Notes under the pieces: generated by a model
Told to the model about the DNA's origin: nothing
The model's database searches: none
The model's input: the letters and a program-made list of their open reading frames with translations, nothing else
Position numbers and translations under genes: made by a program
Virus record (IMG/VR): IMGVR_UViG_3300032218_002273
Location: 1 to 64,000 of that record
Length of the DNA stretch: 64,000 bases
Reading direction: 5' to 3' (one strand)
DNA from: a virus
Taxonomy: Duplodnaviria > Caudoviricetes
Part shown: positions 1 through 64,000 of the stretch, in pieces
How the letters are laid out: every line of letters starts with the position of its first letter
Numbering within the stretch: the first letter of the stretch is position 1

Positions 1-1
1 C

Positions 2-970
2 AAAATTACTGGATTAGCTGCTGGATCAGCAAATGGTGATGCTGTAAGATATGAACAAGTTCTTTTACTCGCAGGCGGTACAATGTCTGGTGCTATTGCT
101 ATGGGTAGCAATAAGATTACCGGTCTTTCAGATCCTTCTGCTGCTTCACAAGATGCCGCAAGTGCCGCTTATGTTGATGCTGCCGGTGGGTTAAGTTCTG
201 GTCTTGCTGCTAGTGGAACAAACATTTCTATGTCTGCAACAGCTAGAAAAATTTCAGTTTCTTCTGGCTCAACAGCAACAAAAGTTATCTTGCCTTTGTT
301 ATCAACTTTAGTTGTAGGTGAACAATGTAACATTATAAACTCAAGTTCGGCTACTCTAACAATTAGAAATCCAGGAGATACTGCTGATGTTGCTACTTTA
401 CCTCCAGGACATATGGCATTTATAACTGTAGCTAATTTAACTTCACCGGGAGCATTTGGTTCTGCGGTTGTTCAACTTAGACAGAATGGATATAATGCAG
501 CAAGTTCTAAAATAACCAATTTAGCAGCCGGTACTGCAAATGGTGATGCTGTAAGATATGAGCAAGTTCTTCTTTTAGCCGGTGGAACAATGTCAGGTGC
601 TATCGCTATGGGTAGCAATAAAATCACCGGACTTGCTAATCCTACCGCAGGATCACAAGAAGCTGCAACTGCTAAGTATGTTGATGATGCTATAGCTGCA
701 ATTCCTTCTAGTGGAAGTTTTGATAAAGAAAAATTCACTCTTACTGTAACAGATATTGCTAACGGGTATATAACATTAGCTAGATTAGCTAAGTCAAAAT
801 CAATTAAAGCGTCTGTAGGAAGATTATGTATTCACGAAGGTGCTTCTGACGACTATACTGTAAGCACTATTGGAGGAGTATCTAGAATTACATTCTTGAA
901 CTCTTTAATTTATCCAGGTGTTGAAGCTCTAGTTGCAGGTGACGTTGTTTTCGTAGAATACTCTTACTAA
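2..970 (+). CDS. Tail fibre-like structural protein, 5'-truncated by the window edge
   Basis: Frame is open from base 2 (KITGLAAGSANGDAVRYEQVLLLAGGTMSG...), upstream of the tracked ATG at 83. Repeats of GGTMSGAIAMGSNKITGL..P....AA...YVD, a motif typical of phage fibre proteins. Followed by a terminator. Confidence 0.65.
   Translation, partial: KITGLAAGSANGDAVRYEQVLLLAGGTMSGAIAMGSNKITGLSDPSAASQDAASAAYVDAAGGLSSGLAASGTNISMSATARKISVSSGSTATKVILPLLSTLVVGEQCNIINSSSATLTIRNPGDTADVATLPPGHMAFITVANLTSPGAFGSAVVQLRQNGYNAASSKITNLAAGTANGDAVRYEQVLLLAGGTMSGAIAMGSNKITGLANPTAGSQEAATAKYVDDAIAAIPSSGSFDKEKFTLTVTDIANGYITLARLAKSKSIKASVGRLCIHEGASDDYTVSTIGGVSRITFLNSLIYPGVEALVAGDVVFVEYSY
29..561 (+). repeat. Intragenic direct repeat in the fibre gene (copies start at about 29 and 536)
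   Basis: GCAAATGGTGATGCTGTAAGATATGA is identical at 29-54 and 536-561, and similarity continues for about 70 more nt. Confidence 0.9.
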
Positions 971-1042
971 TTATTAAAAGAGATGAAATTACAAACGCTT
1001 CGTCTATGGATTTTACATTACTTTAAGGCCTAGCGTTTTAAT

Positions 1043-1066
1043 AAGGAGGGGTAAAACCCTCCTTTT
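1043..1066 (+). terminator. Intrinsic terminator
   Basis: AAGGAGGG-GTAAAA-CCCTCCTT followed by TT, downstream of the stop at 970. Confidence 0.7.
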
Positions 1067-1084
1067 ACTAACTAATATGTTGAT

Positions 1085-1094
1085 TTAACAACTA
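1085..1094 (+). promoter_or_regulatory. Putative late promoter motif TTAACAACTA
   Basis: One of 10 intergenic copies; 18 nt upstream of ATG 1113, with GGAG in between. Confidence 0.7.
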
Positions 1095-1112
1095 ATTATA
1101 GGAGAAAAACAT

Positions 1113-1556
1113 ATGAAACATGATTTTGAAAAGTTGCTAAAGGAAAAGGGTAAACCTTTAAATGCAGAAAGTGCTAAGGTTATGAAAGACTCTCTTCATG
1201 GACTAAATGAAATGATCAAAGACGGTCTTGGAAAAGATATGTCAGGATTAAAGAAAGTCACAGTAGCTTCAAATTCTGCCGAAGGTTTAAAAGAAGGTTT
1301 AGACGCTGCTAAAGAAAAAGTAGAAGAAAAACCAGAAGATAAAATCGCCAAAGAAGAAGAATCAGAATCTCCAAAACATGAAGCATCAGAATCTCCTTCT
1401 GAAGAAAATGTAGAAGAAAAAGTTGCAGAAGATATGTCTTCGATGTCAGAAGAAGAAAAGATTGCATTTCTAGAAAAGCAACTAGAAGAATTAAAAGCAA
1501 AAAAGAAAGGAAGCGAATTAGCTTCGGCTAAAGATTCTATTAAATCAATTTTCTAA
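1113..1556 (+). CDS. Hypothetical acidic E/K-rich protein
   Basis: 147-aa ORF with GGAG RBS and upstream late motif; no family recognised. Confidence 0.7.
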   Translation: MKHDFEKLLKEKGKPLNAESAKVMKDSLHGLNEMIKDGLGKDMSGLKKVTVASNSAEGLKEGLDAAKEKVEEKPEDKIAKEEESESPKHEASESPSEENVEEKVAEDMSSMSEEEKIAFLEKQLEELKAKKKGSELASAKDSIKSIF

Positions 1557-1567
1557 GCGAGGTTGTC

Positions 1568-2551
1568 ATGGCTTCTAATAAGTCGGCACTCACTACAGAT
1601 AAAATCATTGCGTCAATTAAAAGACGTACTATGATGCCTGAATCTTCTATTACATTTTCAAAAGATGATTTAATTGAATTTTTAAATGAAGAAATGAGTA
1701 TAGGGGTAATTCCTTCTATTCTTCAAATGAAAGATGAATATCTTGTCTATAGAGATGTAGTAGAAATTGAATCTGGCGTGAGTATTTATCCTATTCCATC
1801 AAGAGCAATTGGTAACAAATTGAGAGAAGTGGCTTATTCTGATGATTCTATAAATGAGTATAATATGACTCAAATAGAATTAGATAATAAAATTAGTAAC
1901 AACTTTCTATCTCAAGGTGGATTTTACGCATCTCAATTTTACATTCAAGGTTCTGACATACATCTACACCCAAGCAATTCTAACTATTCCGGTTACTTAT
2001 TTATTTATTATTATATGAGACCTAATTTTTTAGTACAAGATAATAAAGTGGGAGTAATTACATCAATAGATAGAACAGCAGGAGTCATTACATTAGATAA
2101 CATACCTTCTAACTACGCGGCTGTTAGTAGCGGTATTACTACAATAAAAGCTAAAGAGTTTGATTTTGTAAGCTCAGATTCTCCAAATAAAATTATTGCG
2201 TGGGATATACCGGGAACTATAAATTCAGAATCTCACACAATAACACTAGAAAATCCTTCTGTAATACCCTCTAATTTGAAAGAGGGAGATTATATGCCAG
2301 TTGCCGGAGAAACCTGTATACCAAACATACCCACAGAATTGCATCCGGTACTAGCTCAAAGAGTTGCTTTGAGAGTACTAGAAGCTCTGGGAGATTCTAC
2401 TGGGTTAGCTAATGCTAGAGTTAAACTAGAAGAGATGGAATCTAAAACAGGTGTTTTAATTGATTCTAGAGTCGAAGGATCTCCTGTAAAAATTAAAAAT
2501 AGACAAATGCAGTATACCCTTAGAGGTAGATTTATGAGAGGAACTTTTTAA
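1568..2551 (+). CDS. Head-tail adaptor / tail tubular protein A-like
   Basis: 327 aa, immediately before the large nozzle-like gene. N-terminal IIASIKRR...LIEFLNEE and C-terminal PTELHPVLAQRVA helices resemble podophage adaptors. Mainly a synteny call. Confidence 0.5.
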   Translation: MASNKSALTTDKIIASIKRRTMMPESSITFSKDDLIEFLNEEMSIGVIPSILQMKDEYLVYRDVVEIESGVSIYPIPSRAIGNKLREVAYSDDSINEYNMTQIELDNKISNNFLSQGGFYASQFYIQGSDIHLHPSNSNYSGYLFIYYYMRPNFLVQDNKVGVITSIDRTAGVITLDNIPSNYAAVSSGITTIKAKEFDFVSSDSPNKIIAWDIPGTINSESHTITLENPSVIPSNLKEGDYMPVAGETCIPNIPTELHPVLAQRVALRVLEALGDSTGLANARVKLEEMESKTGVLIDSRVEGSPVKIKNRQMQYTLRGRFMRGTF

Positions 2552-5500
2552 ATGGCTACTAATTTAACCCTTAATCCAAGAGGGTTATACACTAATTATA
2601 ATTCGCTTTCTCAAGTTGAAAGCGGCAGCTTACTTAAAGCTGATAATGTTATATTAGATCAAAAAGGAACTATAAAAAAACGAAGAGGAATCAAATATTA
2701 CGGAGAGTTATTTTCAGAAGAATTTGGTAGCCTTAGCGTAAGAGCTAGGCAATTATTAGAATATAAAGGTAGGATTATACGCCATGTACTTGATAAGTTA
2801 TCGTTCGATGATGGTACAGGACAGTTTACTAGTTTTACTGGCAGTTATTCTGATAATTCTATTGGTGCTAGAATTAGGGGAATAGAGTATAAAGGGAATT
2901 ATTATTTTACGTCTGATGATGGTGTAAAAAAAATATCAGTAAAAAAAACAACTGATCTTAATTCAAATAGCATTTTAGATTCTGGAGTAGCGGCTTCTTA
3001 TGGATTAAAAACACAAGTTATTTTAGATGGTTCTGGTTTTTTAGGATTGGATACATCAACAGGTACTATTAAGTATGTAAAACAACATACTTCATATAGA
3101 GTAACTTGGGGTTATACAGATAATAACAATCTTTTAATAGAAAGTGCTCCTAGTGCCATAGTTTATGCTGAAAATCAATATGCTGATTTATTTTCAGTAG
3201 ATTGTACTATTTATGTACCAAAACATATAAACACTAATTATTTTTTTAGATTATATAGAAGTGAAGTTAGGGCGCAAGATTCAGCTTTATCAACAGAATT
3301 TAATTTAATATTTCAAAGAAAAGTAACGGATGAAGAAATTAATAAAGGATCTTTAATATATACAGATTCTTTATCAGAAGAATCCAGAGCAGCAGGAATT
3401 CCTTTATATGTAAATCCATACTCAGGAGACGGAGAAGTATCTTCAAATTTTAGCCCTCCTTTTGCATCAGATATCACTTTATATCAAAACCACATATTTT
3501 ATGCTAATACAAGAAATAAACATACTAAAATTATATCTTTGCAAGATTTATCTGAGTTAAACGGTTCTCAGTTACAGTTAATTAAACCTGATGAAAGTAT
3601 AAGAACTTTTGTATTTCAAGGTAAAAAAGAACAGTCTACAATTGCTATTCAATCTAAATCTTTTTATAACTCTCCTCAATTTGGAGATTATTTTTTATTA
3701 AATAGTGCTAGAAATGAAAGAAGATATTTTGCGCATATTTTAACAGAAGATGTTAAAGTATCTACTACAGCAAATAGTAATATCATAGCAGTTAATACAT
3801 TTACGTTTACAGGAAATACAACTATATCTTCAGATCTTATAAAATCAATCTCTGGTATCACAACTGGATTTAATTTATATAAAGGTATGTTTATATCCGG
3901 TACAGGAATTGCTAATGATTTAGTATATATTAAAGACATATATCAGGACGAATCAAGTAATCTAACTGTACAACTAAGCGCCCCTATAACCGGACTAGGT
4001 GCGACAGGAGTACAATTTACAACTAGTTATAGCTCTAGATTTACTCCGGGATTTTCCCTAGAAAGTACTTCTACAACAACTATTACTGACAGCAAAGGTA
4101 TTACAACTACAACAAAAGTTATCCCGGAAGATACAATTATAGTATCTATAAATACAAAATATATAACCCTAAATACCATATGTCCTTCTACTGCATCTAA
4201 TATATCTGTAATTACATCTCCTAATACAGCATATACTAATGGAAGAATACCAATTATTATTGATTTAAGACCTCACACATTTACAGGAACTTTTTCTAGT
4301 CCTAAAATTACTGGGATATCCGGTACAGTTATTCAAGATTTAGTTATAGGACAAACCGTAACTCAAGCCTCTCCATCTACTTTTTCAGCTAAAATTGAAA
4401 GTATTTCACAAACAACGGGAGTTTCTACTTACGAAATTACATTAAACTCCATAACAGGTACAGCATCAGGAACTTCATTTATATCAGAATCGGTAACTGA
4501 TCAAGCAGTCGCTGGAGAATTTTCAAATTCAATAGCAGAATTAGATGATTTTTTAGGAAACTCAGGTATACCTATACAAGGTAACTTATCTCTTACAAGT
4601 GATCCGGTTGAAAGTAAAAAAATTACTCAAGTAAATAGTATTTTTGCACAAAATTTAATTCCAGGTCAAATAATAACAGGAGCAGGAATACCTTCTTCTT
4701 CATATATTGAGGCTATATCGGTTGATTTGATAAATAGCACTTCAACTACAACTTATTACACAATAACTCTAAATCAATCCGTATCCTACAGCTTACAACA
4801 GGCGAATTTATTGGTAACTTCTTTTCCATTAACAGCCACTACTACCAACACAAGCTACATATTAGATAATATATCCCATCAGTTTATAAATTCAATACCA
4901 TTAAATAAAATTATATCAGGAACAGGAATACAAGCCAACACCACTATTAAAGCAATTGCTGTAAATGAGGCGGTAGGAAGTAATATTTCAGCAGTCATAA
5001 CAAAAGATAGCTATGTTATTACAAATATACCAGCATCAAATTTTATAGATACTGAATTTTTAAAAGTTGGAAAATATATAAAATCAATAAGTTTTCCGGA
5101 TAATTGCATAATTACAGAAGTAAATAGCGCAGCACGTACTATTACTATAAATCAAAAAGCTACAACTTCTGGAACAACTTTTGTTAGATCTCATAATACA
5201 ATAACCTTAAGTAAACCTACAACAGCAACAGGAAGTAAAATAGCTTTAAGTATTGGGGATAATTCAACTTATCCTATAGTTATTAATTGTAGATTTGTAA
5301 CAATTCAAAATGAGTCTAATGGATATTCTGATTCTGTTTCTGATGGAGCTTCTCCTAATAGTACAGGATTAACTTTTGTGACTGTGCAGGAAGGTTTAGG
5401 GGAAAATAAAAATTCCTCAACTGGACTATTCACTAATATTTTAGTCGAGGATAGCGGTCATTATAATAAACAAGATAGTATTGATATTACAGCTAGAAGT

Positions 5501-7912
5501 GTTGTAGATGTAATTAATAATGACGTTGAGTTATTTAACTTTACTGGAAGCATAACTTCTGGAAGTAGTGTCATAACAGGCATATCTATTGAGCATAAAA
5601 ATAATATTATAATTGGAAGGTATATAAAATCTAATAATCACGTTATCCCTGCAGGAACTAAGATAATCAGTGAAGTTATTCAAACCGAAGGTCAAAACAC
5701 CTATCAAGTTCTTATAAGCAATCAGGCTACTGGAACAGATACTAATTTTACTTTAGAAAAAAAGCACTATACTGCAATTTATTTAGGAGGAGGTCAAATT
5801 TCTATTTCAAATTATGGATTAGAAGATACGCCTTTTTGGATATGCGCTAATAATATTTCAGACACTTCAAAAATACCTACCTTAGTTAGAAATTGGTTTC
5901 CTAATTTATCTAATCCGGATAATTTAATACAAGACGAAGCTTCAGACGCTTCAAAAAATTCCAATGCTTTATATTTTTCAAAAAGAGATCAGCCAGAATC
6001 TGTACCATTAGGTTATCAACTTCTTGTCGGAAGTAGCGATGAGCCTATTTTAAGAATAATACCTCTTAGAGAAAGTTTGTTTATTTTTAAAACAGATGGA
6101 TTATTTAGATTAACAGGTTATGATGTCAGTAATTTCTCCGTTACTCTTTTTGATAATACAGCTATTTTAAAAGCTGTAGACAGCGCTGTAGTTTTAAGAA
6201 ATCAAATTTATTTTTTTGGTACGCAAGGTGTTTCTAGAGTATCAGAAGGTGGTATTCAAAAAATATCAAATCCTATTGATGATAAATTAATACCTTTTAT
6301 AACTAGTTGTCCTAATTTATCTAATTTAACTTTTGGCATATCTTATGAAACAGATGAGAGTTATTTATTATGGACAGCATATAAAGAATATGATACCATA
6401 GCTAAAGTTGCATATAGATATAATTTATATACAGATTCGTGGGTTGAGTGGAATATTTCAAAAACTTGCGCTGTATTAAATTCAAACGAAGATAAACTAT
6501 ATTTCGGAAGTGGAGAAGAAGCTACCTTGGAAGTGGAGAGAAAAAATTTTAATAGATATGATTTCTGCGATAGAGAGATATTACTGGAACTTCCACCGGA
6601 ATCTTTTTCTGGTACATTGATTGTACCTACTAACGGATTATTAGCCGGAGTAGGAGATATTATATATCAATTACAGGGAGTTACCATAAATCAATTTAAT
6701 CAATTTTTACAAATTGTATCTAAAAATGCATATAGTCCTTCTTTAGTATTACCGACCTCAGTACTTAATAAAACCACAGTCCAGTTGGACTCATCTTCTA
6801 TAGCAAACTTACAAGTAGGAGATCCTATAGCCGAACAAAATCAAGTAGTGCCTTCTAATACGTATATCACTGAAATTTCTGATAATGTGATAACTTTAAA
6901 CAAGGAACTATTATGTTCAATAGGAGATGCTGTCATAAAATCTATTGAACAAACAACAACAACTTTAACATTTTTTGATACAACCGGGCTGAAAGTTGGC
7001 TTGGTACTTAACGCAACCTCTTCTGATTTAAAAACACAAGTATTCTCAGAAATAGCTACTATCACATCCATAAATGGAAGTACTGTGGTAGTAGACAAAA
7101 CTACAACTACGGCTTTTATTGGTCAAAAAATAAAATGCAATATTACCTATCCTATGACTTATGTGCAAAATAAAATATTATCGTATAAGATGGTCGGAGG
7201 AGATAACTTAGCTTATAAATTAGCTGAACTTGTTCCTTATTTAAATACTTTGGAACAGCAAACAATTCCAGCAGATTCTTTTACGGATTTTTATTTAAAA
7301 ACAGAATTTAAATATGATGATTCTAAAACCAGCGTTGCAGAATTGCAACTTCAATTTTTTCAAATTGTAGATAGAGTAAACACATCCCCTGGATTTTTTT
7401 GCGCCCCTTGCCCTAAATATAATAGATTCACCCCTATTGAAGGTAAAGTTATATCGAAAAGTTTGTTTGATAATAAAATTATACTAGATAGAGAATATCC
7501 TTTTCTACAAGGCAGCATGTTTTGTTTTAAAGCAATACCTACAAATGTCATCTTTGTTCCTCAAACTGGAGAGGATGCTTCTAGTTTAAAACAATTTCAA
7601 TCATGTCAAGTTATTTTTAATAATAGAAGTATTAGTAATGCTCGTATTGGATTTAGTAGTGATGTTAGTTCTGACTACGAGTATGTAGATTTTGTAATAA
7701 CTTCAGCAAATACTTGGGGTAATTTTACATGGGATACGGGAGTTTGGGGTGGGGAAGGAGATAAAGCTCCTCTGAGAACTTATGTTCCAGCTAGAAAACA
7801 GCGCTGTAGATTTATTCAAATTAGTTTTGTTCATTTAGACGCTTTAGAGAATTTTAACCTGTATGGACTATCATTAAGCTACACTCAAAGTAGTGATAGA
7901 GCGTACAGATAA
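2552..7912 (+). CDS. Tail nozzle / tubular protein B-like (P22 gp10 / T7 gp12 type), enlarged by inserted repeats
   Basis: 1786 aa. Start NPRGLYT...ADNVILD...IKKRRG, propeller-like LYFSKRDQPESVP...LFIFKTDGLFRL segment, and end WG.FTW..GVWGG...RCRFIQISF all fit this class. Confidence 0.6.
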   Translation: MATNLTLNPRGLYTNYNSLSQVESGSLLKADNVILDQKGTIKKRRGIKYYGELFSEEFGSLSVRARQLLEYKGRIIRHVLDKLSFDDGTGQFTSFTGSYSDNSIGARIRGIEYKGNYYFTSDDGVKKISVKKTTDLNSNSILDSGVAASYGLKTQVILDGSGFLGLDTSTGTIKYVKQHTSYRVTWGYTDNNNLLIESAPSAIVYAENQYADLFSVDCTIYVPKHINTNYFFRLYRSEVRAQDSALSTEFNLIFQRKVTDEEINKGSLIYTDSLSEESRAAGIPLYVNPYSGDGEVSSNFSPPFASDITLYQNHIFYANTRNKHTKIISLQDLSELNGSQLQLIKPDESIRTFVFQGKKEQSTIAIQSKSFYNSPQFGDYFLLNSARNERRYFAHILTEDVKVSTTANSNIIAVNTFTFTGNTTISSDLIKSISGITTGFNLYKGMFISGTGIANDLVYIKDIYQDESSNLTVQLSAPITGLGATGVQFTTSYSSRFTPGFSLESTSTTTITDSKGITTTTKVIPEDTIIVSINTKYITLNTICPSTASNISVITSPNTAYTNGRIPIIIDLRPHTFTGTFSSPKITGISGTVIQDLVIGQTVTQASPSTFSAKIESISQTTGVSTYEITLNSITGTASGTSFISESVTDQAVAGEFSNSIAELDDFLGNSGIPIQGNLSLTSDPVESKKITQVNSIFAQNLIPGQIITGAGIPSSSYIEAISVDLINSTSTTTYYTITLNQSVSYSLQQANLLVTSFPLTATTTNTSYILDNISHQFINSIPLNKIISGTGIQANTTIKAIAVNEAVGSNISAVITKDSYVITNIPASNFIDTEFLKVGKYIKSISFPDNCIITEVNSAARTITINQKATTSGTTFVRSHNTITLSKPTTATGSKIALSIGDNSTYPIVINCRFVTIQNESNGYSDSVSDGASPNSTGLTFVTVQEGLGENKNSSTGLFTNILVEDSGHYNKQDSIDITARSVVDVINNDVELFNFTGSITSGSSVITGISIEHKNNIIIGRYIKSNNHVIPAGTKIISEVIQTEGQNTYQVLISNQATGTDTNFTLEKKHYTAIYLGGGQISISNYGLEDTPFWICANNISDTSKIPTLVRNWFPNLSNPDNLIQDEASDASKNSNALYFSKRDQPESVPLGYQLLVGSSDEPILRIIPLRESLFIFKTDGLFRLTGYDVSNFSVTLFDNTAILKAVDSAVVLRNQIYFFGTQGVSRVSEGGIQKISNPIDDKLIPFITSCPNLSNLTFGISYETDESYLLWTAYKEYDTIAKVAYRYNLYTDSWVEWNISKTCAVLNSNEDKLYFGSGEEATLEVERKNFNRYDFCDREILLELPPESFSGTLIVPTNGLLAGVGDIIYQLQGVTINQFNQFLQIVSKNAYSPSLVLPTSVLNKTTVQLDSSSIANLQVGDPIAEQNQVVPSNTYITEISDNVITLNKELLCSIGDAVIKSIEQTTTTLTFFDTTGLKVGLVLNATSSDLKTQVFSEIATITSINGSTVVVDKTTTTAFIGQKIKCNITYPMTYVQNKILSYKMVGGDNLAYKLAELVPYLNTLEQQTIPADSFTDFYLKTEFKYDDSKTSVAELQLQFFQIVDRVNTSPGFFCAPCPKYNRFTPIEGKVISKSLFDNKIILDREYPFLQGSMFCFKAIPTNVIFVPQTGEDASSLKQFQSCQVIFNNRSISNARIGFSSDVSSDYEYVDFVITSANTWGNFTWDTGVWGGEGDKAPLRTYVPARKQRCRFIQISFVHLDALENFNLYGLSLSYTQSSDRAYR

Positions 7913-8313
7913 TGTCTAAGTTATCTTGTAAAAAAATAAATATAAATGACTATAGTACTAATAATCAAGCAGATATTAGTAAATTAGCTAGATCTTTAAA
8001 CCCTTTAATGGATGACTTAGAGCGTTTATTTAGAAAAAACTTAACTGTCAGTGATAACCTACCATTTCAATATGTTACATTTTCTTGTTCTGTAGATGCC
8101 AATGGAACCCCCACAGCTAAAACAAAAATAACCTCTTCCTTAACAACTACTATTAAAGGGTGCATTGTAGTAAATGCTAGTAATTCCACAACGTCTCCCA
8201 CTTCTGCAGTATACGTTTATTTAAGCTTTTCTGGATCTGAGATAGAAGTTAAGAAAGTTTTTGGTTTGCCAGCAGAAACTACTTTTGATATTACCATTTT
8301 ATTAGTGAGCTAA
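7912..8313 (+). CDS. Small tail-module protein
   Basis: 133 aa, coupled to the upstream stop (TAATG); beta-rich C-terminus. Confidence 0.55.
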   Translation: MSKLSCKKININDYSTNNQADISKLARSLNPLMDDLERLFRKNLTVSDNLPFQYVTFSCSVDANGTPTAKTKITSSLTTTIKGCIVVNASNSTTSPTSAVYVYLSFSGSEIEVKKVFGLPAETTFDITILLVS

Positions 8314-8314
8314 T

Positions 8315-10447
8315 ATGTCAGTAGGTACGGAAGAATTAAAAAAACAGTTTGCAGGCTTTGATGATCAAGGCAATCCTGTTTTTGACGGAGGAAATGGTCA
8401 ATTTAATTCTTTGGATAAAAGCCAATTTACAGAATTAACTAAAGAACTTCAAACAGAACAACCTAATAAAAAATTCTCAACACACTTTTCAGATTATCAA
8501 GCTAATGAAATAACTAAACAAAATAAATATCTAGGACAAGATGCTCAAGGTAATTCAGTATTTCAAAATGCATCTGGTATTATTGATAAAGCTAAAGGAA
8601 GTTTTAGCGAGGGGTTAAAGAGAAAGTTTGGAGATGTAACTTTTGATAAATCACAAGTAGGGTATTCTAATCAAAAGTTAGGAGAAAATGAAGCTAGAGC
8701 AGTAAATGTAAATAACCAAGTTGGCATGAACACTAATGCAAATGTTAATACTAAAAAATTTGGAACTCCTCAATTAGCTTCTCAACAACCAGCTCCTCCA
8801 ACACCAACTAACACTTCAAGACCAGAATCTAAAATACAACAACAATTTGGTACTTTTGATGCCAATAAAAAAATTCAATCAAGCATAAATAATACTCAAC
8901 CTCAACAAAAGCAACCTAAACCTCAACTACCTCAGTTGCCTCAATTACCTCAAGTACAACAAGCGCAACAGCAAGTACAGCAACAAGTAAACCAACAAGT
9001 TAAACCTCAAGTGCAGCAAGCACAACAACAAGTAAACCAACAAGTAAATCAAGCAAAGACTTATGGACAAAATTTACTTAATCAATATGTGCCTCAAAAT
9101 AGTCAAATGGCAGATACCTTAAAACAAGGCAAGGATATTTATAGCAATGCTCAAGATTTTATGAACATGGCTAATCAATTTAAAGATCCTAGACAGGCAG
9201 CAATCGAATATGCTAAACAACAAGCAAGTCAAAAATTAGGCGATTTAGTAAATCAAGGATTACAACAAAGTGGATTTACGGATCAAATGAATCAAATGGG
9301 TTATGGAGATTTAAGTTCAAAAGCTGGATCAGCTTTAGTAGGATCTTTATTACAGGGTGGAAATATAGCTAAAAATTTAGAGAATGCCGCTATTCAACAA
9401 AGTAAAGATGCACTTGTAAATAAAGGTATTCAAACTGCTGCAACTTCAACTTTAGGAAACACAGCTTTAAGTTCAGTCCCAGGAGGAGCAGGGGCTATTG
9501 CTGCAGGACTTCAAGGATTTTTAGGTGGAGATAATGCTCAAGATAGAGGGGCTGCAGCATCTAAAGCAGCAGCTATGGCAGCAGCTCAGGCAGCTTTAGC
9601 AGGCTCTACTATGGGTTTAAGTTATTTGGTAAATCCTGATACATTGAATATGGCATCAGGTTTAACAGATAAATTATCTAATAAAGTAGATAACTGGGGA
9701 GTTGTTGGTAAACCTTTAGGAAATGTATTAGATGTAGGATCTTTTGGTCTTAAAAACGCTGCTAATGCTTTAGGTGGAGCTATGGATGTTGTGGGAGGAT
9801 TCGGCGGAGATACATTTAATAGCATAAATAAAACTTTTAAAGGTGCTAAAGATAGCGTAAAAAAACTAACTCAGGGGGATATCTTAGGTGGATTAGGTGG
9901 CTTAGGATCAACTGCATTAAAAGGAGCTTTTGAAAATTTAATTAAAAATCCTGCAAATATGATTGGTAATGCTGGTAAAGCAGTTGGTAATTTTGTTAAG
10001 GGATTATTTTGTTTTGAAGGGGATACGCTTATTGTTATGGAAGATGGTAGTACAAAGCGTATTGACGAAATTAAAGTTGGTGATAAAATAATGTTAGGAG
10101 GATTTGTTAAGTTAATTTCAGAAGGACTAACACAAGACATGTATGATTATAACGGAGTAATTGTAAGTGGTGGTCACGCAGTATTAGAAGATGGTAAATG
10201 GACTAGAGTTTCAGATAGTAAAGATGGTAAAAATTTAGAAAGAAAAGAACCTACTATGGTATATACATTAGCTACTGAACATCACTTAATTATGACAGCA
10301 GATTATCAAGTATGGTCTGATGTTGAGGAAGTTGAAGATACATTTAATAAAACTGATGATGATATTATTAAAGAACTTAATGCTAGTAAAAAATTAAATA
10401 AGATTTTAGAAACAAAAACTGCGGAGCTTAAAGATGGAAATAGCTAA
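8315..10447 (+). CDS. Putative internal virion/ejection protein with a C-terminal Hint domain
   Basis: Q/P-rich linker and G/A-rich hydrophobic region, then CFEGDTLIVM...IDEIKVGD...VSGGHAV...VYTLATEHH (Hint blocks A, B, F) from Cys566 (codon 10010-10012). Confidence 0.7.
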   Translation: MSVGTEELKKQFAGFDDQGNPVFDGGNGQFNSLDKSQFTELTKELQTEQPNKKFSTHFSDYQANEITKQNKYLGQDAQGNSVFQNASGIIDKAKGSFSEGLKRKFGDVTFDKSQVGYSNQKLGENEARAVNVNNQVGMNTNANVNTKKFGTPQLASQQPAPPTPTNTSRPESKIQQQFGTFDANKKIQSSINNTQPQQKQPKPQLPQLPQLPQVQQAQQQVQQQVNQQVKPQVQQAQQQVNQQVNQAKTYGQNLLNQYVPQNSQMADTLKQGKDIYSNAQDFMNMANQFKDPRQAAIEYAKQQASQKLGDLVNQGLQQSGFTDQMNQMGYGDLSSKAGSALVGSLLQGGNIAKNLENAAIQQSKDALVNKGIQTAATSTLGNTALSSVPGGAGAIAAGLQGFLGGDNAQDRGAAASKAAAMAAAQAALAGSTMGLSYLVNPDTLNMASGLTDKLSNKVDNWGVVGKPLGNVLDVGSFGLKNAANALGGAMDVVGGFGGDTFNSINKTFKGAKDSVKKLTQGDILGGLGGLGSTALKGAFENLIKNPANMIGNAGKAVGNFVKGLFCFEGDTLIVMEDGSTKRIDEIKVGDKIMLGGFVKLISEGLTQDMYDYNGVIVSGGHAVLEDGKWTRVSDSKDGKNLERKEPTMVYTLATEHHLIMTADYQVWSDVEEVEDTFNKTDDDIIKELNASKKLNKILETKTAELKDGNS

Positions 10448-10889
10448 ACCAGAAGATAAAAAATTAGATGGGATTAGCGTTCATACCCCTATGGGATTTG
10501 AAAATAATACTTTTGTTTTTATGAAAGATAAGAGCAGTAAAGCTATTGGATCTCTAAGTATTGGAGAAGAACTTCTTTTAGGTGGTAAAATTACAAATGT
10601 AATTAAAGATAAGTCTATAGAGATTTATAATTATAAAGGAACTATTTGTACAGGTTCTATGAAAGTGTTAGAAGATGGCAGGTGGATTTTAGTTAGTGAA
10701 AGTGGGAAGTCTAGAAAACTAACTAATGAATCTCCAACAGAAATAACTATTATTCAAAGTGAAGTTATGCTACTTATGACATATGATTATGAAGTATGGA
10801 GTAGTAATTTAAAAGATGTTACAGTAGATTTAAATAGTAAGCATGAGTTAAATGCTATGCTAACTCAATCTATAAAAGGCATAAAGTGA
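10434..10889 (+). CDS. Degenerate Hint-domain paralogue
   Basis: Aligns along its length with the upstream Hint (GFENNTFVFMKD vs CFEGDTLIVMED; VLEDGRW vs VLEDGKW; LMTYDYEVWS vs IMTADYQVWS) but has Cys>Gly and His>Met. Confidence 0.7.
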   Translation: MEIAKPEDKKLDGISVHTPMGFENNTFVFMKDKSSKAIGSLSIGEELLLGGKITNVIKDKSIEIYNYKGTICTGSMKVLEDGRWILVSESGKSRKLTNESPTEITIIQSEVMLLMTYDYEVWSSNLKDVTVDLNSKHELNAMLTQSIKGIK

Positions 10890-11314
10890 ATTTATCAGTA
10901 AAGAAGTTTAATAAGCAAATAGATTATGAACTTATAAAAATATGGTTTGCTGAATGGGAATGGTCTGCTCCAGAATTGGATCAGATACCGGAGGAATCTT
11001 GGATGGCTTATGTAAATGAAATACCTGTAGCTTTTAGCTGTTTTGGTAAGACCGATTCATCTATTGCTATCATGGGCTTTACAATAGCTAGAAAACAAAA
11101 AATAGAAGGACAATCTCAAGCTTTGGACTTTCTTGTAGAACATATATTCTCTAGAGTTAAAGATTGTGGTTTTAAGTACTTACATTACTATACTGATAGT
11201 TTAAGTATGGTAAATCGTATGGAAAAACTTGGCATGGAAGTTACTGATAGAGGAACAGCATATATTTTATTAAAGAACATAAGTGGTAATAATCATAAGT
11301 TTTATGATGAATAA
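10886..11314 (+). CDS. GNAT-fold acetyltransferase-like virion-module protein
   Basis: 142 aa with a GNAT-like pattern (YVNEIPVAFS...ALDFLVEHI...GFKYLHYYTDS..MVNRMEKLGM), in the usual position between tail and ejection genes. Confidence 0.55.
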   Translation: MNLSVKKFNKQIDYELIKIWFAEWEWSAPELDQIPEESWMAYVNEIPVAFSCFGKTDSSIAIMGFTIARKQKIEGQSQALDFLVEHIFSRVKDCGFKYLHYYTDSLSMVNRMEKLGMEVTDRGTAYILLKNISGNNHKFYDE

Positions 11315-11324
11315 TTAACAACTA
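11315..11324 (+). promoter_or_regulatory. Putative late promoter motif TTAACAACTA
   Basis: Exact copy directly after the stop at 11314 and upstream of ATG 11356. Confidence 0.7.
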
Positions 11325-11355
11325 CATATGAGATATTTTTTTTAGAGGTGGTAGT

Positions 11356-12612
11356 ATGGCATGGTATGACGATATAGCTAATTCAGTAGGATTTAGTTCT
11401 AGATCTTTAGGAATAAATACTGCTGAGGACAAGGCCGCTAGAGAAAAAGCAGCTCAAGATGCAGAAATTGCCGCTAGAAATGAAAAAGAGCAGGCTCGTT
11501 TGGCTAAAAATAAAGAAGTAGAAGATAGATACTATAAAGAAAAATATGGTGTTAATGCTGATTATATAAGAGATTTAGATACTCCAAAACCTTTACACCC
11601 ATCATATCGTCCAGGTATGGCAGATGTATTACAACAAGATAGAAATCAACTAGATAAAGATTCTAGTGAAGATGCTTATATGAGAGAGCGTTACAATAGT
11701 GCTGATACTGCTATGAATAGACCTAGTATGGCAGATATGCAAAGACAAGACAGAGATGTTGTTAGCTCTATGCCTGACTATGTTCCAGAAGAATCTACTT
11801 GGGATAAAATTAGACATGCTACAACAGATGCTAGAAAAAAATATATAACTGGAGGAGTAGATAAAGCTATGGATTTTGTTAAAAACAATCCAAATGCGGC
11901 TGCTGCAGGGTTAGGTATTTTAGGAGCAGGCGGAGGTTATTTAGCTGCAAAAGGAGATTATCAAGATGCTTTAAATACTCTTAGACAATCTGCAGATTTA
12001 GCAGGTACTTATGAGGCATTAGGCCCTTCTCAAGTTGCAGGGATAAAAGATAATCAACAATTAAAAGATATGCAAATGCAAGCTTTAAAGAAAACTCAAG
12101 AAGAAGCTTTAATGGGAACTACTGCAGAAGATGAAGCTTATAGACGACAACAAGAAAAATTAGTTAATCAAGGATTTAAATCTAGAGAGGCTCAACAACA
12201 AGATGATCTTGCTAGAAGAGGAGCACAAGCCGGAAGTGGATTAGGTATGATGCAAGCACTTGCAAATAATCAAGCTGCTTTACAACAAGGGTCAGAAGCC
12301 GCTGACGCAGATATGCTTAGAAAAGCACAAGCAAGAAGAATGGCTGTTGGTAATTTAGCTAATCAATCAGGATCTATGCAGCAAGCTGAGTTTAATAGAG
12401 ATGTTACTAGAGGAACCGCAGCAGATCAATTCAATATGACTAATGTGCAAAACAAAATGGCTGCAGCACAACAAAAAGCAGGTCGTCTTGGAAGTGTTGC
12501 AAATGCTCAAGCTAATATTGGTAAAACTAAAGGAGAGCTTGGTACTAGTCTTGGTAACTTAGGTATGCAAGGTGCATTAGGATTTCCTGAGTTGAATAAA
12601 AAAACAAAATGA
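11356..12612 (+). CDS. Putative DNA ejection / internal virion protein
   Basis: 418 aa, A/Q/G-rich helical, with a hydrophobic AAAAGLGILGAGGGYLAA stretch; position in the module. Confidence 0.55.
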   Translation: MAWYDDIANSVGFSSRSLGINTAEDKAAREKAAQDAEIAARNEKEQARLAKNKEVEDRYYKEKYGVNADYIRDLDTPKPLHPSYRPGMADVLQQDRNQLDKDSSEDAYMRERYNSADTAMNRPSMADMQRQDRDVVSSMPDYVPEESTWDKIRHATTDARKKYITGGVDKAMDFVKNNPNAAAAGLGILGAGGGYLAAKGDYQDALNTLRQSADLAGTYEALGPSQVAGIKDNQQLKDMQMQALKKTQEEALMGTTAEDEAYRRQQEKLVNQGFKSREAQQQDDLARRGAQAGSGLGMMQALANNQAALQQGSEAADADMLRKAQARRMAVGNLANQSGSMQQAEFNRDVTRGTAADQFNMTNVQNKMAAAQQKAGRLGSVANAQANIGKTKGELGTSLGNLGMQGALGFPELNKKTK

Positions 12613-12635
12613 AAATAAACCTACGTAGGTGACAT

Positions 12636-14252
12636 ATGCCATTAACTTGGGATGAAAAGAAAAATGCTAGAAGACAATTAATCAATGATTTAGGCAGAGC
12701 ACCTACTGATGATGAATATTTTTCTTATTTAGCTAAAGATCCTAGAACTCAAGAACATCTAGCCACTGATAATATATTTGGTGCTAGAACAGATAAGGTT
12801 AATCCAATATCTGGACAAATGGTAAATATGCCAGAAAGTGAAGCTATTGATAAGGAGTTGAAAGATGAAAAAGAGCAAGGTAAAAATTTAGTAGAATCTA
12901 ATGAAAAGTTACTAAATTTAAAGCCATTTTCACTAGATAGACCTTCTGGTACTGCTGAAGATATGTTAGGCTTAACTCCTAAATTGCCAGAAACAAGTAC
13001 AACTTCAGACGTCTCAATTTCAAAAGATCCGTGGTATAAAAAAGATGCTGATGAGATGGTACCTGGAGTTCAAATAGGTACTCCAATTAAACAACCAACT
13101 CCTTCAAGATCTCCTGCAGCACAAAAACCTGCAATCTCTTCTGAAGAAACTAAAGCTGAAAAACCTTCAGATTCATTGCAAGATGATGAATTTAAAAGAG
13201 CATCTGAAAAAGCAGACTACAATCAAGCACAAGCTAGATTAATGTCAGCAATCGGAGGAGTAGGAACAGCATTTGCAAATTTAGGAAATATAGGAACTCC
13301 AATTGAAAATAAATTTAAAGAAAGTACAGACGATCTTTTAAAACATGCAGCAGATCCTATTTCAAGATTAAAAGATCAAAGAGCACAATACGAACAATTA
13401 ATTAAAAATAAAGAATTATCAGAAGATAGAGATCCTAAGAGTCCAAAAAGTATTCAGTATAGACAATTAGCCAAATCTTTAGGCATGGTTGTAAAAGGAA
13501 ATGAGGCTGCTTCTGATTTTGAAAAAGTTATTAATCCAGCAATTCAAAAATATCAATCAGATGAAAGTAAAGCAGCTAGAGTAGAAGCCGCTAGGATTCA
13601 CGCACAAGAGAGAATAGATCTCGCTAAAGAAAAATTGCAAGCTAGAGACGCAGACAAATTTGAAAAAGCAGCTAAGTATATGGAAGAAGATGAGAAAAAA
13701 TTGAATACCAGAACTGGAAAAGAGATATCAAGATATACTGGAGGATTGCATGCTCTGTCTATTGTTGATAATTTTAAAGATTTGAATAAAGTTCCAGAAC
13801 AATTTAAGAGAGAGTTAGCGGTAGCGTTGGCGTCTATGATTTCCCCTGGTATTGCACATAAAGAGACTGTTGATCAACTAGATCCTAAAACACTACAACA
13901 AACTTTAAATGGGTATTTGACTAAACTAACAGGTACTCCTTATGGAGCTGGTGCAGCAGGTACTGTTAAACTTGCAATCGAGTCTATTAAAAATCAAATG
14001 AATGTCAGCACTAATGTTCTTAGAAATGAAACTGATCGCAAATTAAGAGTTTATAAAAAAACTCTAAGTACAGACGCATACAAAGAATTAGAAGATATAG
14101 CAAAATCTAAAGATTTTTATCGTTACTCTCCAGAAAACTCTAATAAAGAAACTGGCTTAAAAAAAGTAACTTTAAAAGATGGAGAGTCTATTTTAGTTCG
14201 ACCGGAAGATTTAGAAGAAATTAACAAAGATGATATTTTAAAGGTAGAATAA
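12636..14252 (+). CDS. Putative internal virion protein
   Basis: 538 aa, charged coiled-coil-like; second of three large consecutive ORFs. Confidence 0.5.
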   Translation: MPLTWDEKKNARRQLINDLGRAPTDDEYFSYLAKDPRTQEHLATDNIFGARTDKVNPISGQMVNMPESEAIDKELKDEKEQGKNLVESNEKLLNLKPFSLDRPSGTAEDMLGLTPKLPETSTTSDVSISKDPWYKKDADEMVPGVQIGTPIKQPTPSRSPAAQKPAISSEETKAEKPSDSLQDDEFKRASEKADYNQAQARLMSAIGGVGTAFANLGNIGTPIENKFKESTDDLLKHAADPISRLKDQRAQYEQLIKNKELSEDRDPKSPKSIQYRQLAKSLGMVVKGNEAASDFEKVINPAIQKYQSDESKAARVEAARIHAQERIDLAKEKLQARDADKFEKAAKYMEEDEKKLNTRTGKEISRYTGGLHALSIVDNFKDLNKVPEQFKRELAVALASMISPGIAHKETVDQLDPKTLQQTLNGYLTKLTGTPYGAGAAGTVKLAIESIKNQMNVSTNVLRNETDRKLRVYKKTLSTDAYKELEDIAKSKDFYRYSPENSNKETGLKKVTLKDGESILVRPEDLEEINKDDILKVE

Positions 14253-16963
14253 TGGGATTATCAGATAAATACAAACACATAAACTTAGCTGATAAATATG
14301 CTCATCTAGATCAGAGTAAAAAATTAGCTACTCCTTCAGAAGTTGCATCTCCAGAAGAACCGGGAATGATAGAATCTCTTGCTAGAGGGGCTGAACAAGG
14401 TTTAACTTTTGGATTTGGCGATGAATTAAATGCTGCATTAGAAGCCATGACGGACTCTAATAAGACTTATCAACAAGCAGTAGAAGAAAGTAGACAAAAG
14501 TTTAAAGAAGCAGAAGAAGCTAATCCTTGGACTAGTGGAGCAGGAACAATTATAGGTAGTTTAATTCCTGCCGGAATGGTGTCAAAAGGTGTTGGAGCCG
14601 GAGCACGATTATTACAAGGACTAACTGGAGCTGCCGAATCTCTTCCATTGATTTCTAAAGTAGCGTCTCCTGCATCTAAATTAGCAGGATTAGTTGCTGA
14701 AGGTGCTGCAGGGGAAGGCGGTCTTATGTCTATGGGGGCAGCAGGAGCTGCCGAAGGTGGAGTTTTTGGAGGATTAACTGGAGCAGGAAGTGCTGAAAAT
14801 GCAGAAGAAATCCCAGAAAGAATTAAAGAAGAAGCTAAAACTGGAGCTTTATTAGGAGGCGCAGGCGGTGCTTTATTTGGTGGTGCTAAATACGCAAAAG
14901 ATAAACTATTAGATACAGATATTGGACAAGATATTGCTAGATCATGGCAACTAGGAACAGAGAAAGGAACTAACTATTTATCGAATGTTCAAAAGACAAA
15001 GTTTCAAGAAAATCTTCCAGAGCAGGTTGAAAAATCAATTATTAGTCCTTTAGATACTTCTTGGAAAGCAGAAAATAAAGCTAAAAATAAAGCTTTAGAA
15101 TCATTTGAAGGAACCTTTAGTGTCAATCCAGATGAGATAAAAGCTATTGAATCTGAATTACCAGAAACGGTAAGTGATCTTAGTAACCCAGAAAATATTA
15201 AAAAATTAGAAAGTGATCTAGTTGGAACTCAAGAAACTTTAGGTAATGTACAAAAAGAACTTGACGCACATCCTTTAAGTGAAGCGTTAGGATTAAAAGC
15301 CACTGAAAAGTCTAAACCAGTTTTAGTTAAGGATATAAAAGAATATAGTAAAGCAGCTCAAGCCAAAGAAGCTTCAATTAGAAAAGTAAAGGTACTTAAA
15401 AATGAAGCTCAAGAAAGGGTAAATCAACTAAAAGCAATAATCACAGATTTTGTTGAAAGTGGTAAAGCTGGTGGAACCATATCTTCTGATGTAGTTAGAG
15501 AGTTAAATGAAGCTACGGCAAAAGAAATAGCTCAGCACCCTTTACTAAATAGCGAGACATTGGCTAACTGGTATGCTGATTTTCAAAAACTAGCAGTTAA
15601 AGAACAGGAAGAAATACTATCTGTTAGTCCAGAAATGGCAGAAAATATTGAAAGTTTAAAACAGTTGATGGATAGAAAAAAAGTATTTTCTAGTTTAGAA
15701 AAATTATCTAGCGATAAAGGTAATATTGGGAAAGCTATAAGAGAAGCAGAAGCTGCTATAAAAAGAATAGAAAAGTATAGCGTTCATGAAGCAGAGAGAA
15801 TCAGCCCTACTGCTTTGAACAAATTTCAAAAAGCTGAAGAAGTACTTAAAAAATCATTAAACGATCATGGAGTAGAGCTTACCCCAGAACAATTAGAAAG
15901 TTTAAAAAATGACGATAATTTATTACGAAACATAGATTTAAGAAAAAGATTAGAAGATGAAAGATTATTAATTTCTAAAAAATTATCTACAGAACAAAGT
16001 AATACAACAAAAAAAGTTAATTTAAAAAACTTTGAACATGAATCAGATTTAGACACAAAGAAAGGTTTGTTTTTATCAAAGGAATTAGAAAGATTAAAAC
16101 AAAAATTTGGAGATTTGCAAAACGTACCAGCAGAAAAAGCAGAAGAGCTATTTAAAGAAACCCGTACTATTGAAAAAAACTTATCTCCTTCTGGATATGT
16201 TGGGGATATTAAACAAAATGCTCCTAGAACTGTTGAAAATTTTAATAAATTAAAAAAAGCTGTAACAGAAGGTTTGTCAGGAGAGTCCAAATATGTAACT
16301 CCAGTGGATGAATTTGGAAATTTACTTCCAACTAAAAGAATGCAACCTCCTGTAACCGATTACGGAGAAGTAGCAAGTAGCACTCAATTTGGAGAACACG
16401 CACAGAAAGAAAAGAAGATTGCAGATATATTAGAACTTTTAACTGGAGAAAGAAAAAGTTACGCAGGATCTCCAGCAGAAAGATCTGAAATGATTAAAAA
16501 AGCTCTTAAGTCAGGAGAAGAAAAGTTTGGAATTGGAGAGCGTTTTAATTTTAGAGAAGCTATGAAGCTTGCAGAACAAATCGGAGATCCTAAAATAATC
16601 GAAGGTTTAAAAAATTTACAATATCAAAATGAATTAGCTAAAGGTTATGGTGCAGGATCTCATAGATATATGCACAATAAAATGTCAGAATTGTTTACTA
16701 AAGGGGTAACTTCTGCAGTAGCATCAGAAACGGCAGGAGCTAGAAAATTTGTAGGGAATGTAGTTTCTAAAGTACCAACTCCTGGTGATTTATTTAATCC
16801 AGAAGTAGCTGCTAAACTATCTCAAAAATCTCCTACTTTAGGAAAAATGCTTTCTAGAATATCTGATGCAAATACAACTGAAGCCAAAAAAAGAGCTTAT
16901 CAGAATATCTTAATGAACAACCCTGTAGTAAGACAAATTTTAACAGAGCGTAATTCGGAGTAG
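14252..16963 (+). CDS. Putative large internal virion protein
   Basis: 903 aa; ESLARGAEQGLTFGFGDEL motif and G/A-rich membrane-like segments typical of ejection proteins. Confidence 0.55.
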   Translation: MGLSDKYKHINLADKYAHLDQSKKLATPSEVASPEEPGMIESLARGAEQGLTFGFGDELNAALEAMTDSNKTYQQAVEESRQKFKEAEEANPWTSGAGTIIGSLIPAGMVSKGVGAGARLLQGLTGAAESLPLISKVASPASKLAGLVAEGAAGEGGLMSMGAAGAAEGGVFGGLTGAGSAENAEEIPERIKEEAKTGALLGGAGGALFGGAKYAKDKLLDTDIGQDIARSWQLGTEKGTNYLSNVQKTKFQENLPEQVEKSIISPLDTSWKAENKAKNKALESFEGTFSVNPDEIKAIESELPETVSDLSNPENIKKLESDLVGTQETLGNVQKELDAHPLSEALGLKATEKSKPVLVKDIKEYSKAAQAKEASIRKVKVLKNEAQERVNQLKAIITDFVESGKAGGTISSDVVRELNEATAKEIAQHPLLNSETLANWYADFQKLAVKEQEEILSVSPEMAENIESLKQLMDRKKVFSSLEKLSSDKGNIGKAIREAEAAIKRIEKYSVHEAERISPTALNKFQKAEEVLKKSLNDHGVELTPEQLESLKNDDNLLRNIDLRKRLEDERLLISKKLSTEQSNTTKKVNLKNFEHESDLDTKKGLFLSKELERLKQKFGDLQNVPAEKAEELFKETRTIEKNLSPSGYVGDIKQNAPRTVENFNKLKKAVTEGLSGESKYVTPVDEFGNLLPTKRMQPPVTDYGEVASSTQFGEHAQKEKKIADILELLTGERKSYAGSPAERSEMIKKALKSGEEKFGIGERFNFREAMKLAEQIGDPKIIEGLKNLQYQNELAKGYGAGSHRYMHNKMSELFTKGVTSAVASETAGARKFVGNVVSKVPTPGDLFNPEVAAKLSQKSPTLGKMLSRISDANTTEAKKRAYQNILMNNPVVRQILTERNSE

Positions 16964-16965
16964 TT

Positions 16966-17340
16966 ATGGATGACAAAATCAACAACATTGAAAACAAAAT
17001 TGATTCTGTCATTTCTAAATTAAATGAGCTAAATGTAACTTTAGCTGAGAATACCCAATCTTTAGTTATTCACGAAAAAAGAACAGATATTGCAGAAAGA
17101 AAAATAGAAATATTAAATCATAGAATTGAGGAGTTAAAAGATAAAGAAAATGATCAGTTTAAAGAATTAACTTCTGCTATAGATGATAAATTTTCTTCTA
17201 TACAAGATCAAATGCACCCTATTAAAGTTCACGTAGAAGCTATGGATAGATTATTTAACCTAATGTGGAAAGTGATTATACCTTGTTTTGCAGGTCTATT
17301 AGCTATTTTATATCAGATAGGGTTGATTAAATTTAAGTAG
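16966..17340 (+). CDS. Coiled-coil protein with C-terminal membrane helix (holin/XhlA-like?)
   Basis: 124 aa; heptad pattern followed by LMWKVIIPCFAGLLAILYQIGLI. Confidence 0.45.
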   Translation: MDDKINNIENKIDSVISKLNELNVTLAENTQSLVIHEKRTDIAERKIEILNHRIEELKDKENDQFKELTSAIDDKFSSIQDQMHPIKVHVEAMDRLFNLMWKVIIPCFAGLLAILYQIGLIKFK

Positions 17341-17878
17341 ATTCTTTTTTTAACCAATGACAACCTTGAGATATTAAATACTCTATTTCTTTTTGTCTTT
17401 CTTTTATATTTTTAATAGTATTCAAATACTCATTTATTTCAATCATGTATAATTCTAAATCTTTACTATATAAATCCTTCTCAATTATAGCATCTTCAAA
17501 GCTATTAACATCTGCAATTATGTCTTTTTCTCTTAGGTTATCTAGCGTAACCTCATCAAAAAATTCCATACCTCCAGTACTTGTTTTCTTAGCGTACACA
17601 TCTCTATTTCTTGCATTATTTTGATTATAGATTTCTACCCTATCTTCCTTCTTATGTAGATTTTTTGAAGAGTATCTTTTGTATATGGTTCCGTCTTTTT
17701 TGGTTACTACCTGACGAGGGAAAGAAGCTCCCATATACTCCCCCATGAACTTATTTAACCATTCTTTTTCTTCATCGCTTAATTGATCTATATAATCAAA
17801 ATCAATTAATTCCTGCCTTCTTTTTAAATTTAAATTTTTTTGTAAGTTAGGGTACTTGTTTTTAGATCGTTTAGACAT
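17333..17878 (-). CDS. Hypothetical protein
   Basis: 181-aa ORF coupled to its upstream gene, with an AGGAG RBS; no family recognised. Confidence 0.65.
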   Translation of the reverse strand: MSKRSKNKYPNLQKNLNLKRRQELIDFDYIDQLSDEEKEWLNKFMGEYMGASFPRQVVTKKDGTIYKRYSSKNLHKKEDRVEIYNQNNARNRDVYAKKTSTGGMEFFDEVTLDNLREKDIIADVNSFEDAIIEKDLYSKDLELYMIEINEYLNTIKNIKERQKEIEYLISQGCHWLKKEST

Positions 17879-18339
17879 TAAAAGTCTACTCCTATAGACA
17901 CTCCGATTTTCTTATCAGTAGTTGCCATTACCCCAACGGTCACACTACCTACGACTCTTTTAGATGCATGAACTCCATATTCTAACTCTTTTCCAAAAGA
18001 TTTGGAAGGAGTCAAAGCAAATGCAGATAAACTTAAACCAATATCATTTTTGACCACAGTTGTAGTGTCTGTCTGTCTTTCAGAAGTAGCTGCTTCTAGT
18101 TTATCCCACTCTTCTTTAGTAACCTCGATTTCTTCTATTGTACCATCGGGTTTAATAATTTTCTTTTTATAAAAATATTTAGACTTACCTTCTTTCTGGA
18201 CAACTTTAGTTTTTTCTACTTCAATAGTTCTAGTTTCTACTTTAGTAGGTTTTGAAAAATATCCAATCCCAGCTCCAATTAGAAGTATTATTATTGCTGT
18301 TGTTATTTTAGATTTTAGTATATTCATAATATAACTCAT
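17878..18339 (-). CDS. Membrane-anchored envelope protein (spanin-like?)
   Basis: N-terminal TM (ITTAIIILLIGAGIGYF), a charged middle, and a C-terminal amphipathic beta region ending in Phe. Confidence 0.45.
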   Translation of the reverse strand: MSYIMNILKSKITTAIIILLIGAGIGYFSKPTKVETRTIEVEKTKVVQKEGKSKYFYKKKIIKPDGTIEEIEVTKEEWDKLEAATSERQTDTTTVVKNDIGLSLSAFALTPSKSFGKELEYGVHASKRVVGSVTVGVMATTDKKIGVSIGVDF

Positions 18340-18362
18340 AAGAAAGGGGCTTTCGCCCCTTC
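18340..18362 (-). terminator. Intrinsic terminator, GAAA loop
   Basis: Minus strand AAGGGGC-GAAA-GCCCCTT-TCTT directly after the stop at 18366. Confidence 0.8.
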
Positions 18363-18365
18363 TAC

Positions 18366-19151
18366 TTAAAACTGTACGTTTTTAATTGAAAAGATTTTAC
18401 TATACTCTCTTACCACATCAATTTTATTAGAGATGATAAAATCTCCACCTCTATTTGTAGTAATGGCTAAAGGTTGTGTGATTAAAGGACATTTAGACAA
18501 AACAACATCTACAGCAAAAAATCCTAAATCTACTGTCTGTTGAGTTGTACCTTCTAGAGATTTATCGCAGCTAACATTAACTTCTTCATCAGCAAATCCA
18601 TCGTTAACTGCTTTATCAGAATTAGCCCAATATTCATTTTGAATTAGTCTGCTGTAACTTTCTAAAGTTTGCTTACCTTTAGTTCTATTAACTACTACCT
18701 TATCTTGATCTGCCAAATGAGATAACACGTGAGCATATCTAGAATCTAACTGTCCGGGAAACTCACCTTCAAAACCTCCCTTAGCTTTATGTGACATCAG
18801 CGTAGAATAAGGTGTTACATATCTATCCCCTAAAGCTTCTACTAATTGAAAAGCCATTGATGCTGCAAAAATACTTATGGTATTTATCTTTCTTTTAGAA
18901 GTACTTGCAAATCTAATAAAGTCAAAACCATCATAGATACTTCCACCGGGAGAATTTATAACCAAGTAGATAGGTTCGTCTGTTTGAATTTTATTTAATT
19001 CTTGCAGACTTAACATCATTTGAGTCATAGATCCTGCATCAACTCTGCCATTTAGAGAAATAGTATTTTGATCCGTCAGGGTAATAGTTTTTGCGCCAAC
19101 ACTAAAACACAAAAACAAACCCATAATTACAGTAGCTAAAAATTTCTTCAT
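18366..19151 (-). CDS. ClpP/crotonase-fold serine protease with a signal peptide
   Basis: INSPGGSIYDG, AASMA (catalytic Ser) and LMSH (His) motifs; N-terminus MKKFLATVIMGLFLCFSVGA resembles a Sec signal. Confidence 0.8.
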   Translation of the reverse strand: MKKFLATVIMGLFLCFSVGAKTITLTDQNTISLNGRVDAGSMTQMMLSLQELNKIQTDEPIYLVINSPGGSIYDGFDFIRFASTSKRKINTISIFAASMAFQLVEALGDRYVTPYSTLMSHKAKGGFEGEFPGQLDSRYAHVLSHLADQDKVVVNRTKGKQTLESYSRLIQNEYWANSDKAVNDGFADEEVNVSCDKSLEGTTQQTVDLGFFAVDVVLSKCPLITQPLAITTNRGGDFIISNKIDVVREYSKIFSIKNVQF

Positions 19152-19216
19152 TAAATTCTCCTATTCAAAAATAACACCGCACTTATGTACGATTCTTTTA
19201 TATTATATATAAGGAA

Positions 19217-19756
19217 TTAGTTTTTTTCAAGTATCTTCTGTATTAATTCTGTATAATAATACTCCCTATGACTATTAAAACATCCAGCTAAAGAATCTGA
19301 AGGGTGCATTACAGTGGCAGGGCAGGTATCATAGCCAGACAAAAAAGGAGAGATCGGTATTCTCATCATGGTACTGTCATGTTCAGCCCCTAAATAATGC
19401 CCATATTCGTGAAGCACTAACGCCTCCTGCACTTCATCAGAAGAGTTCATAAAATAACTTTTTTTTATTTCTATCCAAGATTTAGTAAAACTTACCTCTA
19501 CTGGAATAAAGTAGGTTACTCCAACTGCAGAAGGTAAATCTAGCATTTCCGTTAAGTATATATCCGCAGGTTCAAATTTTACTCCTCTCATTCTAAGCTC
19601 ATTCTCAATCTTAGAAACAACTGTATCAAATTTTAAATTATTTTCTCTAACTAAAGAGGCTTTACGTATTAGAGGTTCTAAAAATAAAGTATAAGAAATA
19701 GACACGCATAAAGTTACAGCTAACCCTAATATAAAATACTTAATTATCTTTTTCAA
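19217..19756 (-). CDS. Membrane-anchored metzincin (matrixin-like) Zn protease
   Basis: HEYGHYLGAEH (HExxHxxGxxH), a downstream VMHP Met-turn and an N-terminal TM helix. Confidence 0.75.
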   Translation of the reverse strand: MKKIIKYFILGLAVTLCVSISYTLFLEPLIRKASLVRENNLKFDTVVSKIENELRMRGVKFEPADIYLTEMLDLPSAVGVTYFIPVEVSFTKSWIEIKKSYFMNSSDEVQEALVLHEYGHYLGAEHDSTMMRIPISPFLSGYDTCPATVMHPSDSLAGCFNSHREYYYTELIQKILEKN

Positions 19757-20000
19757 CAGAATCTCCTCCTAACTCCATATTTTTAGTTTTGAAGTTAAAT
19801 CGCCTACCAAAATATAAAGTAGAACATATCATAAATGTTTGCTCTAATGAAGCTAAGTCTTTAACTTCTTTATCTAAATATACAGATCTAGCGGTTAATC
19901 CCATAATAAAATAAAAACTAACTAGAGTCATAAATTTACTCGTACTAAATTTTCCTGTCCTCTCATCTAAAAATAACATCTCTTGTAATAATTTTTTCAT
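19740..20000 (-). CDS. Small two-helix membrane protein (holin-like)
   Basis: 86 aa; GKFSTSKFMTLVSFYFIMGL and a second hydrophobic segment ending YFGRR. Confidence 0.45.
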   Translation of the reverse strand: MKKLLQEMLFLDERTGKFSTSKFMTLVSFYFIMGLTARSVYLDKEVKDLASLEQTFMICSTLYFGRRFNFKTKNMELGGDSVEKDN

Positions 20001-20536
20001 TTCTTATTCTTCTTTTTTGTTTTATCCCAATATTTTAAAGTTATATCGGCAACGTAGTCTAACTTTAAACGCAACAATAAATCATCAGTTAATTCTGTAA
20101 ATTGACCTTTTTCTTTTAACTCTTTAATTGCTCTTCTAACATGATTTTCTGAATTAGTTTTAAATCTATGGCACGATACTTCATTAAAATTTTCTTTCGT
20201 CGGTACTGAACATATAACCTGTAAGTTTTCTATTCCACAAACTATGCCTTGTACCAACTCATCATAAGATAAATTTACTTCTTCTTTATCCAAAGGTATA
20301 GCTGGTTTTATATGATCTACTTGAACCCACTTCTGTGGAAAGAGATTTTCACAAATAGCACATTTATATTTAACAATCTTCTTTTTTCCAGGACTTCCAT
20401 CTTTTTTTGGCAAAGGCGCAAACTCTTGCCTAGCTTTTTTAAGACACTCTATAAACTGAGGAGATCGCCTAAAGCATCTTCGTATCTGCCCCTTAATAAC
20501 TCTTTTCATTTCTGGAGAATTCCAATCAAAACTCAT
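19997..20536 (-). CDS. HNH endonuclease
   Basis: YKCAICE...VQVDHIKP...ENLQVIC...CHRFKT. Confidence 0.75.
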   Translation of the reverse strand: MSFDWNSPEMKRVIKGQIRRCFRRSPQFIECLKKARQEFAPLPKKDGSPGKKKIVKYKCAICENLFPQKWVQVDHIKPAIPLDKEEVNLSYDELVQGIVCGIENLQVICSVPTKENFNEVSCHRFKTNSENHVRRAIKELKEKGQFTELTDDLLLRLKLDYVADITLKYWDKTKKKNKK

Positions 20537-20971
20537 CTAACTTCCAAATTTTTTAGCGTAGCCATCTATAAGCACAGCTTCGCCTTGGTTTTCTATGAGT
20601 ATATCGTAGAAAACAGTTGGTATACCTGTCAGTTTAACAGTTTTAATGAAGGGAGTCAATAGCTTGGCTGCATCTCGCTTGCATAATCGAGTAGTATGGT
20701 CGTATGGTTGGTTTGGACTCCACGCATATAGCCCATCTAGCGTCATAAACCTACAAGAGCTGGAGCAATACACTGTATCAAAGCAGGTTGTGGTCATTTC
20801 GTAACGAGGTAACGTGAGTTTCACTATAGAAGTAACCTTGGACATAGAATAATCCCCAGTTTCCTGATCAATAGTTCTTATATAGTCTCCAACTCTCAGA
20901 GCTTCAATACCTATTCTAGTGATTCCCTTGTTATATAACTTCCTCAATACAGTTGAACCCGATGGAATCAT
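20537..20971 (-). CDS. Stand-alone Hint-like domain lacking the N-terminal Cys
   Basis: MIPSGSTV...IEALRVGDYI...FYDILIE resembles Hint blocks A and F; GGAGA RBS precedes the ATG. Confidence 0.5.
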   Translation of the reverse strand: MIPSGSTVLRKLYNKGITRIGIEALRVGDYIRTIDQETGDYSMSKVTSIVKLTLPRYEMTTTCFDTVYCSSSCRFMTLDGLYAWSPNQPYDHTTRLCKRDAAKLLTPFIKTVKLTGIPTVFYDILIENQGEAVLIDGYAKKFGS

Positions 20972-21305
20972 TAATATTCTCCCTTAATCTACATTCTAAA
21001 CACATCCTAACCTTTCTATTATTAGGTAATAAGATATATGTATGCTCGTTACTACCACAATTCTTACAAGTTAAGATATCTTCAATTTGCTTAAGGCTTT
21101 TATCTGATAATCTAGTTAAGTCCTCAACAGATATGTCAGCTACCTTCTTATTTATAAATTCTCTAGACTTATCAAAAGCCTCTTGTAGAGTTTTTAGCTC
21201 AGATATTAATTTTCTTTTATCACTTTCTAACCTTCTTATTTTATCTTTTAGTTTTTGTGTAGTCTCATCTCTCGGCACTGTTTTGTGTTTTCTTCCCAAA
21301 ACCAT
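20931..21305 (-). CDS. Coiled-coil protein with C-terminal Zn ribbon
   Basis: CKNC...CLEC; AAAGGA RBS. Confidence 0.6.
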   Translation of the reverse strand: MVLGRKHKTVPRDETTQKLKDKIRRLESDKRKLISELKTLQEAFDKSREFINKKVADISVEDLTRLSDKSLKQIEDILTCKNCGSNEHTYILLPNNRKVRMCLECRLRENINDSIGFNCIEEVI

Positions 21306-21312
21306 TCCTTTG

Positions 21313-21960
21313 TTACATATACTTCACTTTAGTGTTGTACCACATATCTATCTCTATTTCAAGAAGTGATACGGTAGAATCGTTTACTACATATACGTCA
21401 TAATCATCTGTTAGCTGATTTAACTCAGATTCATGAGCTGTTGCAGCATTAAATTTTTCGCTCACAGAAGGTCTATCTACAAACATTTTTAAACCTCCTG
21501 CTTTTTTAATAGCATCTCGCTCATTCTGAAATCTAGCATCTGTAATAATTACATTACCTTCTATACTTTTTATTTTATTCATAGTTAGATCTAACCATAT
21601 AGACGGTTCAACCATATTGCGACACACATCAGTACCAATAAATATAAGAATCTTTCGAGGGGTTTCAAGCTCTTCTCCTAATAAAGAATTGAATTTTGAT
21701 GGTGTAACATCATATCCCAGTTGATTTAATTCAAAAGCCAAGTTAGCTGCCATAGCAGAGTCAAATGATAATATAGGGTCTAGAGTAGAATCTTTTAAAT
21801 CTACATCGTGGAAATAATTTAAAGCTATCTTAGTTACTTTGGAGCACATCTCTTTTAAGATATCTGCCATAGCGATTCTAGTAAATTTATGTTTTCTAAT
21901 TAATATATTTCCAATAGTATCTTTTCCTGATCCAGCCAAGCCACTAATGCTTATAATCAT
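21313..21960 (-). CDS. Deoxynucleoside monophosphate kinase
   Basis: IISISGLAGSGKDT P-loop, TPRKILIFIGTD, VIITDARFQNE. Confidence 0.9.
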   Translation of the reverse strand: MIISISGLAGSGKDTIGNILIRKHKFTRIAMADILKEMCSKVTKIALNYFHDVDLKDSTLDPILSFDSAMAANLAFELNQLGYDVTPSKFNSLLGEELETPRKILIFIGTDVCRNMVEPSIWLDLTMNKIKSIEGNVIITDARFQNERDAIKKAGGLKMFVDRPSVSEKFNAATAHESELNQLTDDYDVYVVNDSTVSLLEIEIDMWYNTKVKYM

Positions 21961-22316
21961 TATCTCTCCTTATGCAAGCATCTCATTAGAAAGTCGTGTA
22001 TCTCATTTGCCCATCTACCTATGTCCTCATAGTGATCCTCCAAAAGTTGAGCTATATGCTCTTCTCTGTCATCCGCAGTAGTTTCTACCATTCTATCAGT
22101 AGAGCTTGAAGTAACTAACATATGTAATACTTCGTGTCTAACTATTGAAATCTTAACAGGTCTTCGGGGAAAGAATACTTCCTTATCATCAGGATAAGTT
22201 ATCCCATAAGAGTTAGCGTCCATTTTATGTATTTTTTTGTAATAAGAAGGAGACTGTGAAAAAATTTTCCACCGCACATCTTTTATAGTTATTTCGAGAA
22301 CCTTAGCTCTACTCAT
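21960..22316 (-). CDS. Small HExxH metalloprotein
   Basis: IVRHEVLHML followed by EEHIA. Confidence 0.5.
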   Translation of the reverse strand: MSRAKVLEITIKDVRWKIFSQSPSYYKKIHKMDANSYGITYPDDKEVFFPRRPVKISIVRHEVLHMLVTSSSTDRMVETTADDREEHIAQLLEDHYEDIGRWANEIHDFLMRCLHKER

Positions 22317-22323
22317 AAGAAGT

Positions 22324-22352
22324 ATTTTACCCTACGTTAATACATAAGTCAA
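22324..22352 (-). promoter_or_regulatory. sigma70-type promoter
   Basis: TTGACT-N17-TAAAAT upstream of 22316. Confidence 0.65.
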
Positions 22353-22354
22353 TT

Positions 22355-23512
22355 TTATTCCAGACACACAGGAAAGCTATGGTAAAAAGGATCAGGTCTA
22401 TTTTCAGTTTCTATATAGTAGTTTATGGTTTGAGAAGCTTCTGAGTCATAACCATTGATTTCACTATAACCATCCTGCCCTGCAAGAGATGCGTTAACGA
22501 TAACCCTCCCTCTACCAAACATAGTCTTTTCGTGGAAGTGACCCATTCTAAAAAACTTAATAAGCTTACCTACTTGTTTACTACGTTTAGATAAATGAGC
22601 CTCACAAGCTTTTCTAGACACTCCACCTTTAACGTGATCTCCGTGCTCATATAAAACAGGAGCGCCATAAATACTCAGTACGTGATATACTCCATCTGGG
22701 ATTATGAATTGCACATTCTTAAATGATGCAAGCTGACACATATTTTCTAGCATCTTATAAATAATCCAAGTTAGGTTTTCTTTTCCAGGATCTTGATAGG
22801 TAGAGTGTTCTCCTGTTCTATCGTGATTACCTGTAACACAAACAAACGTACACGGCTTTCCAGTTGATACTATAGGCACAATATAATCTTGAAACAAAGA
22901 CTGAACAGCGTGGACTACTTGTTCACTATTTCCAAACTCAGATGCCCTTCTAGACTCTATACCATGAAAGTCAGAGTTTTCAATAATATCACCTCCTAAG
23001 AAGGTAATTATTTTTTCTACATTATACAAGCTAGAGTATCTGTCATGCTCAGATAATACAACAGAACCAAACTTCTTCATCCTTTCTTTAGCTACTTGAA
23101 TATTAAATGTCTTACTCTTCTTACCATAATGTAGATCTGTCAACATTACTTCCATAGTCATCTTACGTTTCTTTTTATCTTTAGTAGATTTTATAACTAC
23201 AGGTTTGGTAAACTTAGTATCTTTAATTAAGTCTTTGATCTCAGATAATAAATCCTGCCTTTTCTCAAGATAGTTTACAATATGAGCATTTTGTTTAACA
23301 ACCATGCTCTTAGTTTTTTTAGCACTAGCTTCCTTTTTTAAACTCTCTACCACAGGATCGGAAGCCTGCTCCAATCCCTCATATCTGTAAAATGCTTTTC
23401 TTAAAGCGTTAGCAGAATACTCTGGAAAGTGAGAAGTTAGTTCTTCCCAAGTCTTACCTTCTTGTCTTAACTTGATTAACTGTTTAATTTTATCTACTTT
23501 CCATTGTGCCAT
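22355..23512 (-). CDS. Calcineurin-like metallophosphoesterase with N-terminal HTH-like segment
   Basis: LTDLHYG, GGDIIE, GNHDR, HGDH and MGHFH motifs. Confidence 0.85.
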   Translation of the reverse strand: MAQWKVDKIKQLIKLRQEGKTWEELTSHFPEYSANALRKAFYRYEGLEQASDPVVESLKKEASAKKTKSMVVKQNAHIVNYLEKRQDLLSEIKDLIKDTKFTKPVVIKSTKDKKKRKMTMEVMLTDLHYGKKSKTFNIQVAKERMKKFGSVVLSEHDRYSSLYNVEKIITFLGGDIIENSDFHGIESRRASEFGNSEQVVHAVQSLFQDYIVPIVSTGKPCTFVCVTGNHDRTGEHSTYQDPGKENLTWIIYKMLENMCQLASFKNVQFIIPDGVYHVLSIYGAPVLYEHGDHVKGGVSRKACEAHLSKRSKQVGKLIKFFRMGHFHEKTMFGRGRVIVNASLAGQDGYSEINGYDSEASQTINYYIETENRPDPFYHSFPVCLE

Positions 23513-23519
23513 ATATAAC

Positions 23520-24301
23520 CTACTGTAAAATATTACTTCTAGTATCTTTACTCAGATACATTCTAATTGTTAATACTATCATTTGTTCCAATAAGATTTC
23601 AGCATCTAAGTCCATCGAAGGCATATTAAGTCTCTGTTTTAACTCTTCTGCAATTTCTGCCACAGCAACTTTATCTACAACACCTTCTAGACAGTCAATT
23701 GGCTTATGCTCTTTTGATGGACTCTTACTCACTTATTTCTTACCTTATCAAATATAGCTTTAGCTTTATTCTCACCTAGCAAAACCTTAGCTTGCTTTAC
23801 AGTTTCAATATCATCAGACTTATCTCCAGAATAAAATCTACCTAAAACTTTCTCTGCCTCCGTCTTGCCTAATTTCTTAGCTTTGGAAGCAATCTTCTTT
23901 TTTGCTTTAGCTGGAGCTTCATCTTCAAATGCCTCTTGTCTATTAATACTTTCTGTAATCTCTTCAATAAGATCTTTATTCTCTTCTAATTCTTTTTTTC
24001 TTTTTTCTTCATGTTCATCAAAAGCTATGATGATTTTATTTAATCTTTCTTTCCCCATAGCTCTTTCAATTCTTTCATACAGTAAACCTGTTAAATCTTC
24101 TCTTTGATATTGTAGAACACTAACTAAGGTCTGCTCTGCTCTGAATACATCAAAGTCAACTCTAGCCGCTAATACTTGAGATTTAAAAAATTGTCCACGC
24201 TTTAGTATTTCAAGCGCATACATTTTCCCATCTACTTCAATAAATAAATCATTGTCTCCATCAAGATCTGCAATCTTTTCTTTTAACTCCGATACCTTCA
24301 T
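23520..24301 (-). other. Two hypothetical genes (23520-23732, 23729-24301)
   Basis: Coupled ORFs with RBSs; no family recognised. Confidence 0.6.
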
Positions 24302-24450
24302 TATCTATCTCCTTGTGTTTCAATTCTAACTATATCGCAATCATTTTGCTTATCGCAAATGATAATTGATTTATCTCTCTTTGTCACTGATTTTGTATTA
24401 GATGTGCATGAAATAACAAACATTGCAATTAGTACTAGTAATAGTTTCAT
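24301..24450 (-). CDS. Small lipoprotein (49 aa, not in ORF track)
   Basis: MKLLLVLIAMFVISCTSN lipobox; GGAGG RBS; sigma70 promoter upstream. Confidence 0.65.
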   Translation of the reverse strand: MKLLLVLIAMFVISCTSNTKSVTKRDKSIIICDKQNDCDIVRIETQGDR

Positions 24451-24466
24451 AAATCCTCCGATTAAA

Positions 24467-24495
24467 AATATATACTAAAAATAAAACACTGTCAA
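24467..24495 (-). promoter_or_regulatory. sigma70-type promoter
   Basis: TTGACA-N17-TATATT. Confidence 0.7.
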
Positions 24496-24496
24496 A

Positions 24497-24763
24497 TTAA
24501 AAGGGAACCCCGTCATCGTCATCATAGTATAAGTCATTATCTTCTAAGTCCTCCTCTGTCTCGTCTGTATCCTGCATTAATATATGTTTTCTATACCATA
24601 CAGGTTGTTCTTCCGCTTGATCCTCAGTTCTGACTTTAACATCAAAAGCTTTACAACAAGTAGTACAAAAAACCCTACCATTCTTAGCAGCAAAATCTTT
24701 ATCCGTTTTGACTTTGTAATTACAAAAAGGACATTGTAAGTCTATAGGATTCTTATACCGCAT
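24497..24763 (-). CDS. Zn-ribbon protein with acidic tail
   Basis: CPFC...CTTC; D/E-rich C-terminus. Confidence 0.6.
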   Translation of the reverse strand: MRYKNPIDLQCPFCNYKVKTDKDFAAKNGRVFCTTCCKAFDVKVRTEDQAEEQPVWYRKHILMQDTDETEEDLEDNDLYYDDDDGVPF

Positions 24764-25586
24764 TTAATTCCTTATACAGATCAAAAAAGATTTTATACTT
24801 TTTTAACTCTTGTATATCTAAGCTAAGTCGTTCCAAGTCTTGAGAGAGTATCTCTGACCTAATGTACTCTGTACGAAGAACGCTTTGAATAAGATCTGAA
24901 TCGCATAATTTAGTTTTTATTTTTTCAGCTAAGTCTGCACTATATCCTTCTATAAGTAAATTCACTTGAGGTACATCTATTTTATATGCTATGACAATAG
25001 CGCAATCTCCTGCCCCAAAGTTTTCAATAATCTCTACATTGTCCGCATCTGTATTTAATTTTATTAATTTTTGTAATTCAGAAATAGATGTAGCCATTAG
25101 AACTCCTTTGTAAATTTTACAGCCAATACGTCAGGCTTAAATTCTATGTAGTATCTTATATCCTTACGCTTAATTTGTACACTTAATTTTTTAGTGTTTA
25201 AAATTTTATAAAATATAGACATAGATGTTATAGTCTTTTCATCAATTTTATTAATAATATAATCTTCCAAATTATCCTTATACCGCCTAGCTGTATTGTA
25301 AGACATAGTAGCTTTGTAGATTTTATCCATATCTACTCCTGCAAAACAAGTCATAGGTAATAATATAATTAATAATTTAATCATCTGATTGAAAAGCGGA
25401 CTGCTTCCTTCTCTCAGACTCTTTTCTTCTAGCTAATTCTTCTTCCGTCTTTCTTTGTTTTTCATCAAATATCTGACTATCTCTTTTATAGATGTCATTA
25501 CTTTCTGATTCGTCGCTATTCAGATTTTTTTCAAAGTCAAAAGAATTTCTGGCTTTTTCTAGTAACTCTCTTAGTTTATCAAACAT
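24753..25586 (-). other. Three hypothetical genes (24753-25097, 25097-25384, 25377-25586)
   Basis: Coupled ORFs downstream of the polymerase; the middle one has a signal-peptide-like start. Confidence 0.55.
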
Positions 25587-27905
25587 CTAATGCCCCTCTC
25601 TTAAATTGTTAGCTACCTCTGGTTTAGCAATAAGCTTCATAGCTAACTTGCTAGTATTCTCCATGCAATCTTGAACTATCTCTTTTACTCTGTCAATACA
25701 ATTCTTATTACAAGACACTACAACTTGGTCGTGAATTTGTAGACTAACCCAAGCATCTAACCCTTCTTCTCTAAATTTATAAGACATAGCTATCATAGCT
25801 CTGTTAACGATAGAAGTTGCAGCAGCTTGAATAGGAAAGTTTAATGCGTTATTAAGTAGGTTATTATATTCCTTTCTAACATCTTTTAGTGTAGCAATAG
25901 GGGTAAAGGTCTTAGTTGAGATTCTTCTTAAGTTCTCATAATCTAATATACTATCTCCATATTTATTATGTATTTCTTTCACTCTAGGTAAGTGTCTTAT
26001 TCTACCATACTTACTAACTACTCTACCATTAAGTTTTGCTTGAGCTAGGTAATTATCCATAGCACTCTTTAATCCTGGAAAGTTTTTAAAGTAATTGTCA
26101 ATCTTATCTTGAGCCTCTTCCTTAGATATGTTTAAAGCCATAGATAACTTACCAGCTTTCATACCATAACGAATACCTAACGAGTAAGCTTTAGCATTTT
26201 GTCTTACCTCTGGATGTAAGTTCTTTAAAAAATTAGGATCTTTCTTATGGGCAGAGACTCCCTTTAATCCTTCTGTACTTATAGCTACCTTACTATAAAA
26301 GTCCTCTCCTAATTCAAAAATATCAATAAGAGCCTGATCTCCTGCATCATCAGCAAAGACTCTTGGTTCAAGAGATTCATAGTCGTCATCAATAAACACA
26401 TACCCATCTTTTGGTATAATCAATTCTCTTAGCGTATTGGTATAGAATACAACTCTAGGATCATCAGCACCATCTTCAAGAGGTCTACTGAGTTGTTGCA
26501 TGTCAGAGCCATATCTCCCAGAAGTGGTGCCATGTTGCTTGAACATAGGAAAAAAGACACCGCTCTCCTGAGAGTTTAAGAATCTTTCATAATAACTTCC
26601 TTTAATCTTTGTAAGCTTATTATATACTCTGAGTTCTTTTGCCCAAGCAAAACCTTGTTCAGCTAAGTGTTCTATGAAATCCTCATTAAATTGCCCTGCA
26701 CCTTTCTCTGTTCTAGTTAAAGGAGCAATACCCATAAGGTCAAAAACAATAGTACCAAGCTGTTGTTTAGAACTAATGTTAATCAAAGCATCAGTACCAT
26801 CTTTAGCTTGTAATAAACTTAATTGTATCTCACGTATCTCATCCTCAAATAGAATGTTAGAATCCCCAATTTCAAGAAAACAAATAGCTTGTACTTGTCT
26901 AGAACTAAGATCAACTTGCTTTCCTATTGCTTGTAGGGTTTTTTTATTTATCTGAAATTTACCTGTCTCAGTAGTAGGGAGCGAAAGATTAAAGTGTTTA
27001 GCTACTTCTTGAGCAAAGCTACCTTTATTACTAGGAGGCACTTCTTCTTTAAGTCTCAACTCTACAAACTCTCTTCCCTCTTTCGTAGCCATAAGTGCAA
27101 GCACTACATTAATTTCAATAGTATTTAAATCCTCATTGATCTTTTTGTATAGGGATTCTAATCTTGGCATATCTAAGCACACGCCTTCATGCTCCATTAG
27201 AATAGTAACAAACTTATATAAAGGCATAACTTCTTCTTCATAAAAAAAAGATAGTAAGTTTTGTTTCTCTAATTCTTTTTGAAAATAATTAAACAATCTT
27301 AATGTCAGATCAGTATCAGCACAAGCATAAGTAGCTAGTATATCTAAGTCGGCCTTATACATTTCTTTATTAGCTTTAGTCCAACTCCCACCTTTTGCTT
27401 TTACATTTTGTTCTAATAGTATCTGTTCTTGATTAGCTACTTCTTCTTCTGATATACCAATCTTAGTAGCCAACTCTACTGCTATATCCTTTAATCCAAA
27501 AGGCCCCTCTTCATTCAGAGTATGTCGCATAAGCATTGTATCAGCGTATAAACTATCTATCAAATCTACACCTAACATGTTAAACACCACTCTAGTATCA
27601 AAAGAAGCGTTGTGCATAATTAGTTTCTTTTTAGATAAAGCTTCTAGTATCGGTTTATATGAACAAGGAGCACAAATCTGCATAGCATCGTGCTGTTCGT
27701 TGTATTTCATAATAGGAAAATAAAAGCCTTTGTTTACTTCGGTACTAAAAGAAAATCCTATAACATCATCTTTACGTACATTTAATCCCATTGTCTCTGT
27801 ATCAAAAGCTACAACATCAGCTAAGTTGATATGCCTTAAAGCAATCTCAGCATCTACCTTATCTTCAATTAAGTAATATACTTTTTTATTGTCCAGCGAT
27901 TTCAT
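25587..27905 (-). CDS. polA: Family A DNA polymerase with 3'-5' exonuclease
   Basis: ExoI AFDTETMG, MHNASFD, YACADTD; motif A DDDYESLEPRV; motif B AKAYSLGIRYG; motif C QIHDQ. Likely start MKSLD at 27905 (track extends to 27941). Confidence 0.95.
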   Translation of the reverse strand: MKSLDNKKVYYLIEDKVDAEIALRHINLADVVAFDTETMGLNVRKDDVIGFSFSTEVNKGFYFPIMKYNEQHDAMQICAPCSYKPILEALSKKKLIMHNASFDTRVVFNMLGVDLIDSLYADTMLMRHTLNEEGPFGLKDIAVELATKIGISEEEVANQEQILLEQNVKAKGGSWTKANKEMYKADLDILATYACADTDLTLRLFNYFQKELEKQNLLSFFYEEEVMPLYKFVTILMEHEGVCLDMPRLESLYKKINEDLNTIEINVVLALMATKEGREFVELRLKEEVPPSNKGSFAQEVAKHFNLSLPTTETGKFQINKKTLQAIGKQVDLSSRQVQAICFLEIGDSNILFEDEIREIQLSLLQAKDGTDALINISSKQQLGTIVFDLMGIAPLTRTEKGAGQFNEDFIEHLAEQGFAWAKELRVYNKLTKIKGSYYERFLNSQESGVFFPMFKQHGTTSGRYGSDMQQLSRPLEDGADDPRVVFYTNTLRELIIPKDGYVFIDDDYESLEPRVFADDAGDQALIDIFELGEDFYSKVAISTEGLKGVSAHKKDPNFLKNLHPEVRQNAKAYSLGIRYGMKAGKLSMALNISKEEAQDKIDNYFKNFPGLKSAMDNYLAQAKLNGRVVSKYGRIRHLPRVKEIHNKYGDSILDYENLRRISTKTFTPIATLKDVRKEYNNLLNNALNFPIQAAATSIVNRAMIAMSYKFREEGLDAWVSLQIHDQVVVSCNKNCIDRVKEIVQDCMENTSKLAMKLIAKPEVANNLREGH

Positions 27906-28131
27906 CTTTCTTAGCCTCCATAAACCTGATGATAGCATCAACGTCAGCTTCAGTCAAAGCCTTTTTACACGTGCCTCCAATAGGATATAAGTACATCTCT
28001 TCCTTTAATAATTTTAATGTTCTGATAATACCTATCCAGTATATCCTATTTATTTCTTTCTCGGTATATGGTTGATGATACTGAGCTGTAGTATGAAACT
28101 CATTAAGCGTTCTAAGTAATTCATCTCTCAT
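27886..28131 (-). CDS. Hypothetical protein
   Basis: 81-aa ORF coupled to its neighbours. Confidence 0.55.
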   Translation of the reverse strand: MRDELLRTLNEFHTTAQYHQPYTEKEINRIYWIGIIRTLKLLKEEMYLYPIGGTCKKALTEADVDAIIRFMEAKKDEIAGQ

Positions 28132-28571
28132 TTAATTCCTTCTATTATTTTAATTAAATCTTTCTTAGCAACTTTTATATTAGACTTAAGCAAGTTTAAT
28201 ACCGTTTGCAATCTAGCTTCTACAGATCTATGAGTTTTAGTTTTCTTAGCTCTAACCTTACCTGTTCTCTTTTTAATGTTCTGCCTTCTAGTAAGCCATT
28301 CTAAGTTATCAACTCGATTATTCTTTTTATTACCATCAATATGATTAACAGTATCTCTCTTCTTAGCGTTAGGAATGAAAGCTTCTGCGACTAAGCGATG
28401 AACTTTCTTTGTAGTAAGTATGCCATTCTTAGATAGATTAACTTGTAGATACCCATCTCTATCCTTTCTAGGTTTTAGTTTTCTAGGTTTTCCTTTAGGT
28501 AAAACTCTGTATACATTTCCTTCCGAGCATACAGCATACTCTTTAAACCCCCTCACCACTTTAAGTTTCAT
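28128..28571 (-). CDS. NUMOD4-HNH homing endonuclease-like protein
   Basis: YAVCSEGNV...GYLQVNL...VHRLVAEAFIPN...VNHIDGNKKNNRVDNLEW. Confidence 0.9.
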   Translation of the reverse strand: MKLKVVRGFKEYAVCSEGNVYRVLPKGKPRKLKPRKDRDGYLQVNLSKNGILTTKKVHRLVAEAFIPNAKKRDTVNHIDGNKKNNRVDNLEWLTRRQNIKKRTGKVRAKKTKTHRSVEARLQTVLNLLKSNIKVAKKDLIKIIEGIK

Positions 28572-28873
28572 AAAACACTCCTACTCTTCTTAACCAACTT
28601 TAAATCTTCGGGATCATAATACGCACTAGTCCATCCTAAAATAGGTGAGAAGAAATAAACTCTAACAGCATCGCTATACCCTTTTCCAATAACTATCCCT
28701 TCCTTTTCCCCACTCTCAAAACCAATTTGATAGTGAACAAACTCAACAAACTCTCTACTACCAAAACCTACATAAGGTCTTTCAAATGCTCTAATACATT
28801 CTTCGGTGCCGTAAAAATATTTAATGGCTTCTTGTTTTAAATAAACAATATCTCCACTCTTAAATTTGTTCAT
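28568..28873 (-). CDS. Hypothetical protein
   Basis: FKSGDIVYL...DLKLV pattern of small SH3/KOW-like phage proteins. Confidence 0.5.
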   Translation of the reverse strand: MNKFKSGDIVYLKQEAIKYFYGTEECIRAFERPYVGFGSREFVEFVHYQIGFESGEKEGIVIGKGYSDAVRVYFFSPILGWTSAYYDPEDLKLVKKSRSVL

Positions 28874-30837
28874 TAGAAACCTCTCCTGTTATCATCCTCG
28901 TCCTCATCTTCTTCAAGCCTAGCTCTTAAGTTCTGAAGGTTTACTCTCTGAGCAGGAGTGAGTTCAGCAATAGTACCCGACACTCCTTCCCACGCATAGT
29001 CTAAACTAAACATAGCACCATGTCTATTCTTCAAACAATCCACAGAATAATATAGATCATCTTCAAATGATCTAGGGTTAGCCCCCGGTCTATGAATCCA
29101 TAGTACGGCATTAGCAAGCTCTGCAACAGCACCGCTACCTTTGATTGCCGCATAACTTTCTACAGGCTTATTAACCTTTTGATTAGCTTTGTTAGGTTGT
29201 GATAGTACTACAACACACTTACGCAAAGAAGTAGCAATCTCTTTTAGCCCTTGAATAACCGCCATAGATTTCTGTGTAGGGTCAGAGAAGTCAGCTTGAA
29301 CTAAGTCTAGATAATCTACTAGCACTAACTTTAATTCAACTCCAGTAACTCTTTCAGTCTCTATGATTCTATTCTTCATAGCTTCAACAGTCATACCTGA
29401 CGATCTAATAAAGTAAACATTAGCATAGTTCTTGTCTAGAGTAGTATCAAACTCTTTACACTTCTCAGGATCTTTACTATCCTCGAATACAACTTTAGCT
29501 TGCTTCTTAGTATGCTTCTGAATTAACTTTTGATAAACATCTTCTAGCCCCATATCAAATGAAAAGAACATTGAAGGTATATCTTGTAGTGAAGTGTTGT
29601 TTAGAATCTGTAATCCTAACGAAGACTTACCTGATCCTGGTGATCCACCAATAACATACACTCTACCTATCATAGCCATTAAGCTTTCATCTAAACTCTT
29701 AATACCAAACTTGAGAATGTTCTTATCAATGTTGGCAGCAAACTCTTTAAACAGTCCGCTAGTTTGTTTAATAGTAAGAACATCATCTCTCTTAGTTGCG
29801 GCTGATGGAGGAACAAGCAAAGCCAGTCTCATTAGTAGCTCGTCTGTCTTTTCAGAGTATGTTCCCCCTTGCCAAGTAGATGAGTATACTTGCTTGATAA
29901 TATTATTCCATATCTCATTCTTAGGAAACTTATCATCTCCAGTTCTGAGAGATTGTTTATCAGACGCACTCTTTAATAAATAGTAAGCCTTGTTGTCGTC
30001 AAACCCTAATGATTTATAAGTAGATGCTAGTATCATTAAGGCATGACTTCTTTCCCCATTCTCAAAGAATCCCATCTCTAAGAGCCATTTAGAATAAGAT
30101 AAATCTCTAGGTTTAGTAGACCAATCTAGCTGATCTAAGTCATAGCTAGTAGCTACTTGAGATACCTTTACTTCGGGAGTTTTATCCTTTAATAGTAATA
30201 ACTTTCCTTTAAGGGTAGTTGGTTTCCAGTAATCTTTTATATCATCATAAGATATAGATTCCTTTGCCAACTCTTTGATCTCTTGTATATTAGTAGATTT
30301 AATATCTTCTACAGTAAGAGGGTATTTAAATAACCCACTCTTATCATGCTTAGTGCATGGCATGCGAAGGATTCTAGTAGCGTTGTAGATAACTCTATCA
30401 ACTGTATTCAAACCCTCTGCAAGATTCAAGCATACATTCTTAGCTTGAGCTGGAGTAAGCTCTTCGTTAATATCCATACTTACTTCAAATCCCTTATTGC
30501 CTGAGAAGAAAACTTTAATGTTCTCTTTTGAATAACCTTGAGTTTGTAATCTATCAATTAAAGATATGGCTTCTTCTCTTGCCAACTCAGGATTATCCTC
30601 TGGCTTCTTAGGAGTGAAGTCAAAATCCCATACTAACTTATTAGTAGTTACATCAGTGATACCTGCGATAGAACCAACTTCATCAAATCTTTTCTTATGC
30701 TCCTCATTAAATTTAAAGATAGATAGGTAGTAATCTTTATTAGGCTTTAAGGTTTTATATACCTGACTTAAATCAGTTGTAGCAGGGATAAGAGTTCCCT
30801 TATCGCTAGTGCCTTCTGTTAATCTATAGTATTGCAT
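28873..30837 (-). CDS. Primase-helicase (AEP-type primase fused to DnaB-like helicase)
   Basis: N-terminal VWDFDF, FSGNKGF and RILRMP; C-terminal GGSPGSGKS (Walker A), VLVDYLD (Walker B), LSQPN and KNRHG. Confidence 0.85.
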   Translation of the reverse strand: MQYYRLTEGTSDKGTLIPATTDLSQVYKTLKPNKDYYLSIFKFNEEHKKRFDEVGSIAGITDVTTNKLVWDFDFTPKKPEDNPELAREEAISLIDRLQTQGYSKENIKVFFSGNKGFEVSMDINEELTPAQAKNVCLNLAEGLNTVDRVIYNATRILRMPCTKHDKSGLFKYPLTVEDIKSTNIQEIKELAKESISYDDIKDYWKPTTLKGKLLLLKDKTPEVKVSQVATSYDLDQLDWSTKPRDLSYSKWLLEMGFFENGERSHALMILASTYKSLGFDDNKAYYLLKSASDKQSLRTGDDKFPKNEIWNNIIKQVYSSTWQGGTYSEKTDELLMRLALLVPPSAATKRDDVLTIKQTSGLFKEFAANIDKNILKFGIKSLDESLMAMIGRVYVIGGSPGSGKSSLGLQILNNTSLQDIPSMFFSFDMGLEDVYQKLIQKHTKKQAKVVFEDSKDPEKCKEFDTTLDKNYANVYFIRSSGMTVEAMKNRIIETERVTGVELKLVLVDYLDLVQADFSDPTQKSMAVIQGLKEIATSLRKCVVVLSQPNKANQKVNKPVESYAAIKGSGAVAELANAVLWIHRPGANPRSFEDDLYYSVDCLKNRHGAMFSLDYAWEGVSGTIAELTPAQRVNLQNLRARLEEDEDEDDNRRGF

Positions 30838-31479
30838 TTAGTCTCCTTAATAATTTCTCTAGCTAACCTACCACCATACACATCAATGTAATCCATTTCA
30901 ACTTCTTGTGTAAGATCTTTCTTAATAATATATGATCCGAACTCTCCCATACTCCAATTATCTTTGTTAGCATAGAAGTTTAAGGCGGCTGAAAGCTTTC
31001 TATTTTGTTCTTTAATAGCTATGATTCTTTTGATTAATTCAGATCTATCCATAGACTTTTCATTCTCGTCTACAAATCCACCATCCATTCTTAAACCTAT
31101 ATATGTATTCATAATCCTCCAAGAAGTAGAGACGGTTTTTATAACTATCAAAAGCCGACAAAAACGAGAGGTTTATATTTACTTGGGCCTCTAGTCCAAA
31201 TTGGAATTAACCAATAACTGCTGTAACAGTAGATAAGATAAACTCTAACTTACCACCCTCTGAAAAGTTAGCTAATCTTCTCTCACCTTCTTCTTCTGAA
31301 ATAACCCCACGCTTGACTAAGCCTTCAATGTGTTCTGCCATTGGAGTAATAAATAACTTGGCACCTGCAGGTAGGTTAGCATCTTTGTTAAACTTAATGT
31401 AGTTGCCATTATCCCCACGCAATACAGATGCAACTTCATTGATGTAAACTTTTTTACCTTGTGATTTCTTTGTAGACAT
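30819..31479 (-). other. Two hypothetical genes (about 30819-31113 and 31207-31479)
   Basis: ORFs between ERF and the primase; the second is an SSB candidate by position only. Confidence 0.5.
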
Positions 31480-31481
31480 TT

Positions 31482-32063
31482 TTAGATTCCTCCGTTAGAT
31501 ACGTTTCGTTTAAATGATGATGTTGTCTTTGTAGGTTTGTCAGTAGCTACCACTACGTCTTTAGTAGTGACTGCTTCCGACACAGTTGTAGATGCAGCTT
31601 TCTTATCAGCGAATGATTTCTTATCATCTCCTGTAGCTGATGAAGCGTCGTTATCTTCTGATGCCATTCCTAAAATAGCTTGCAAAGAATATCTACGCAA
31701 GTATGAAAGAGCTGCTCCTGCCTTTTGAGTATCGTTCACTCCTCTCATCTCAGGGATTCTAATAGAACCCTCAGAAGAAATAAACTGTCCGCTAGAGTGT
31801 AGCAGGATAGTAGTAACTCCGATTGTTTCTAATACATTCATTGTACCATTTGATTCATAATCAATAGTTGAGCTAGTTTTACCTACAAGCTGTGTAAAAG
31901 ATAAACCATGCTTAGGTAATACCTTCTTAGCTTCCTCAATAACTGTAGCTAGATCTGAGTAGTTATATCCATGCCCCTTACTATCTTTCTTAGCTGATGT
32001 TAGTTCTGCTTGAGCTTTAGCTAAGGCTGTAGCTAACTCGTTAATTTGATCTGACTTCTGCAT
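31482..32063 (-). CDS. erf: ERF-family ssDNA annealing protein
   Basis: INELATALAKAQ...KKDSKG..YNYSDL...TQKAGAALSYLRRYSLQAILGMASEDNDA. Confidence 0.9.
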   Translation of the reverse strand: MQKSDQINELATALAKAQAELTSAKKDSKGHGYNYSDLATVIEEAKKVLPKHGLSFTQLVGKTSSTIDYESNGTMNVLETIGVTTILLHSSGQFISSEGSIRIPEMRGVNDTQKAGAALSYLRRYSLQAILGMASEDNDASSATGDDKKSFADKKAASTTVSEAVTTKDVVVATDKPTKTTSSFKRNVSNGGI

Positions 32064-32482
32064 TTCTTTCTCCTATTTGTTTTGCTACATTTAAAGTAGC
32101 ATTAATTGCAAGGATGATTATACTTAATATCTCTGATGTTTGCAACACATCTTTGTGACCTAAAATAAAACTTGCTGTGAAAATAATCATCATAGTTATT
32201 AGTAAGGAATCTATTACATCTAAAAATTTACTCTTATTCATTTTAAATAATTCCCCCCTCTTCTAAGGAATCTATATCTTCATCAAGCTTTTTTACTTCT
32301 TCACTTAATGCACTTAACATAATCTTAGCATCTTCTGATAATTGATTAGGCTCGGAAAGCTGTAGCCCTTTGTCTGCAGATTTAAGTAATACTTTAATAG
32401 CATCGCTTTGTCTTTTTAATGTCCAATCAGAAATGTCATTACTCATTTGTAGTCTCCTCTTGTTGATTATATTGAGCATCAT
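32041..32482 (-). other. Two small genes (32041-32241 membrane protein; 32243-32482)
   Basis: Short ORFs; the first has two hydrophobic helices. Confidence 0.5.
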
Positions 32483-32493
32483 CTGCTCCGTTA

Positions 32494-33363
32494 TTATTTT
32501 TCTTCTTTAACATATAAACCATCTGTGGAATCTTTCCAACAGTATCCATAATAATCGCATCTCTTACCAAATGCAAAACATTTTTTCTTAGGTTGTTTTT
32601 TAAATTTTTCAGACTTGATGTTCTGTATGGTTTGTGCGAACTCGTCTAATACTTCTTCTTGTAGTTCTGCAGGAACTTCTCCAACAATACATTGAGTAGC
32701 GTAATTCTTTTTGTTCATGGTTAAGAAACCTGCATACTTTACATCTTCTGCAAAAGTATACAAAGCTGTCTGATGCTTTGTCATATAGCTATTCTGTGGG
32801 TATGGAGTGCTTGTGGATTTGTTATCTAGGATAGCTCTGACAACTTGCCCGTTATCTAACTCTATCTCTGCCTCTAAGTCTATGATGCCAGTAATAGTAT
32901 CATCAGTAGTAGTTCCATCGTCCGACATTCCTAGTAAGCTTATTTCTTTCTGAATAGAAATAACCTTTTTGATTCTGGGCAACAATTCTTTATAATAGGA
33001 ATCCAATAACTTAAGTCCTTTGTAGTGCATTGATAGCCAGTTAGCTCTGTGATCTCTTAGCTTGTCATCTTGAATAGAATCTAAATCAGCACAATCTTTT
33101 TCAGACAGTAACTCCATATCCAAATCAGACTTGTAGTAATCTATAATGGGTTTGTGTTCATACTCTGCCCATTCCATCCAGAAGATAGACTTAGCTTGAT
33201 CTAAATCTTTATGCTCAAGTAAGTGATTCAAAGCATCGTCTAATGCACTACCAAATACTAAGGCTGAACCAATTCTCTCAGGACGAATCTTATCTATGTA
33301 ATGTAACTTGTACATCATAGAACATTGAGAGTACTTTTCTTTTCCTGAGAAACTAATCTTCAT
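32494..33363 (-). CDS. PD-(D/E)XK exonuclease (Cas4/AddB-like)
   Basis: SFSGKEKYSQC...GIIDL...LDNKST...QTALY...C....RCDYYGYC; adjacent to ERF. Confidence 0.8.
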   Translation of the reverse strand: MKISFSGKEKYSQCSMMYKLHYIDKIRPERIGSALVFGSALDDALNHLLEHKDLDQAKSIFWMEWAEYEHKPIIDYYKSDLDMELLSEKDCADLDSIQDDKLRDHRANWLSMHYKGLKLLDSYYKELLPRIKKVISIQKEISLLGMSDDGTTTDDTITGIIDLEAEIELDNGQVVRAILDNKSTSTPYPQNSYMTKHQTALYTFAEDVKYAGFLTMNKKNYATQCIVGEVPAELQEEVLDEFAQTIQNIKSEKFKKQPKKKCFAFGKRCDYYGYCWKDSTDGLYVKEEK

Positions 33364-34272
33364 TCTTCTTTTCCTTGTTTTCTAAAAATTGTACTGTTTC
33401 TCTGGTCTGTTGACGAAGAGACAAAGTTGTAATTTGCATCAAAGTTGATATTTACTGAGTCTCTAATACATACGCATAAAACTGTTCCAGCTTTTACAGA
33501 AGGATCGTCGATAAAATCAGGGTCAGTATATTCTTTGTACTCTACGCCAAATTCATTTAACAATCGAACAAGCTTTCCATAGTCTGTAAAAAGATCACGC
33601 AATCTAGCATTTTCTTTTTCTAGTTCTTTTAGTTTTTTTTCTAATTGTATTGAATAATCTACTGAATTTTTAGCTATAATAAAAACATCTTTATTTATTA
33701 TCATTCTTCACTTCCTTGATATAAATCTATACACTCTACTTTATAATAACTTACAAATACTACATAGCCATCATCAACTTCTTGTATATCAAAAAGAGTA
33801 TTTGATTTGTCTCTTATACGTTTTTCTTTTTCGGAGTGTTGTTTAGCTAGAGCTAAACATTTATCCCTAGCATCTTCTTTATTTGTAAATGCGGCAACTA
33901 AACTACCACCCTTAGTTGCAATAAATATTTTTGTTACGCTCATCGCCCCTCCATTAAACTGGCTGATACAACACCAACCAAACCACCATAATAACAAAAG
34001 GCACCACGCTATATTTTAACGGACGCTTCGCAAATAGACATGCTACCCCCAGCATGGCAAAGCCCCATAATAATATCGTAGACTTAATAATTATATCTAG
34101 CACGACTGACTCCTCCAAAGATTACCATCAGTGCAAACCATGTAGCACTAAGAATACCATAAGATAAAGATAAAGAAAAGTCCGACATAAGTAATCCATA
34201 CATCGCAACTAATCCAGTGGATACAAAACTAAATGCTGATATAAAAGATACAATGTGCATTAATGTTTTCAT
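33360..34272 (-). other. Small hypothetical and membrane genes (33360-33704, 33701-about 33943, a roughly 50-aa hydrophobic ORF, 34084-34272)
   Basis: Coupled short ORFs, several of them hydrophobic. Confidence 0.5.
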
Positions 34273-34628
34273 ATAAAATCCCCCATCTCTACTAGACTTA
34301 ATAAATATTCTAAATGAGCAAAGGCTTGCGCTCTAGATGGAAACTTTCTTTTCTCTAATAGAAATACATTAGGCATAGTTCCCTCTGACATAACCTCTGT
34401 TCTAAATAATATAACTTCATTATCATTACTGACACCCACCGAAGTAAATACTTTCCCTCTTACATGATTCTTACTAGAAGGCATCTCTACTAATTTATTA
34501 GCTTGGCTAGATTCCTCTGCACTTAATTCCTGATTAGGAGATTTAATGTTAGCACCACCATCATTAAGATAAGCAATAAGATCCTTTGCCTTTACTCCAA
34601 GTTCTTTAGCCTTCTCGTGTAGCTTCAT
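34269..34628 (-). CDS. Protein with an IF2 N-terminal-like domain
   Basis: MKLHEKAKELGVKAKDLIAYL....ANIKSPNQEL matches the IF2-N pattern (RVHELAKELG...ELL..L......VKS..S.L). Confidence 0.6.
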   Translation of the reverse strand: MKLHEKAKELGVKAKDLIAYLNDGGANIKSPNQELSAEESSQANKLVEMPSSKNHVRGKVFTSVGVSNDNEVILFRTEVMSEGTMPNVFLLEKRKFPSRAQAFAHLEYLLSLVEMGDFI

Positions 34629-34845
34629 CTTTACTCTCCTTTGATTTAATTATACTCTGTACTTTTTCTTTCATAGCATCATCAAACAACTTAACTCTAT
34701 TGTCATTCTCTCGTATGTGATTGATTGCTGATTGAAGCTTAGCTCTATCAAAGAAATCTTCGGGCATATGAAATTCATTAGTGTCAAAGTTTATCTGATT
34801 CATAATTGTTTGTATCGCTGTTAATGTATCCATGCTAATCCTCAT
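34606..34845 (-). CDS. Hypothetical protein
   Basis: 79-aa ORF. Confidence 0.5.
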   Translation of the reverse strand: MRISMDTLTAIQTIMNQINFDTNEFHMPEDFFDRAKLQSAINHIRENDNRVKLFDDAMKEKVQSIIKSKESKDEATREG

Positions 34846-34949
34846 CTTCTTCTAACATTTCAAAACAGTTATCACATACTCTCCACCCATGGTCATACTT
34901 CCATAATGTTGGAAACTCATCACCACATTCATCACATATTAAAACTAAA

Positions 34950-35327
34950 TCATCTTCCTCTGAGTCTTTCATTTATTCTACTCCTGTTTATTTCTAAAGC
35001 TTCTTGTGTTGGAGCATAATCATTCATGTACTCGCTATCACAATCAAAGATAGTGGAGTCTCTGTATGTAGGATTATAGCCCCTTTGTAACATCTCGTCA
35101 ACTAAAGATTCAAATCTCTTTTTAAGAAACTCCATCTTATCGAAAAAGAATTTAACATGCCCCTTACCTAATACATACTGTTTAGGTATCTCTTCTAAAC
35201 TAAAAGGCTTACTCTTTCTATTTAAGGCTATCCTTAAATTCTTTGGTAGCCTCGTGATCTCACGATACTCTGCTACCAAGTGTTTAGTAGATAGCTCTTT
35301 AGGTTGCACTAAGTTTATTCGTGTCAT
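34950..35327 (-). CDS. denV: Pyrimidine-dimer DNA glycosylase (T4 endonuclease V family)
   Basis: MTRINLV...HLVAEYREITR...YVLGKGHVKFFFDK...SRINERL. Confidence 0.92.
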   Translation of the reverse strand: MTRINLVQPKELSTKHLVAEYREITRLPKNLRIALNRKSKPFSLEEIPKQYVLGKGHVKFFFDKMEFLKKRFESLVDEMLQRGYNPTYRDSTIFDCDSEYMNDYAPTQEALEINRSRINERLRGR

Positions 35328-35334
35328 ATATCTC

Positions 35335-35737
35335 CTAGATTATTGGGGCTAAGATTCCTTCAATGTCATAGGCTGTTAAGGTTGTTAATGTTTCAAAGTC
35401 TTGATCCATCTTAACAGAGATAGCATTATCATCTTCTAGATAAATGATTGCCTCTTCTGTATTTGGGGAAGTTAGTATCATGGATATTTTATTTATATTA
35501 ACAAAACATACATCATTATCTGTGTCTGTTAATTTTATTAATGTTACTCCTAGCATTTTCCATTCTCCTTTCATAAGGTCGTTTAGGTTTAGGTACATAA
35601 TCAAAGTTGACACGCATATTTCTTTCGAATCTTTTTTCATCTAGATATTCTAGTAGACAAAGAAATAATATAAATCCCACTATGATATACCAATCGTGAT
35701 CTATGAAGTGCGCTAAATCTTTAGCGATCTCTTGCAT
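35335..35737 (-). other. Two hypothetical genes (35335-about 35556; 35516-35737, membrane)
   Basis: Short ORFs with RBS-like purine tracts. Confidence 0.45.
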
Positions 35738-35976
35738 TAAAAATCCCCCAACACATCATGCGATTGAATTAGTTTAAGACACTCACTAGTAGGAATGTTC
35801 AATCTGCTAATAGCAGTCCTAAGTATTTGAGATGTTATGTCAGATCTATTCTTATGGCTAATAACCTGCAACTGTTCCCCATTCCTTACTAACTGTATAA
35901 CTTCTTTTAAAGTAATATACTTGCTATCGTTTCTGTCATATAACTTTCTGTTGCCATAATAAGTAACTACTCTCAT
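35737..35976 (-). CDS. PhaR/PhbF-like DNA-binding domain protein
   Basis: YGNRKLYDRNDSKYITLKEVIQLVRNGEQLQVI...DITSQIL matches the PHB-accumulation regulator N-terminal domain (YPNRRLYDT..S.YITL..I..LV..G....V.D.K...DIT...L). Confidence 0.8.
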   Translation of the reverse strand: MRVVTYYGNRKLYDRNDSKYITLKEVIQLVRNGEQLQVISHKNRSDITSQILRTAISRLNIPTSECLKLIQSHDVLGDF

Positions 35977-35985
35977 AAGTTTCTC

Positions 35986-36303
35986 CTATAATTTAATTTG
36001 ATTTAATGCAGACATTACTAGATCTTGTGTCTGTCTGTTATATAAAAATACTTCCTGCAAAGTTAAGATGACTTGCCCCATGTCAATCTCTTGTGGGTAG
36101 ATATACTTAGAGCCAGCTCCAACTCTATCTCTAGAAATAAGTCCAGCCTTCTTTAGCTTAGTTAAGTTTCTTCCAACCATATCCTCATTCAACTGAGCAT
36201 AGTAACATACATCACTAACAGACATATCTTTAAATCGTTCTGTTCTCATAGCTTTAATAAACTCGATAGTTTGTATTGTATCTGACCTCAGCTTCATTAC
36301 CAT
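35986..36303 (-). CDS. Winged-helix DNA-binding protein
   Basis: MSVSDVCYYAQLNEDMVGRNLTKLKKAGLISR wHTH pattern. Confidence 0.55.
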   Translation of the reverse strand: MVMKLRSDTIQTIEFIKAMRTERFKDMSVSDVCYYAQLNEDMVGRNLTKLKKAGLISRDRVGAGSKYIYPQEIDMGQVILTLQEVFLYNRQTQDLVMSALNQIKL

Positions 36304-36762
36304 TCCTCCCCTTGTAAGTTACCTTCTAAGTCATACTCTGAATCATCTTCCAGTAGAATTTGTTTAGCATCTAAAAACATAAACCTTTTATCATCTTCCG
36401 TAACATCTTTACTACGAGATACTAACTCATCTACATAATCTGAGCAAGCTTTTAATTGTGCCTTGTAAGGCAAGTGTTTGAACTTCATACTAATCCTCGA
36501 ATGTTACAGTCTTACCTTCAAAAGTAATTCTCTCTAGGGTGTTCAAGTTAATAGTTCGGTATGCTTTCTTCTGCATATCAAACACTACAATATGATTAAG
36601 TTCTTCGGGATCATGCTTCATCTCTCCGCCCTTGAGATGCTTAGTTACTCCTAGCATACAGTTCATTACTCTAAGGCTTCCGTCTTTCTTGGTGAATTCA
36701 ACTGTAAAAATCTTCTTACCTACTAGTTGTCTTAACTGTTCTGATTTTAATTCTGCACTCAT
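36297..36762 (-). other. Two small genes (36297-36488; 36490-36762, SH3-like phage protein)
   Basis: The second has FTVEFTKKDGSLRVMNC...VVFDMQKKAYRTI, a recurring phage beta-barrel motif. Confidence 0.5.
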
Positions 36763-37397
36763 GCTACCTCCTTAATATGTTTACCCTTAACAAAATTCTT
36801 ATGTGGTTTCTTTCTACTATGTAATACTAAACCAATCTTACCATTAGGATTTTTCCATGCCTCAGTATCATCTTCACTAGCATTAATATATCCTGCTTCA
36901 ATTAAATCTTCCAATGTTTCAAACACTTGAGAGTGTCTATGCTCATCTTCAATTACAATCTTACCGCCATTAGAATAAATAAGCACGAAGTTTTTTGGTA
37001 ATGATACTCCTTCAAAGAATGGAATTGATTTAGTGTAAGCATAGAATTGTACATGAGGTAGAGCATCCATAATCTTTAACCACTTAGATACATACTCTCT
37101 ATTATAGAAGTCTCCACTATCATGAATACGAATTGCCTGCGCTTTCTTCTTTGTGATAGCTGCTATCATAACTGTTACGAAATCATTTTGTAATGATGCT
37201 TGCAGTCTATACTCATAGGCGGCAATAACTTTTGGCCAAGCATAAGCTCCCTCTTTGGCATAACAGTTATGCGCACAAGGCCCTGCAAAAGGACAAGTAA
37301 TTAAACCTGTAGTAGACTTGTGTGCAGGTATACCGAAGTTAAATGTTCGCACACTTGCCTTCTTCATCTTATCATTCTGTGTTAATAGTTCTGGCAT
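36759..37397 (-). CDS. GP88-like protein with a three-Cys cluster
   Basis: TCPFAGPCAHNCYA, IRIHDSGDFY and QFYAYTKS motifs. Confidence 0.75.
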   Translation of the reverse strand: MPELLTQNDKMKKASVRTFNFGIPAHKSTTGLITCPFAGPCAHNCYAKEGAYAWPKVIAAYEYRLQASLQNDFVTVMIAAITKKKAQAIRIHDSGDFYNREYVSKWLKIMDALPHVQFYAYTKSIPFFEGVSLPKNFVLIYSNGGKIVIEDEHRHSQVFETLEDLIEAGYINASEDDTEAWKNPNGKIGLVLHSRKKPHKNFVKGKHIKEVA

Positions 37398-37398
37398 A

Positions 37399-37845
37399 CT
37401 AAGACTCCGTAGTTAATTTATATATACATAAGAAACTATCACTCTTAATCACTGGCAAATTTAATATAACATTTCTTTGGAATGTTCCTATCTTTGTTAT
37501 ACCATCTTTCTTTACATCTCTGCGTACAGTAATATATGCTACGCCTGATGGCAGTAAGAGTTCTTTTATCTTATTTAAAACCTTATCAGCTTCCTGCTCT
37601 TCAATTACATTCAGTACATAGTTGCATACTACAACCTCATACTGTCTGTCAGGTAGTCTGTTAAAGTAATGAGGGTCATACTTATCAAACCCTAGCGTGT
37701 CTGCATCGAACCCTCGACCACAACCATAGTCTAATACACTTGCGTGATCTGGAATTAAATTTCTTTCAATCAATTCCTTTATAGGTTTAGATAAGGTAGT
37801 TCTTTTTATTGCTGTCTTGTATGCCGTCTTATGTGCGTTACTCAT
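37399..37845 (-). CDS. Class I SAM-dependent methyltransferase
   Basis: VLDYGCGRGFD, YDP, CNYVLNVIE, AYITVR. Confidence 0.8.
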   Translation of the reverse strand: MSNAHKTAYKTAIKRTTLSKPIKELIERNLIPDHASVLDYGCGRGFDADTLGFDKYDPHYFNRLPDRQYEVVVCNYVLNVIEEQEADKVLNKIKELLLPSGVAYITVRRDVKKDGITKIGTFQRNVILNLPVIKSDSFLCIYKLTTES

Positions 37846-38559
37846 ATTCCCTCCTATAATCTTCTGTCATCTCATGATGATAATTAAGCCATGACTGATA
37901 GCATCTATTAAATTCCTTGAATTGTAAATCTAAATCTCTATCGCCAATCTGTTCTTCAATACAGTTCTCTACTGTCTCTAATACTTCCTCATCAGTAATA
38001 CTTCTCTCATTCATTACTCTCTTGCTCTGCGTTATCAATTGCTCCAGCGTCATAGTTATCCTCCCAGTATTGTTTCAAACCTTTACTGTCTTTTGTTTTT
38101 AAAATAAGATGTACAGAATCTATAGGTATTAGATAATGCTCCTCTAATGTTAAGGCATCCTTACCATATAAAAACAATAGGGTCTTTGTTAACTTCTTAG
38201 CAGATAAAATACTTAAAACATTTTCTTCTTCCATCACGACTCCAAGCATTCTATTAAAGTTTAAATTGTTAATCTACTCTATCAAACTTCCTGTCCTTAT
38301 AATCTTGAAATCTTTTTTCTGCTTCATCTTCTACACAACTATCACAAGTGTTATTGTAATCATACTCACTATTTACTATAGCTCTACCACAACACTTGCA
38401 ACTAATATAATCTTCCACACATGATTCGCAATAATAACTTCCAGCAGTAGTTTCAAATAAGTCAGAGTCTCCTTCTACTTCACCCTCACACTTATCACAA
38501 GTGCAAGGCTTCTCATTGTTATCTAATCTCCAAGCATCATAGCCTTTCCACACATCCAT
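37838..38559 (-). other. Three small genes (37838-38053, 38007-38249, 38269-38559 multi-CxxC)
   Basis: Short ORFs; the last has four Cys pairs. Confidence 0.5.
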
Positions 38560-38568
38560 AACTACTCC

Positions 38569-39363
38569 TTAACAATCACACCATTCCATTTCTTCTTCAC
38601 AGTCAGGGCAGTAAGTAGTATCATCTTCCTCGCCTTCGTTATCGTATGCAGACTTAGCCAATGTCTCTGTTCTTATACCTTTAGACTCAGCTACAACTTT
38701 AAACTTACAGACTCTCATCTTAGTTCCATTGTAGTCTGTTGGCACAGCTACTACATCAGCAGGGTCAACTTCAACATCAACAATAACTCTATCACCACCG
38801 AAAGTTTCAGCATAAGATAAGCAAGCAACATGAAGCCCATGACTACAAGTGTTATTAGGATTGTCGTCTACTTGTGATCTATCCACCTCAACAACATTAC
38901 CAATACTGTTATCCATCTTTCCTGTGTGATGATCTCTAAAGTTTTTAGTAACTGATCTATAAGCGATGAAGTTTCCTTCTGTTGTTATAGGGTGTCCGTT
39001 GTGTTCAAGGAACTGGAACAATTGTTCTCTGCTATTGAACGAAGGATTCTTATTAAGCTTTCTCCAGAATTTAATAAGAGGTTCGTAAGGCAAAGACTCG
39101 TGAAAGAATTGTAAGATTCTGTCTGATAAAGAATCAGGTAAAGGTTTGTTATCAATGAATACAACTCCCTGTCTAACATCAACACCACCTTGTCTTAATG
39201 CAAGTGTAGTGTCTACTAAGTTAGGAATGTCTGAAAGCTTTCCCGATTTAATAGCTTCAAGAATTTTATTATACCTACCATCAGTAGATGCTACATTGTG
39301 TGTAGCCCCATCAAAGTTAACAATGATACTACCAGAAAGGATTACATAATTTACATTACTCAT
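38569..39363 (-). CDS. rIIB-like protein
   Basis: GHPITTEGNFIAYRSV...DHHTGKMDNSIG..VEVDRSQVDDNPNNTCSHGLHV...VDPADVVAVPTDYNGTKMRVCKFKVV. Confidence 0.85.
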   Translation of the reverse strand: MSNVNYVILSGSIIVNFDGATHNVASTDGRYNKILEAIKSGKLSDIPNLVDTTLALRQGGVDVRQGVVFIDNKPLPDSLSDRILQFFHESLPYEPLIKFWRKLNKNPSFNSREQLFQFLEHNGHPITTEGNFIAYRSVTKNFRDHHTGKMDNSIGNVVEVDRSQVDDNPNNTCSHGLHVACLSYAETFGGDRVIVDVEVDPADVVAVPTDYNGTKMRVCKFKVVAESKGIRTETLAKSAYDNEGEEDDTTYCPDCEEEMEWCDC

Positions 39364-39371
39364 AACTCCTC

Positions 39372-39692
39372 CTACCCTATAAAGCGTTCTGTTTGTATTA
39401 TACTAGCGTCTGTAAATTCTTTAAACGTTGACCAACTTTTTAGTGTAAACTCTTCAAAAGATATACCGTTGTTACTTAGTGTTTTCTTAGCAACAATAGC
39501 TGAACGCTCAGACAACTCAAACTTAGCTATCTTCTCTTGCCCTAATAATTCTACTAGCTTGAGTGCGTGTTCTTTAGTTCTGATGTGAGCTTTTACTTCC
39601 CAACCTTCCTCTGTTTTCTTTGCACATAAAACATAATGTAAGTTGTGATTCAGTTCTATTATCGCTGAGTCTTTTATCTTAATCAATCTCAT
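39372..39692 (-). CDS. Hypothetical protein between rIIA and rIIB
   Basis: 106 aa, coupled to the rIIA stop. Confidence 0.55.
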   Translation of the reverse strand: MRLIKIKDSAIIELNHNLHYVLCAKKTEEGWEVKAHIRTKEHALKLVELLGQEKIAKFELSERSAIVAKKTLSNNGISFEEFTLKSWSTFKEFTDASIIQTERFIG

Positions 39693-41596
39693 ACAGCCTC
39701 CTTAAGTTTAATGTAAGTAATAACTTCTTTAAGAAGAGAATCATCTCTAGTTGAAAGTACCACAGCTAATGGAAATTTAGATATTAAATTGTCAATTGAA
39801 TCTTTTAATTTGTTCTCCTGCTTTCTATGTTCTTTAACCTCATCCTCATTTAAGTATAGTACATCGGGAGGAGTTCCCCATTTATTATGAGAGATAAGAT
39901 GTGGGAACTCTTTAGAAATTTTTTGCCATAGTGAAGGAGTTACAAACCCAATCTTCTTTCTTTCTTCTACTGCTTTGGTTTCTGTATACTCATCAAGCGT
40001 AGGTAAACTAGAACTTTCAAAATCATCTTTCGTTAATGCATATACTTTTAAGTCACTGTTATTTCTAACAACACTAAGAAGCTTTTGATTGCTGGAGTAA
40101 TTAATATAAGGAACTTTGATAGCATTACTATTAACCATGTTACCAGCATTGATAATTATAGAACACAAATCACCCTTATATTTACTGTACTGAATTTCCT
40201 TAACACTATCTATAGGTTTTGCATTAGCAACTTTTACTTTAGAAGGTACAGGTAGCTGGCTTGCTTCAATAACTGTAAGCTTATCTAATAGAAAGCTAGG
40301 CATATCAGATTTATTTTTTAAACACACTACATAACTTGTTAAGTTATATTTAAGTTTAGAAGTAGGCTTGTTAACTCTTGTGCTGAAGTGATGCTCTAAT
40401 CTTCTACGCACTTGTGTTACAGTATCGTCTGCGATAATAACAAAGGTAGACTTATCTAAAGCATGGCTTTGATAACTAGAGTGTACCTTGTCTGCCTTAT
40501 CATAAGTCACTCCACCATTCTTATTACTATATCTTCTGATGAAGTTAACATCTGCTACTCTAAAGAAAGATCCACCACTTACAATTGAAAAGATATTATC
40601 TACTTTAATATCGTTCATACCTAGTATAGATTTATATTTAAGAGCAAGCTCTAACTTAGTAGAGATATCTTTTTCATTTTCTATTTTATCTTGCAAGGAT
40701 TTTATCTTAGCCTTAACTTTAGTTGCCAATAACTTTACCTTGTCATTGTCGATAATAGATTCTCTGCTAGGTGCAATGTCTACATCTCCTGTCTTAAGAA
40801 ATACACATAGACGACTAGCTGCTGAAAAATAAATTGGAGATTCAAATTGAACACCCTCTACGACTATTAGATCTGAAGGTTTATGAGCACTATTAAAAGA
40901 ATTTACAGCTTCAAATACTACAATGTTATCTTCTTCAAAAGCTTTGCTACCAAATGTTGCTTGTACATTAGGCACTTGTATATTTACATCTATAGTATTC
41001 CTATCCCAAAACATTATGCATCTTCTTACTGCAGTTTGAAATGAATCTACATCAGCAGGCTTAACAGTTACAATAATCTCTACACCGTTCTTTTGTGTAG
41101 TGCTTTCTTGATTAAGGATATCCATTGAGCCAATGTTATCTCTACCAACATGGCAAAGATATGTTGTCTTAGTTCCTTCATAATAAGATACCACAGTAAA
41201 GGAATCTGTATAAGCCCATGCAGACTTTGCACCTAATCCATATCCACCAATCTGCCCATTAGTATTTCTTTTAGTTGACGCACCATACATAGTAAAAACA
41301 TTCTGAACTCTTTCTTCTGAAAGACCTATTCCGAAGTCTCTAACCCTGAACTCACACGCTAGTTTAGTTGGTGCAATAATAGATAGCTTGTGTGTCTTAT
41401 TAGTTCCTGCTTCAATCATTGCATCTCTAGCATTGCAGATATACTCCTGCACTAGAGTTTGTATTGGACGAGAGTACATTCTATTGCGTAAGATATCAAT
41501 GATTGCACTGACATCTCCAATGCCAAAGGATTTAGATTTCATTTGCACATTTGATTCAAACTTATTATCAGGAACATTTAAATTTAATACTGCCAT
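39689..41596 (-). CDS. rIIA-like GHKL ATPase
   Basis: QEYICNARDA, RVRDFGIGL, YGASTKR, GGYGLGAKS (GHKL boxes); upstream of an rIIB-like gene. Confidence 0.85.
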   Translation of the reverse strand: MAVLNLNVPDNKFESNVQMKSKSFGIGDVSAIIDILRNRMYSRPIQTLVQEYICNARDAMIEAGTNKTHKLSIIAPTKLACEFRVRDFGIGLSEERVQNVFTMYGASTKRNTNGQIGGYGLGAKSAWAYTDSFTVVSYYEGTKTTYLCHVGRDNIGSMDILNQESTTQKNGVEIIVTVKPADVDSFQTAVRRCIMFWDRNTIDVNIQVPNVQATFGSKAFEEDNIVVFEAVNSFNSAHKPSDLIVVEGVQFESPIYFSAASRLCVFLKTGDVDIAPSRESIIDNDKVKLLATKVKAKIKSLQDKIENEKDISTKLELALKYKSILGMNDIKVDNIFSIVSGGSFFRVADVNFIRRYSNKNGGVTYDKADKVHSSYQSHALDKSTFVIIADDTVTQVRRRLEHHFSTRVNKPTSKLKYNLTSYVVCLKNKSDMPSFLLDKLTVIEASQLPVPSKVKVANAKPIDSVKEIQYSKYKGDLCSIIINAGNMVNSNAIKVPYINYSSNQKLLSVVRNNSDLKVYALTKDDFESSSLPTLDEYTETKAVEERKKIGFVTPSLWQKISKEFPHLISHNKWGTPPDVLYLNEDEVKEHRKQENKLKDSIDNLISKFPLAVVLSTRDDSLLKEVITYIKLKEAV

Positions 41597-41616
41597 ATAT
41601 CCTCCTACGATATTTG

Positions 41617-41919
41617 CTATTCCTTTCTTCTATTTCTATCGCCTGCTGAATGGACTAAGCCATTAGACTTTACCATACTAGAATCAACTTTTAAATTGTT
41701 ACCTAAGTTGCTACCTTTATTCTGTAACTTAGTAGCTTTATTTATGTAGGCTGTTAATCTTGGATCAGAATTTATTTGAATACTACAACCTGCCTTGTGG
41801 TCGTATACCATATTGCCTGTGTATCTATCTGTATCAGTTGCACAATCTTCGCATTGATTGATGCGACCTTTCTTATTTCTATGTAAAATAAATTCAATCC
41901 CACAATCAATACATTCCAT
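41617..41919 (-). CDS. Zn-ribbon hypothetical protein
   Basis: CIDC...CEDC; GGAGG RBS. Confidence 0.6.
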   Translation of the reverse strand: MECIDCGIEFILHRNKKGRINQCEDCATDTDRYTGNMVYDHKAGCSIQINSDPRLTAYINKATKLQNKGSNLGNNLKVDSSMVKSNGLVHSAGDRNRRKE

Positions 41920-41930
41920 ATGTCCTCCAT

Positions 41931-41990
41931 AGGATTCCTATATACATTAAGCTCGCTAATCAGTTTTTGTTTTGCGACCTCTAATATAAT
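41931..41990 (-). promoter_or_regulatory. Tripartite early regulatory motif, copy 1
   Basis: GTCGC-N13-ATTAGCGA-N10-TATAGGAATCCT directly before the RBS. Confidence 0.7.
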
Positions 41991-42014
41991 ATATCATATA
42001 GATCTTTCTTGTTA

Positions 42015-42047
42015 GAAAGAAAGAGGAGAGATTGCTCTCTCCCCTCT
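42015..42047 (-). terminator. Intrinsic terminator, GCAA loop
   Basis: Minus strand AGAGGGGAGAGA-GCAA-TCTCTCCTCT-TTCTTT after the stop at 42053. Confidence 0.65.
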
Positions 42048-42052
42048 ATGAC

Positions 42053-42904
42053 TTAGGAGGCCATGCTCATAGCTACTTGCCACGAGTCGTTATTGAATGA
42101 GTCGGCGGTAACTTGACTCTTAACTTCTCTTACCTTTCTAGTAATAGGTTGCCCTGAAGCATCAACTAATCCAAGCCTTACACCCTTAGTAAGTTTCTCT
42201 TGGAGAGTGTTAAAGTTTTGATAGAGATTATCTACTTGTTCTTCTTGTCTGATAGGTTTTAGTAGTTCTAGTTTCTTACTAGCATCTAATACTAACTCGC
42301 TGTCAGGGAATCTAATCCTCACCATCTCATCTACAAGAAACACTTTCTCATCTTGAGATAGTTTCTTGCTAGACATTTTATCAATCTGATTATCAATCAA
42401 TTCTTTTTTCTCAATGATTTTATAGCTTGCCTCAATTGCTTTCTCAAAAATGTTTTTGTTTCTGTGAGAAATTGAAAAGCTAAATACATTTCTCGGAGCT
42501 ACGAGTCCGTTCATACATACTAAGCGAAGCATATCTAAAGTTACTACAATACCTGAGCTACCATCATAACTATTCATAACTCTTACAAACATCTCGTGAC
42601 CTTTAGCTTTGATTGCTAACTCTGGAGATTTGAATTGAATCCAATGTTTTTCATGCCCTATACGAGCATGATACTTCTCATTTCTTTTGGTGAATTTGTC
42701 TGTAAGTTCTTGCTGTCTCTCTGCAGAATACGCAGGAAACAAAGCGTCTAATCTAGGGTCTAGTGGTTTTCTTAATGGGCTTTTAGATTCCTTAGCTACA
42801 AGGAATCCTGCCTTATTAAACTCTGTAATAATCTTACGAGTATCAGCTAAGAAGTATTTGTCAGTTAAGTATTCTGCTTTAGTGTGCTGTAATTGTAATG
42901 TCAT
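42053..42904 (-). CDS. DUF932/DUF945-like protein
   Basis: MNSYDGSSG...LRLVCMNGLV...NLYQNFNTLQEKL. Confidence 0.75.
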   Translation of the reverse strand: MTLQLQHTKAEYLTDKYFLADTRKIITEFNKAGFLVAKESKSPLRKPLDPRLDALFPAYSAERQQELTDKFTKRNEKYHARIGHEKHWIQFKSPELAIKAKGHEMFVRVMNSYDGSSGIVVTLDMLRLVCMNGLVAPRNVFSFSISHRNKNIFEKAIEASYKIIEKKELIDNQIDKMSSKKLSQDEKVFLVDEMVRIRFPDSELVLDASKKLELLKPIRQEEQVDNLYQNFNTLQEKLTKGVRLGLVDASGQPITRKVREVKSQVTADSFNNDSWQVAMSMAS

Positions 42905-43033
42905 AATCCCTCCTATTTAATTTTGATTAGCTGTTGTGCAAAGCATAGTGTTACATAGAACAAGATGCCACAACAGTACATGAATGTAGTAATTGTAAAA
43001 GCTACCATAAAGTTTTTCATATAACCTCCTGCT

Positions 43034-43090
43034 AGGATTCCTATATCCAGTTGTCTCGCTAATAGGTTTTAGTAATGCGACTCTATATAT
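43034..43090 (-). promoter_or_regulatory. Tripartite early regulatory motif, copy 2
   Basis: GTCGC-N13-ATTAGCGA-N10-TATAGGAATCCT before a GGAGG RBS and a 33-aa ORF starting at 43020. Confidence 0.7.
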
Positions 43091-43115
43091 ATTTATTACT
43101 TAGAGTCTGGTGGTA

Positions 43116-43141
43116 ATTAAAGAGAGGGCTTTCGCCCTCTC
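43116..43141 (-). terminator. Intrinsic terminator, GAAA loop
   Basis: GAGAGGGC-GAAA-GCCCTCTC-TTTAATT. Confidence 0.75.
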
Positions 43142-43145
43142 AATA

Positions 43146-43486
43146 ACTTAGGAGGTTTTCTTGAGTACACTTCTCAAGAAATCAAGTTCTTCCTGCAATT
43201 TAAATATGGTAACTTTGATTGTATAACTATCTTCAAATGCTTTATATTCTTGGAGAAATTTTATAGTCTCTTCTAGTTTAAGAATTTTATCCTGCATAAA
43301 AAACTCCTATGCGATTTTTTGTAATTCCTTTTTAAAATCAATCTCTTCCTCTTCTTTGAAGTCTCTAAAGTCTACGCTTTCAGATTTTACAGGCCCAACC
43401 TCTTCAATTTCTTGATAGTATTTTTTCATAGCATTAATTTTTGCAATAACTAGTTTTTGTTGTGGTGTAAGTTCTTGTTTTTTCAT
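43146..43486 (-). other. Two small early ORFs not in the track (MKKQELTPQQ..., MQDKILKLEE...)
   Basis: Each has a GGAG(G) RBS; about 59 and 49 aa. Confidence 0.55.
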
Positions 43487-43496
43487 AAATCCTCCT

Positions 43497-43556
43497 AGGA
43501 TTCCTATAAACAGTTTGGTCGCTAATCAGATTTTAATTAGACGACTTCTATATAAT
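43497..43556 (-). promoter_or_regulatory. Tripartite early regulatory motif, copy 3
   Basis: GTCGT-N14-ATTAGCGA-N10-TATAGGAATCCT directly before AGGAGG. Confidence 0.7.
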
Positions 43557-43584
43557 AAATAGTGCTTATTTTTTGATTTTAGAT

Positions 43585-43613
43585 AAAAAAAAGAAAGGGG
43601 CTTTCGCCCCTTT
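43585..43613 (-). terminator. Intrinsic terminator, GAAA loop
   Basis: AAAGGGGC-GAAA-GCCCCTTT-CTTTTTTTT after the stop at 43616. Confidence 0.85.
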
Positions 43614-43615
43614 GA

Positions 43616-43942
43616 TTATGCTACTTTCTTTTCAGTAGTTTCGGATAATTCTTTGTCAGAATTGAGTTGGTTAATCTCAGCGCAAACCTTCTTAAGCTCA
43701 TCGGCATGATTTAAGATAAATTCGATAAAATCAGGTGTTAAGTAGTGTTTTACAGCCCCACGCTCAACTCTAAGAGAAAACTTCCCAGAGCTTTGAGCTT
43801 CGTGGATAGCCCAAACAATAGGCTTTTTATTCTTTTCACGGGCAATGTTCGCCATAGAGCTTTTTAAGGATTTACGCATCTCCTCGATTTCTTTTAATTG
43901 AGTCTCTAAGTAAGCCATTTTTTGTTCAAGTGTAAGTGACAT
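43616..43942 (-). CDS. First gene of the leftward early arm, hypothetical (likely start MSLTLEQ)
   Basis: GGAG RBS before ATG 43942; the track's extension to 44131 runs through regulatory sites. Confidence 0.65.
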   Translation of the reverse strand: MSLTLEQKMAYLETQLKEIEEMRKSLKSSMANIAREKNKKPIVWAIHEAQSSGKFSLRVERGAVKHYLTPDFIEFILNHADELKKVCAEINQLNSDKELSETTEKKVA

Positions 43943-44000
43943 AAATACTCCTAAGTTAAAGTTAAAAAAAGAGAAGGACTCGGTGTCCTGCCACTTAACC

Positions 44001-44016
44001 TGCACCGATCGTGCCA
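44001..44016 (-). promoter_or_regulatory. sigma54-type promoter
   Basis: TGGCACG-ATCG-GTGCA, pointing at the 43942 gene. Confidence 0.6.
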
Positions 44017-44021
44017 AGTGG

Positions 44022-44284
44022 CAAGTTGTTGAAATTATTGGACAACAAAATCTGTTGAGTGTTGAAAGTTTGGACGATTTCCGAGAAAACCCAATGATTT
44101 CGCAACTGTTAGGTTTTTTGACAGGTGACAAAAGTTTGGACAGTCCAAGTGATTGAAATTGTGGAGTTTATCGGGATTACAGCTAGATAAAGCTAAGTGG
44201 TTGATAATACAGAGAGTGTTAATAAAATTACAGAGTTAACTATAAGGTCTAGTGATATCAAGTAGTTAGTGTAAGTGCTGGATA
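44022..44284. promoter_or_regulatory. Cluster of IHF-consensus sites
   Basis: WATCAANNNNTTR exact at 44194-44206 (-) and 44256-44268 (+); one mismatch at 44022-44034, 44146-44158 and 44272-44284 (all -). Confidence 0.55.
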
Positions 44285-44321
44285 ATCATTAGGTTTATTG
44301 TAAAATCAAATAGATATATTT

Positions 44322-44473
44322 TGGCATGAATTGTGCAAGCAAGTAATGGCATGAAGCTTGCATTAACAATTATCGTGCCATTATATTTGGCATGGAGTGT
44401 GCATTAGCAAATGTCGTGCCAACTTTTTTTTGGCATTGTTCTTGCATATAATAAACTTGGCATGGAACTTGCA
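44322..44473. promoter_or_regulatory. Array of seven sigma54 -24/-12 motifs
   Basis: TGGCA(C/T)N-N4-(T/G)TG(C/T)W at 44322, 44347, 44388, 44431 and 44458 (+) and 44365-44380, 44406-44421 (-). Confidence 0.7.
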
Positions 44474-44483
44474 AGAGCCAGAG

Positions 44484-45069
44484 GGGGGGGGTAGGCGAGC
44501 TTGAGCGGTCGATTGCGATGTCTATGCATGTGTAAATACTGAGTGGAGTATGTTTGTGTAAGCATCTGCTTACCTTGGTTACTATCTGGGAGGATAGATC
44601 GAGGTAGCATGCAGGGTTATTGCATAGCCTATGTCAGTATGTTTGTAGGTACTAGCTCGATCTGAATAGGGCTTCCTACAAGATAGTAACGGAAAACATA
44701 CGGGAAGTGCGTCAAGATAGGTTGCCATATGGTGTGTGCAGGCTATGCGTTTGTGTATACTGTAGATTACGTTTGGGTACGGGGGTATCCTAGTCTCATA
44801 GGTTAGACTTCTAGTTCCCCCACTTAATTACTTTGAAATTGGCTAAGTAGGCTGTGCCGTTAGGCTGAATAGGATTCTTTCAAGAGGGCTTTACGCTGTA
44901 GTCTTCTGGCCTTCGTTTCTACAGGAGTCGTTTATGTCAACATTCCGGAAATCCCAGATAGTTGATGTACCCCGACTGTCTCTCGCATCCTTGCAATTTT
45001 CACGTTCCCTAGTGAGTAGTCCGAAGTTGTCAGGTAGGGTGTTATCCTACTATGGACGGTCTTCCTTAA
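44484..45069 (-). ncRNA. Candidate long structured non-coding RNA (element A)
   Basis: No credible ORF and visibly GC-richer than the genes. Several exact 8-10 bp complementary pairs; contains a 48-nt motif shared with 55715-55762; late motif at 45070-45079 points into it. Strand is not certain. Confidence 0.5.
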
Positions 45070-45079
45070 TAGTTGTTAA
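45070..45079 (-). promoter_or_regulatory. Late motif TTAACAACTA on the minus strand
   Basis: The only minus-strand intergenic copy I found; it faces the non-coding region. Confidence 0.6.
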
Positions 45080-45186
45080 TTACCTATAAAAGAGGTCACA
45101 TAGCCAGTTGTCACCAAAATGCTACAAAAAGGTGACGAGATATGGTAAGAATGCCGATAACTTTAGAGTTTCCCGTTGTCGTTTTT

Positions 45187-45196
45187 TTAACAACTA
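45187..45196 (+). promoter_or_regulatory. Putative late promoter motif TTAACAACTA
   Basis: 16 nt upstream of ATG 45213, with GAGGGG in between. Confidence 0.7.
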
Positions 45197-45212
45197 ATTA
45201 CGAGGGGTAGTT

Positions 45213-45509
45213 ATGTCAGAAAAAAAAGATAAGCCATTTATAGGATTTAATAAAAAGAAGCACTCTCCAACGGGCGGTTTAAACGCTAAGTATAGAGAAA
45301 AGTATAACCGTGAGCATGGTAGCCATTTGCAAGAGCCAGTTACCGAATCTAACCCCTCGGAAGAACGTGCAGCCAGAAGAAGATCCTTCTGTGCTAGGAT
45401 GAATGGTGTACCGGGGCCAACTTCTAAAGATGGCAAGCTTACACCAAAAGGTGCTGCGTTAAAAAGATGGCGTTGCCTTAAAAAGAAGATATTTGGTGGT
45501 GATGACTAG
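45213..45509 (+). CDS. Small basic phage protein (DUF6321-like)
   Basis: GGLNAKYR...RRRSFCARM.G..GP...DGKLT.KG.ALKRWRC, a recurring phage motif. Confidence 0.65.
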   Translation: MSEKKDKPFIGFNKKKHSPTGGLNAKYREKYNREHGSHLQEPVTESNPSEERAARRRSFCARMNGVPGPTSKDGKLTPKGAALKRWRCLKKKIFGGDD

Positions 45510-45851
45510 TTATACCATATCATCGTAGAATTTAGATAAATACTTGAATGCTTGAGTCATTAATTTACCGTTAATATAGAATATATATCCATCTGTAGCA
45601 GTTTGATCAGTATCCCAGCTATTGGCAGGTTGTGCAAAATACGAGTGCCTAGCTTCTCTTAATTCTCCTGCAGGGCCTCCAATAGTCCAAAAGCAACTAT
45701 AACCGTCACTAGAATACTCCATTATACCAAACTCATACCAAAATCCATCATTAGATAATTCGGCTATAATACCCCCATCTAACTCAGTTATTTTGCAATC
45801 TAGTTCTTTTAGCTGTTCTAGGGTGTAGTTTTTAGTTTTAAATTGTTTCAT
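45510..45851 (-). CDS. Hypothetical protein (likely start MKQFKTK)
   Basis: Coupled to a 51-aa upstream ORF via ATGA. Confidence 0.55.
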   Translation of the reverse strand: MKQFKTKNYTLEQLKELDCKITELDGGIIAELSNDGFWYEFGIMEYSSDGYSCFWTIGGPAGELREARHSYFAQPANSWDTDQTATDGYIFYINGKLMTQAFKYLSKFYDDMV

Positions 45852-46099
45852 AGTGTACCAATATACTTCCAAGTATGATGCCCGTCAAGTCCAATAGTCA
45901 TAAGTAGCATTTCTTCTGCCATAGATTCTATAATAAATAGTTGATCTAAATAAGCATTATAGAATATAACCTGCACTGATTTATTCATCTCTACTCTCCA
46001 CATACTCAATCTCCTAAGATTAACACAAATGCTAATTTAAGTAGATTGAATATTATATTTTAATATTGGCACTCACTTTGCAGTTCTGAGTGCCATTTG

Positions 46100-46267
46100 T
46101 TAGTTTACAGGAGAAATTTCCTTTAATACCTGTAGTTTAGCCTCAATCTCTCGAATATCCATAGCTGCATCTGCCACACCATGCCAATCTTCTTGCTCCA
46201 GCTTTAAACGCAAATAGTCAATCATACCTTCTTTTTGAAATAATAAATTTTGTTTATCATTTTTCAT
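46100..46267 (-). CDS. Small hypothetical protein (55 aa, not in track)
   Basis: MKNDKQNLLFQKEGMIDYLRLKLEQEDWHGVADAAMDIRE...; AAGGA RBS. Confidence 0.6.
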   Translation of the reverse strand: MKNDKQNLLFQKEGMIDYLRLKLEQEDWHGVADAAMDIREIEAKLQVLKEISPVN

Positions 46268-46279
46268 TCTTTTTTTCCT

Positions 46280-46500
46280 TGTTTTAGGATTTAAAGGCTG
46301 TTAATCTCATCGAGAACCATTTAACAGACAATCACTATTTATCTGCACCTACCAATCATCTAGAATTAGCCCAGACCTTCATCATAGCTTTCGCCATCGG
46401 ATTACAGCACTCATAGGCTTAATTGGCTCCAAGTAAGCTCCAGCGAGCAAGACTCACAACTTGGCACGGCTTGAACCATCAAACTCGTTGCATGTGACGC
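46280..46500 (-). ncRNA. Candidate structured leader or small RNA (element C)
   Basis: About 230 nt with no ORF between a sigma70 promoter and ATG 46267; ATGGC-GAAA-GCTAT and CTGTTAA/TTAACAG hairpins. Confidence 0.35.
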
Positions 46501-46507
46501 TAAAGAT

Positions 46508-46536
46508 AATGTATCATATTTATTTAAGTTTATCAA
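46508..46536 (-). promoter_or_regulatory. sigma70-type promoter
   Basis: TTGATA-N17-TACATT. Confidence 0.5.
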
Positions 46537-46537
46537 T

Positions 46538-47002
46538 CTAGGTTTCATCTTCTTCATTAAAAACTTTCTTTATTTGTGATTCATAAAATCCACAACCTTT
46601 TAAAAAGTATTTAAACTCGTCAACGATTTCATTAAGAGTATCTACTTCAAGAGAATATTCAACATTAGAAACATCATATCTATTCTCTGGGTCTTTATGT
46701 TTTATAAATTTAATAATCATTTTAAATGCCTCCAAACCTAATTAAAAACACCTGCTTGAGACATTCTTTTAAAAACCTGCTCTTTCCAATTTTGCGTCAT
46801 TTTTCATATCCTCATACGTTTTCCCAAGATATTCCGCTACCTTATCAGTAAAATGATAATCATTAAAGTAGCCCAAATCTGAAATAATTCCTTCATAATA
46901 CACTGCGTTTATGACTTGTTCTGCAGAATTTAGTCTTTTTTGTAAGTTCTCGATTTCTGTATGTAACTCCATAATTCTAGTTAAAGGGTTGTAATAGCTC
47001 AT
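46538..47002 (-). other. Two hypothetical genes (46538-46735, 46769-47002)
   Basis: The first resembles 49065-49268 (EF(K/R)YFL(K/L)GCGF). Confidence 0.55.
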
Positions 47003-47058
47003 AATATCTCCTAATATCTTATAATAATCCTTACTAATTATATACCATTTTTATTAAA

Positions 47059-47068
47059 TTAACAACTA
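47059..47068 (+). promoter_or_regulatory. Putative late promoter motif TTAACAACTA
   Basis: Only 5 nt before ATG 47074, with no SD. Confidence 0.65.
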
Positions 47069-47073
47069 TTTGT

Positions 47074-47580
47074 ATGAAAACAAAATCATTTACTGAATTA
47101 AAAAAATTTTTAGGAAAAGGTGGTTCTTCTGATGCTACGGAGTTAATGAATACTCCTGTTGATGAAGTATCTCAAAATAAAAATGATAAAAAGCTTGAAG
47201 ATTTAATGAAAAATAAACCTTCTGAAGCTGAAGTTGAACAAGCTATAGCAAAAAATGCAAAGTCTTTACCTAAAACTCCTCATATAGATGAATTAGCGGC
47301 TCAAAGAGCACAAAATAAATTTAATGAAATGATGAAAAATCAAAATTTATCAAATGTAGGTTTAGATGAAGCAGGGGCAGCAAATCCTAAAGCATTAGCA
47401 GGAGCTGTAGTTCCTGGAGCATTGGGTATGTTAGCTGCGCATTTAATTGGAAAAACTCCAGATTTGCAATTAGATCTTAAAGATGCAGGTGCTGGTTCTG
47501 ATGTGGTTCCTAAAGATGCAGGGCATTTTAATGAAGATCCAAAATTTAAAAAATTAAAAGATATTTTAGAGAATAGATAA
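47074..47580 (+). CDS. Hypothetical late protein
   Basis: 168 aa on the + strand inside a minus-strand block; has its own late motif. Confidence 0.65.
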   Translation: MKTKSFTELKKFLGKGGSSDATELMNTPVDEVSQNKNDKKLEDLMKNKPSEAEVEQAIAKNAKSLPKTPHIDELAAQRAQNKFNEMMKNQNLSNVGLDEAGAANPKALAGAVVPGALGMLAAHLIGKTPDLQLDLKDAGAGSDVVPKDAGHFNEDPKFKKLKDILENR

Positions 47581-48378
47581 ATATTTTTTGCAACCCTTGG
47601 ACTTATTTCCATGTACTCTGCAAACTAATTCCTTATCTTTTCCACAAGAATAAATTAAAATTAATGCATCGCTTTCTTCTATTCTATCCACAAGCTTACA
47701 TTCTGACCCTGACTTTAAATTTCCACATCCAAAAATAAAACTAGTCCATAGTATTAGTGCTAATTTCATCATCTTCCTCGCTTTCTTTATCCCAAATTAA
47801 ACCTAATACTTCAAAATAATGATCTAAAGCCATATTTTCACTTAATTCATCTAAATTATTTCTAGCTTCTTTTGCTTTTAAAACACCTTTTTTTAAATCA
47901 ACACATATTAAACACATATTCTAGTCCTCATCTTGTTCTCCATATAAGCCAGTTCCAAAGTAATCTTTCATTCTAGAAGATTTTGAATTTCTTTCTTTTT
48001 CTAATTTTTCCCAATCTTCTTTTTTTATTCCACATTTAGTGCAATCCCAAACAATACTGACTATTAACACCGTTTTTTTCCAGCGATGATAACAATTTAA
48101 AGCTTTTCTTTTTTGTTCTTCTGTCAGCATTTTTCACAATTTGATTTATTAAATCTATGATTATGTTGATTTCTACAGTATTTACTGCAGTAAACTACGG
48201 ATTTACCGCTTTTAGTTTCATAGATAAAAGTTTCTTCTCCTAAACAATGATTTACAGCCTGTATTCTGTTTTGTAAACTTATATTTTTTTGTTTTATTGT
48301 TGTTATAATACTACTGCATTTAGCGCAAGTAATTCTAGCTCTTAATGGTTGACCACTAATTTTACCATCTAGTACCAT
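47566..48378 (-). other. Small lipoprotein (47566-47772) and small Cys-rich genes (47921-48130, 48124-48378)
   Basis: FIFGC lipobox; CxxC motifs. Confidence 0.55.
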
Positions 48379-48406
48379 TTATCCTCCAACTAGCAGATAG
48401 TAATAG

Positions 48407-48435
48407 ATTATAGCATTGGCAAAAAATAAAATCAA
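48407..48435 (-). promoter_or_regulatory. sigma70-type promoter
   Basis: TTGATT-N17-TATAAT with an extended TG. Confidence 0.7.
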
Positions 48436-48444
48436 GCTATACCA

Positions 48445-49065
48445 TTATAGATCTTCAAAAACTACAGGTATGTTTGCTTTAAATTCATTTAATAAATTGC
48501 TTGCTAATGTTCTAATTTCTAATTGAGCATGTTTGTCTGTTCTTAATTTAAAAAAATGTCTCCAGGATCTTAAATTCATTGTAACAATAACTTCTGTTTT
48601 GGTGTCGTTTGGTAATACTCCTCTTGCTTGTTGAGGTTTAAGCCCTAAAGAAATTAAACTCATATAAGATCTTTCACTATCTTCTAACGCTATTTTATAT
48701 TTAAATTGCTGTTCTATTGTCATAGAGTCAAAATCTAAAGGTTTAATAAAAGTAATTTGATTTCCAAACTTACCTCTGCTGTAATTTACGTATCGCTGAG
48801 ATTCCTGAGAATAAGATGCAATACGGTGCCTAACGAGCTGATGAGAACAAGCACGGCTGCAAGTGAAACGAACAGTAACACTAAAATGCTCCACAACAGA
48901 TTCATGCTCAGATTCAAGAATTTTTTTAACAAATGTATTACAACTTCCATCTTTTATTGTATCTTCACTTTTATAGCAAACTTTGCCGCACTGTTCAATA
49001 TGTTTTATAATTTCTTCGCCACTTATTGGAGTTATGATTTCTACACTAGGGTCTACTAAAATCAC
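48445..49065 (-). CDS. thyX: Flavin-dependent thymidylate synthase
   Basis: HESVVEH, SRACSHQLVRHRIASYSQESQRY, ARGVLP, NLRSWRHFFKLR. Confidence 0.95.
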   Translation of the reverse strand: MILVDPSVEIITPISGEEIIKHIEQCGKVCYKSEDTIKDGSCNTFVKKILESEHESVVEHFSVTVRFTCSRACSHQLVRHRIASYSQESQRYVNYSRGKFGNQITFIKPLDFDSMTIEQQFKYKIALEDSERSYMSLISLGLKPQQARGVLPNDTKTEVIVTMNLRSWRHFFKLRTDKHAQLEIRTLASNLLNEFKANIPVVFEDL

Positions 49066-49795
49066 TACTCCTCCTCTTCATGAACTTCAATTTCATTAGC
49101 AATTTCTTCAAATGATTGTTTAATAGATCCTGGCTGAAATCCACAGCCTAATAAAAAATATCTAAATTCACTAACAATATCAGTGGTAGTTAGTGCATCA
49201 ACTGACATTGAAAGCTCTGTTATGTCAAATTTATTTTCTCTATCTGATGTTTTTATAAATGTAAACATTATTCAACCTCCATTGTGGATTGACCATCAAT
49301 TAATTCTTGAACTTCTTTAAAACCAACAACTTCATCTCCAATTTCATTTACCGCCTTAACTACCGAAGTGTCATTAGTTTCTTTTATCTCCCAAAATAAT
49401 TTTTCATTATCTATAAAACTTAAAGCTGGTCTTAGTGTTATTAGTTGCTCATTTGGTACAAATATAACGTAACCGTGAGATTCAGAAAAAGCAATCCCTT
49501 TTTTATCCACTTCTAGTTTATATAAAAGTCTATTGGATTCATTAAAATAAAATACATCGCTTAGGGAAATTACTTTCTCAGTTTCTTCCTTTTCTGAGAG
49601 TGTTTGTATTTCTTTTTTAGGAGTTTCTTTTATGAGTATTTCTTGATTATTTATTTTAGACAAGTTTCTCTGTAAGTCTCTAATGCTTTCTCTTAACTCA
49701 TTTTGAGAAATTTCCCCTTCCGCAAATTTAATTGCTTTTTTCCTTACAAGATTTATATCTTCAATTATATCTAACACATGCATTAACAACTCCAT
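49065..49795 (-). other. Two hypothetical genes (49065-49268, 49268-49795)
   Basis: Coupled ORFs upstream of thyX. Confidence 0.55.
49783..49792 (+). promoter_or_regulatory. Late motif variant TTAACAACTC
   Basis: 17 nt before ATG 49810, with AGGAG in between; abuts the start codon of the divergent gene. Confidence 0.6.
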
Positions 49796-49809
49796 ATAGG
49801 AGAAATATT

Positions 49810-50154
49810 ATGTATAATTTTAACACAGAAGTACACCCTGATCAAGTAGTTTGTAGATGTTGCGGTCAAAAAAGAGTAAAGACTTATGGTTCTATTACAA
49901 GCGATAAAAGGGTTGTTTGGGTTAACGAATTTGGTGAAAGATGGTATGGTAAAAAGTGTCCTAATTGTTATAAAACCTATAAAGAAGCTTATGATCAAAA
50001 AAGAAGATTAAAACTAGGGCATAGACCTTTTGGTAGTTTTGATAACTGTTCAGAGTGTGGAAATAAATTTTTAGTAAAAATGGGAGCTACTAAAAAATGC
50101 CCAAGTTGTAAATCTAAGAATATTAAAACTCAATTAAAATTAACAGAGGGCTAA
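49810..50154 (+). CDS. Multi-Zn-ribbon protein (true start MYNFNTEV)
   Basis: Four Cys pairs (CRCC, CPNC, CSEC, CPSC); AGGAG RBS. Confidence 0.7.
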   Translation: MYNFNTEVHPDQVVCRCCGQKRVKTYGSITSDKRVVWVNEFGERWYGKKCPNCYKTYKEAYDQKRRLKLGHRPFGSFDNCSECGNKFLVKMGATKKCPSCKSKNIKTQLKLTEG

Positions 50155-52511
50155 TCGCCCTCTCCCATAAAACTCATCATATTAAAAACAATATTTTTCG
50201 ATAATTCTGATAAAAATACTTGATCTTCTGCGCTAAGATATTCATTTGGTACATAAACAGGAGATCCGTCCTCTTCTCTCCTGTACATCAAAAGCCACTG
50301 TTTTCCTACCATTTTATTTAAATACATTTTTAAATTTCTAAAATGCATTAATTGTACTGCTGGGCTATCTTGCTCATCTTTGTCAGATTCCAGCTCGCTT
50401 AATACTTCATCTACGGTATCATTTAATTCTTCTTGAGTCATTTCTGGGTTTTCTTTTAAAACTTCTTCTATTAAAGAATCAACTTCTTTTGATGTTAAAA
50501 CTTTAAATTTATTCTTTTTGTCATCTGTCACCTTTGATCTCCCTGATTGTTTCACCTATAAACTCTGCAGTATTCCACGTTATTTCTAAAAATACTTCCT
50601 GTGGTAACGTCCTAGCATAGGTAGTGTTTACTATATATCCAGATTTTCTTAGTTTATTTTTAATCTTAATTTCATCGTTTTTATTGATGAAAATTTCTAT
50701 TCTTTCAAACCCAAGCGTAGAAGCTACTCTAATCATCTCGCTAATTGTGATTAAATTTTTAATAGGGCTTCTTTTTTGATGCATTATCATATTATGATAT
50801 GCTTTATTTGCTGCAATCATCCAATAATCCTCAGTGTTGGGTGAAAACAAATGTCACAAGTTTCACTTATATCTTCTGAAATAAAAGAATGTCCGCAATC
50901 TTTATTGGTACATCTTTGTTTTTTTAAAAATCCTGTTTCATCACAGAATTGATTTTTTGAAAATTTTAAGCTTATAGATTCTAAATCTTCTTTTGAGTAC
51001 TTGGAGGATAAATGTGCTAATCTTTGTAACCAATCAGAATCTTTAACAACCCCAGCTTGTACTAACTCTGATAATTGCATGTACTCTAAAATTTCTAAAG
51101 GATCTTTCACAACAACCTCAAATTTTGCCTTTTTGCAAATTGAAAACTTAAGCTAAAGGCTATAAGTTTTATCATTATTGAAGTATATTTTGCATTTGAT
51201 AAAAAATCTAGCCCAACTCCGCAACTATCTACATAATAGCATACTCTGCCACTTTTGAAAAACAACATTTTTACAAAAAAAACACTGACTTCTGTATCCC
51301 CATTTAAATGCTCGATTATATCAAATAACTTCCAATGAAAAATAATATCAAATCTTACTTTAGTTTGTTTTGTTTTCATCTTCTAGTGTTTTTTCTACAG
51401 CAAGCACTAATGCTTCGTGTAAAATTTGTTTGATAAAAATTTCTTGTTGTTCTTCTGTACTATTTTCTCCTAAATTTTCTAATGCTAAATTAATTAAAGC
51501 ATCTGCCATTTCTTCGTCTAAATCTATTTGAATTTCACCATTATCTAATGCAACTACTTTTGCTTCCATAAAATCCTTAAAAAGACAAGGAGAGTGGAGG
51601 TATCTCTCCTTGCCAAATAGTTATCTATAAATATTATAGATGACTAGGGGTTATTTAATTTATTTGCTATATCCTCTTTACTTAAATTTTTAGTAGCTTC
51701 TTTTAAATCATCTTGAGAAAAACCATGATAATTCATATGATTAATAAATTTACTATACTCTTCTTCTAATTGTTTTTGCAGCCTAACTTCATCTATTGCG
51801 GATAATAAGCTGGATACAATAAATACAACTAGAGCGCCTATTAAAATTTTAAAAAGCAAAGGATCTCCCAAGTTTTTTAAAGCAATAAAAGCTCCAGCAA
51901 AAGCTAGTAATTGAATTGTTATCTGAGATAATATCTTAATTGTTTTATTTATTTTAAAGGACAGTTTTCTTTGAACTAAATCCTCACCAATTTTAAATTT
52001 TTTTGCAGAATTTAAAACTTCATCAATTGATTTCATAACTTCTCCTAAAAAGAAAACGGAACATTTGGAACTTCTATCCAGTGTTTTATATTATTTCTTT
52101 TTAATAAAACTTTTTCTAATCCTAAAGGGGTTCCTTGTTTAGTAATATAAGCCACTTCTGCTTCTATATTGTCTTCATCTTGTTTAACTAACTTTACAAC
52201 ATAAATGTAAATGCTAGAGTTAGTTGTAGTATAAAATCTATTTTGGTGTATATCACTCATATATAAAATTTACCATTTTATAACATTAAAGTCAACTACT
52301 TACCTACCAGCATACGACACATTGTTAGCTGGTAGTGTAAGTTATCGTTTTTTATTTGTAAATTACTTATTTGTTCTTCTTTTGATCTTAAATCCCTATC
52401 TTCTAAAAAAGATCCAACGCAAGATATTACAATTAAGGTCAAAGAAAAATTTACTACTATAAAAAATAGTAATGTTGCTATTTTATTATGCCCCTGTCCA
52501 CTCACAAGCAC
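50151..52511 (-). other. Run of eight small hypothetical genes
   Basis: 50151-50555, 50521-50850, 50817-51110, 51107-51379, 51360-51569, 51644-52036 (2 TM), 52045-52260, 52296-52511 (TM). Confidence 0.5.
52267..52295 (-). promoter_or_regulatory. sigma70-type promoter
   Basis: TTGACT-N17-TAAATT. Confidence 0.55.
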
Positions 52512-54339
52512 CCCCGCTACACGCTAATTGATCCATTCGTTTAGTATTATCTTGAAATTCAATAACTTCATTTAGGTTAACATTTTTAATTTGCTTTGAC
52601 AACTCTTCAAAAGTTTCTTTTGTACATGACTCAAACGGTGCTTGTTTATAAGAACCTCCATCAAAAGGTAATAAACTTATCCCTGTATAGGAGTCTCTAT
52701 GTTCCCACATATTATCTCTTAAAGAATCAACCTCTTCTGCCTTATAGTTAATAGTACAAGACACGTTATGCTTATTTGCTCCACTTCTATGTCCAGAAGC
52801 CACCCAGTTTTGATTAAATTTTAGTACTCTCTGCAATAAAGAATCTGCACTTTCCATATTTCTAGTAATTGAATTTTTTGGAGACTCTTGAGGTATACTT
52901 ACCACTACTCCAGTTGGAGAAAATAAATCATCTTCTACTAGACTTGGCACTGTCTCTATAAGATAATTAGTAAGAACATCTCCCTTATTCATTCTGACTC
53001 TTCTGATATAAAAATCATCATATCTTGCATGAATACCACTAGCACTACCAACTACACAACTCATAGTTCCTTCTGGTTTTAGACAGGTAGTTCTAGCAGC
53101 TAGATTTATTCCAATCTTTTTAGCATACTTCTCATTAACATCTAAAACAAGTTTTGCTGAATTTTGTAATTGTTCGTTTGTTAGTACATTATTATCAGCA
53201 ACTCCAGTGAATGATACTCCCAAAAGAGCTTCTTTTTCTGTTTGTACCTTCCAATTTTCTTTAATGTAAGGAAAATCAGTATACGCTGCTTGTAAAGTGC
53301 CTAACAATGACGCAGCATACACTCTATTATGCAGATCCTTTTCATTTTTAACGCCTGTAAGATTTACAGAAGTTAAATTACAAAATTGATTAGAATTAAG
53401 ACTAATTTCACAGCACGGATTAACTCCCAATTCCAAGTCATTTGTCCAAACAAAGCCAGGTTCTCCACTATTACTAGCAATACAAGCATCAAATACCGCA
53501 TTAAACTCCTCTCTAGTGGTAGTAAGTCTGTGAAGAACAGCGCTATTGTTAGCTCTAGCTCTGTGAGGATGTTTTTCCCACCAATGTCCATGTTTAGCAG
53601 TTAACATATCATTGTCATCCTTATCAAAAATAGAAATTAGAGCTGCTCTTCTTATACCTCCTGAGAGTACACAGTCTGCTATAATACATAACATATCGTG
53701 AACTTCTATAGTTTTTAATTTTCTACCAATTGCTAATTTTAATTTACTTTCAACTAATTCTAACATTCTTTTTAAAGGTTCATGTCCAGGAGCAGTAGCT
53801 CCGCTAGATAATCTAGAGCCTTTTGGTCTAATTAGTGAAAAATCAAATAAAGGTCTTAAGCCTCCATTAAAATAAGATCTCATTAAGCTATTTAATGACT
53901 CTGCCCACCCCTCAATAGAGTCTGATACAATATATTTATTTTCTTCTTTTGGCTTTCTTACCGTTGGAAGATTATTTGTGTGGTGTTTTTGAACAGAGAA
54001 ACCAAAACCTGTACCGCACATTAATAAATACAATGCTTCACTAAAAATTTCTGGATAATTTGCTGCAGCAAAGCTACAATTAAATAATTTAATATTGTTT
54101 TTTAAAATACTTTCTCCGCCAAACTGCATAGATCTCATTGACGGCATAACATTTAAATCATGAACTTGTTTATAAGCTTTAATAATATCTCTAGATAAAT
54201 GAGGAAATCTTTCTAGATGCATCATCATATTTCTATTGATGATTTCTTCTAAAGATTCCCTTCTTCCTAAGTGATCTAAGAACTTAGCATAAGTTCTGTA
54301 AACTACAATATCAGAAAGAAATTTATTTGACTTATTCAA
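52486..54339 (-). CDS. nrdJ: Class II (B12-dependent, monomeric RTPR-type) ribonucleotide reductase
   Basis: MPSMRSMQFGG, FNCSF, GGIRRAA, NPCCEI, TCLKPEGT and C-terminal ACSGGACE; no small-subunit gene nearby. Confidence 0.92.
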   Translation of the reverse strand: MNKSNKFLSDIVVYRTYAKFLDHLGRRESLEEIINRNMMMHLERFPHLSRDIIKAYKQVHDLNVMPSMRSMQFGGESILKNNIKLFNCSFAAANYPEIFSEALYLLMCGTGFGFSVQKHHTNNLPTVRKPKEENKYIVSDSIEGWAESLNSLMRSYFNGGLRPLFDFSLIRPKGSRLSSGATAPGHEPLKRMLELVESKLKLAIGRKLKTIEVHDMLCIIADCVLSGGIRRAALISIFDKDDNDMLTAKHGHWWEKHPHRARANNSAVLHRLTTTREEFNAVFDACIASNSGEPGFVWTNDLELGVNPCCEISLNSNQFCNLTSVNLTGVKNEKDLHNRVYAASLLGTLQAAYTDFPYIKENWKVQTEKEALLGVSFTGVADNNVLTNEQLQNSAKLVLDVNEKYAKKIGINLAARTTCLKPEGTMSCVVGSASGIHARYDDFYIRRVRMNKGDVLTNYLIETVPSLVEDDLFSPTGVVVSIPQESPKNSITRNMESADSLLQRVLKFNQNWVASGHRSGANKHNVSCTINYKAEEVDSLRDNMWEHRDSYTGISLLPFDGGSYKQAPFESCTKETFEELSKQIKNVNLNEVIEFQDNTKRMDQLACSGGACEWTGA

Positions 54340-54373
54340 TTGTCCACCTCCAAAGTTATAATATGATTATGCC

Positions 54374-54931
54374 TTAATCTTGAGGAGGATGCAACTTATT
54401 TTTACCCATTTCTTTCATTTCTTGTTTGATCTTTTCACTTAGTTTTATTATTTCACTAAACTGTATTTTTAATTGTTTTTCTTCTAGCAATTTTTTAAAA
54501 AGTCCAGAATCTAAACTTTTCCAAGGAAGCCCTGCAATATAATCTGTATCTTTTCTATTCATATGTTACCTAAACTGCATGTTTTTAAGTTTTTTTTCAC
54601 GTTCTCTATCAATAGAATCTTCAATTTCTAATTTAATTCTTTCATAAATATCTTTAACCTCGTTTGTTCTTTCAAAATGTTCTGGAGTTTCAGCAGTTTC
54701 TAAAAGCATATCGCAGGTTCTTTCTCCTACATCCGCTAAGTGCCAGAGAACTTGTGTATCTTCTAGATTAAGTTTTCTGTAATGAGATTGATTTACTAAT
54801 TTAGTCATTCTTTCATAAGATTCTTTTAGTTCATCATCTTTTGCTGCCTCTGCCACTTCAATTGCGTTTGCGATTACTTCTTTTAGCAACTCTTTCATGT
54901 CCTCGTTTAAATTTAATTGCATCACTTCCAC
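54374..54931 (-). other. Two hypothetical genes (54374-54562, 54566-54931)
   Basis: Short ORFs upstream of nrdJ. Confidence 0.5.
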
Positions 54932-55145
54932 CTTTGTTTTTTAAATCTTTTAGAAACTTATTAGGATCTAATTTTTTATTTCTTAGAGAAACATCTCCAA
55001 TGTATGGTAATTCCACAGTTCTTTGAACTAATTCTTCTGCTAATTCATATAAAAAGCATTTACATATTGTGTCAATAAATTCTCTAGATAATCCTGTGTC
55101 GTCACAAGTTCTAGTTACTATATCTTGATAATGCTTATTACTCAT
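54858..55145 (-). CDS. HU/IHF-like DNA-binding protein (likely start MSNKHY)
   Basis: IVTRTCDDTGLSREFIDTICKCFLYELAEEL...VELPYIGDVSL follows the HU alpha1-alpha2-beta1 pattern. Confidence 0.45.
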   Translation of the reverse strand: MSNKHYQDIVTRTCDDTGLSREFIDTICKCFLYELAEELVQRTVELPYIGDVSLRNKKLDPNKFLKDLKNKGGSDAIKFKRGHERVAKRSNRKRN

Positions 55146-55546
55146 GGTATAAAAAATCTCCTTCCAGAAGCTGGCGGAACTATTTGTACATGAACCCATC
55201 CTGGAGTGTGTTTAAAATCTTCCATCCATAATCCAATAGCTGTTATTTCGTCTATATGGTCATATATAAAATCTTTTAAATGATTATCAGGATCAGAAAA
55301 ATCACAAGCTTGTCCACTTAAATGTTTTGACTTCATTGGAATTTTTGACATATCTCTAATCCCTTTATCAGCATAAATTCTTATGTGATCTTCTAGAGAT
55401 CTGTATCCACTAGTCACTATCATAGGCTTTGCAAAAATATCTCTAAGTTTATTTACTTTCAAAAGTAACTCAAAAACATTTTGCTGATGTTCTTCTGGAA
55501 CATCGTTTATATCTTTTCCTTTTAAAATTTCAGACATTGAAATCAT
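55142..55546 (-). CDS. Peptidase M15-family endolysin candidate
   Basis: IVTSGYRS, SKHLSGQACD and WVHVQ Zn-site motifs. Confidence 0.85.
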   Translation of the reverse strand: MISMSEILKGKDINDVPEEHQQNVFELLLKVNKLRDIFAKPMIVTSGYRSLEDHIRIYADKGIRDMSKIPMKSKHLSGQACDFSDPDNHLKDFIYDHIDEITAIGLWMEDFKHTPGWVHVQIVPPASGRRFFIP

Positions 55547-55570
55547 ATAACCTCCAATAAGGTTTATTGT

Positions 55571-55599
55571 AGTATATTTTATTTTGTATTTATTGTCAA
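55571..55599 (-). promoter_or_regulatory. sigma70 promoter (leftward)
   Basis: TTGACA-N17-TATACT. Confidence 0.8.
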
Positions 55600-55606
55600 A
55601 TTTTTA

Positions 55607-55635
55607 TTGACAGGTTTGAATTATTTTCTTAATAT
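55607..55635 (+). promoter_or_regulatory. sigma70 promoter (rightward) facing non-coding element B
   Basis: TTGACA-N17-TAATAT; no credible ORF for at least 280 nt downstream. Confidence 0.7.
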
Positions 55636-55640
55636 CGAAA

Positions 55641-55885
55641 ATGGGCAAAAAGCCTAGCTTATACTGTGCTAGATCGTAAAAAAGGGAAACCGAGATACTA
55701 CCGGGGCATAATCAATAAACGGTAACTGTCAAAACGAAGGCCAGAAGATGACAGCGAAACGCTACTCAGTATATTCTTATTTAGCGATAACATCGCCAAG
55801 AGGTTAGACGAAAGTTAAAAGTAGTAACTCTAATCGCTCTAAAGGTACTATATATAATAGATACTAGGCGGAGCCGTGCAAGGAA
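55641..55885 (+). ncRNA. Candidate structured non-coding RNA (element B)
   Basis: Follows a sigma70 promoter. Hairpins CTAGC/GCTAG, CTGTCA/TGACAG, GCGAT/ATCGC and a GAAA-capped stem; 38/48 identity to element A. Confidence 0.55.
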
Positions 55886-55895
55886 TTAACAACTA
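55886..55895 (+). promoter_or_regulatory. Putative late promoter motif TTAACAACTA
   Basis: Upstream of the packaging operon. Confidence 0.65.
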
Positions 55896-56058
55896 CTAGT
55901 AGAAGGTGTTAGATTTTTCAAGTATGAATAATCTAGTGATTAAAAAATTCAGCAATACCAATAAGACTGATAAAACAAGCATCTAACGAACAATGTACCA
56001 TCTTCTTTAATTGTAAATTGTAGTATCTTTTAGACTACATACTTACAGAAGGAAATTT

Positions 56059-56346
56059 ATGAAAAACCTACTTTACGAACTAAACGTAACTAAGATTTTA
56101 TTGATTCTTGTTGTAATAACGTCCTGTATTACCAAAAGTCCAGAAGCAATTTCAGTATCAGTTATTTCTCTTGTAAGCTTTGCTTGCGTAGATAAATATC
56201 TTACAATTCTTAGCTTAAAATCAAATAGAGAAGATGAGCTAGATTCAGTAAATAAAGCTATTATAGAGCTAGAATCTAAAGTATCTCACTTGTCAAATAA
56301 AGATGTTGCAAAAGATTTATTAGGTGGACTTGCTCCAAAAAGGTAA
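56059..56346 (+). CDS. Small membrane protein with coiled-coil tail
   Basis: Two hydrophobic segments; AAGGA RBS. Confidence 0.55.
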   Translation: MKNLLYELNVTKILLILVVITSCITKSPEAISVSVISLVSFACVDKYLTILSLKSNREDELDSVNKAIIELESKVSHLSNKDVAKDLLGGLAPKR

Positions 56347-56349
56347 TAT

Positions 56350-56754
56350 ATGAACTTAATTGACATGTCACAATTTAAAACTTTAGAAGATCTAAAGAAA
56401 CATGCAGAACAATTAACTAAAACAAACTTAATGTTGCAAAATGATATTAAGCATAAAGATGAAAAAATTGCTCATCTAGAGTCTTTACTGAATACTCTCC
56501 CATCAACAGATTTTTTAGTAGAGGATAGGGAAGTTGAGATTTGTAAGATTGAAATTAATAGATTATATCAAAAATCTCTTAGATTTCCATTAGATGATAA
56601 AGAAGTTCGGAATCTTGAGATTCTTGTAAAAACTTTAGCTGTTGCTAGAGGTAGAAACGTATCTGATGTAAAAGAAAAAAAGGACAAGGAAGCTGTAAAA
56701 AATTTACCTGTTGGTAAGTTGGTTGAGCTTGCTAAATCTATAAAAAATGAATAA
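56350..56754 (+). CDS. Putative terminase small subunit
   Basis: 134-aa helical protein overlapping the start of terL; position-based call. Confidence 0.4.
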   Translation: MNLIDMSQFKTLEDLKKHAEQLTKTNLMLQNDIKHKDEKIAHLESLLNTLPSTDFLVEDREVEICKIEINRLYQKSLRFPLDDKEVRNLEILVKTLAVARGRNVSDVKEKKDKEAVKNLPVGKLVELAKSIKNE

Positions 56755-58201
56755 TGAAGAATTAGAACAATTATCTCCTGAAGAAGCTGGAGATATTCTT
56801 TGGCAAAATGGAGATGCGTGGCAATTCTTATTAGATCCTCTTCAACAAAAACTAGTAAGATCTTATCTTCAAAGCGACATAGGTAAAGAACTTATACTTG
56901 TACTAGGTAGACAGGTAGGTAAATCTTATGCTTTATTTACTTTAGCTATGTGCGAATGTCTTCGTAGACCTGGAATTACAGTAGTTTATGTTGCTCCTAC
57001 TTTAAAAATGGCTAAAAAAATTACTCGTATGACTTTAAGAGAAGTTGCAAAAACTGCTCCAAAAGATTGTACTCCTAAGTTTAATACTCAAGATAGCGAA
57101 TATAATTTTCCAAATGGTAGTAAAATAGAATTAGCTGGATTTAATGCCGGGCAAATTGAAGATTCCAGAGGGCCTAAAGCACATTTAATTATTGTAGATG
57201 AGTGCGGATTTATGGATGCTTCTGAATTTGATTATGGTGTAAACTCTGTTCTATACCCAAAACTAAACTCTACAAGAGGGGTTATGTTAATGTGTTCTAC
57301 TTTACCAAAGTCGGCAGCACATCCATATTGGAATAGAGTATTAAAAGCTAAATTAGAAGATCGTTTGGTAGAAGGTACAGTATATGATTGTCCTAGATAT
57401 ACAAAAGATGATATTGATAAATTTGCATCTAGATCTGGCGGATATGATTCTATAGATTTTAGGCGTGAGTTTATGAATGAAATGGTAACAGACGAAGAAA
57501 AAGCTGTTGTACCAGAAGCCACTAAAAACATTATGAATAAGATTGTTAGAGAAGTAACTAGACCTTCTCATTTTGATTGCTATATTGGAATGGATATAGG
57601 TTTTAGAGATTATACCGCTATTTTATTTGCTTATTATGATTTTTTAAAAAATACTGTTGTAATCGAAGATGAAGTTATTATTAAAGGAACTAAGGTTACC
57701 ACCAAAGCAATAGCGGATGCAATAAAAGAAAAGGAAGAAAAACTTTGGCAACATAAAAAACCATTCCTTAGAATTGCAGATAACAATAATTTAATTCTTT
57801 TAAATGAACTTACTCAATCCCCTTACAACTTACCAATATTTCCAACTGCCAAAGATAACAGAGAAGCGGCTATAAATAAGGTAAGATTGCTAATTCAGAA
57901 AGAACAGATTATAATAAACCCAAGATGTGTGGTTTTACAGCAACATTTACAACACGCTACATGGAATAATAAACGTAGCGAGTTTGAAAGAGATCCTCTT
58001 AATGGTCACTTTGACGCATTAGCAGCATTAATCTATCTATGCAGAAATGTTCAATATCAACGAAATCCATATCCACCAGAATACATGATGACTACAGATG
58101 CTTTTTATGTAGATATGAGTAATGGATTTGACGCTCCAAAAGATGATTTTCAAAAACACATTAGAGAAGCTTTTAACCCATTCAAGAAAAAGACTTTTTA
58201 G
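56747..58201 (+). CDS. terL: Terminase large subunit
   Basis: LGRQVGKS (Walker A), LIIVDEC (Walker B), MCSTLP, GMDIGFRD and HFDALAAL nuclease motifs. Confidence 0.92.
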   Translation: MNNEELEQLSPEEAGDILWQNGDAWQFLLDPLQQKLVRSYLQSDIGKELILVLGRQVGKSYALFTLAMCECLRRPGITVVYVAPTLKMAKKITRMTLREVAKTAPKDCTPKFNTQDSEYNFPNGSKIELAGFNAGQIEDSRGPKAHLIIVDECGFMDASEFDYGVNSVLYPKLNSTRGVMLMCSTLPKSAAHPYWNRVLKAKLEDRLVEGTVYDCPRYTKDDIDKFASRSGGYDSIDFRREFMNEMVTDEEKAVVPEATKNIMNKIVREVTRPSHFDCYIGMDIGFRDYTAILFAYYDFLKNTVVIEDEVIIKGTKVTTKAIADAIKEKEEKLWQHKKPFLRIADNNNLILLNELTQSPYNLPIFPTAKDNREAAINKVRLLIQKEQIIINPRCVVLQQHLQHATWNNKRSEFERDPLNGHFDALAALIYLCRNVQYQRNPYPPEYMMTTDAFYVDMSNGFDAPKDDFQKHIREAFNPFKKKTF

Positions 58202-58206
58202 GCATA

Positions 58207-58216
58207 TTAACAACTA
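58207..58216 (+). promoter_or_regulatory. Putative late promoter motif TTAACAACTA
   Basis: 16 nt before the portal ATG, with GAGG in between. Confidence 0.7.
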
Positions 58217-58232
58217 CTTGTAGAGGATTTTT

Positions 58233-60248
58233 ATGGATAATTCTACACGACCAGAATCTAAATATTTCGCAGCTACAAGAGATCCAAAGAAATTGGGTAG
58301 TAATTTAGTCAATAAAGTCAAAGGCTTCCAACAAATGTCGAAGCAAATGGGTATTACTAATAAACTAAAAAACTCTTGGGCTAGTTATCATGGCATGTTC
58401 TGGAATACATTTGGTGGATCTCATCAAGTAACCTTTACTGGAGAGCAAGGAGAGCTTTCTCAACTTCCGGTAAATCATTTACGAAATATTGTAACTCACA
58501 TGAAAACAATGACTTTAGCATCTAGACCAGCTTTAGATGCTAGAGCCGCTAATACTGACCCTAAATCTCTAGTACAAGCACAATTAGCTACAGGGTTATT
58601 AGATTACTATTTAAGAGAGATGAGACTAGAAAAACATATTGCTATGGCTGTTGAAACAGCCTTAGTTCTTGGATCTGGTTATATTCAAGTAGAATGGGAT
58701 ACATCAAAAGGTCAAATTGTTGAGCAAGATGAAGAGACAGGATTCCCAGTAAGAGAAGGAGATTTAGCTTTTTGTAATTTATCTCCCTTTGAAGTCATAC
58801 ATGACGTTAATAAAAGCGATGATAATCATAACTGGCTTATTACTATAAGTTATAAAAATAGATATGATCTAATTGCTAAATTTCCAGAATATGAAAAAGA
58901 AATTGAAAGTTTACCAGGAAAAGATAAACTTGAAGGAAGCTTAGTTTTAAATAGAGATTTTGCATCAGATGAAATTCCTGTATTTACATTTTTTCATAAA
59001 CCAACAGATAGTCTCCCGAATGGAAGACATGTTGTATTTTTATCAGAAGATGTAATTCTTACAGATTTAGATTTACCATATAAAAAAATACCTATCTTTA
59101 GAGTATCTGCTGCAGATATTTTAGGAACTTGTATTGGATATGCAAATACTTATGATCTACTGCCTTTACAAGATGCTATTAACACTTTATATACATCAGT
59201 ATTTTCTAATAACGTAGCGCTTGGTACTCAGAATTTATTCGTAGAAACGGGAGCAAACTTAAACGTAACATCTTTATCCGGTGGTTTAAATGTTATTGAA
59301 GGGTTAAAAAAACCAGAACCTTTAAATTTAGTTGCTTCATCTCCAGAGACTTATCAGTTAATTAATAAAATGGAATCTTTAATGGAGACAATTTCTGGTA
59401 TAAACTCAGTAGTTCGTGGTAATCCAGAAGCTAATTTAAAATCAGGAACATCTTTAGCAGTCGTACAATCTCAAGCAGTTCAATTTATTAATGGATTGCA
59501 ACAGCAGTACATTCAGTTATTAGAAGACCTTGGTACTTGTATTATTGAGATTTTAAAAGATTATGCAACAGAACCTAGAGTTGTCAGTATTGTAGGGAAT
59601 AATAATAAAGCTTATTTAAAACAATTTAAAGCTGACGATATTCAAGAAGTTAATAGAGTAGTTGTAGATGTTGGTAATCCATTATCTAAGACTTTTGCTG
59701 GTCGTATTCAAATGGCAGAACAATTGATGCAAATGAAAGCTGATGAATTTACAATAGATCAATATATTCAAGTTATCAACACAGGTAAGCTTGATGTTAT
59801 GACAAATAAAAATACTCGCAAATTAAATCAAATTGAATTAGAAAATGAAAGATTGATGGCTGGAAAAGAAACTAAAGTTTTAATTTTAGATGATCACGCA
59901 ATGCATATACAAGAGCATGCAAGTTTATTAGATGATCCAGATATTAGGGATAATGATGAAATCGCAGGTGTTATTTTAAATCATATTCAACAACATATGG
60001 ATCTTGCATCTGATCCTGGAACACAAGCATTACATCAACTAATGGGGCATAAACCAATTCCTCAGCAGCAATCTCCTAGTCAACAACCTAATCCAGAAAA
60101 CATGAATCAACCGCAAGGTAATATACCTGCAAATATGGGAGAAGTTCCTCCAGCAAATCAACCTCCACAACAACCAAACATGCCTCAATCTCCTACAGGA
60201 CAACCTACACAACCAGATCAACAAATGGCAATGAATACTGGGGGGTAA
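58233..60248 (+). CDS. Portal protein
   Basis: 671 aa following terL; VNHLRNIV, GSGYIQVEWD and ETISGINSVVRG (P22/T7-like portal features); Q/P-rich tail. Confidence 0.8.
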   Translation: MDNSTRPESKYFAATRDPKKLGSNLVNKVKGFQQMSKQMGITNKLKNSWASYHGMFWNTFGGSHQVTFTGEQGELSQLPVNHLRNIVTHMKTMTLASRPALDARAANTDPKSLVQAQLATGLLDYYLREMRLEKHIAMAVETALVLGSGYIQVEWDTSKGQIVEQDEETGFPVREGDLAFCNLSPFEVIHDVNKSDDNHNWLITISYKNRYDLIAKFPEYEKEIESLPGKDKLEGSLVLNRDFASDEIPVFTFFHKPTDSLPNGRHVVFLSEDVILTDLDLPYKKIPIFRVSAADILGTCIGYANTYDLLPLQDAINTLYTSVFSNNVALGTQNLFVETGANLNVTSLSGGLNVIEGLKKPEPLNLVASSPETYQLINKMESLMETISGINSVVRGNPEANLKSGTSLAVVQSQAVQFINGLQQQYIQLLEDLGTCIIEILKDYATEPRVVSIVGNNNKAYLKQFKADDIQEVNRVVVDVGNPLSKTFAGRIQMAEQLMQMKADEFTIDQYIQVINTGKLDVMTNKNTRKLNQIELENERLMAGKETKVLILDDHAMHIQEHASLLDDPDIRDNDEIAGVILNHIQQHMDLASDPGTQALHQLMGHKPIPQQQSPSQQPNPENMNQPQGNIPANMGEVPPANQPPQQPNMPQSPTGQPTQPDQQMAMNTGG

Positions 60249-60250
60249 TA

Positions 60251-61915
60251 ATGTCAACGGCGGAAGAGCTTAGAAAAAAATTACTAGACTTGGCAAATAA
60301 ACCATTAAAGGAACAACAAGAGCAACCGACTTCTTTACCAGAAGAACCACCACCAATACCAAAAGAACTACCACCTCTACCTAAAGAAAGTATAAGCAAA
60401 CAAAATAATCCTTTTATAGTAAATCCAGATATCATGGATGAAAAAGATACTGAAAATTTAATAGATGTAATGACAAATAAAAGAGTGAAACCCGTTGAGT
60501 ATTCTAGTAAAAATCAATCTCATAAAAGAGGAATAGATGCTCTTAATAAGATAATAAATTATCAAAATAAAACAATAGATGAAGTAGCAAAAGCTAGAAA
60601 GTCGGGAGATTCTTCCTTATTAAAAACACCAGAATATTATTATCAAGATGAGGATTTAGTAAATAATATTTTCAAAGTTGGAAATGAAATTCAAAATTCA
60701 AATATTGTAAGACCAAAATCACAATTCCTACAATTTAAAAATCAAAATCTAAAACCAGAAATACAACAAGAAATAAAAAATAGTATTATGAATTCGGATT
60801 ATGAAAAGGCAATTGATTTGGCTCATAATAAAAATAATATGTTTGCAGGCAGGGGAGTTTTTAATAGAACCATAGAAGACATACTACAAAATGAAATGAA
60901 TATAAAACCAGACGAGCATGATAAACTATATGATCTTTTTAAAGATTCAGACTTATTAAGAAATGTTAAAATAATAAAAAAACCTTTGCCAGAGGAGTCA
61001 GTCGGAGGATACTATAATCCAACTGCAACTGAAGAACATCCATTTGGTCACATTGTTTTAAACACTAATAATAAGAATCCATCTAAATTATCAATTATAT
61101 TACATGAACTAAAACATGCTAGAGATAGATTATATAATATGGATTTAAGAGATAAAATGCACAGTTCTAATTTTCCTTTAGAAATTCCTCAAGATCAAGT
61201 TTCTTTAAGTAAACTCAACCCAAAAACAGGAGAAAAAATAGAATACTCGCTACCTGGGTATGCACATCTAGATAAGGAAGCTTCTGGAGGTTTGATTGCT
61301 CATCATATTGAGCCGTACGCTGAAATTAACACAATAAAAGGATTACAAAAAAATAAATTATTTGGTTTGCTACCATTAGCAGCAGCATTAGGTGCCACTG
61401 CATATTCTACAAGCTCTAAAGCAGATGAGGGAGATTATGAAGGAGTTGCAAAAGATATAGCAGAAAATACGGCAGATGTTGGCTCTTTGGGATTTTACTC
61501 TGCTGCTAAAAAATTAGGAGCTGGAAAATCTGGAAAAAATATATTAAAAGATATTGCAGTGTCGGATAGAGCAGGAGAACCTTTTGATTGGTCGGATTAT
61601 AGTAAAGAAGATATAGATCAATTACATGAGGGATTAAAAGACACAGCACACGCTGCAGCTTATTTAACTCCAGCCGCTCCTTATGTAGGAGCTGCAGATA
61701 CGGGAATGATGTTAGGTCAAGGAACAGGAGTAATAGAAAATCTTTATAAAAATTATAAAAATAATCAAAGCGTTTTAGATCCAGAATTTGAAAAACAAGA
61801 AGAGGAATCAAAAAGAGCACAAGAAGAATGGGAAGCTAGACACAAGAGAGTAAACGAAACTACAGGTATTGAAAGAGCCAACAAAATTAAAAGAAGTATT
61901 GAAGCTAAAAAATAA
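60251..61915 (+). CDS. Head-module protein with a zincin-like HExxH domain
   Basis: GGYYNP...HIVLN...ILHELKHARD followed by a hydrophobic LLPLAAALGATA segment; lies between portal and scaffold. Confidence 0.55.
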   Translation: MSTAEELRKKLLDLANKPLKEQQEQPTSLPEEPPPIPKELPPLPKESISKQNNPFIVNPDIMDEKDTENLIDVMTNKRVKPVEYSSKNQSHKRGIDALNKIINYQNKTIDEVAKARKSGDSSLLKTPEYYYQDEDLVNNIFKVGNEIQNSNIVRPKSQFLQFKNQNLKPEIQQEIKNSIMNSDYEKAIDLAHNKNNMFAGRGVFNRTIEDILQNEMNIKPDEHDKLYDLFKDSDLLRNVKIIKKPLPEESVGGYYNPTATEEHPFGHIVLNTNNKNPSKLSIILHELKHARDRLYNMDLRDKMHSSNFPLEIPQDQVSLSKLNPKTGEKIEYSLPGYAHLDKEASGGLIAHHIEPYAEINTIKGLQKNKLFGLLPLAAALGATAYSTSSKADEGDYEGVAKDIAENTADVGSLGFYSAAKKLGAGKSGKNILKDIAVSDRAGEPFDWSDYSKEDIDQLHEGLKDTAHAAAYLTPAAPYVGAADTGMMLGQGTGVIENLYKNYKNNQSVLDPEFEKQEEESKRAQEEWEARHKRVNETTGIERANKIKRSIEAKK

Positions 61916-61918
61916 GTA

Positions 61919-61928
61919 TTAACAACTA
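61919..61928 (+). promoter_or_regulatory. Putative late promoter motif TTAACAACTA
   Basis: Directly after the stop at 61915; opens a 73-nt leader. Confidence 0.7.
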
Positions 61929-62001
61929 CATATAGAGAGTACGCAATAACGCATCTCTCACTAACAATTACCCCAATAGGGGCATTATTTAGGAGAATTT
62001 T

Positions 62002-62952
62002 ATGTCACAACAAGCTATGGACACAGCTCCAGTAGTAGACTCAATCGCACCATCAGAAGCAGAATTAGAAAGTTTTGAAACTGAATCCTCTGATTCTAAT
62101 ACTACAGCAACGGCTGAACAAAAGCAAGAAATTCAAAAACAAATTGAAAAATTAGAAAGAGAATTTAAGCTTAAAGTTAACGGCAAAGAAGTAGTAGAAA
62201 AAATTGATTTAAATGACGAACAAAGAATTGTAAAAGCTTTACAAATGGAAAAAGCCGCACAAGAAGCATTTCAAAGAGCTGCAGCTAAGGAAAAAGAATT
62301 AAGTAACATGAACTCCCAACTTGATCAATTTTTTAAATTGCTTCAAGAAAATCCACTTCAAGTACTATTAAATCCAGAGCTTGGATTAAATGCGGAAGAA
62401 ATAGCTAATAAAATTTTGGATATGAAGATTGAAGAAGAACTAAAATCTCCAGAACAAAAAGCATTAGAAGAAGCTAAAGCTAAACTAGCCGAGTATGAGC
62501 ATAAAGAAAAAAGTGCTAGAGAAGAAGCGGAAAGACTAAGAACAGAAAAACTACAAGAAGATTTTGAAAGAGAAATTACAACCTCTATTACTGGAGCTAT
62601 TGAAAAAGGAGATCTTCCTGCTTCACCTTATATTGTGGCTAAATTTGGTCAATTATTAGAAGCTGCTATTGATAGAAATATTGAAATTAAACCTGATGAT
62701 TTAATTCCTTTAGTAAAAAGTGCATACATGCGTGACATGAGAGATATGATCGGCAAGTTACCAGATGAAATTATTGAAGATATGGTAACTCCAGATCGGA
62801 TTAAAGGTATTAGAAACAAAAGAATTCAAGCAGTTAAGCAAACTAACGCTAAAGTTGCCTCTACTCCAAAGGTAGAAGATACTGGAGCTGCGCCAGTTAA
62901 ATCTGAATCTAAAAAGAAAGAAAATTTCTTTAAAAAGTTAGGAGATTGGTAA
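62002..62952 (+). CDS. Capsid scaffolding protein
   Basis: Acidic coiled-coil; FKLKVNGKEVVEKIDL motif; directly before the capsid gene. Confidence 0.7.
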   Translation: MSQQAMDTAPVVDSIAPSEAELESFETESSDSNTTATAEQKQEIQKQIEKLEREFKLKVNGKEVVEKIDLNDEQRIVKALQMEKAAQEAFQRAAAKEKELSNMNSQLDQFFKLLQENPLQVLLNPELGLNAEEIANKILDMKIEEELKSPEQKALEEAKAKLAEYEHKEKSAREEAERLRTEKLQEDFEREITTSITGAIEKGDLPASPYIVAKFGQLLEAAIDRNIEIKPDDLIPLVKSAYMRDMRDMIGKLPDEIIEDMVTPDRIKGIRNKRIQAVKQTNAKVASTPKVEDTGAAPVKSESKKKENFFKKLGDW

Positions 62953-62953
62953 T

Positions 62954-62963
62954 TTAACAACTG
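62954..62963 (+). promoter_or_regulatory. Late motif variant TTAACAACTG
   Basis: Directly after the scaffold stop; opens a 171-nt leader. Confidence 0.6.
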
Positions 62964-63134
62964 TTTATAATGGGATGCCCCAAGTATCCCAATTAATTTG
63001 GCTTAAGTATCGAATATGAATTTCTATAGACGTAGTGGCAAGCAATAGCCCCATTACCACCCTTAAGAAAGTAGTAGGAGATAGTTAGTATATTACAAAA
63101 CTATTTATTATTATTTTAACAAAGGAAAACTAAA

Positions 63135-64000
63135 ATGGCTCAATTTAACGACTTAGTAAGCTTAAACGGTCTTTTTAAAGACGTATATGCTGCTGAAATT
63201 CACAACATGATCCCGTCTGTAGCAAAGCTACAAGAAATTATTAAATTCGTTGGTAGACAATACCAAGAAGGGAATCAATACGTTCAACCACTAGTTCTAC
63301 AATTAGAGCATGGTGTTTCGTATGGTTCACCAGAAGATGGAGCATTTGATCTAAACGCTTCTATCTCAGGTGTTGTAAAACATGCAAGAGTACGTGGTGC
63401 TCAAATGTTACTAAGAACATCAGTAGCATATGACTTGCTTGCTCGTTCTCAAAACAATGCAGGGGCTTTTGCTCAAGCAACTAAATTCGTAGTTCAAGCT
63501 ATGACTGAATCAATGGCTAAGAAATACGAAGTAGAAATTTTCTATGGTCAATCAAACATTGGACTTGTAGAATCTTCTACATCATCACAGTTTGTAATTG
63601 AAGCTTCTGAATGGGCTTCTGGTATTTTCTGCGGCGGTAAAGGGATGAAACTTGAAATTAGAAATGCTGCAGATAGTGCAAAACTTCAAGATGTAACTAT
63701 TAGCGCAGTTGATTTTGAAACTAGAACTATTAAAGTAGAAGAAGTTTTAGATCCTGCAGTTATTGTTGCTGGATCTGTTATCAAACCTTACAAAGCTCAT
63801 GGAAAACAAGCAGCAGGTCTAGTAAAAATTATGTCAAATACTGGATCTCTATTTGAAATCGATGCTGCTCAATATGAATTATGGAAAGGGAATGTTGTTG
63901 ACGTTGGTGGAGATTTAACTTTTGCTCTATTAGTAAAACATCTTGCAAAACCAATTGAAAAAGGTCTTGATAAAGATGTTGTTGCTATTGTTTCTCCTAA
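63135..64000 (+). CDS. Major capsid protein, 3'-truncated by the window edge (not in track)
   Basis: AAGGA RBS, ATG 63135, frame open to the end: MAQFNDLVSLNGLFKDVYA...QYVQPLVLQLEHGVSYG...; follows the scaffold gene. Confidence 0.8.
   Translation, partial: MAQFNDLVSLNGLFKDVYAAEIHNMIPSVAKLQEIIKFVGRQYQEGNQYVQPLVLQLEHGVSYGSPEDGAFDLNASISGVVKHARVRGAQMLLRTSVAYDLLARSQNNAGAFAQATKFVVQAMTESMAKKYEVEIFYGQSNIGLVESSTSSQFVIEASEWASGIFCGGKGMKLEIRNAADSAKLQDVTISAVDFETRTIKVEEVLDPAVIVAGSVIKPYKAHGKQAAGLVKIMSNTGSLFEIDAAQYELWKGNVVDVGGDLTFALLVKHLAKPIEKGLDKDVVAIVSP

Follow-up and report, generated by a model that had tools for sequence, protein, structure and literature searches.

RNA polymerase carrying sigma-54 stays silent until an ATP-driven activator fires it, and sigma-54 promoters combine a -24/-12 element, with the start 11–13 nt after its GC, with an enhancer 80–150 bp upstream and often an IHF bend. 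Small RNAs can be placed under this control, as Qrr and NrsZ illustrate. Phage transcription is usually framed as the work of host sigma-70, phage sigma factors or phage polymerases, and T7 A1–A3, for instance, are activator-free sigma-70 promoters ~90–125 bp apart. In Salmonella, the sites bound by sigma-54 include those of the small RNA genes glmY and glmZ as well as both zraP and hydH (PMC3844500), and NrsZ depends on NtrB/C (PMC4253122). Non-promoter and intragenic sites in E. coli and Salmonella also bind the holoenzyme, with no obvious productive transcription (PMC3844500, PMC4591121). Literature searches turned up no description of arrays of such sites in phages and no paper on phage use of sigma-54.

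The array analysed here lies in the first 64 kb (the window) of an 81,763-bp viral record, IMGVR_UViG_3300032218_002273, a tailed phage of ~33% GC that has terminal repeats and was judged complete. It encodes a large terminase, a portal protein, a family-A DNA polymerase, a primase-helicase, ribonucleotide reductase and rIIA/rIIB, and no tRNA genes. No close cultured relative was found: a DNA similarity search of cultured phages with the array region gave no match, the array alone or a foreign array as DNA query gave chance matches only, and two other array-bearing loci were likewise without a cultured relative. The array occupies a ~1-kb gap (43943–44933) free of credible genes, flanked on the left by a long block of leftward genes (43942 down to 17333) and on the right by two small rightward ORFs. 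A 51-aa ORF at 44934 was rejected as a gene, its frame being broken by a 22-nt indel in one relative clade. The first-pass annotation, made from the sequence alone, had stated that neither direction has a protein gene shortly downstream. Rightward this held, with the nearest credible gene at least 740 bp from the array; leftward it did not, as the first gene (43942–43616) begins 380 bp away and has a proximal sigma-54-type site of its own. The large terminase gene (56747–58201) is 12 kb distant, with minus-strand genes in between.

Seven sites of the pattern TGGCAY-N5-KTG(C/T)W fall within 152 bp (44322–44473) on both strands (Table 1), and all seven, five plus and two minus, are those the first-pass annotation had listed. 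TGGCAY-N5-KTGYW matches the 64-kb window nine times where 0.31 are expected (largest shuffle, 3); seven of the nine lie inside the 152 bp, for which a Poisson estimate of chance is <1e-20, and the whole 81.7-kb genome holds no strict site beyond those of the window. All seven array sites keep the exact consensus spacing claimed for them, and GG and GC stand exactly 10 bp apart (TGGCAC-N5-TTGCW form) in eight of the nine window sites; the exception is site 3, which lacks the GC. Plus-strand array sites are 25–43 bp apart, the tightest 25–27 bp, and the partners of the two 34-bp convergent pairs are separated by 2 bp, so that simultaneous occupancy of all sites by holoenzyme would be impossible. 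These pairs have a dyad symmetry like that of operators; their spacers are not complementary and hence form no hairpin.

Table 1 Sigma-54-type sites and neighbouring features, with positions in the 64-kb window
Feature	Position	Strand	Description
Monocistronic cassette	43594–43989	-	5′ hairpin 43975–43989, ribosome-binding site, 108-aa gene 43616–43942, strong terminator 43594–43613
Proximal sigma-54-type site	44001–44016	-	Strict match; first leftward gene has its ATG 59 bp further on
Best-conserved non-coding block, candidate enhancer (UAS)	44020–44170		From the alignment of relatives
IHF-like match WATCAA-N4-TTR	44256–44268	+	In the AT-rich stretch between block and array
Site 1	44322–44337	+	Strict pattern match
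Site 2	44347–44362	+	Strict match; repeat D3; 34-bp convergent pair with site 3
Site 3	44365–44380	-	Relaxed match, degenerate: -12 is TTGTT, no GC
Site 4	44388–44403	+	Strict match; second 34-bp convergent pair, with site 5
Site 5	44406–44421	-	Strict match; best consensus fit in the array
Site 6	44431–44446	+	Strict match
Site 7	44458–44473	+	Strict match; predicted start ~44484
G9 run	44483–44491	+	At the predicted start of site 7; C8–9 on the opposite strand in every relative reaching it
Structured non-coding region, candidate RNA or leader	44483–44935	+	Alignments and consensus fold; conservation to ~45070
Isolated strict site	46067–46082	+	Within a hairpin of 8-bp stem; genes around it run on the minus strand, antisense to the site

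For comparison with relatives, we used the contigs of homologues of the neighbouring 108-aa gene at 95, 87, 79, 70, 64 and 54% identity; clades are named by these values, and the window sequence served as reference for array identities. Every relative contig that reaches far enough contains a C8–9 run (opposite strand) followed by 4–7 sites, and every such contig also keeps the proximal site, ~70 bp before the gene. Inside the array, the 87% clade is 95% identical at the motif letters, compared with 64% in the inner N5 and 72% in the spacers; in the 70% and 54% clades the motif letters are 68% identical, N5 23% and the spacers 35–50%. The spacing of 25, 41, 43 and 27 bp is unchanged, with no indels, among the closer clades. 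Judged by these alignments, the motif letters are under purifying selection. Stability is a property of the five plus-strand sites. Sites 4 and 7 are kept in all six lineages and site 6 in five of the six (in the 54% clade, GA replaces its -12 GC; its N5 letters differ), while site 2 is kept in three clades and site 1 in two to three, including the 95% and 87% clades (it is not alignable in the 70% and 54% clades). The two minus-strand sites decay: in the 87% clade the GC of site 5 has become GT, while a deletion has removed the site from the 70% clade, and site 3, which has a GC in no relative and a destroyed -24 half in the 87% clade, is probably not functional. The isolated site at 46067–46082 has an identical copy in the 95% relatives. 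Similar arrays in related phages, which the first-pass annotation had suggested looking for, are thus kept from 95 down to 54% identity and recur further out, in a distant relative (rIIB 54% identical, portal ~42%) whose corresponding 1-kb gap carries six strict sites, the only ones in its 80 kb. A search of viral contigs with the single rIIA protein had returned no match; an alignment-based search succeeded.

On the leftward side, the proximal site has GG, GC and their spacing invariant in all six lineages, with a variable -15 letter, and its geometry is textbook: 59 bp to the ATG, a ribosome-binding site and, after the gene, a terminator. The candidate enhancer block lies ~30–180 bp upstream of the predicted start of this site, at a distance suited to an enhancer. 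Repeats and a 6-bp palindrome occur within the block, and nothing in it was identified as the site of a known activator. The IHF-like match has one mismatch in the 87% clade and is not alignable further out. The 108-aa protein itself gave no family match, and among the neighbouring ORFs that we scanned no family match pointed to an initiator. An AF2 model of the 108-aa protein (pLDDT 83) comprises a long helix, three strands and two helices, and a fold search with it gave no significant match to a solved structure; a weak likeness to the PC4 ssDNA-binding domain (probability 0.77, E about 1) was set aside. The small leftward genes that come after the first cassette (43100–43620) are each followed by a GC-stem terminator (43594–43613 and ~43125–43145), which is an early-gene cassette layout.

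Sigma-70 elements were also sought. A promoter scan gave no excess (12 found versus 13.7 expected), and a TATAAT at 44446 is not conserved in the relatives. The distant relative, L017, has a sigma-70-type extended -10 promoter repeated before each of its small early genes (3160–3560, 3840–3880), and its host would therefore read ordinary sigma-70 promoters. These early promoters, together with strong Shine-Dalgarno sites, may argue against a Bacteroidota host.

Rightward, the array leads into the G9 run. The gap between site 7 and the run is 5–10 nt in the relatives (1 nt in L208, where a second C6 run is present), placing the predicted +1 inside the run in every one of them. The ~450–600 nt that follow are conserved even in the 70% clade, and their plus-strand consensus fold comprises 99 pairs with 92.6% of cells paired, the G9 run pairing with a conserved C tract ~335 nt downstream. 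Thirteen pairs show compensatory change, compared with 5.0 ± 1.6 in shuffles and 0–3 in slid controls, a covariation that is suggestive, coming as it does from four sequences. Folded as a single sequence, the whole 456-nt region is not significant (z -1.1 and -1.6); the structure signal is confined to the comparative analysis and a 171-nt core. The plus strand is favoured as the RNA strand, with a modelled fold energy of -69 versus -49 kcal/mol for the minus strand; G-U-rich helices occur only on the plus strand, which is itself G+T-rich, and the core helices are strand-symmetric. Rfam returned nothing at gathering score and, at E up to 1, only a chance S15-leader match, and nhmmer with the non-coding region found no match in the distant relative or at other array loci. 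One hairpin of the 3′ domain combines an invariant 17-nt loop with compensatory changes in its stem, and the domain recurs as a second, partial copy at 55715–55826 (minus strand), within the other large gap between genes (nhmmer E 4.5e-07). A late-type motif, TTAACAACT, occurs at 45070–45079 (minus), 45187 (plus) and 47059 (plus); the first of these, kept in relatives, lies where the non-coding region ends on the right, is directed back towards the array and could give rise to an antisense, C-rich transcript. As to composition, G outnumbers C ~2:1 over 44440–44770, an excess that extends upstream of the array too, and the array has as neighbours an AT-rich stretch and a nested inverted repeat of 150 nt (z -3.8 on one strand, -4.75 on the other). 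G clusters likewise stand just after a site in the distant relative.

Arrays of this kind are not peculiar to one lineage. Searching with a pattern of two tandem sites, we found matches in more than 120 viral contigs of 33–65% GC (a lower bound), many of them arrays of 5–10 sites, where the chance expectation is estimated at <1. Run against 596 Gb of bacterial genomes, the same pattern matched only 57 places, a large share of them exact tandem repeats. An rpoN domain was found in 35 of 50 bacterial genomes with tandem matches and not in the other 15, many being incomplete MAGs (the tally includes one unpublished genome, G081). Some bacterial-binned contigs carry 7–13 sigma-54-type sites in a few kb—L145, L164 (one 383-kb Chitinophagales MAG contig) and L173 (a Saccharibacteria bin)—and may be mis-binned large phages or prophage regions.

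Among the viral matches listed, one large family of uncultured phages (L011, L002, L032 and 63 more; GC 42–48%, large terminase ~418 aa) contributes 66 of 120 loci. Its array lies at the divergent point between a leftward small-gene block and the terminase arm, 1–1.7 kb upstream of the terminase gene, with sites that mostly point away from that gene and a C-rich block adjoining; its motif columns are 92% identical versus 74% for the spacers. Outside this family, no neighbouring protein cluster is common to more than 7 of 54 loci among the matches listed, and a motif so widespread, with no common neighbouring protein, points to a host factor as the binder. Considering the other phages among the matches listed, 111 of 158 array sites aim at a co-oriented downstream gene. 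Over the non-redundant loci listed plus the window genome, the spacing of same-strand neighbours, within the range that the search pattern allows, peaks at 26–28 and 36–37 bp—one helical turn apart, which would set neighbouring sites on opposite faces of the helix—and convergent pairs are offset by 17–21 bp, divergent pairs by ~26 bp. Of 80 non-redundant listed arrays, 21 have a C5+ run no more than 50 bp upstream and 9 have a G5+ run downstream, where the background is 2.1% per window and strand; the C blocks often contain three or four C tracts.

The letters flanking the motif bear on its identity. In 223 unique phage sites from the other viral contigs listed, 98 of which are not constrained by the search pattern, position -27 is a pyrimidine in 81–83% and -28 a purine in 63–65%, and purines make up 92–97% at -20 and 71–76% at -19 (ranges over the full and the unconstrained set). 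These flanks agree with the extended sigma-54 consensus, which we take to be mrNrY TGGCACGr and which reportedly goes back to Barrios et al. 1999. That work is cited in PMC3844500, whose experimentally bound Salmonella sigma-54 sites have the same form as the phage sites. The GG-N10-GC spacing, the extended-consensus flanks and the selection on motif letters give good support, at the level of sequence, to reading the motif as a sigma-54 element, and the sigma-54 holoenzyme, a host factor, appears to be the best candidate binder.

Neither a sigma-54 activator (PF00158) nor a sigma-54 DNA-binding domain (PF04552) was found in the 81.7-kb genome, and PF00158 is likewise absent from 50 other listed viral records with arrays, of which 18 have a completeness of 90% or more. 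As the phage supplies neither sigma-54 nor an AAA+ activator, firing would have to depend on a host enhancer-binding protein. Such a host activator is possible, and for activators without a DNA-binding domain every sigma-54 promoter is a target (PMC3844500). T5 contained no strict site, and the dependence of FelixO1 and a T5-like phage on rpoN, glnLG and himAD in Salmonella, which its authors attribute to glutamine and RpoS (PMC8744999), is unexplained by such sites.

Given the motif, how well it is conserved, how its copies are arranged and how widely phages carry it, the reading that emerges as best—one to which we give a roughly even chance—is that the array consists of docking sites for host sigma-54 (RpoN) holoenzyme and acts mainly as a promoter battery for the non-coding region. 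The five co-directional sites would be read rightward by the holoenzyme, and site 7 would start transcription inside the G8–9 run, opening the structured non-coding region; the product would be a separate RNA or a long leader of ~450–600 nt. The site at 44001–44016 would be a separate promoter for the first leftward cassette, and the two promoters would share an upstream region made up of the enhancer-like block and the AT-rich, IHF-like stretch. Packing the sites may help a single infecting genome to capture host holoenzyme. We thus infer binding by the sigma-54 holoenzyme, initiation in the G run and the use of a host activator. Conserved plus-strand sites at fixed spacing, a predicted start that always falls in the G run and a covarying region downstream all look promoter-like, and of the possibilities that the first-pass annotation had raised, loading of polymerase for a nearby promoter and RNA agrees best with orientation, spacing and predicted start. 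Against a promoter battery speak the missing activator gene, here and in the 50 other listed records; a packing too tight for joint occupancy; and the number of sites, five tandem promoters exceeding the need of one RNA. Nor do strand-symmetric core helices and a late-type motif at 45070 that points the opposite way favour it, and the G/C homopolymer blocks of other phages adjoin their arrays in a different orientation.

A first alternative is a sink or roadblock. Stable closed complexes with no productive transcription could, with the array amplified by replication, drain a small host sigma-54 pool, or could block transcription or replication between the leftward genes and the non-coding region. 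Closed complexes are stable and silent in the absence of an activator (PMC3844500), non-promoter sigma-54 sites are common in bacteria (PMC4591121), and the activator gene is missing from this phage and the 50 others listed. Packing at 25–27 bp with convergent pairs 2 bp apart is a poor geometry for independent promoters; in other phages, the spacing peaks place neighbours on opposite helix faces. Orientation should not matter to a sink, however, and here the conserved sites all point the same way while those on the other strand decay; a sink also leaves the fixed relation between site 7, the G run and the downstream element unexplained, and sites in other phages are biased towards downstream genes. 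We consider a sink or roadblock rather unlikely, and the RpoN decoy that headed the first-pass annotation gained no specific support, all stable sites facing the conserved G run and non-coding region. That transcripts could instead prime replication is a principle familiar from T4 oriF/oriG, ColE1 RNA II and mitochondrial CSB II: transcription from the promoters would enter the G run and then a stretch rich in G and poor in C, and the hybridised nascent RNA would serve as primer; the minus-strand sites would fire into the AT-rich stretch at 44160–44320. The G9 run at the predicted +1, the 2:1 excess of G over C, the adjoining AT-rich stretch and inverted repeat, the G clusters of the distant relative and the G5+ runs downstream of 9 of 80 listed arrays (background 2%) would all suit this speculative variant, an R-loop origin. 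Since G is in excess upstream of the array as well, most other arrays have a C block upstream instead (21 of 80 listed), and compensatory changes are more in keeping with a folded RNA than with a hybrid, we hold such an origin to be very unlikely.

The motif might also only resemble the consensus and be bound by something else, whether a phage regulator, an initiator, the small terminase or a host factor other than sigma-54. The operator-like dyad symmetry of the 34-bp convergent pairs would suit such a binder, as would the position of the array in 66 of 120 listed loci, 1–1.7 kb upstream of the terminase gene and beside a C-rich block, and the 15 of 50 bacterial genomes, many of them incomplete MAGs, that have tandem matches and no rpoN domain. 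On the other hand, the array described here is 12 kb from the terminase gene, the motif occurs in phages of 33–65% GC that share no neighbouring protein, its degenerate flanks match the sigma-54 consensus, and the pair spacers are not complementary and form no hairpin; another binder is, on balance, improbable. The first-pass annotation had named terminase or initiator iterons among the things that would overturn its claim. Replication-origin iterons were judged unlikely: the motif is common to unrelated phages, no initiator match turned up among the neighbouring ORFs scanned, and only the motif letters are conserved between copies. A terminase site (cosB or pac) fared no better, with the terminase adjacent only in another phage family.

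Should the promoter reading be right, the phage programme would be tied in part to the signalling state of the host, through whichever activator is active, and the lineage would make a compact test system in which a conserved array comes with a predicted start of defined position and an RNA that is itself conserved. If the sites are sinks, they would represent a DNA-based way of shutting off a host regulon. More broadly, and only tentatively, we propose that many unrelated phages seize scarce host sigma-54 polymerase through activator-less arrays, often by G/C homopolymer blocks, which in the present phage would launch a G-started structured RNA or prime an R-loop. Were this true, both the class of phage control region and the use of an enhancer-dependent host polymerase would be new to the searchable literature.

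Known systems resemble parts of this layout. With the sigma-54 promoters of small RNAs such as glmY, glmZ, Qrr and NrsZ, the array shares a -24/-12 element that would drive a non-coding RNA; those small RNA systems have one promoter, a known activator (GlrR, LuxO or NtrC) and mapped enhancer sites, whereas the phage has five tandem and two reversed sites and a predicted start in a G8–9 run. The divergent zraP/zraSR (hydH) locus provides a parallel for outward-facing -24/-12 elements around a shared upstream region: in the phage, 44001–44016 faces left and the sites from 44322 onward face right, with ~300 bp between them that contain the conserved block and the IHF-like site, but one of the two sides is a five-fold array. 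T7 A1–A3 are likewise host-polymerase promoters packed at the head of a phage transcription unit; the sites described here are instead sigma-54-type, 25–43 bp apart, partly overlapping and, in principle, enhancer-dependent. Finally, the bound yet unproductive sites of E. coli and Salmonella set a precedent for the sink or roadblock reading, although they are single, scattered and mostly intragenic, whereas the phage array is dense, intergenic and conserved across phage lineages.

Follow-up and report, generated by a model that had tools for sequence, protein, structure and literature searches.

Two diverged copies of a predicted uncatalogued structured RNA in a phage likely to infect Bdellovibrionota

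Among the closest described systems, the ROOL and GOLLD RNAs are ~580-800 nt long and their function is unknown. The put RNAs of HK022 consist of two hairpins parted by a single base and act in cis only, on the polymerase that transcribes them; terminated stand-alone copies of them would be unexpected. Phages also carry copies of host RNAs, such as tRNAs, tmRNA-like genes, and pseudo-ToxI antitoxin RNA mimics. To our knowledge, little is known about the RNA biology of Bdellovibrionota and their phages. In this phylum, the merRNA of Bdellovibrio bacteriovorus is a stand-alone small RNA (sRNA) with a c-di-GMP riboswitch fold (PMC3627812).

The window analyzed here, a stretch of 64,000 nt from IMG/VR record IMGVR_UViG_3300032218_002273 (Caudoviricetes), contains two copies of a 48-nt element noticed in a sequence-only reading. 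Copy A lies on the minus strand (44935-44888) and copy B on the plus strand (55715-55762), as that reading had placed them, and its ungapped match at 38 of 48 positions was reproduced by blastn of the two intergenic regions (E=3e-8). The identity of the 17-nt loop in A and B and the two compensatory pairs in the loop-bearing stem were borne out; the window contains exactly two occurrences of the loop, 44902-44918 (minus) and 55732-55748 (plus), and no others exist in the complete 81.8-kb genome. The upstream block (CGAGA..CGGGG) and the additional hairpin in A were likewise confirmed. Both copies had been described as intergenic, and neither region contains credible ORFs. A small-peptide reading of the 48-mer was rejected: one frame is open in both copies, yet on inspection the differences do not fall at third codon positions.

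Where the upstream block varies, its letters are complementary to the variable ones immediately 5' of the loop-bearing stem, forming a second helix with three more compensatory pairs, overlooked in the first reading. In the A and B helices taken together, 11 of 11 pairs are formed in each copy, and five pairs are changed on both sides. Sequence comparison identifies the 48-nt hairpin as the core of a predicted multi-helix RNA of roughly 160-240 nt. In the family fold, P1, P1a, P2, and P3 meet in a four-way junction closed by P1, a long-range helix, and a 3' domain follows; P2 and P3 are one spacer base apart, and a pseudoknot joins G-C-C of the P3 loop with a G-rich tract that comes after the 5' strand of P2. 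The 5' domains contain the following features:

44885..45010, minus strand: RNA A 5' domain, from covariance-model matches (R1 and R2, 124 and 90 bits)
45003-45010 with 44885-44895, minus strand: RNA A P1, located from its bacterial counterpart, which covaries, and read directly in the sequence
within 44885..45010, minus strand: RNA A P1a/linker, short, part of the 5' domain
44973-44977 with 44926-44930, minus strand: RNA A P2, pairs counted
44937-44965, minus strand: hairpin inserted within P2 of RNA A
44919-44924 with 44896-44901, minus strand: RNA A P3, pairs counted, loop 44902-44918
44969-44971 with 44908-44910 (within 44908..44971), minus strand: RNA A pseudoknot, from family-wide covariation at these columns
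55669..55765, plus strand: RNA B 5' domain, from covariance-model matches (88 and 75 bits)
55670-55676 with 55755-55764, plus strand: RNA B P1, read from the sequence
55699-55703 with 55720-55724, plus strand: RNA B P2, from covariation and sequence reading
55726-55731 with 55749-55754, plus strand: RNA B P3, loop 55732-55748, from covariation and sequence reading
55705-55707 with 55740-55742, plus strand: RNA B pseudoknot, from covariation and sequence reading

RNA B, 163 nt in all, is a minimal form, having neither P1a nor an insert in P2. Helix P1 is kept in A, B, and the orthologue from a sister phage (copy C), each time with different letters, and the pseudoknot is complementary in A (with one G-U), B, and C (GUC:GAC). 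The folding energy of the elements is ordinary (z-scores from -0.7 to +0.3, no better than shuffles).

The 3' domain of the family comprises P4-P6 with conserved internal-loop motifs, and P5 occurs in at least eight distinct pair sets in bacterial copies. In the phage, the following parts were assigned:

44774..44884, minus strand: putative RNA A 3' domain, from comparing the sequence of A with C and with bacterial copies
55766..55831, plus strand: RNA B 3' domain, read by eye against bacterial copies
55784-55796, plus strand: hairpin of the RNA B 3' domain, read by eye
55799-55806 with 55825-55831, plus strand: RNA B P5, assigned by eye; P5 covaries in bacteria
55807-55824, plus strand: GAAAGU...AAGUAG internal-loop motif of the family, inside P5 of RNA B

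In B, which has no P6 hairpin, a P5 stem around the GAAAGU..AAGU and AAGUAG motifs is clear by eye; in A and C it is partial. Downstream of the RNA A 5' domain there is a AAAGUAAUUAAGU motif resembling that of the family and, after it, a G5/C5 hairpin; this region is shared with the sister-phage copy, is further diverged from bacterial 3' domains, and weakly suggests a 3' domain in RNA A.

When only A and B were used to build a covariance model, it recovered one sister-phage orthologue (E 1e-6), ~10 metagenome copies (E 1e-9 to 1e-3), and copies in Bdellovibrionota MAGs. With R2, the model used for genome counts, 27 of 151 sampled Bdellovibrionota genomes (18%) were positive with 1-4 copies each, as opposed to 0/151 and 0/151 genomes in two other phyla; R2 gives scores of 55-90 bits to A, B, and the orthologue in the sister phage. 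Most family members are chromosomal in Bdellovibrionota, while in IMG/VR two pattern scans confined the family to this phage lineage. A phage-specific family of 48-nt hairpins is not supported: the RNA is larger, and its members are mainly on Bdellovibrionota chromosomes. The sister phage has a single copy; before its terminase operon no second copy was found, the only hairpin there being unrelated although its stem is similar. No match to either intergenic region was found by blastn among 50,697 phage records. Two kinds of match were discarded: the exact 17-nt loop gave 12 matches in IMG/VR, all by chance within coding sequence, and one metagenome-style match (L023) lies within an ATPase ORF. 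The closest cultured relative by TerL infects Silvanigrella, a member of class Oligoflexia, and Bdellovibrionota is likely the host phylum.

In several bacterial copies P5 is directly followed by a U-run, and no conserved neighboring gene or protein was found around the bacterial copies, so they resemble stand-alone sRNA genes. In three loci (L043, L177, and L186), tRNAs are located ~0.4-1.4 kb from the family RNA. One bacterial copy is close to an integrase and another is apparently interrupted by an IS, which indicates that the RNA gene can serve as a target for mobile DNA.

Homologues show plentiful additional covariation. Over 47 sequences, pairing is kept in 95.7% of pair cells and there are 127 double-change cells, a result matched by 0 of 500 shuffles; P1 covaries across 25 bacterial copies. 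The pseudoknot columns are family-wide GC37/AU2/GU2 and CG37/UA4/UG3/GC1, and its variants (GCC:GGC, ACC:GGU, CCC:GGG, and GUC:GAC) include seven double-change cells family-wide, with five exceptions. The claim of a structured RNA element is upheld by these changes and by the compensatory differences between A and B. Two roles ascribed to the loop did not survive. GGCC, taken for a kissing site, covaries with a G-rich tract of the same molecule and is GGUC in the sister phage, and hence is not a likely site of dimerization; and for the supposed antisense seed, no complement of the loop was found in the window at up to three mismatches.

The RNA also stands apart from catalogued families. No Rfam 15 family was matched by any member, even at E<=10: the window gave nothing at gathering level and only noise around A and B at E<=10, a canonical bacterial member gave zero matches at the same threshold, and 32 homologous loci yielded tRNAs alone. 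The families not matched include phi29 pRNA, GOLLD, ROOL, riboswitches, and ribozymes. Divergent 6S, RNase P, tmRNA, or SRP RNA was considered and rejected, since each of 5 carrier genomes out of 5 has all four elsewhere, with scores over the cut-off. A full-text literature search found no description of the RNA, and none of the sRNA sequences in the supplement on B. bacteriovorus HD100 contains its loop motif (PMC3627812).

At the level of sequence comparison, the homology, predicted fold, distribution, and distinctness from known RNAs are established. Since Bdellovibrionota chromosomes carry the same RNA as a stand-alone gene that ends in a terminator, the phage copies are probably host-derived; the phage has apparently borrowed the host RNA twice, or once with a subsequent duplication. 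With a probability of roughly 55%, we consider A and B to be two complete, diverged genes of an uncatalogued structured sRNA of host origin that acts in trans. The RNA would work by means of its fold, and the pocket formed by the invariant loop and the pseudoknot may bind a protein or a small ligand. The phage would transcribe B from a host-type promoter and A from another signal, and during infection these RNAs could imitate or supplement the host RNA or titrate its partner. Related strains from other samples have an unchanged RNA A 5' domain between flanks that carry replacements, and we count this as support for probable constraint on the RNA in the phage. Several observations weigh against this reading: carriers make up only 18% of the Bdellovibrionota genomes sampled, the sister phage has a single copy, folding energies are ordinary, neither A nor B is followed by a terminator-like site, the 3' domain of A is weakly assigned, and the excess of G-U over A-C cells is modest.

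The arrangement in the phage suggests another explanation, namely that A and B are cis-acting 5' leaders, either riboswitch-like or processive antiterminators similar to HK022 putL/putR, which would control the early genes and the terminase operon by responding to a ligand or by modifying RNA polymerase. As had been claimed, promoter-like motifs precede both copies; the one before B was recovered by a scan:

45070..45079, minus strand: TTAACAACTA motif, candidate promoter ~60 nt upstream of RNA A
55607..55635, plus strand: sigma-70-like TTGACA-17-TAATAT, ~35 nt before the RNA B P1, a consensus match only (10/12)

The TTAACAACTA motif recurs ~62 nt upstream of the sister-phage orthologue, and a divergent TTGACA-17-TATACT (consensus match 11/12) is back to back with the promoter-like site of RNA B. 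Lying on opposite strands, each copy is upstream of a gene block in its own orientation, early genes below 44131 for A and the terminase operon from 56059 for B, and the single base between P2 and P3 resembles the spacing in the put RNAs. A terminator scan found no terminator-like site after A or B on its own strand, and terminator-like hairpins occur farther along the early block; the phage copies, unlike the bacterial ones, may therefore be leaders or segments of longer transcripts. However, the next start codon is distant (~750 nt for A and ~230 nt for B), with a further promoter-like motif between RNA B and its downstream gene. Moreover, the bacterial homologues with their own U-run ends and no conserved downstream gene count against antitermination, as an antiterminator would not halt at its own terminator, and R2, run with filters off over 20-32 kb of HK022, its early region, showed no similarity, the top score being 10.7 bits (E 0.2). 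Control in cis is, on balance, unlikely.

A more specific variant of binding, which we regard as quite unlikely, is an aptamer-type sponge or sensor: the invariant, purine-rich pseudoknot pocket would bind a signaling nucleotide or a global regulator protein in Bdellovibrionota, and the phage would make two versions, timed differently, that soak up this target. If so, the phylum would have a further RNA of the merRNA type, unrelated to merRNA itself, and the phage could blunt a host response or defence by RNA-based counter-signaling.

Near-invariant unpaired nucleotides are clustered at the junction and pseudoknot loops, and such a pattern is typical of ribozymes and aptamers. This would also suit an RNA that is catalytic or scaffolds an RNP, for example a ribozyme that processes itself or the RNA component of an enzyme, and of which the phage needs extra copies; but no Rfam ribozyme family was matched, there is no conserved partner gene nearby, and only a minority of the genomes of the phylum are carriers, which makes this role decidedly doubtful. 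Finally, DNA-level sites that are not expressed as RNA, whether for replication origin, packaging, or recombination, or pieces of a host RNA gene resembling attP, are highly improbable: the position of RNA A inside a 1.06-kb ORF-poor control region and the bacterial copies near an integrase or seemingly interrupted by an IS could be so explained, but the full-length phage copies retain all helices and the pseudoknot by compensatory change, which a DNA site does not need, G-U cells outnumber A-C cells on the RNA strand (21 vs. 10, a modest asymmetry), several bacterial copies carry U-run terminators on that strand, and no integrase or resolvase was found in the phage.

What is new here, and well supported, is a class of complex-folded RNA held by no catalogue and, as far as sampled, limited to predatory Bdellovibrionota and one lineage of their phages. 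Orphan RNAs with comparable conserved tertiary structure have often later proved to be riboswitches, ribozymes, or RNP cores. The retention of two diverged full-length copies by a lytic phage suggests that the RNA acts on something important in infection, and comparison of phage and host copies offers a direct experimental handle.

Like ROOL and GOLLD, the family is an orphan, intricately folded RNA found on bacterial chromosomes and in phages, sometimes near tRNA genes; however, it is far smaller (about 160-300 nt), occurs in another phylum, has a defined four-way junction and a pseudoknot, and is scored by neither Rfam model. With HK022 putL/putR the phage RNAs share two diverged copies on opposite strands, each after a promoter or promoter-like motif, and two adjacent hairpins with compensatory differences between the copies, but the family RNA has two more helices, the pseudoknot, and the 3' domain, and also exists as terminated stand-alone bacterial genes. 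merRNA, from the same phylum, is similarly a stand-alone aptamer-like sRNA that has no gene to regulate downstream and sets a precedent for a ligand sponge (PMC3627812); it holds a known Rfam fold, whereas the family RNA matches none. The preferred reading, a host-derived RNA acting in trans, resembles the phage-borne tRNAs, tmRNA-like genes, and pseudo-ToxI mimics, in that here, too, the phage homologue plausibly supplements or mimics a host RNA.

The phage genome, an IMG/VR record of 81,763 bp with direct terminal repeats, contains two full-length members of an uncatalogued, covariation-supported RNA family that also occurs in its likely host phylum:

about 55669-55831, plus strand: RNA B
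45010 to at least 44885, probably to about 44774, minus strand: RNA A

A sequence-only reading had located a matching 48-mer in each copy, at 44935-44888 in A and 55715-55762 in B; both positions were confirmed, and the ungapped match of 38 of 48 letters was reproduced when the intergenic regions were compared by blastn (E=3e-8). The 17-nt loop has exactly two occurrences in the window, and the rest of the genome adds none. The compensatory changes reported for its stem (P3) extend to a second helix, P2, which emerged from aligning 98 nt of A to 72 nt of B and pairs variable letters of the upstream block with variable letters just 5' of P3, one base separating the two helices. All 11 pairs of P2 and P3 are formed in both A and B, five differing on both sides, and the extra hairpin described in A is present, located inside P2.

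Covariance model R1, for which A and B were the only input, found homologues when searched against phage and metagenome sequences as had been proposed, among them a third RNA copy in a sister phage (81,292 bp, terminal repeats, TerL 54% identical), situated in a roughly 1.1-kb ORF-poor region of the same kind as that of A. Only this A-type copy was found there. The place corresponding to RNA B, before the terminase operon (sister phage locus L015, 3122-3147), is occupied by a 7-bp hairpin whose stem, CUGUAGC/GCUACAG, resembles P3 of RNA A, with an unrelated 14-nt pyrimidine-rich loop and no score with the family covariance model. A degenerate pattern based on the three phage copies matched no other viral contigs in IMG/VR scans, about a dozen true homologues in metagenome contigs, and four in species-representative genomes with the titles Oligoflexia, Bdellovibrio, Bacteriovoracia or unclassified proteobacterial bin. 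Of 151 sampled Bdellovibrionota genomes, 27 carried the RNA according to a second model (R2, from 16 sequences), with one to four copies each; none did among 151 genomes in the phylum of a Variovorax genome, or among 151 in that of a Dyadobacter genome. The best cultured TerL relative of the phage infects Silvanigrella, of the class Oligoflexia, so the phage's likely host phylum agrees with that of the RNA. Of the proposed new phage RNA family, the uncatalogued structured RNA thus stands, while its restriction to phages does not.

Pairing holds in 95.7% of the cells of P2, P3 and a three-pair pseudoknot across 47 model-aligned sequences, and 127 cells are changed on both sides, which is the further covariation among homologues that the sequence-only reading had called for. 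None of 500 shuffles reached the observed values, and pairing dropped to 23-48% in slid controls. Minimum-free-energy folding was no better than for shuffled sequence; the structural case therefore rests on covariation, not stability. The pseudoknot joins G-C-C within the P3 loop to a G-rich tract directly after the P2 5' strand and occurs as GCC:GGC, ACC:GGU, CCC:GGG and, in the sister phage, GUC:GAC, with five exceptions among the aligned sequences. Because this intramolecular pairing covaries, the GGCC of the loop, earlier suggested as a kissing site, is most likely an internal tertiary contact and not a dimerisation site. The long-range helix P1 pairs the 5' end with the segment directly after P3; most of its pairs covary (RNAalifold, 25 bacterial copies), and A, B and the sister-phage copy form it with different letters. 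The remaining helix of the four-way junction, P1a, is a variable hairpin preceded by a conserved GUGAAAUA-like stretch and is absent from B. The 3' domain in most copies comprises a hairpin and then stem P5, whose strands are complementary in at least 8 distinct sets of letters and which encloses two conserved purine-rich strands and hairpin P6; read by eye, the domain appears minimal in B and, in a putative form, more divergent in A and the sister-phage copy. On these grounds, we regard the family and its fold as very highly probable.

Two further features were seen in RNA A. The P1a position (44985-44994, minus) holds a short hairpin, GCA-AGGA-UGC, found in no other copy, which resembles a CsrA-type binding hairpin with GGA in the loop. 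CGUACCC at 44774-44780 (minus), about 110 nt further downstream, is a second possible partner of the P1 5' strand; it is favoured by the minimum-free-energy fold and may form an alternative closing helix.

Identity over conserved columns is 76% between A and B and 71-77% between phage and bacterial copies. By this measure A and B are no closer to each other than to bacterial copies. The pair may stem equally from an old duplication or from two separate acquisitions. Related strains, seen as contigs in other samples, have an unchanged RNA A 5' domain, with neighbouring stretches replaced. In one such strain, 33 and 174 unrelated letters replace 45102-45183 and 45511-45850, which flank a DUF6321 ORF at 45213-45509, and RNA A itself is unaltered.

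The failure of the sequence-only reading to match any known family was upheld. Rfam 15 gave no family at gathering level in the window and only noise at E<=10 in the A and B regions, zero matches to a canonical bacterial member even at E<=10, and nothing in the homologous loci except neighbouring tRNAs. A divergent housekeeping RNA is ruled out, since 6S, RNase P, tmRNA and SRP RNAs are encoded at other loci in each of five carrier genomes. No description was found by full-text literature search, and the loop motif is absent from the attack-phase sRNA sequences published for B. bacteriovorus (PMC3627812 supplement); neither Rfam 15 nor the literature within reach of the search contains the family.

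Bacterial copies have no conserved neighbour gene; flanking genes, on either strand, include those for a dehydrogenase, an ABC-F protein, a helicase, a hook protein, a histidine kinase and a porin. Several copies have a U-run directly after P5 or a separate terminator hairpin, and their layout looks like that of stand-alone small-RNA genes. In one Bdellovibrionota genome with two copies (L176, about 1595-3100), one copy ends abruptly right after P3 and runs into an open frame resembling, by eye, an IS66-type transposase, and a metagenome copy (L057) adjoins a tyrosine integrase; the RNA gene may therefore be a target of mobile DNA.

Both promoter-like motifs noted earlier are present. TTGACA-17-TAATAT is near consensus, stands back to back with a divergent site and precedes B by about 35 nt; the terminase block begins with a gene about 230 nt downstream of B, and a further promoter-like motif lies in the interval. 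A is preceded, about 60 nt upstream, by TTAACAACTA, found at equal distance from the RNA in the sister phage. This motif recurs at gene boundaries (45070-45079, minus; 45187-45196 and 55886-55895, plus) and is conserved in the sister phage (L015, about 3193-3211 and about 5453-5469) and more distant TerL relatives (L016, about 2487-2525), frequently a few bases ahead of a ribosome-binding site. Over its first six letters it differs from a -35 hexamer at a single position, and it is a candidate phage-specific promoter or processing signal. The next gene on the strand of A begins about 750 nt downstream; the ORF-poor stretch after A (44132-44884, about 750 nt), with a comparable one in the sister phage, may hold further non-coding elements.

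We propose, with a probability of roughly 0.55 for the family, fold and function taken together, that the RNA acts in trans through its fold. A pocket or surface that receives a protein or small ligand would be made up of the junction strands and the P3 loop's unpaired, near-invariant purines, which would flank the pseudoknot, and the phage copies would mimic, supplement or titrate the host RNA's partner. The main difference of the phage copies from the bacterial genes is the missing terminator: no terminator-like site was found after A or B, which leaves room for a cis-acting leader or antiterminator. We consider such a role unlikely, and model comparison showed no similarity to the HK022 put RNAs. 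That the fold serves as a ribozyme or RNP scaffold seems doubtful indeed. A DNA-level site is very improbable, the lack of any detected integrase or resolvase in the phage counting against attP-type fragments. GOLLD and ROOL provide precedents for an orphan ornate RNA that occurs both in bacteria and in their phages.
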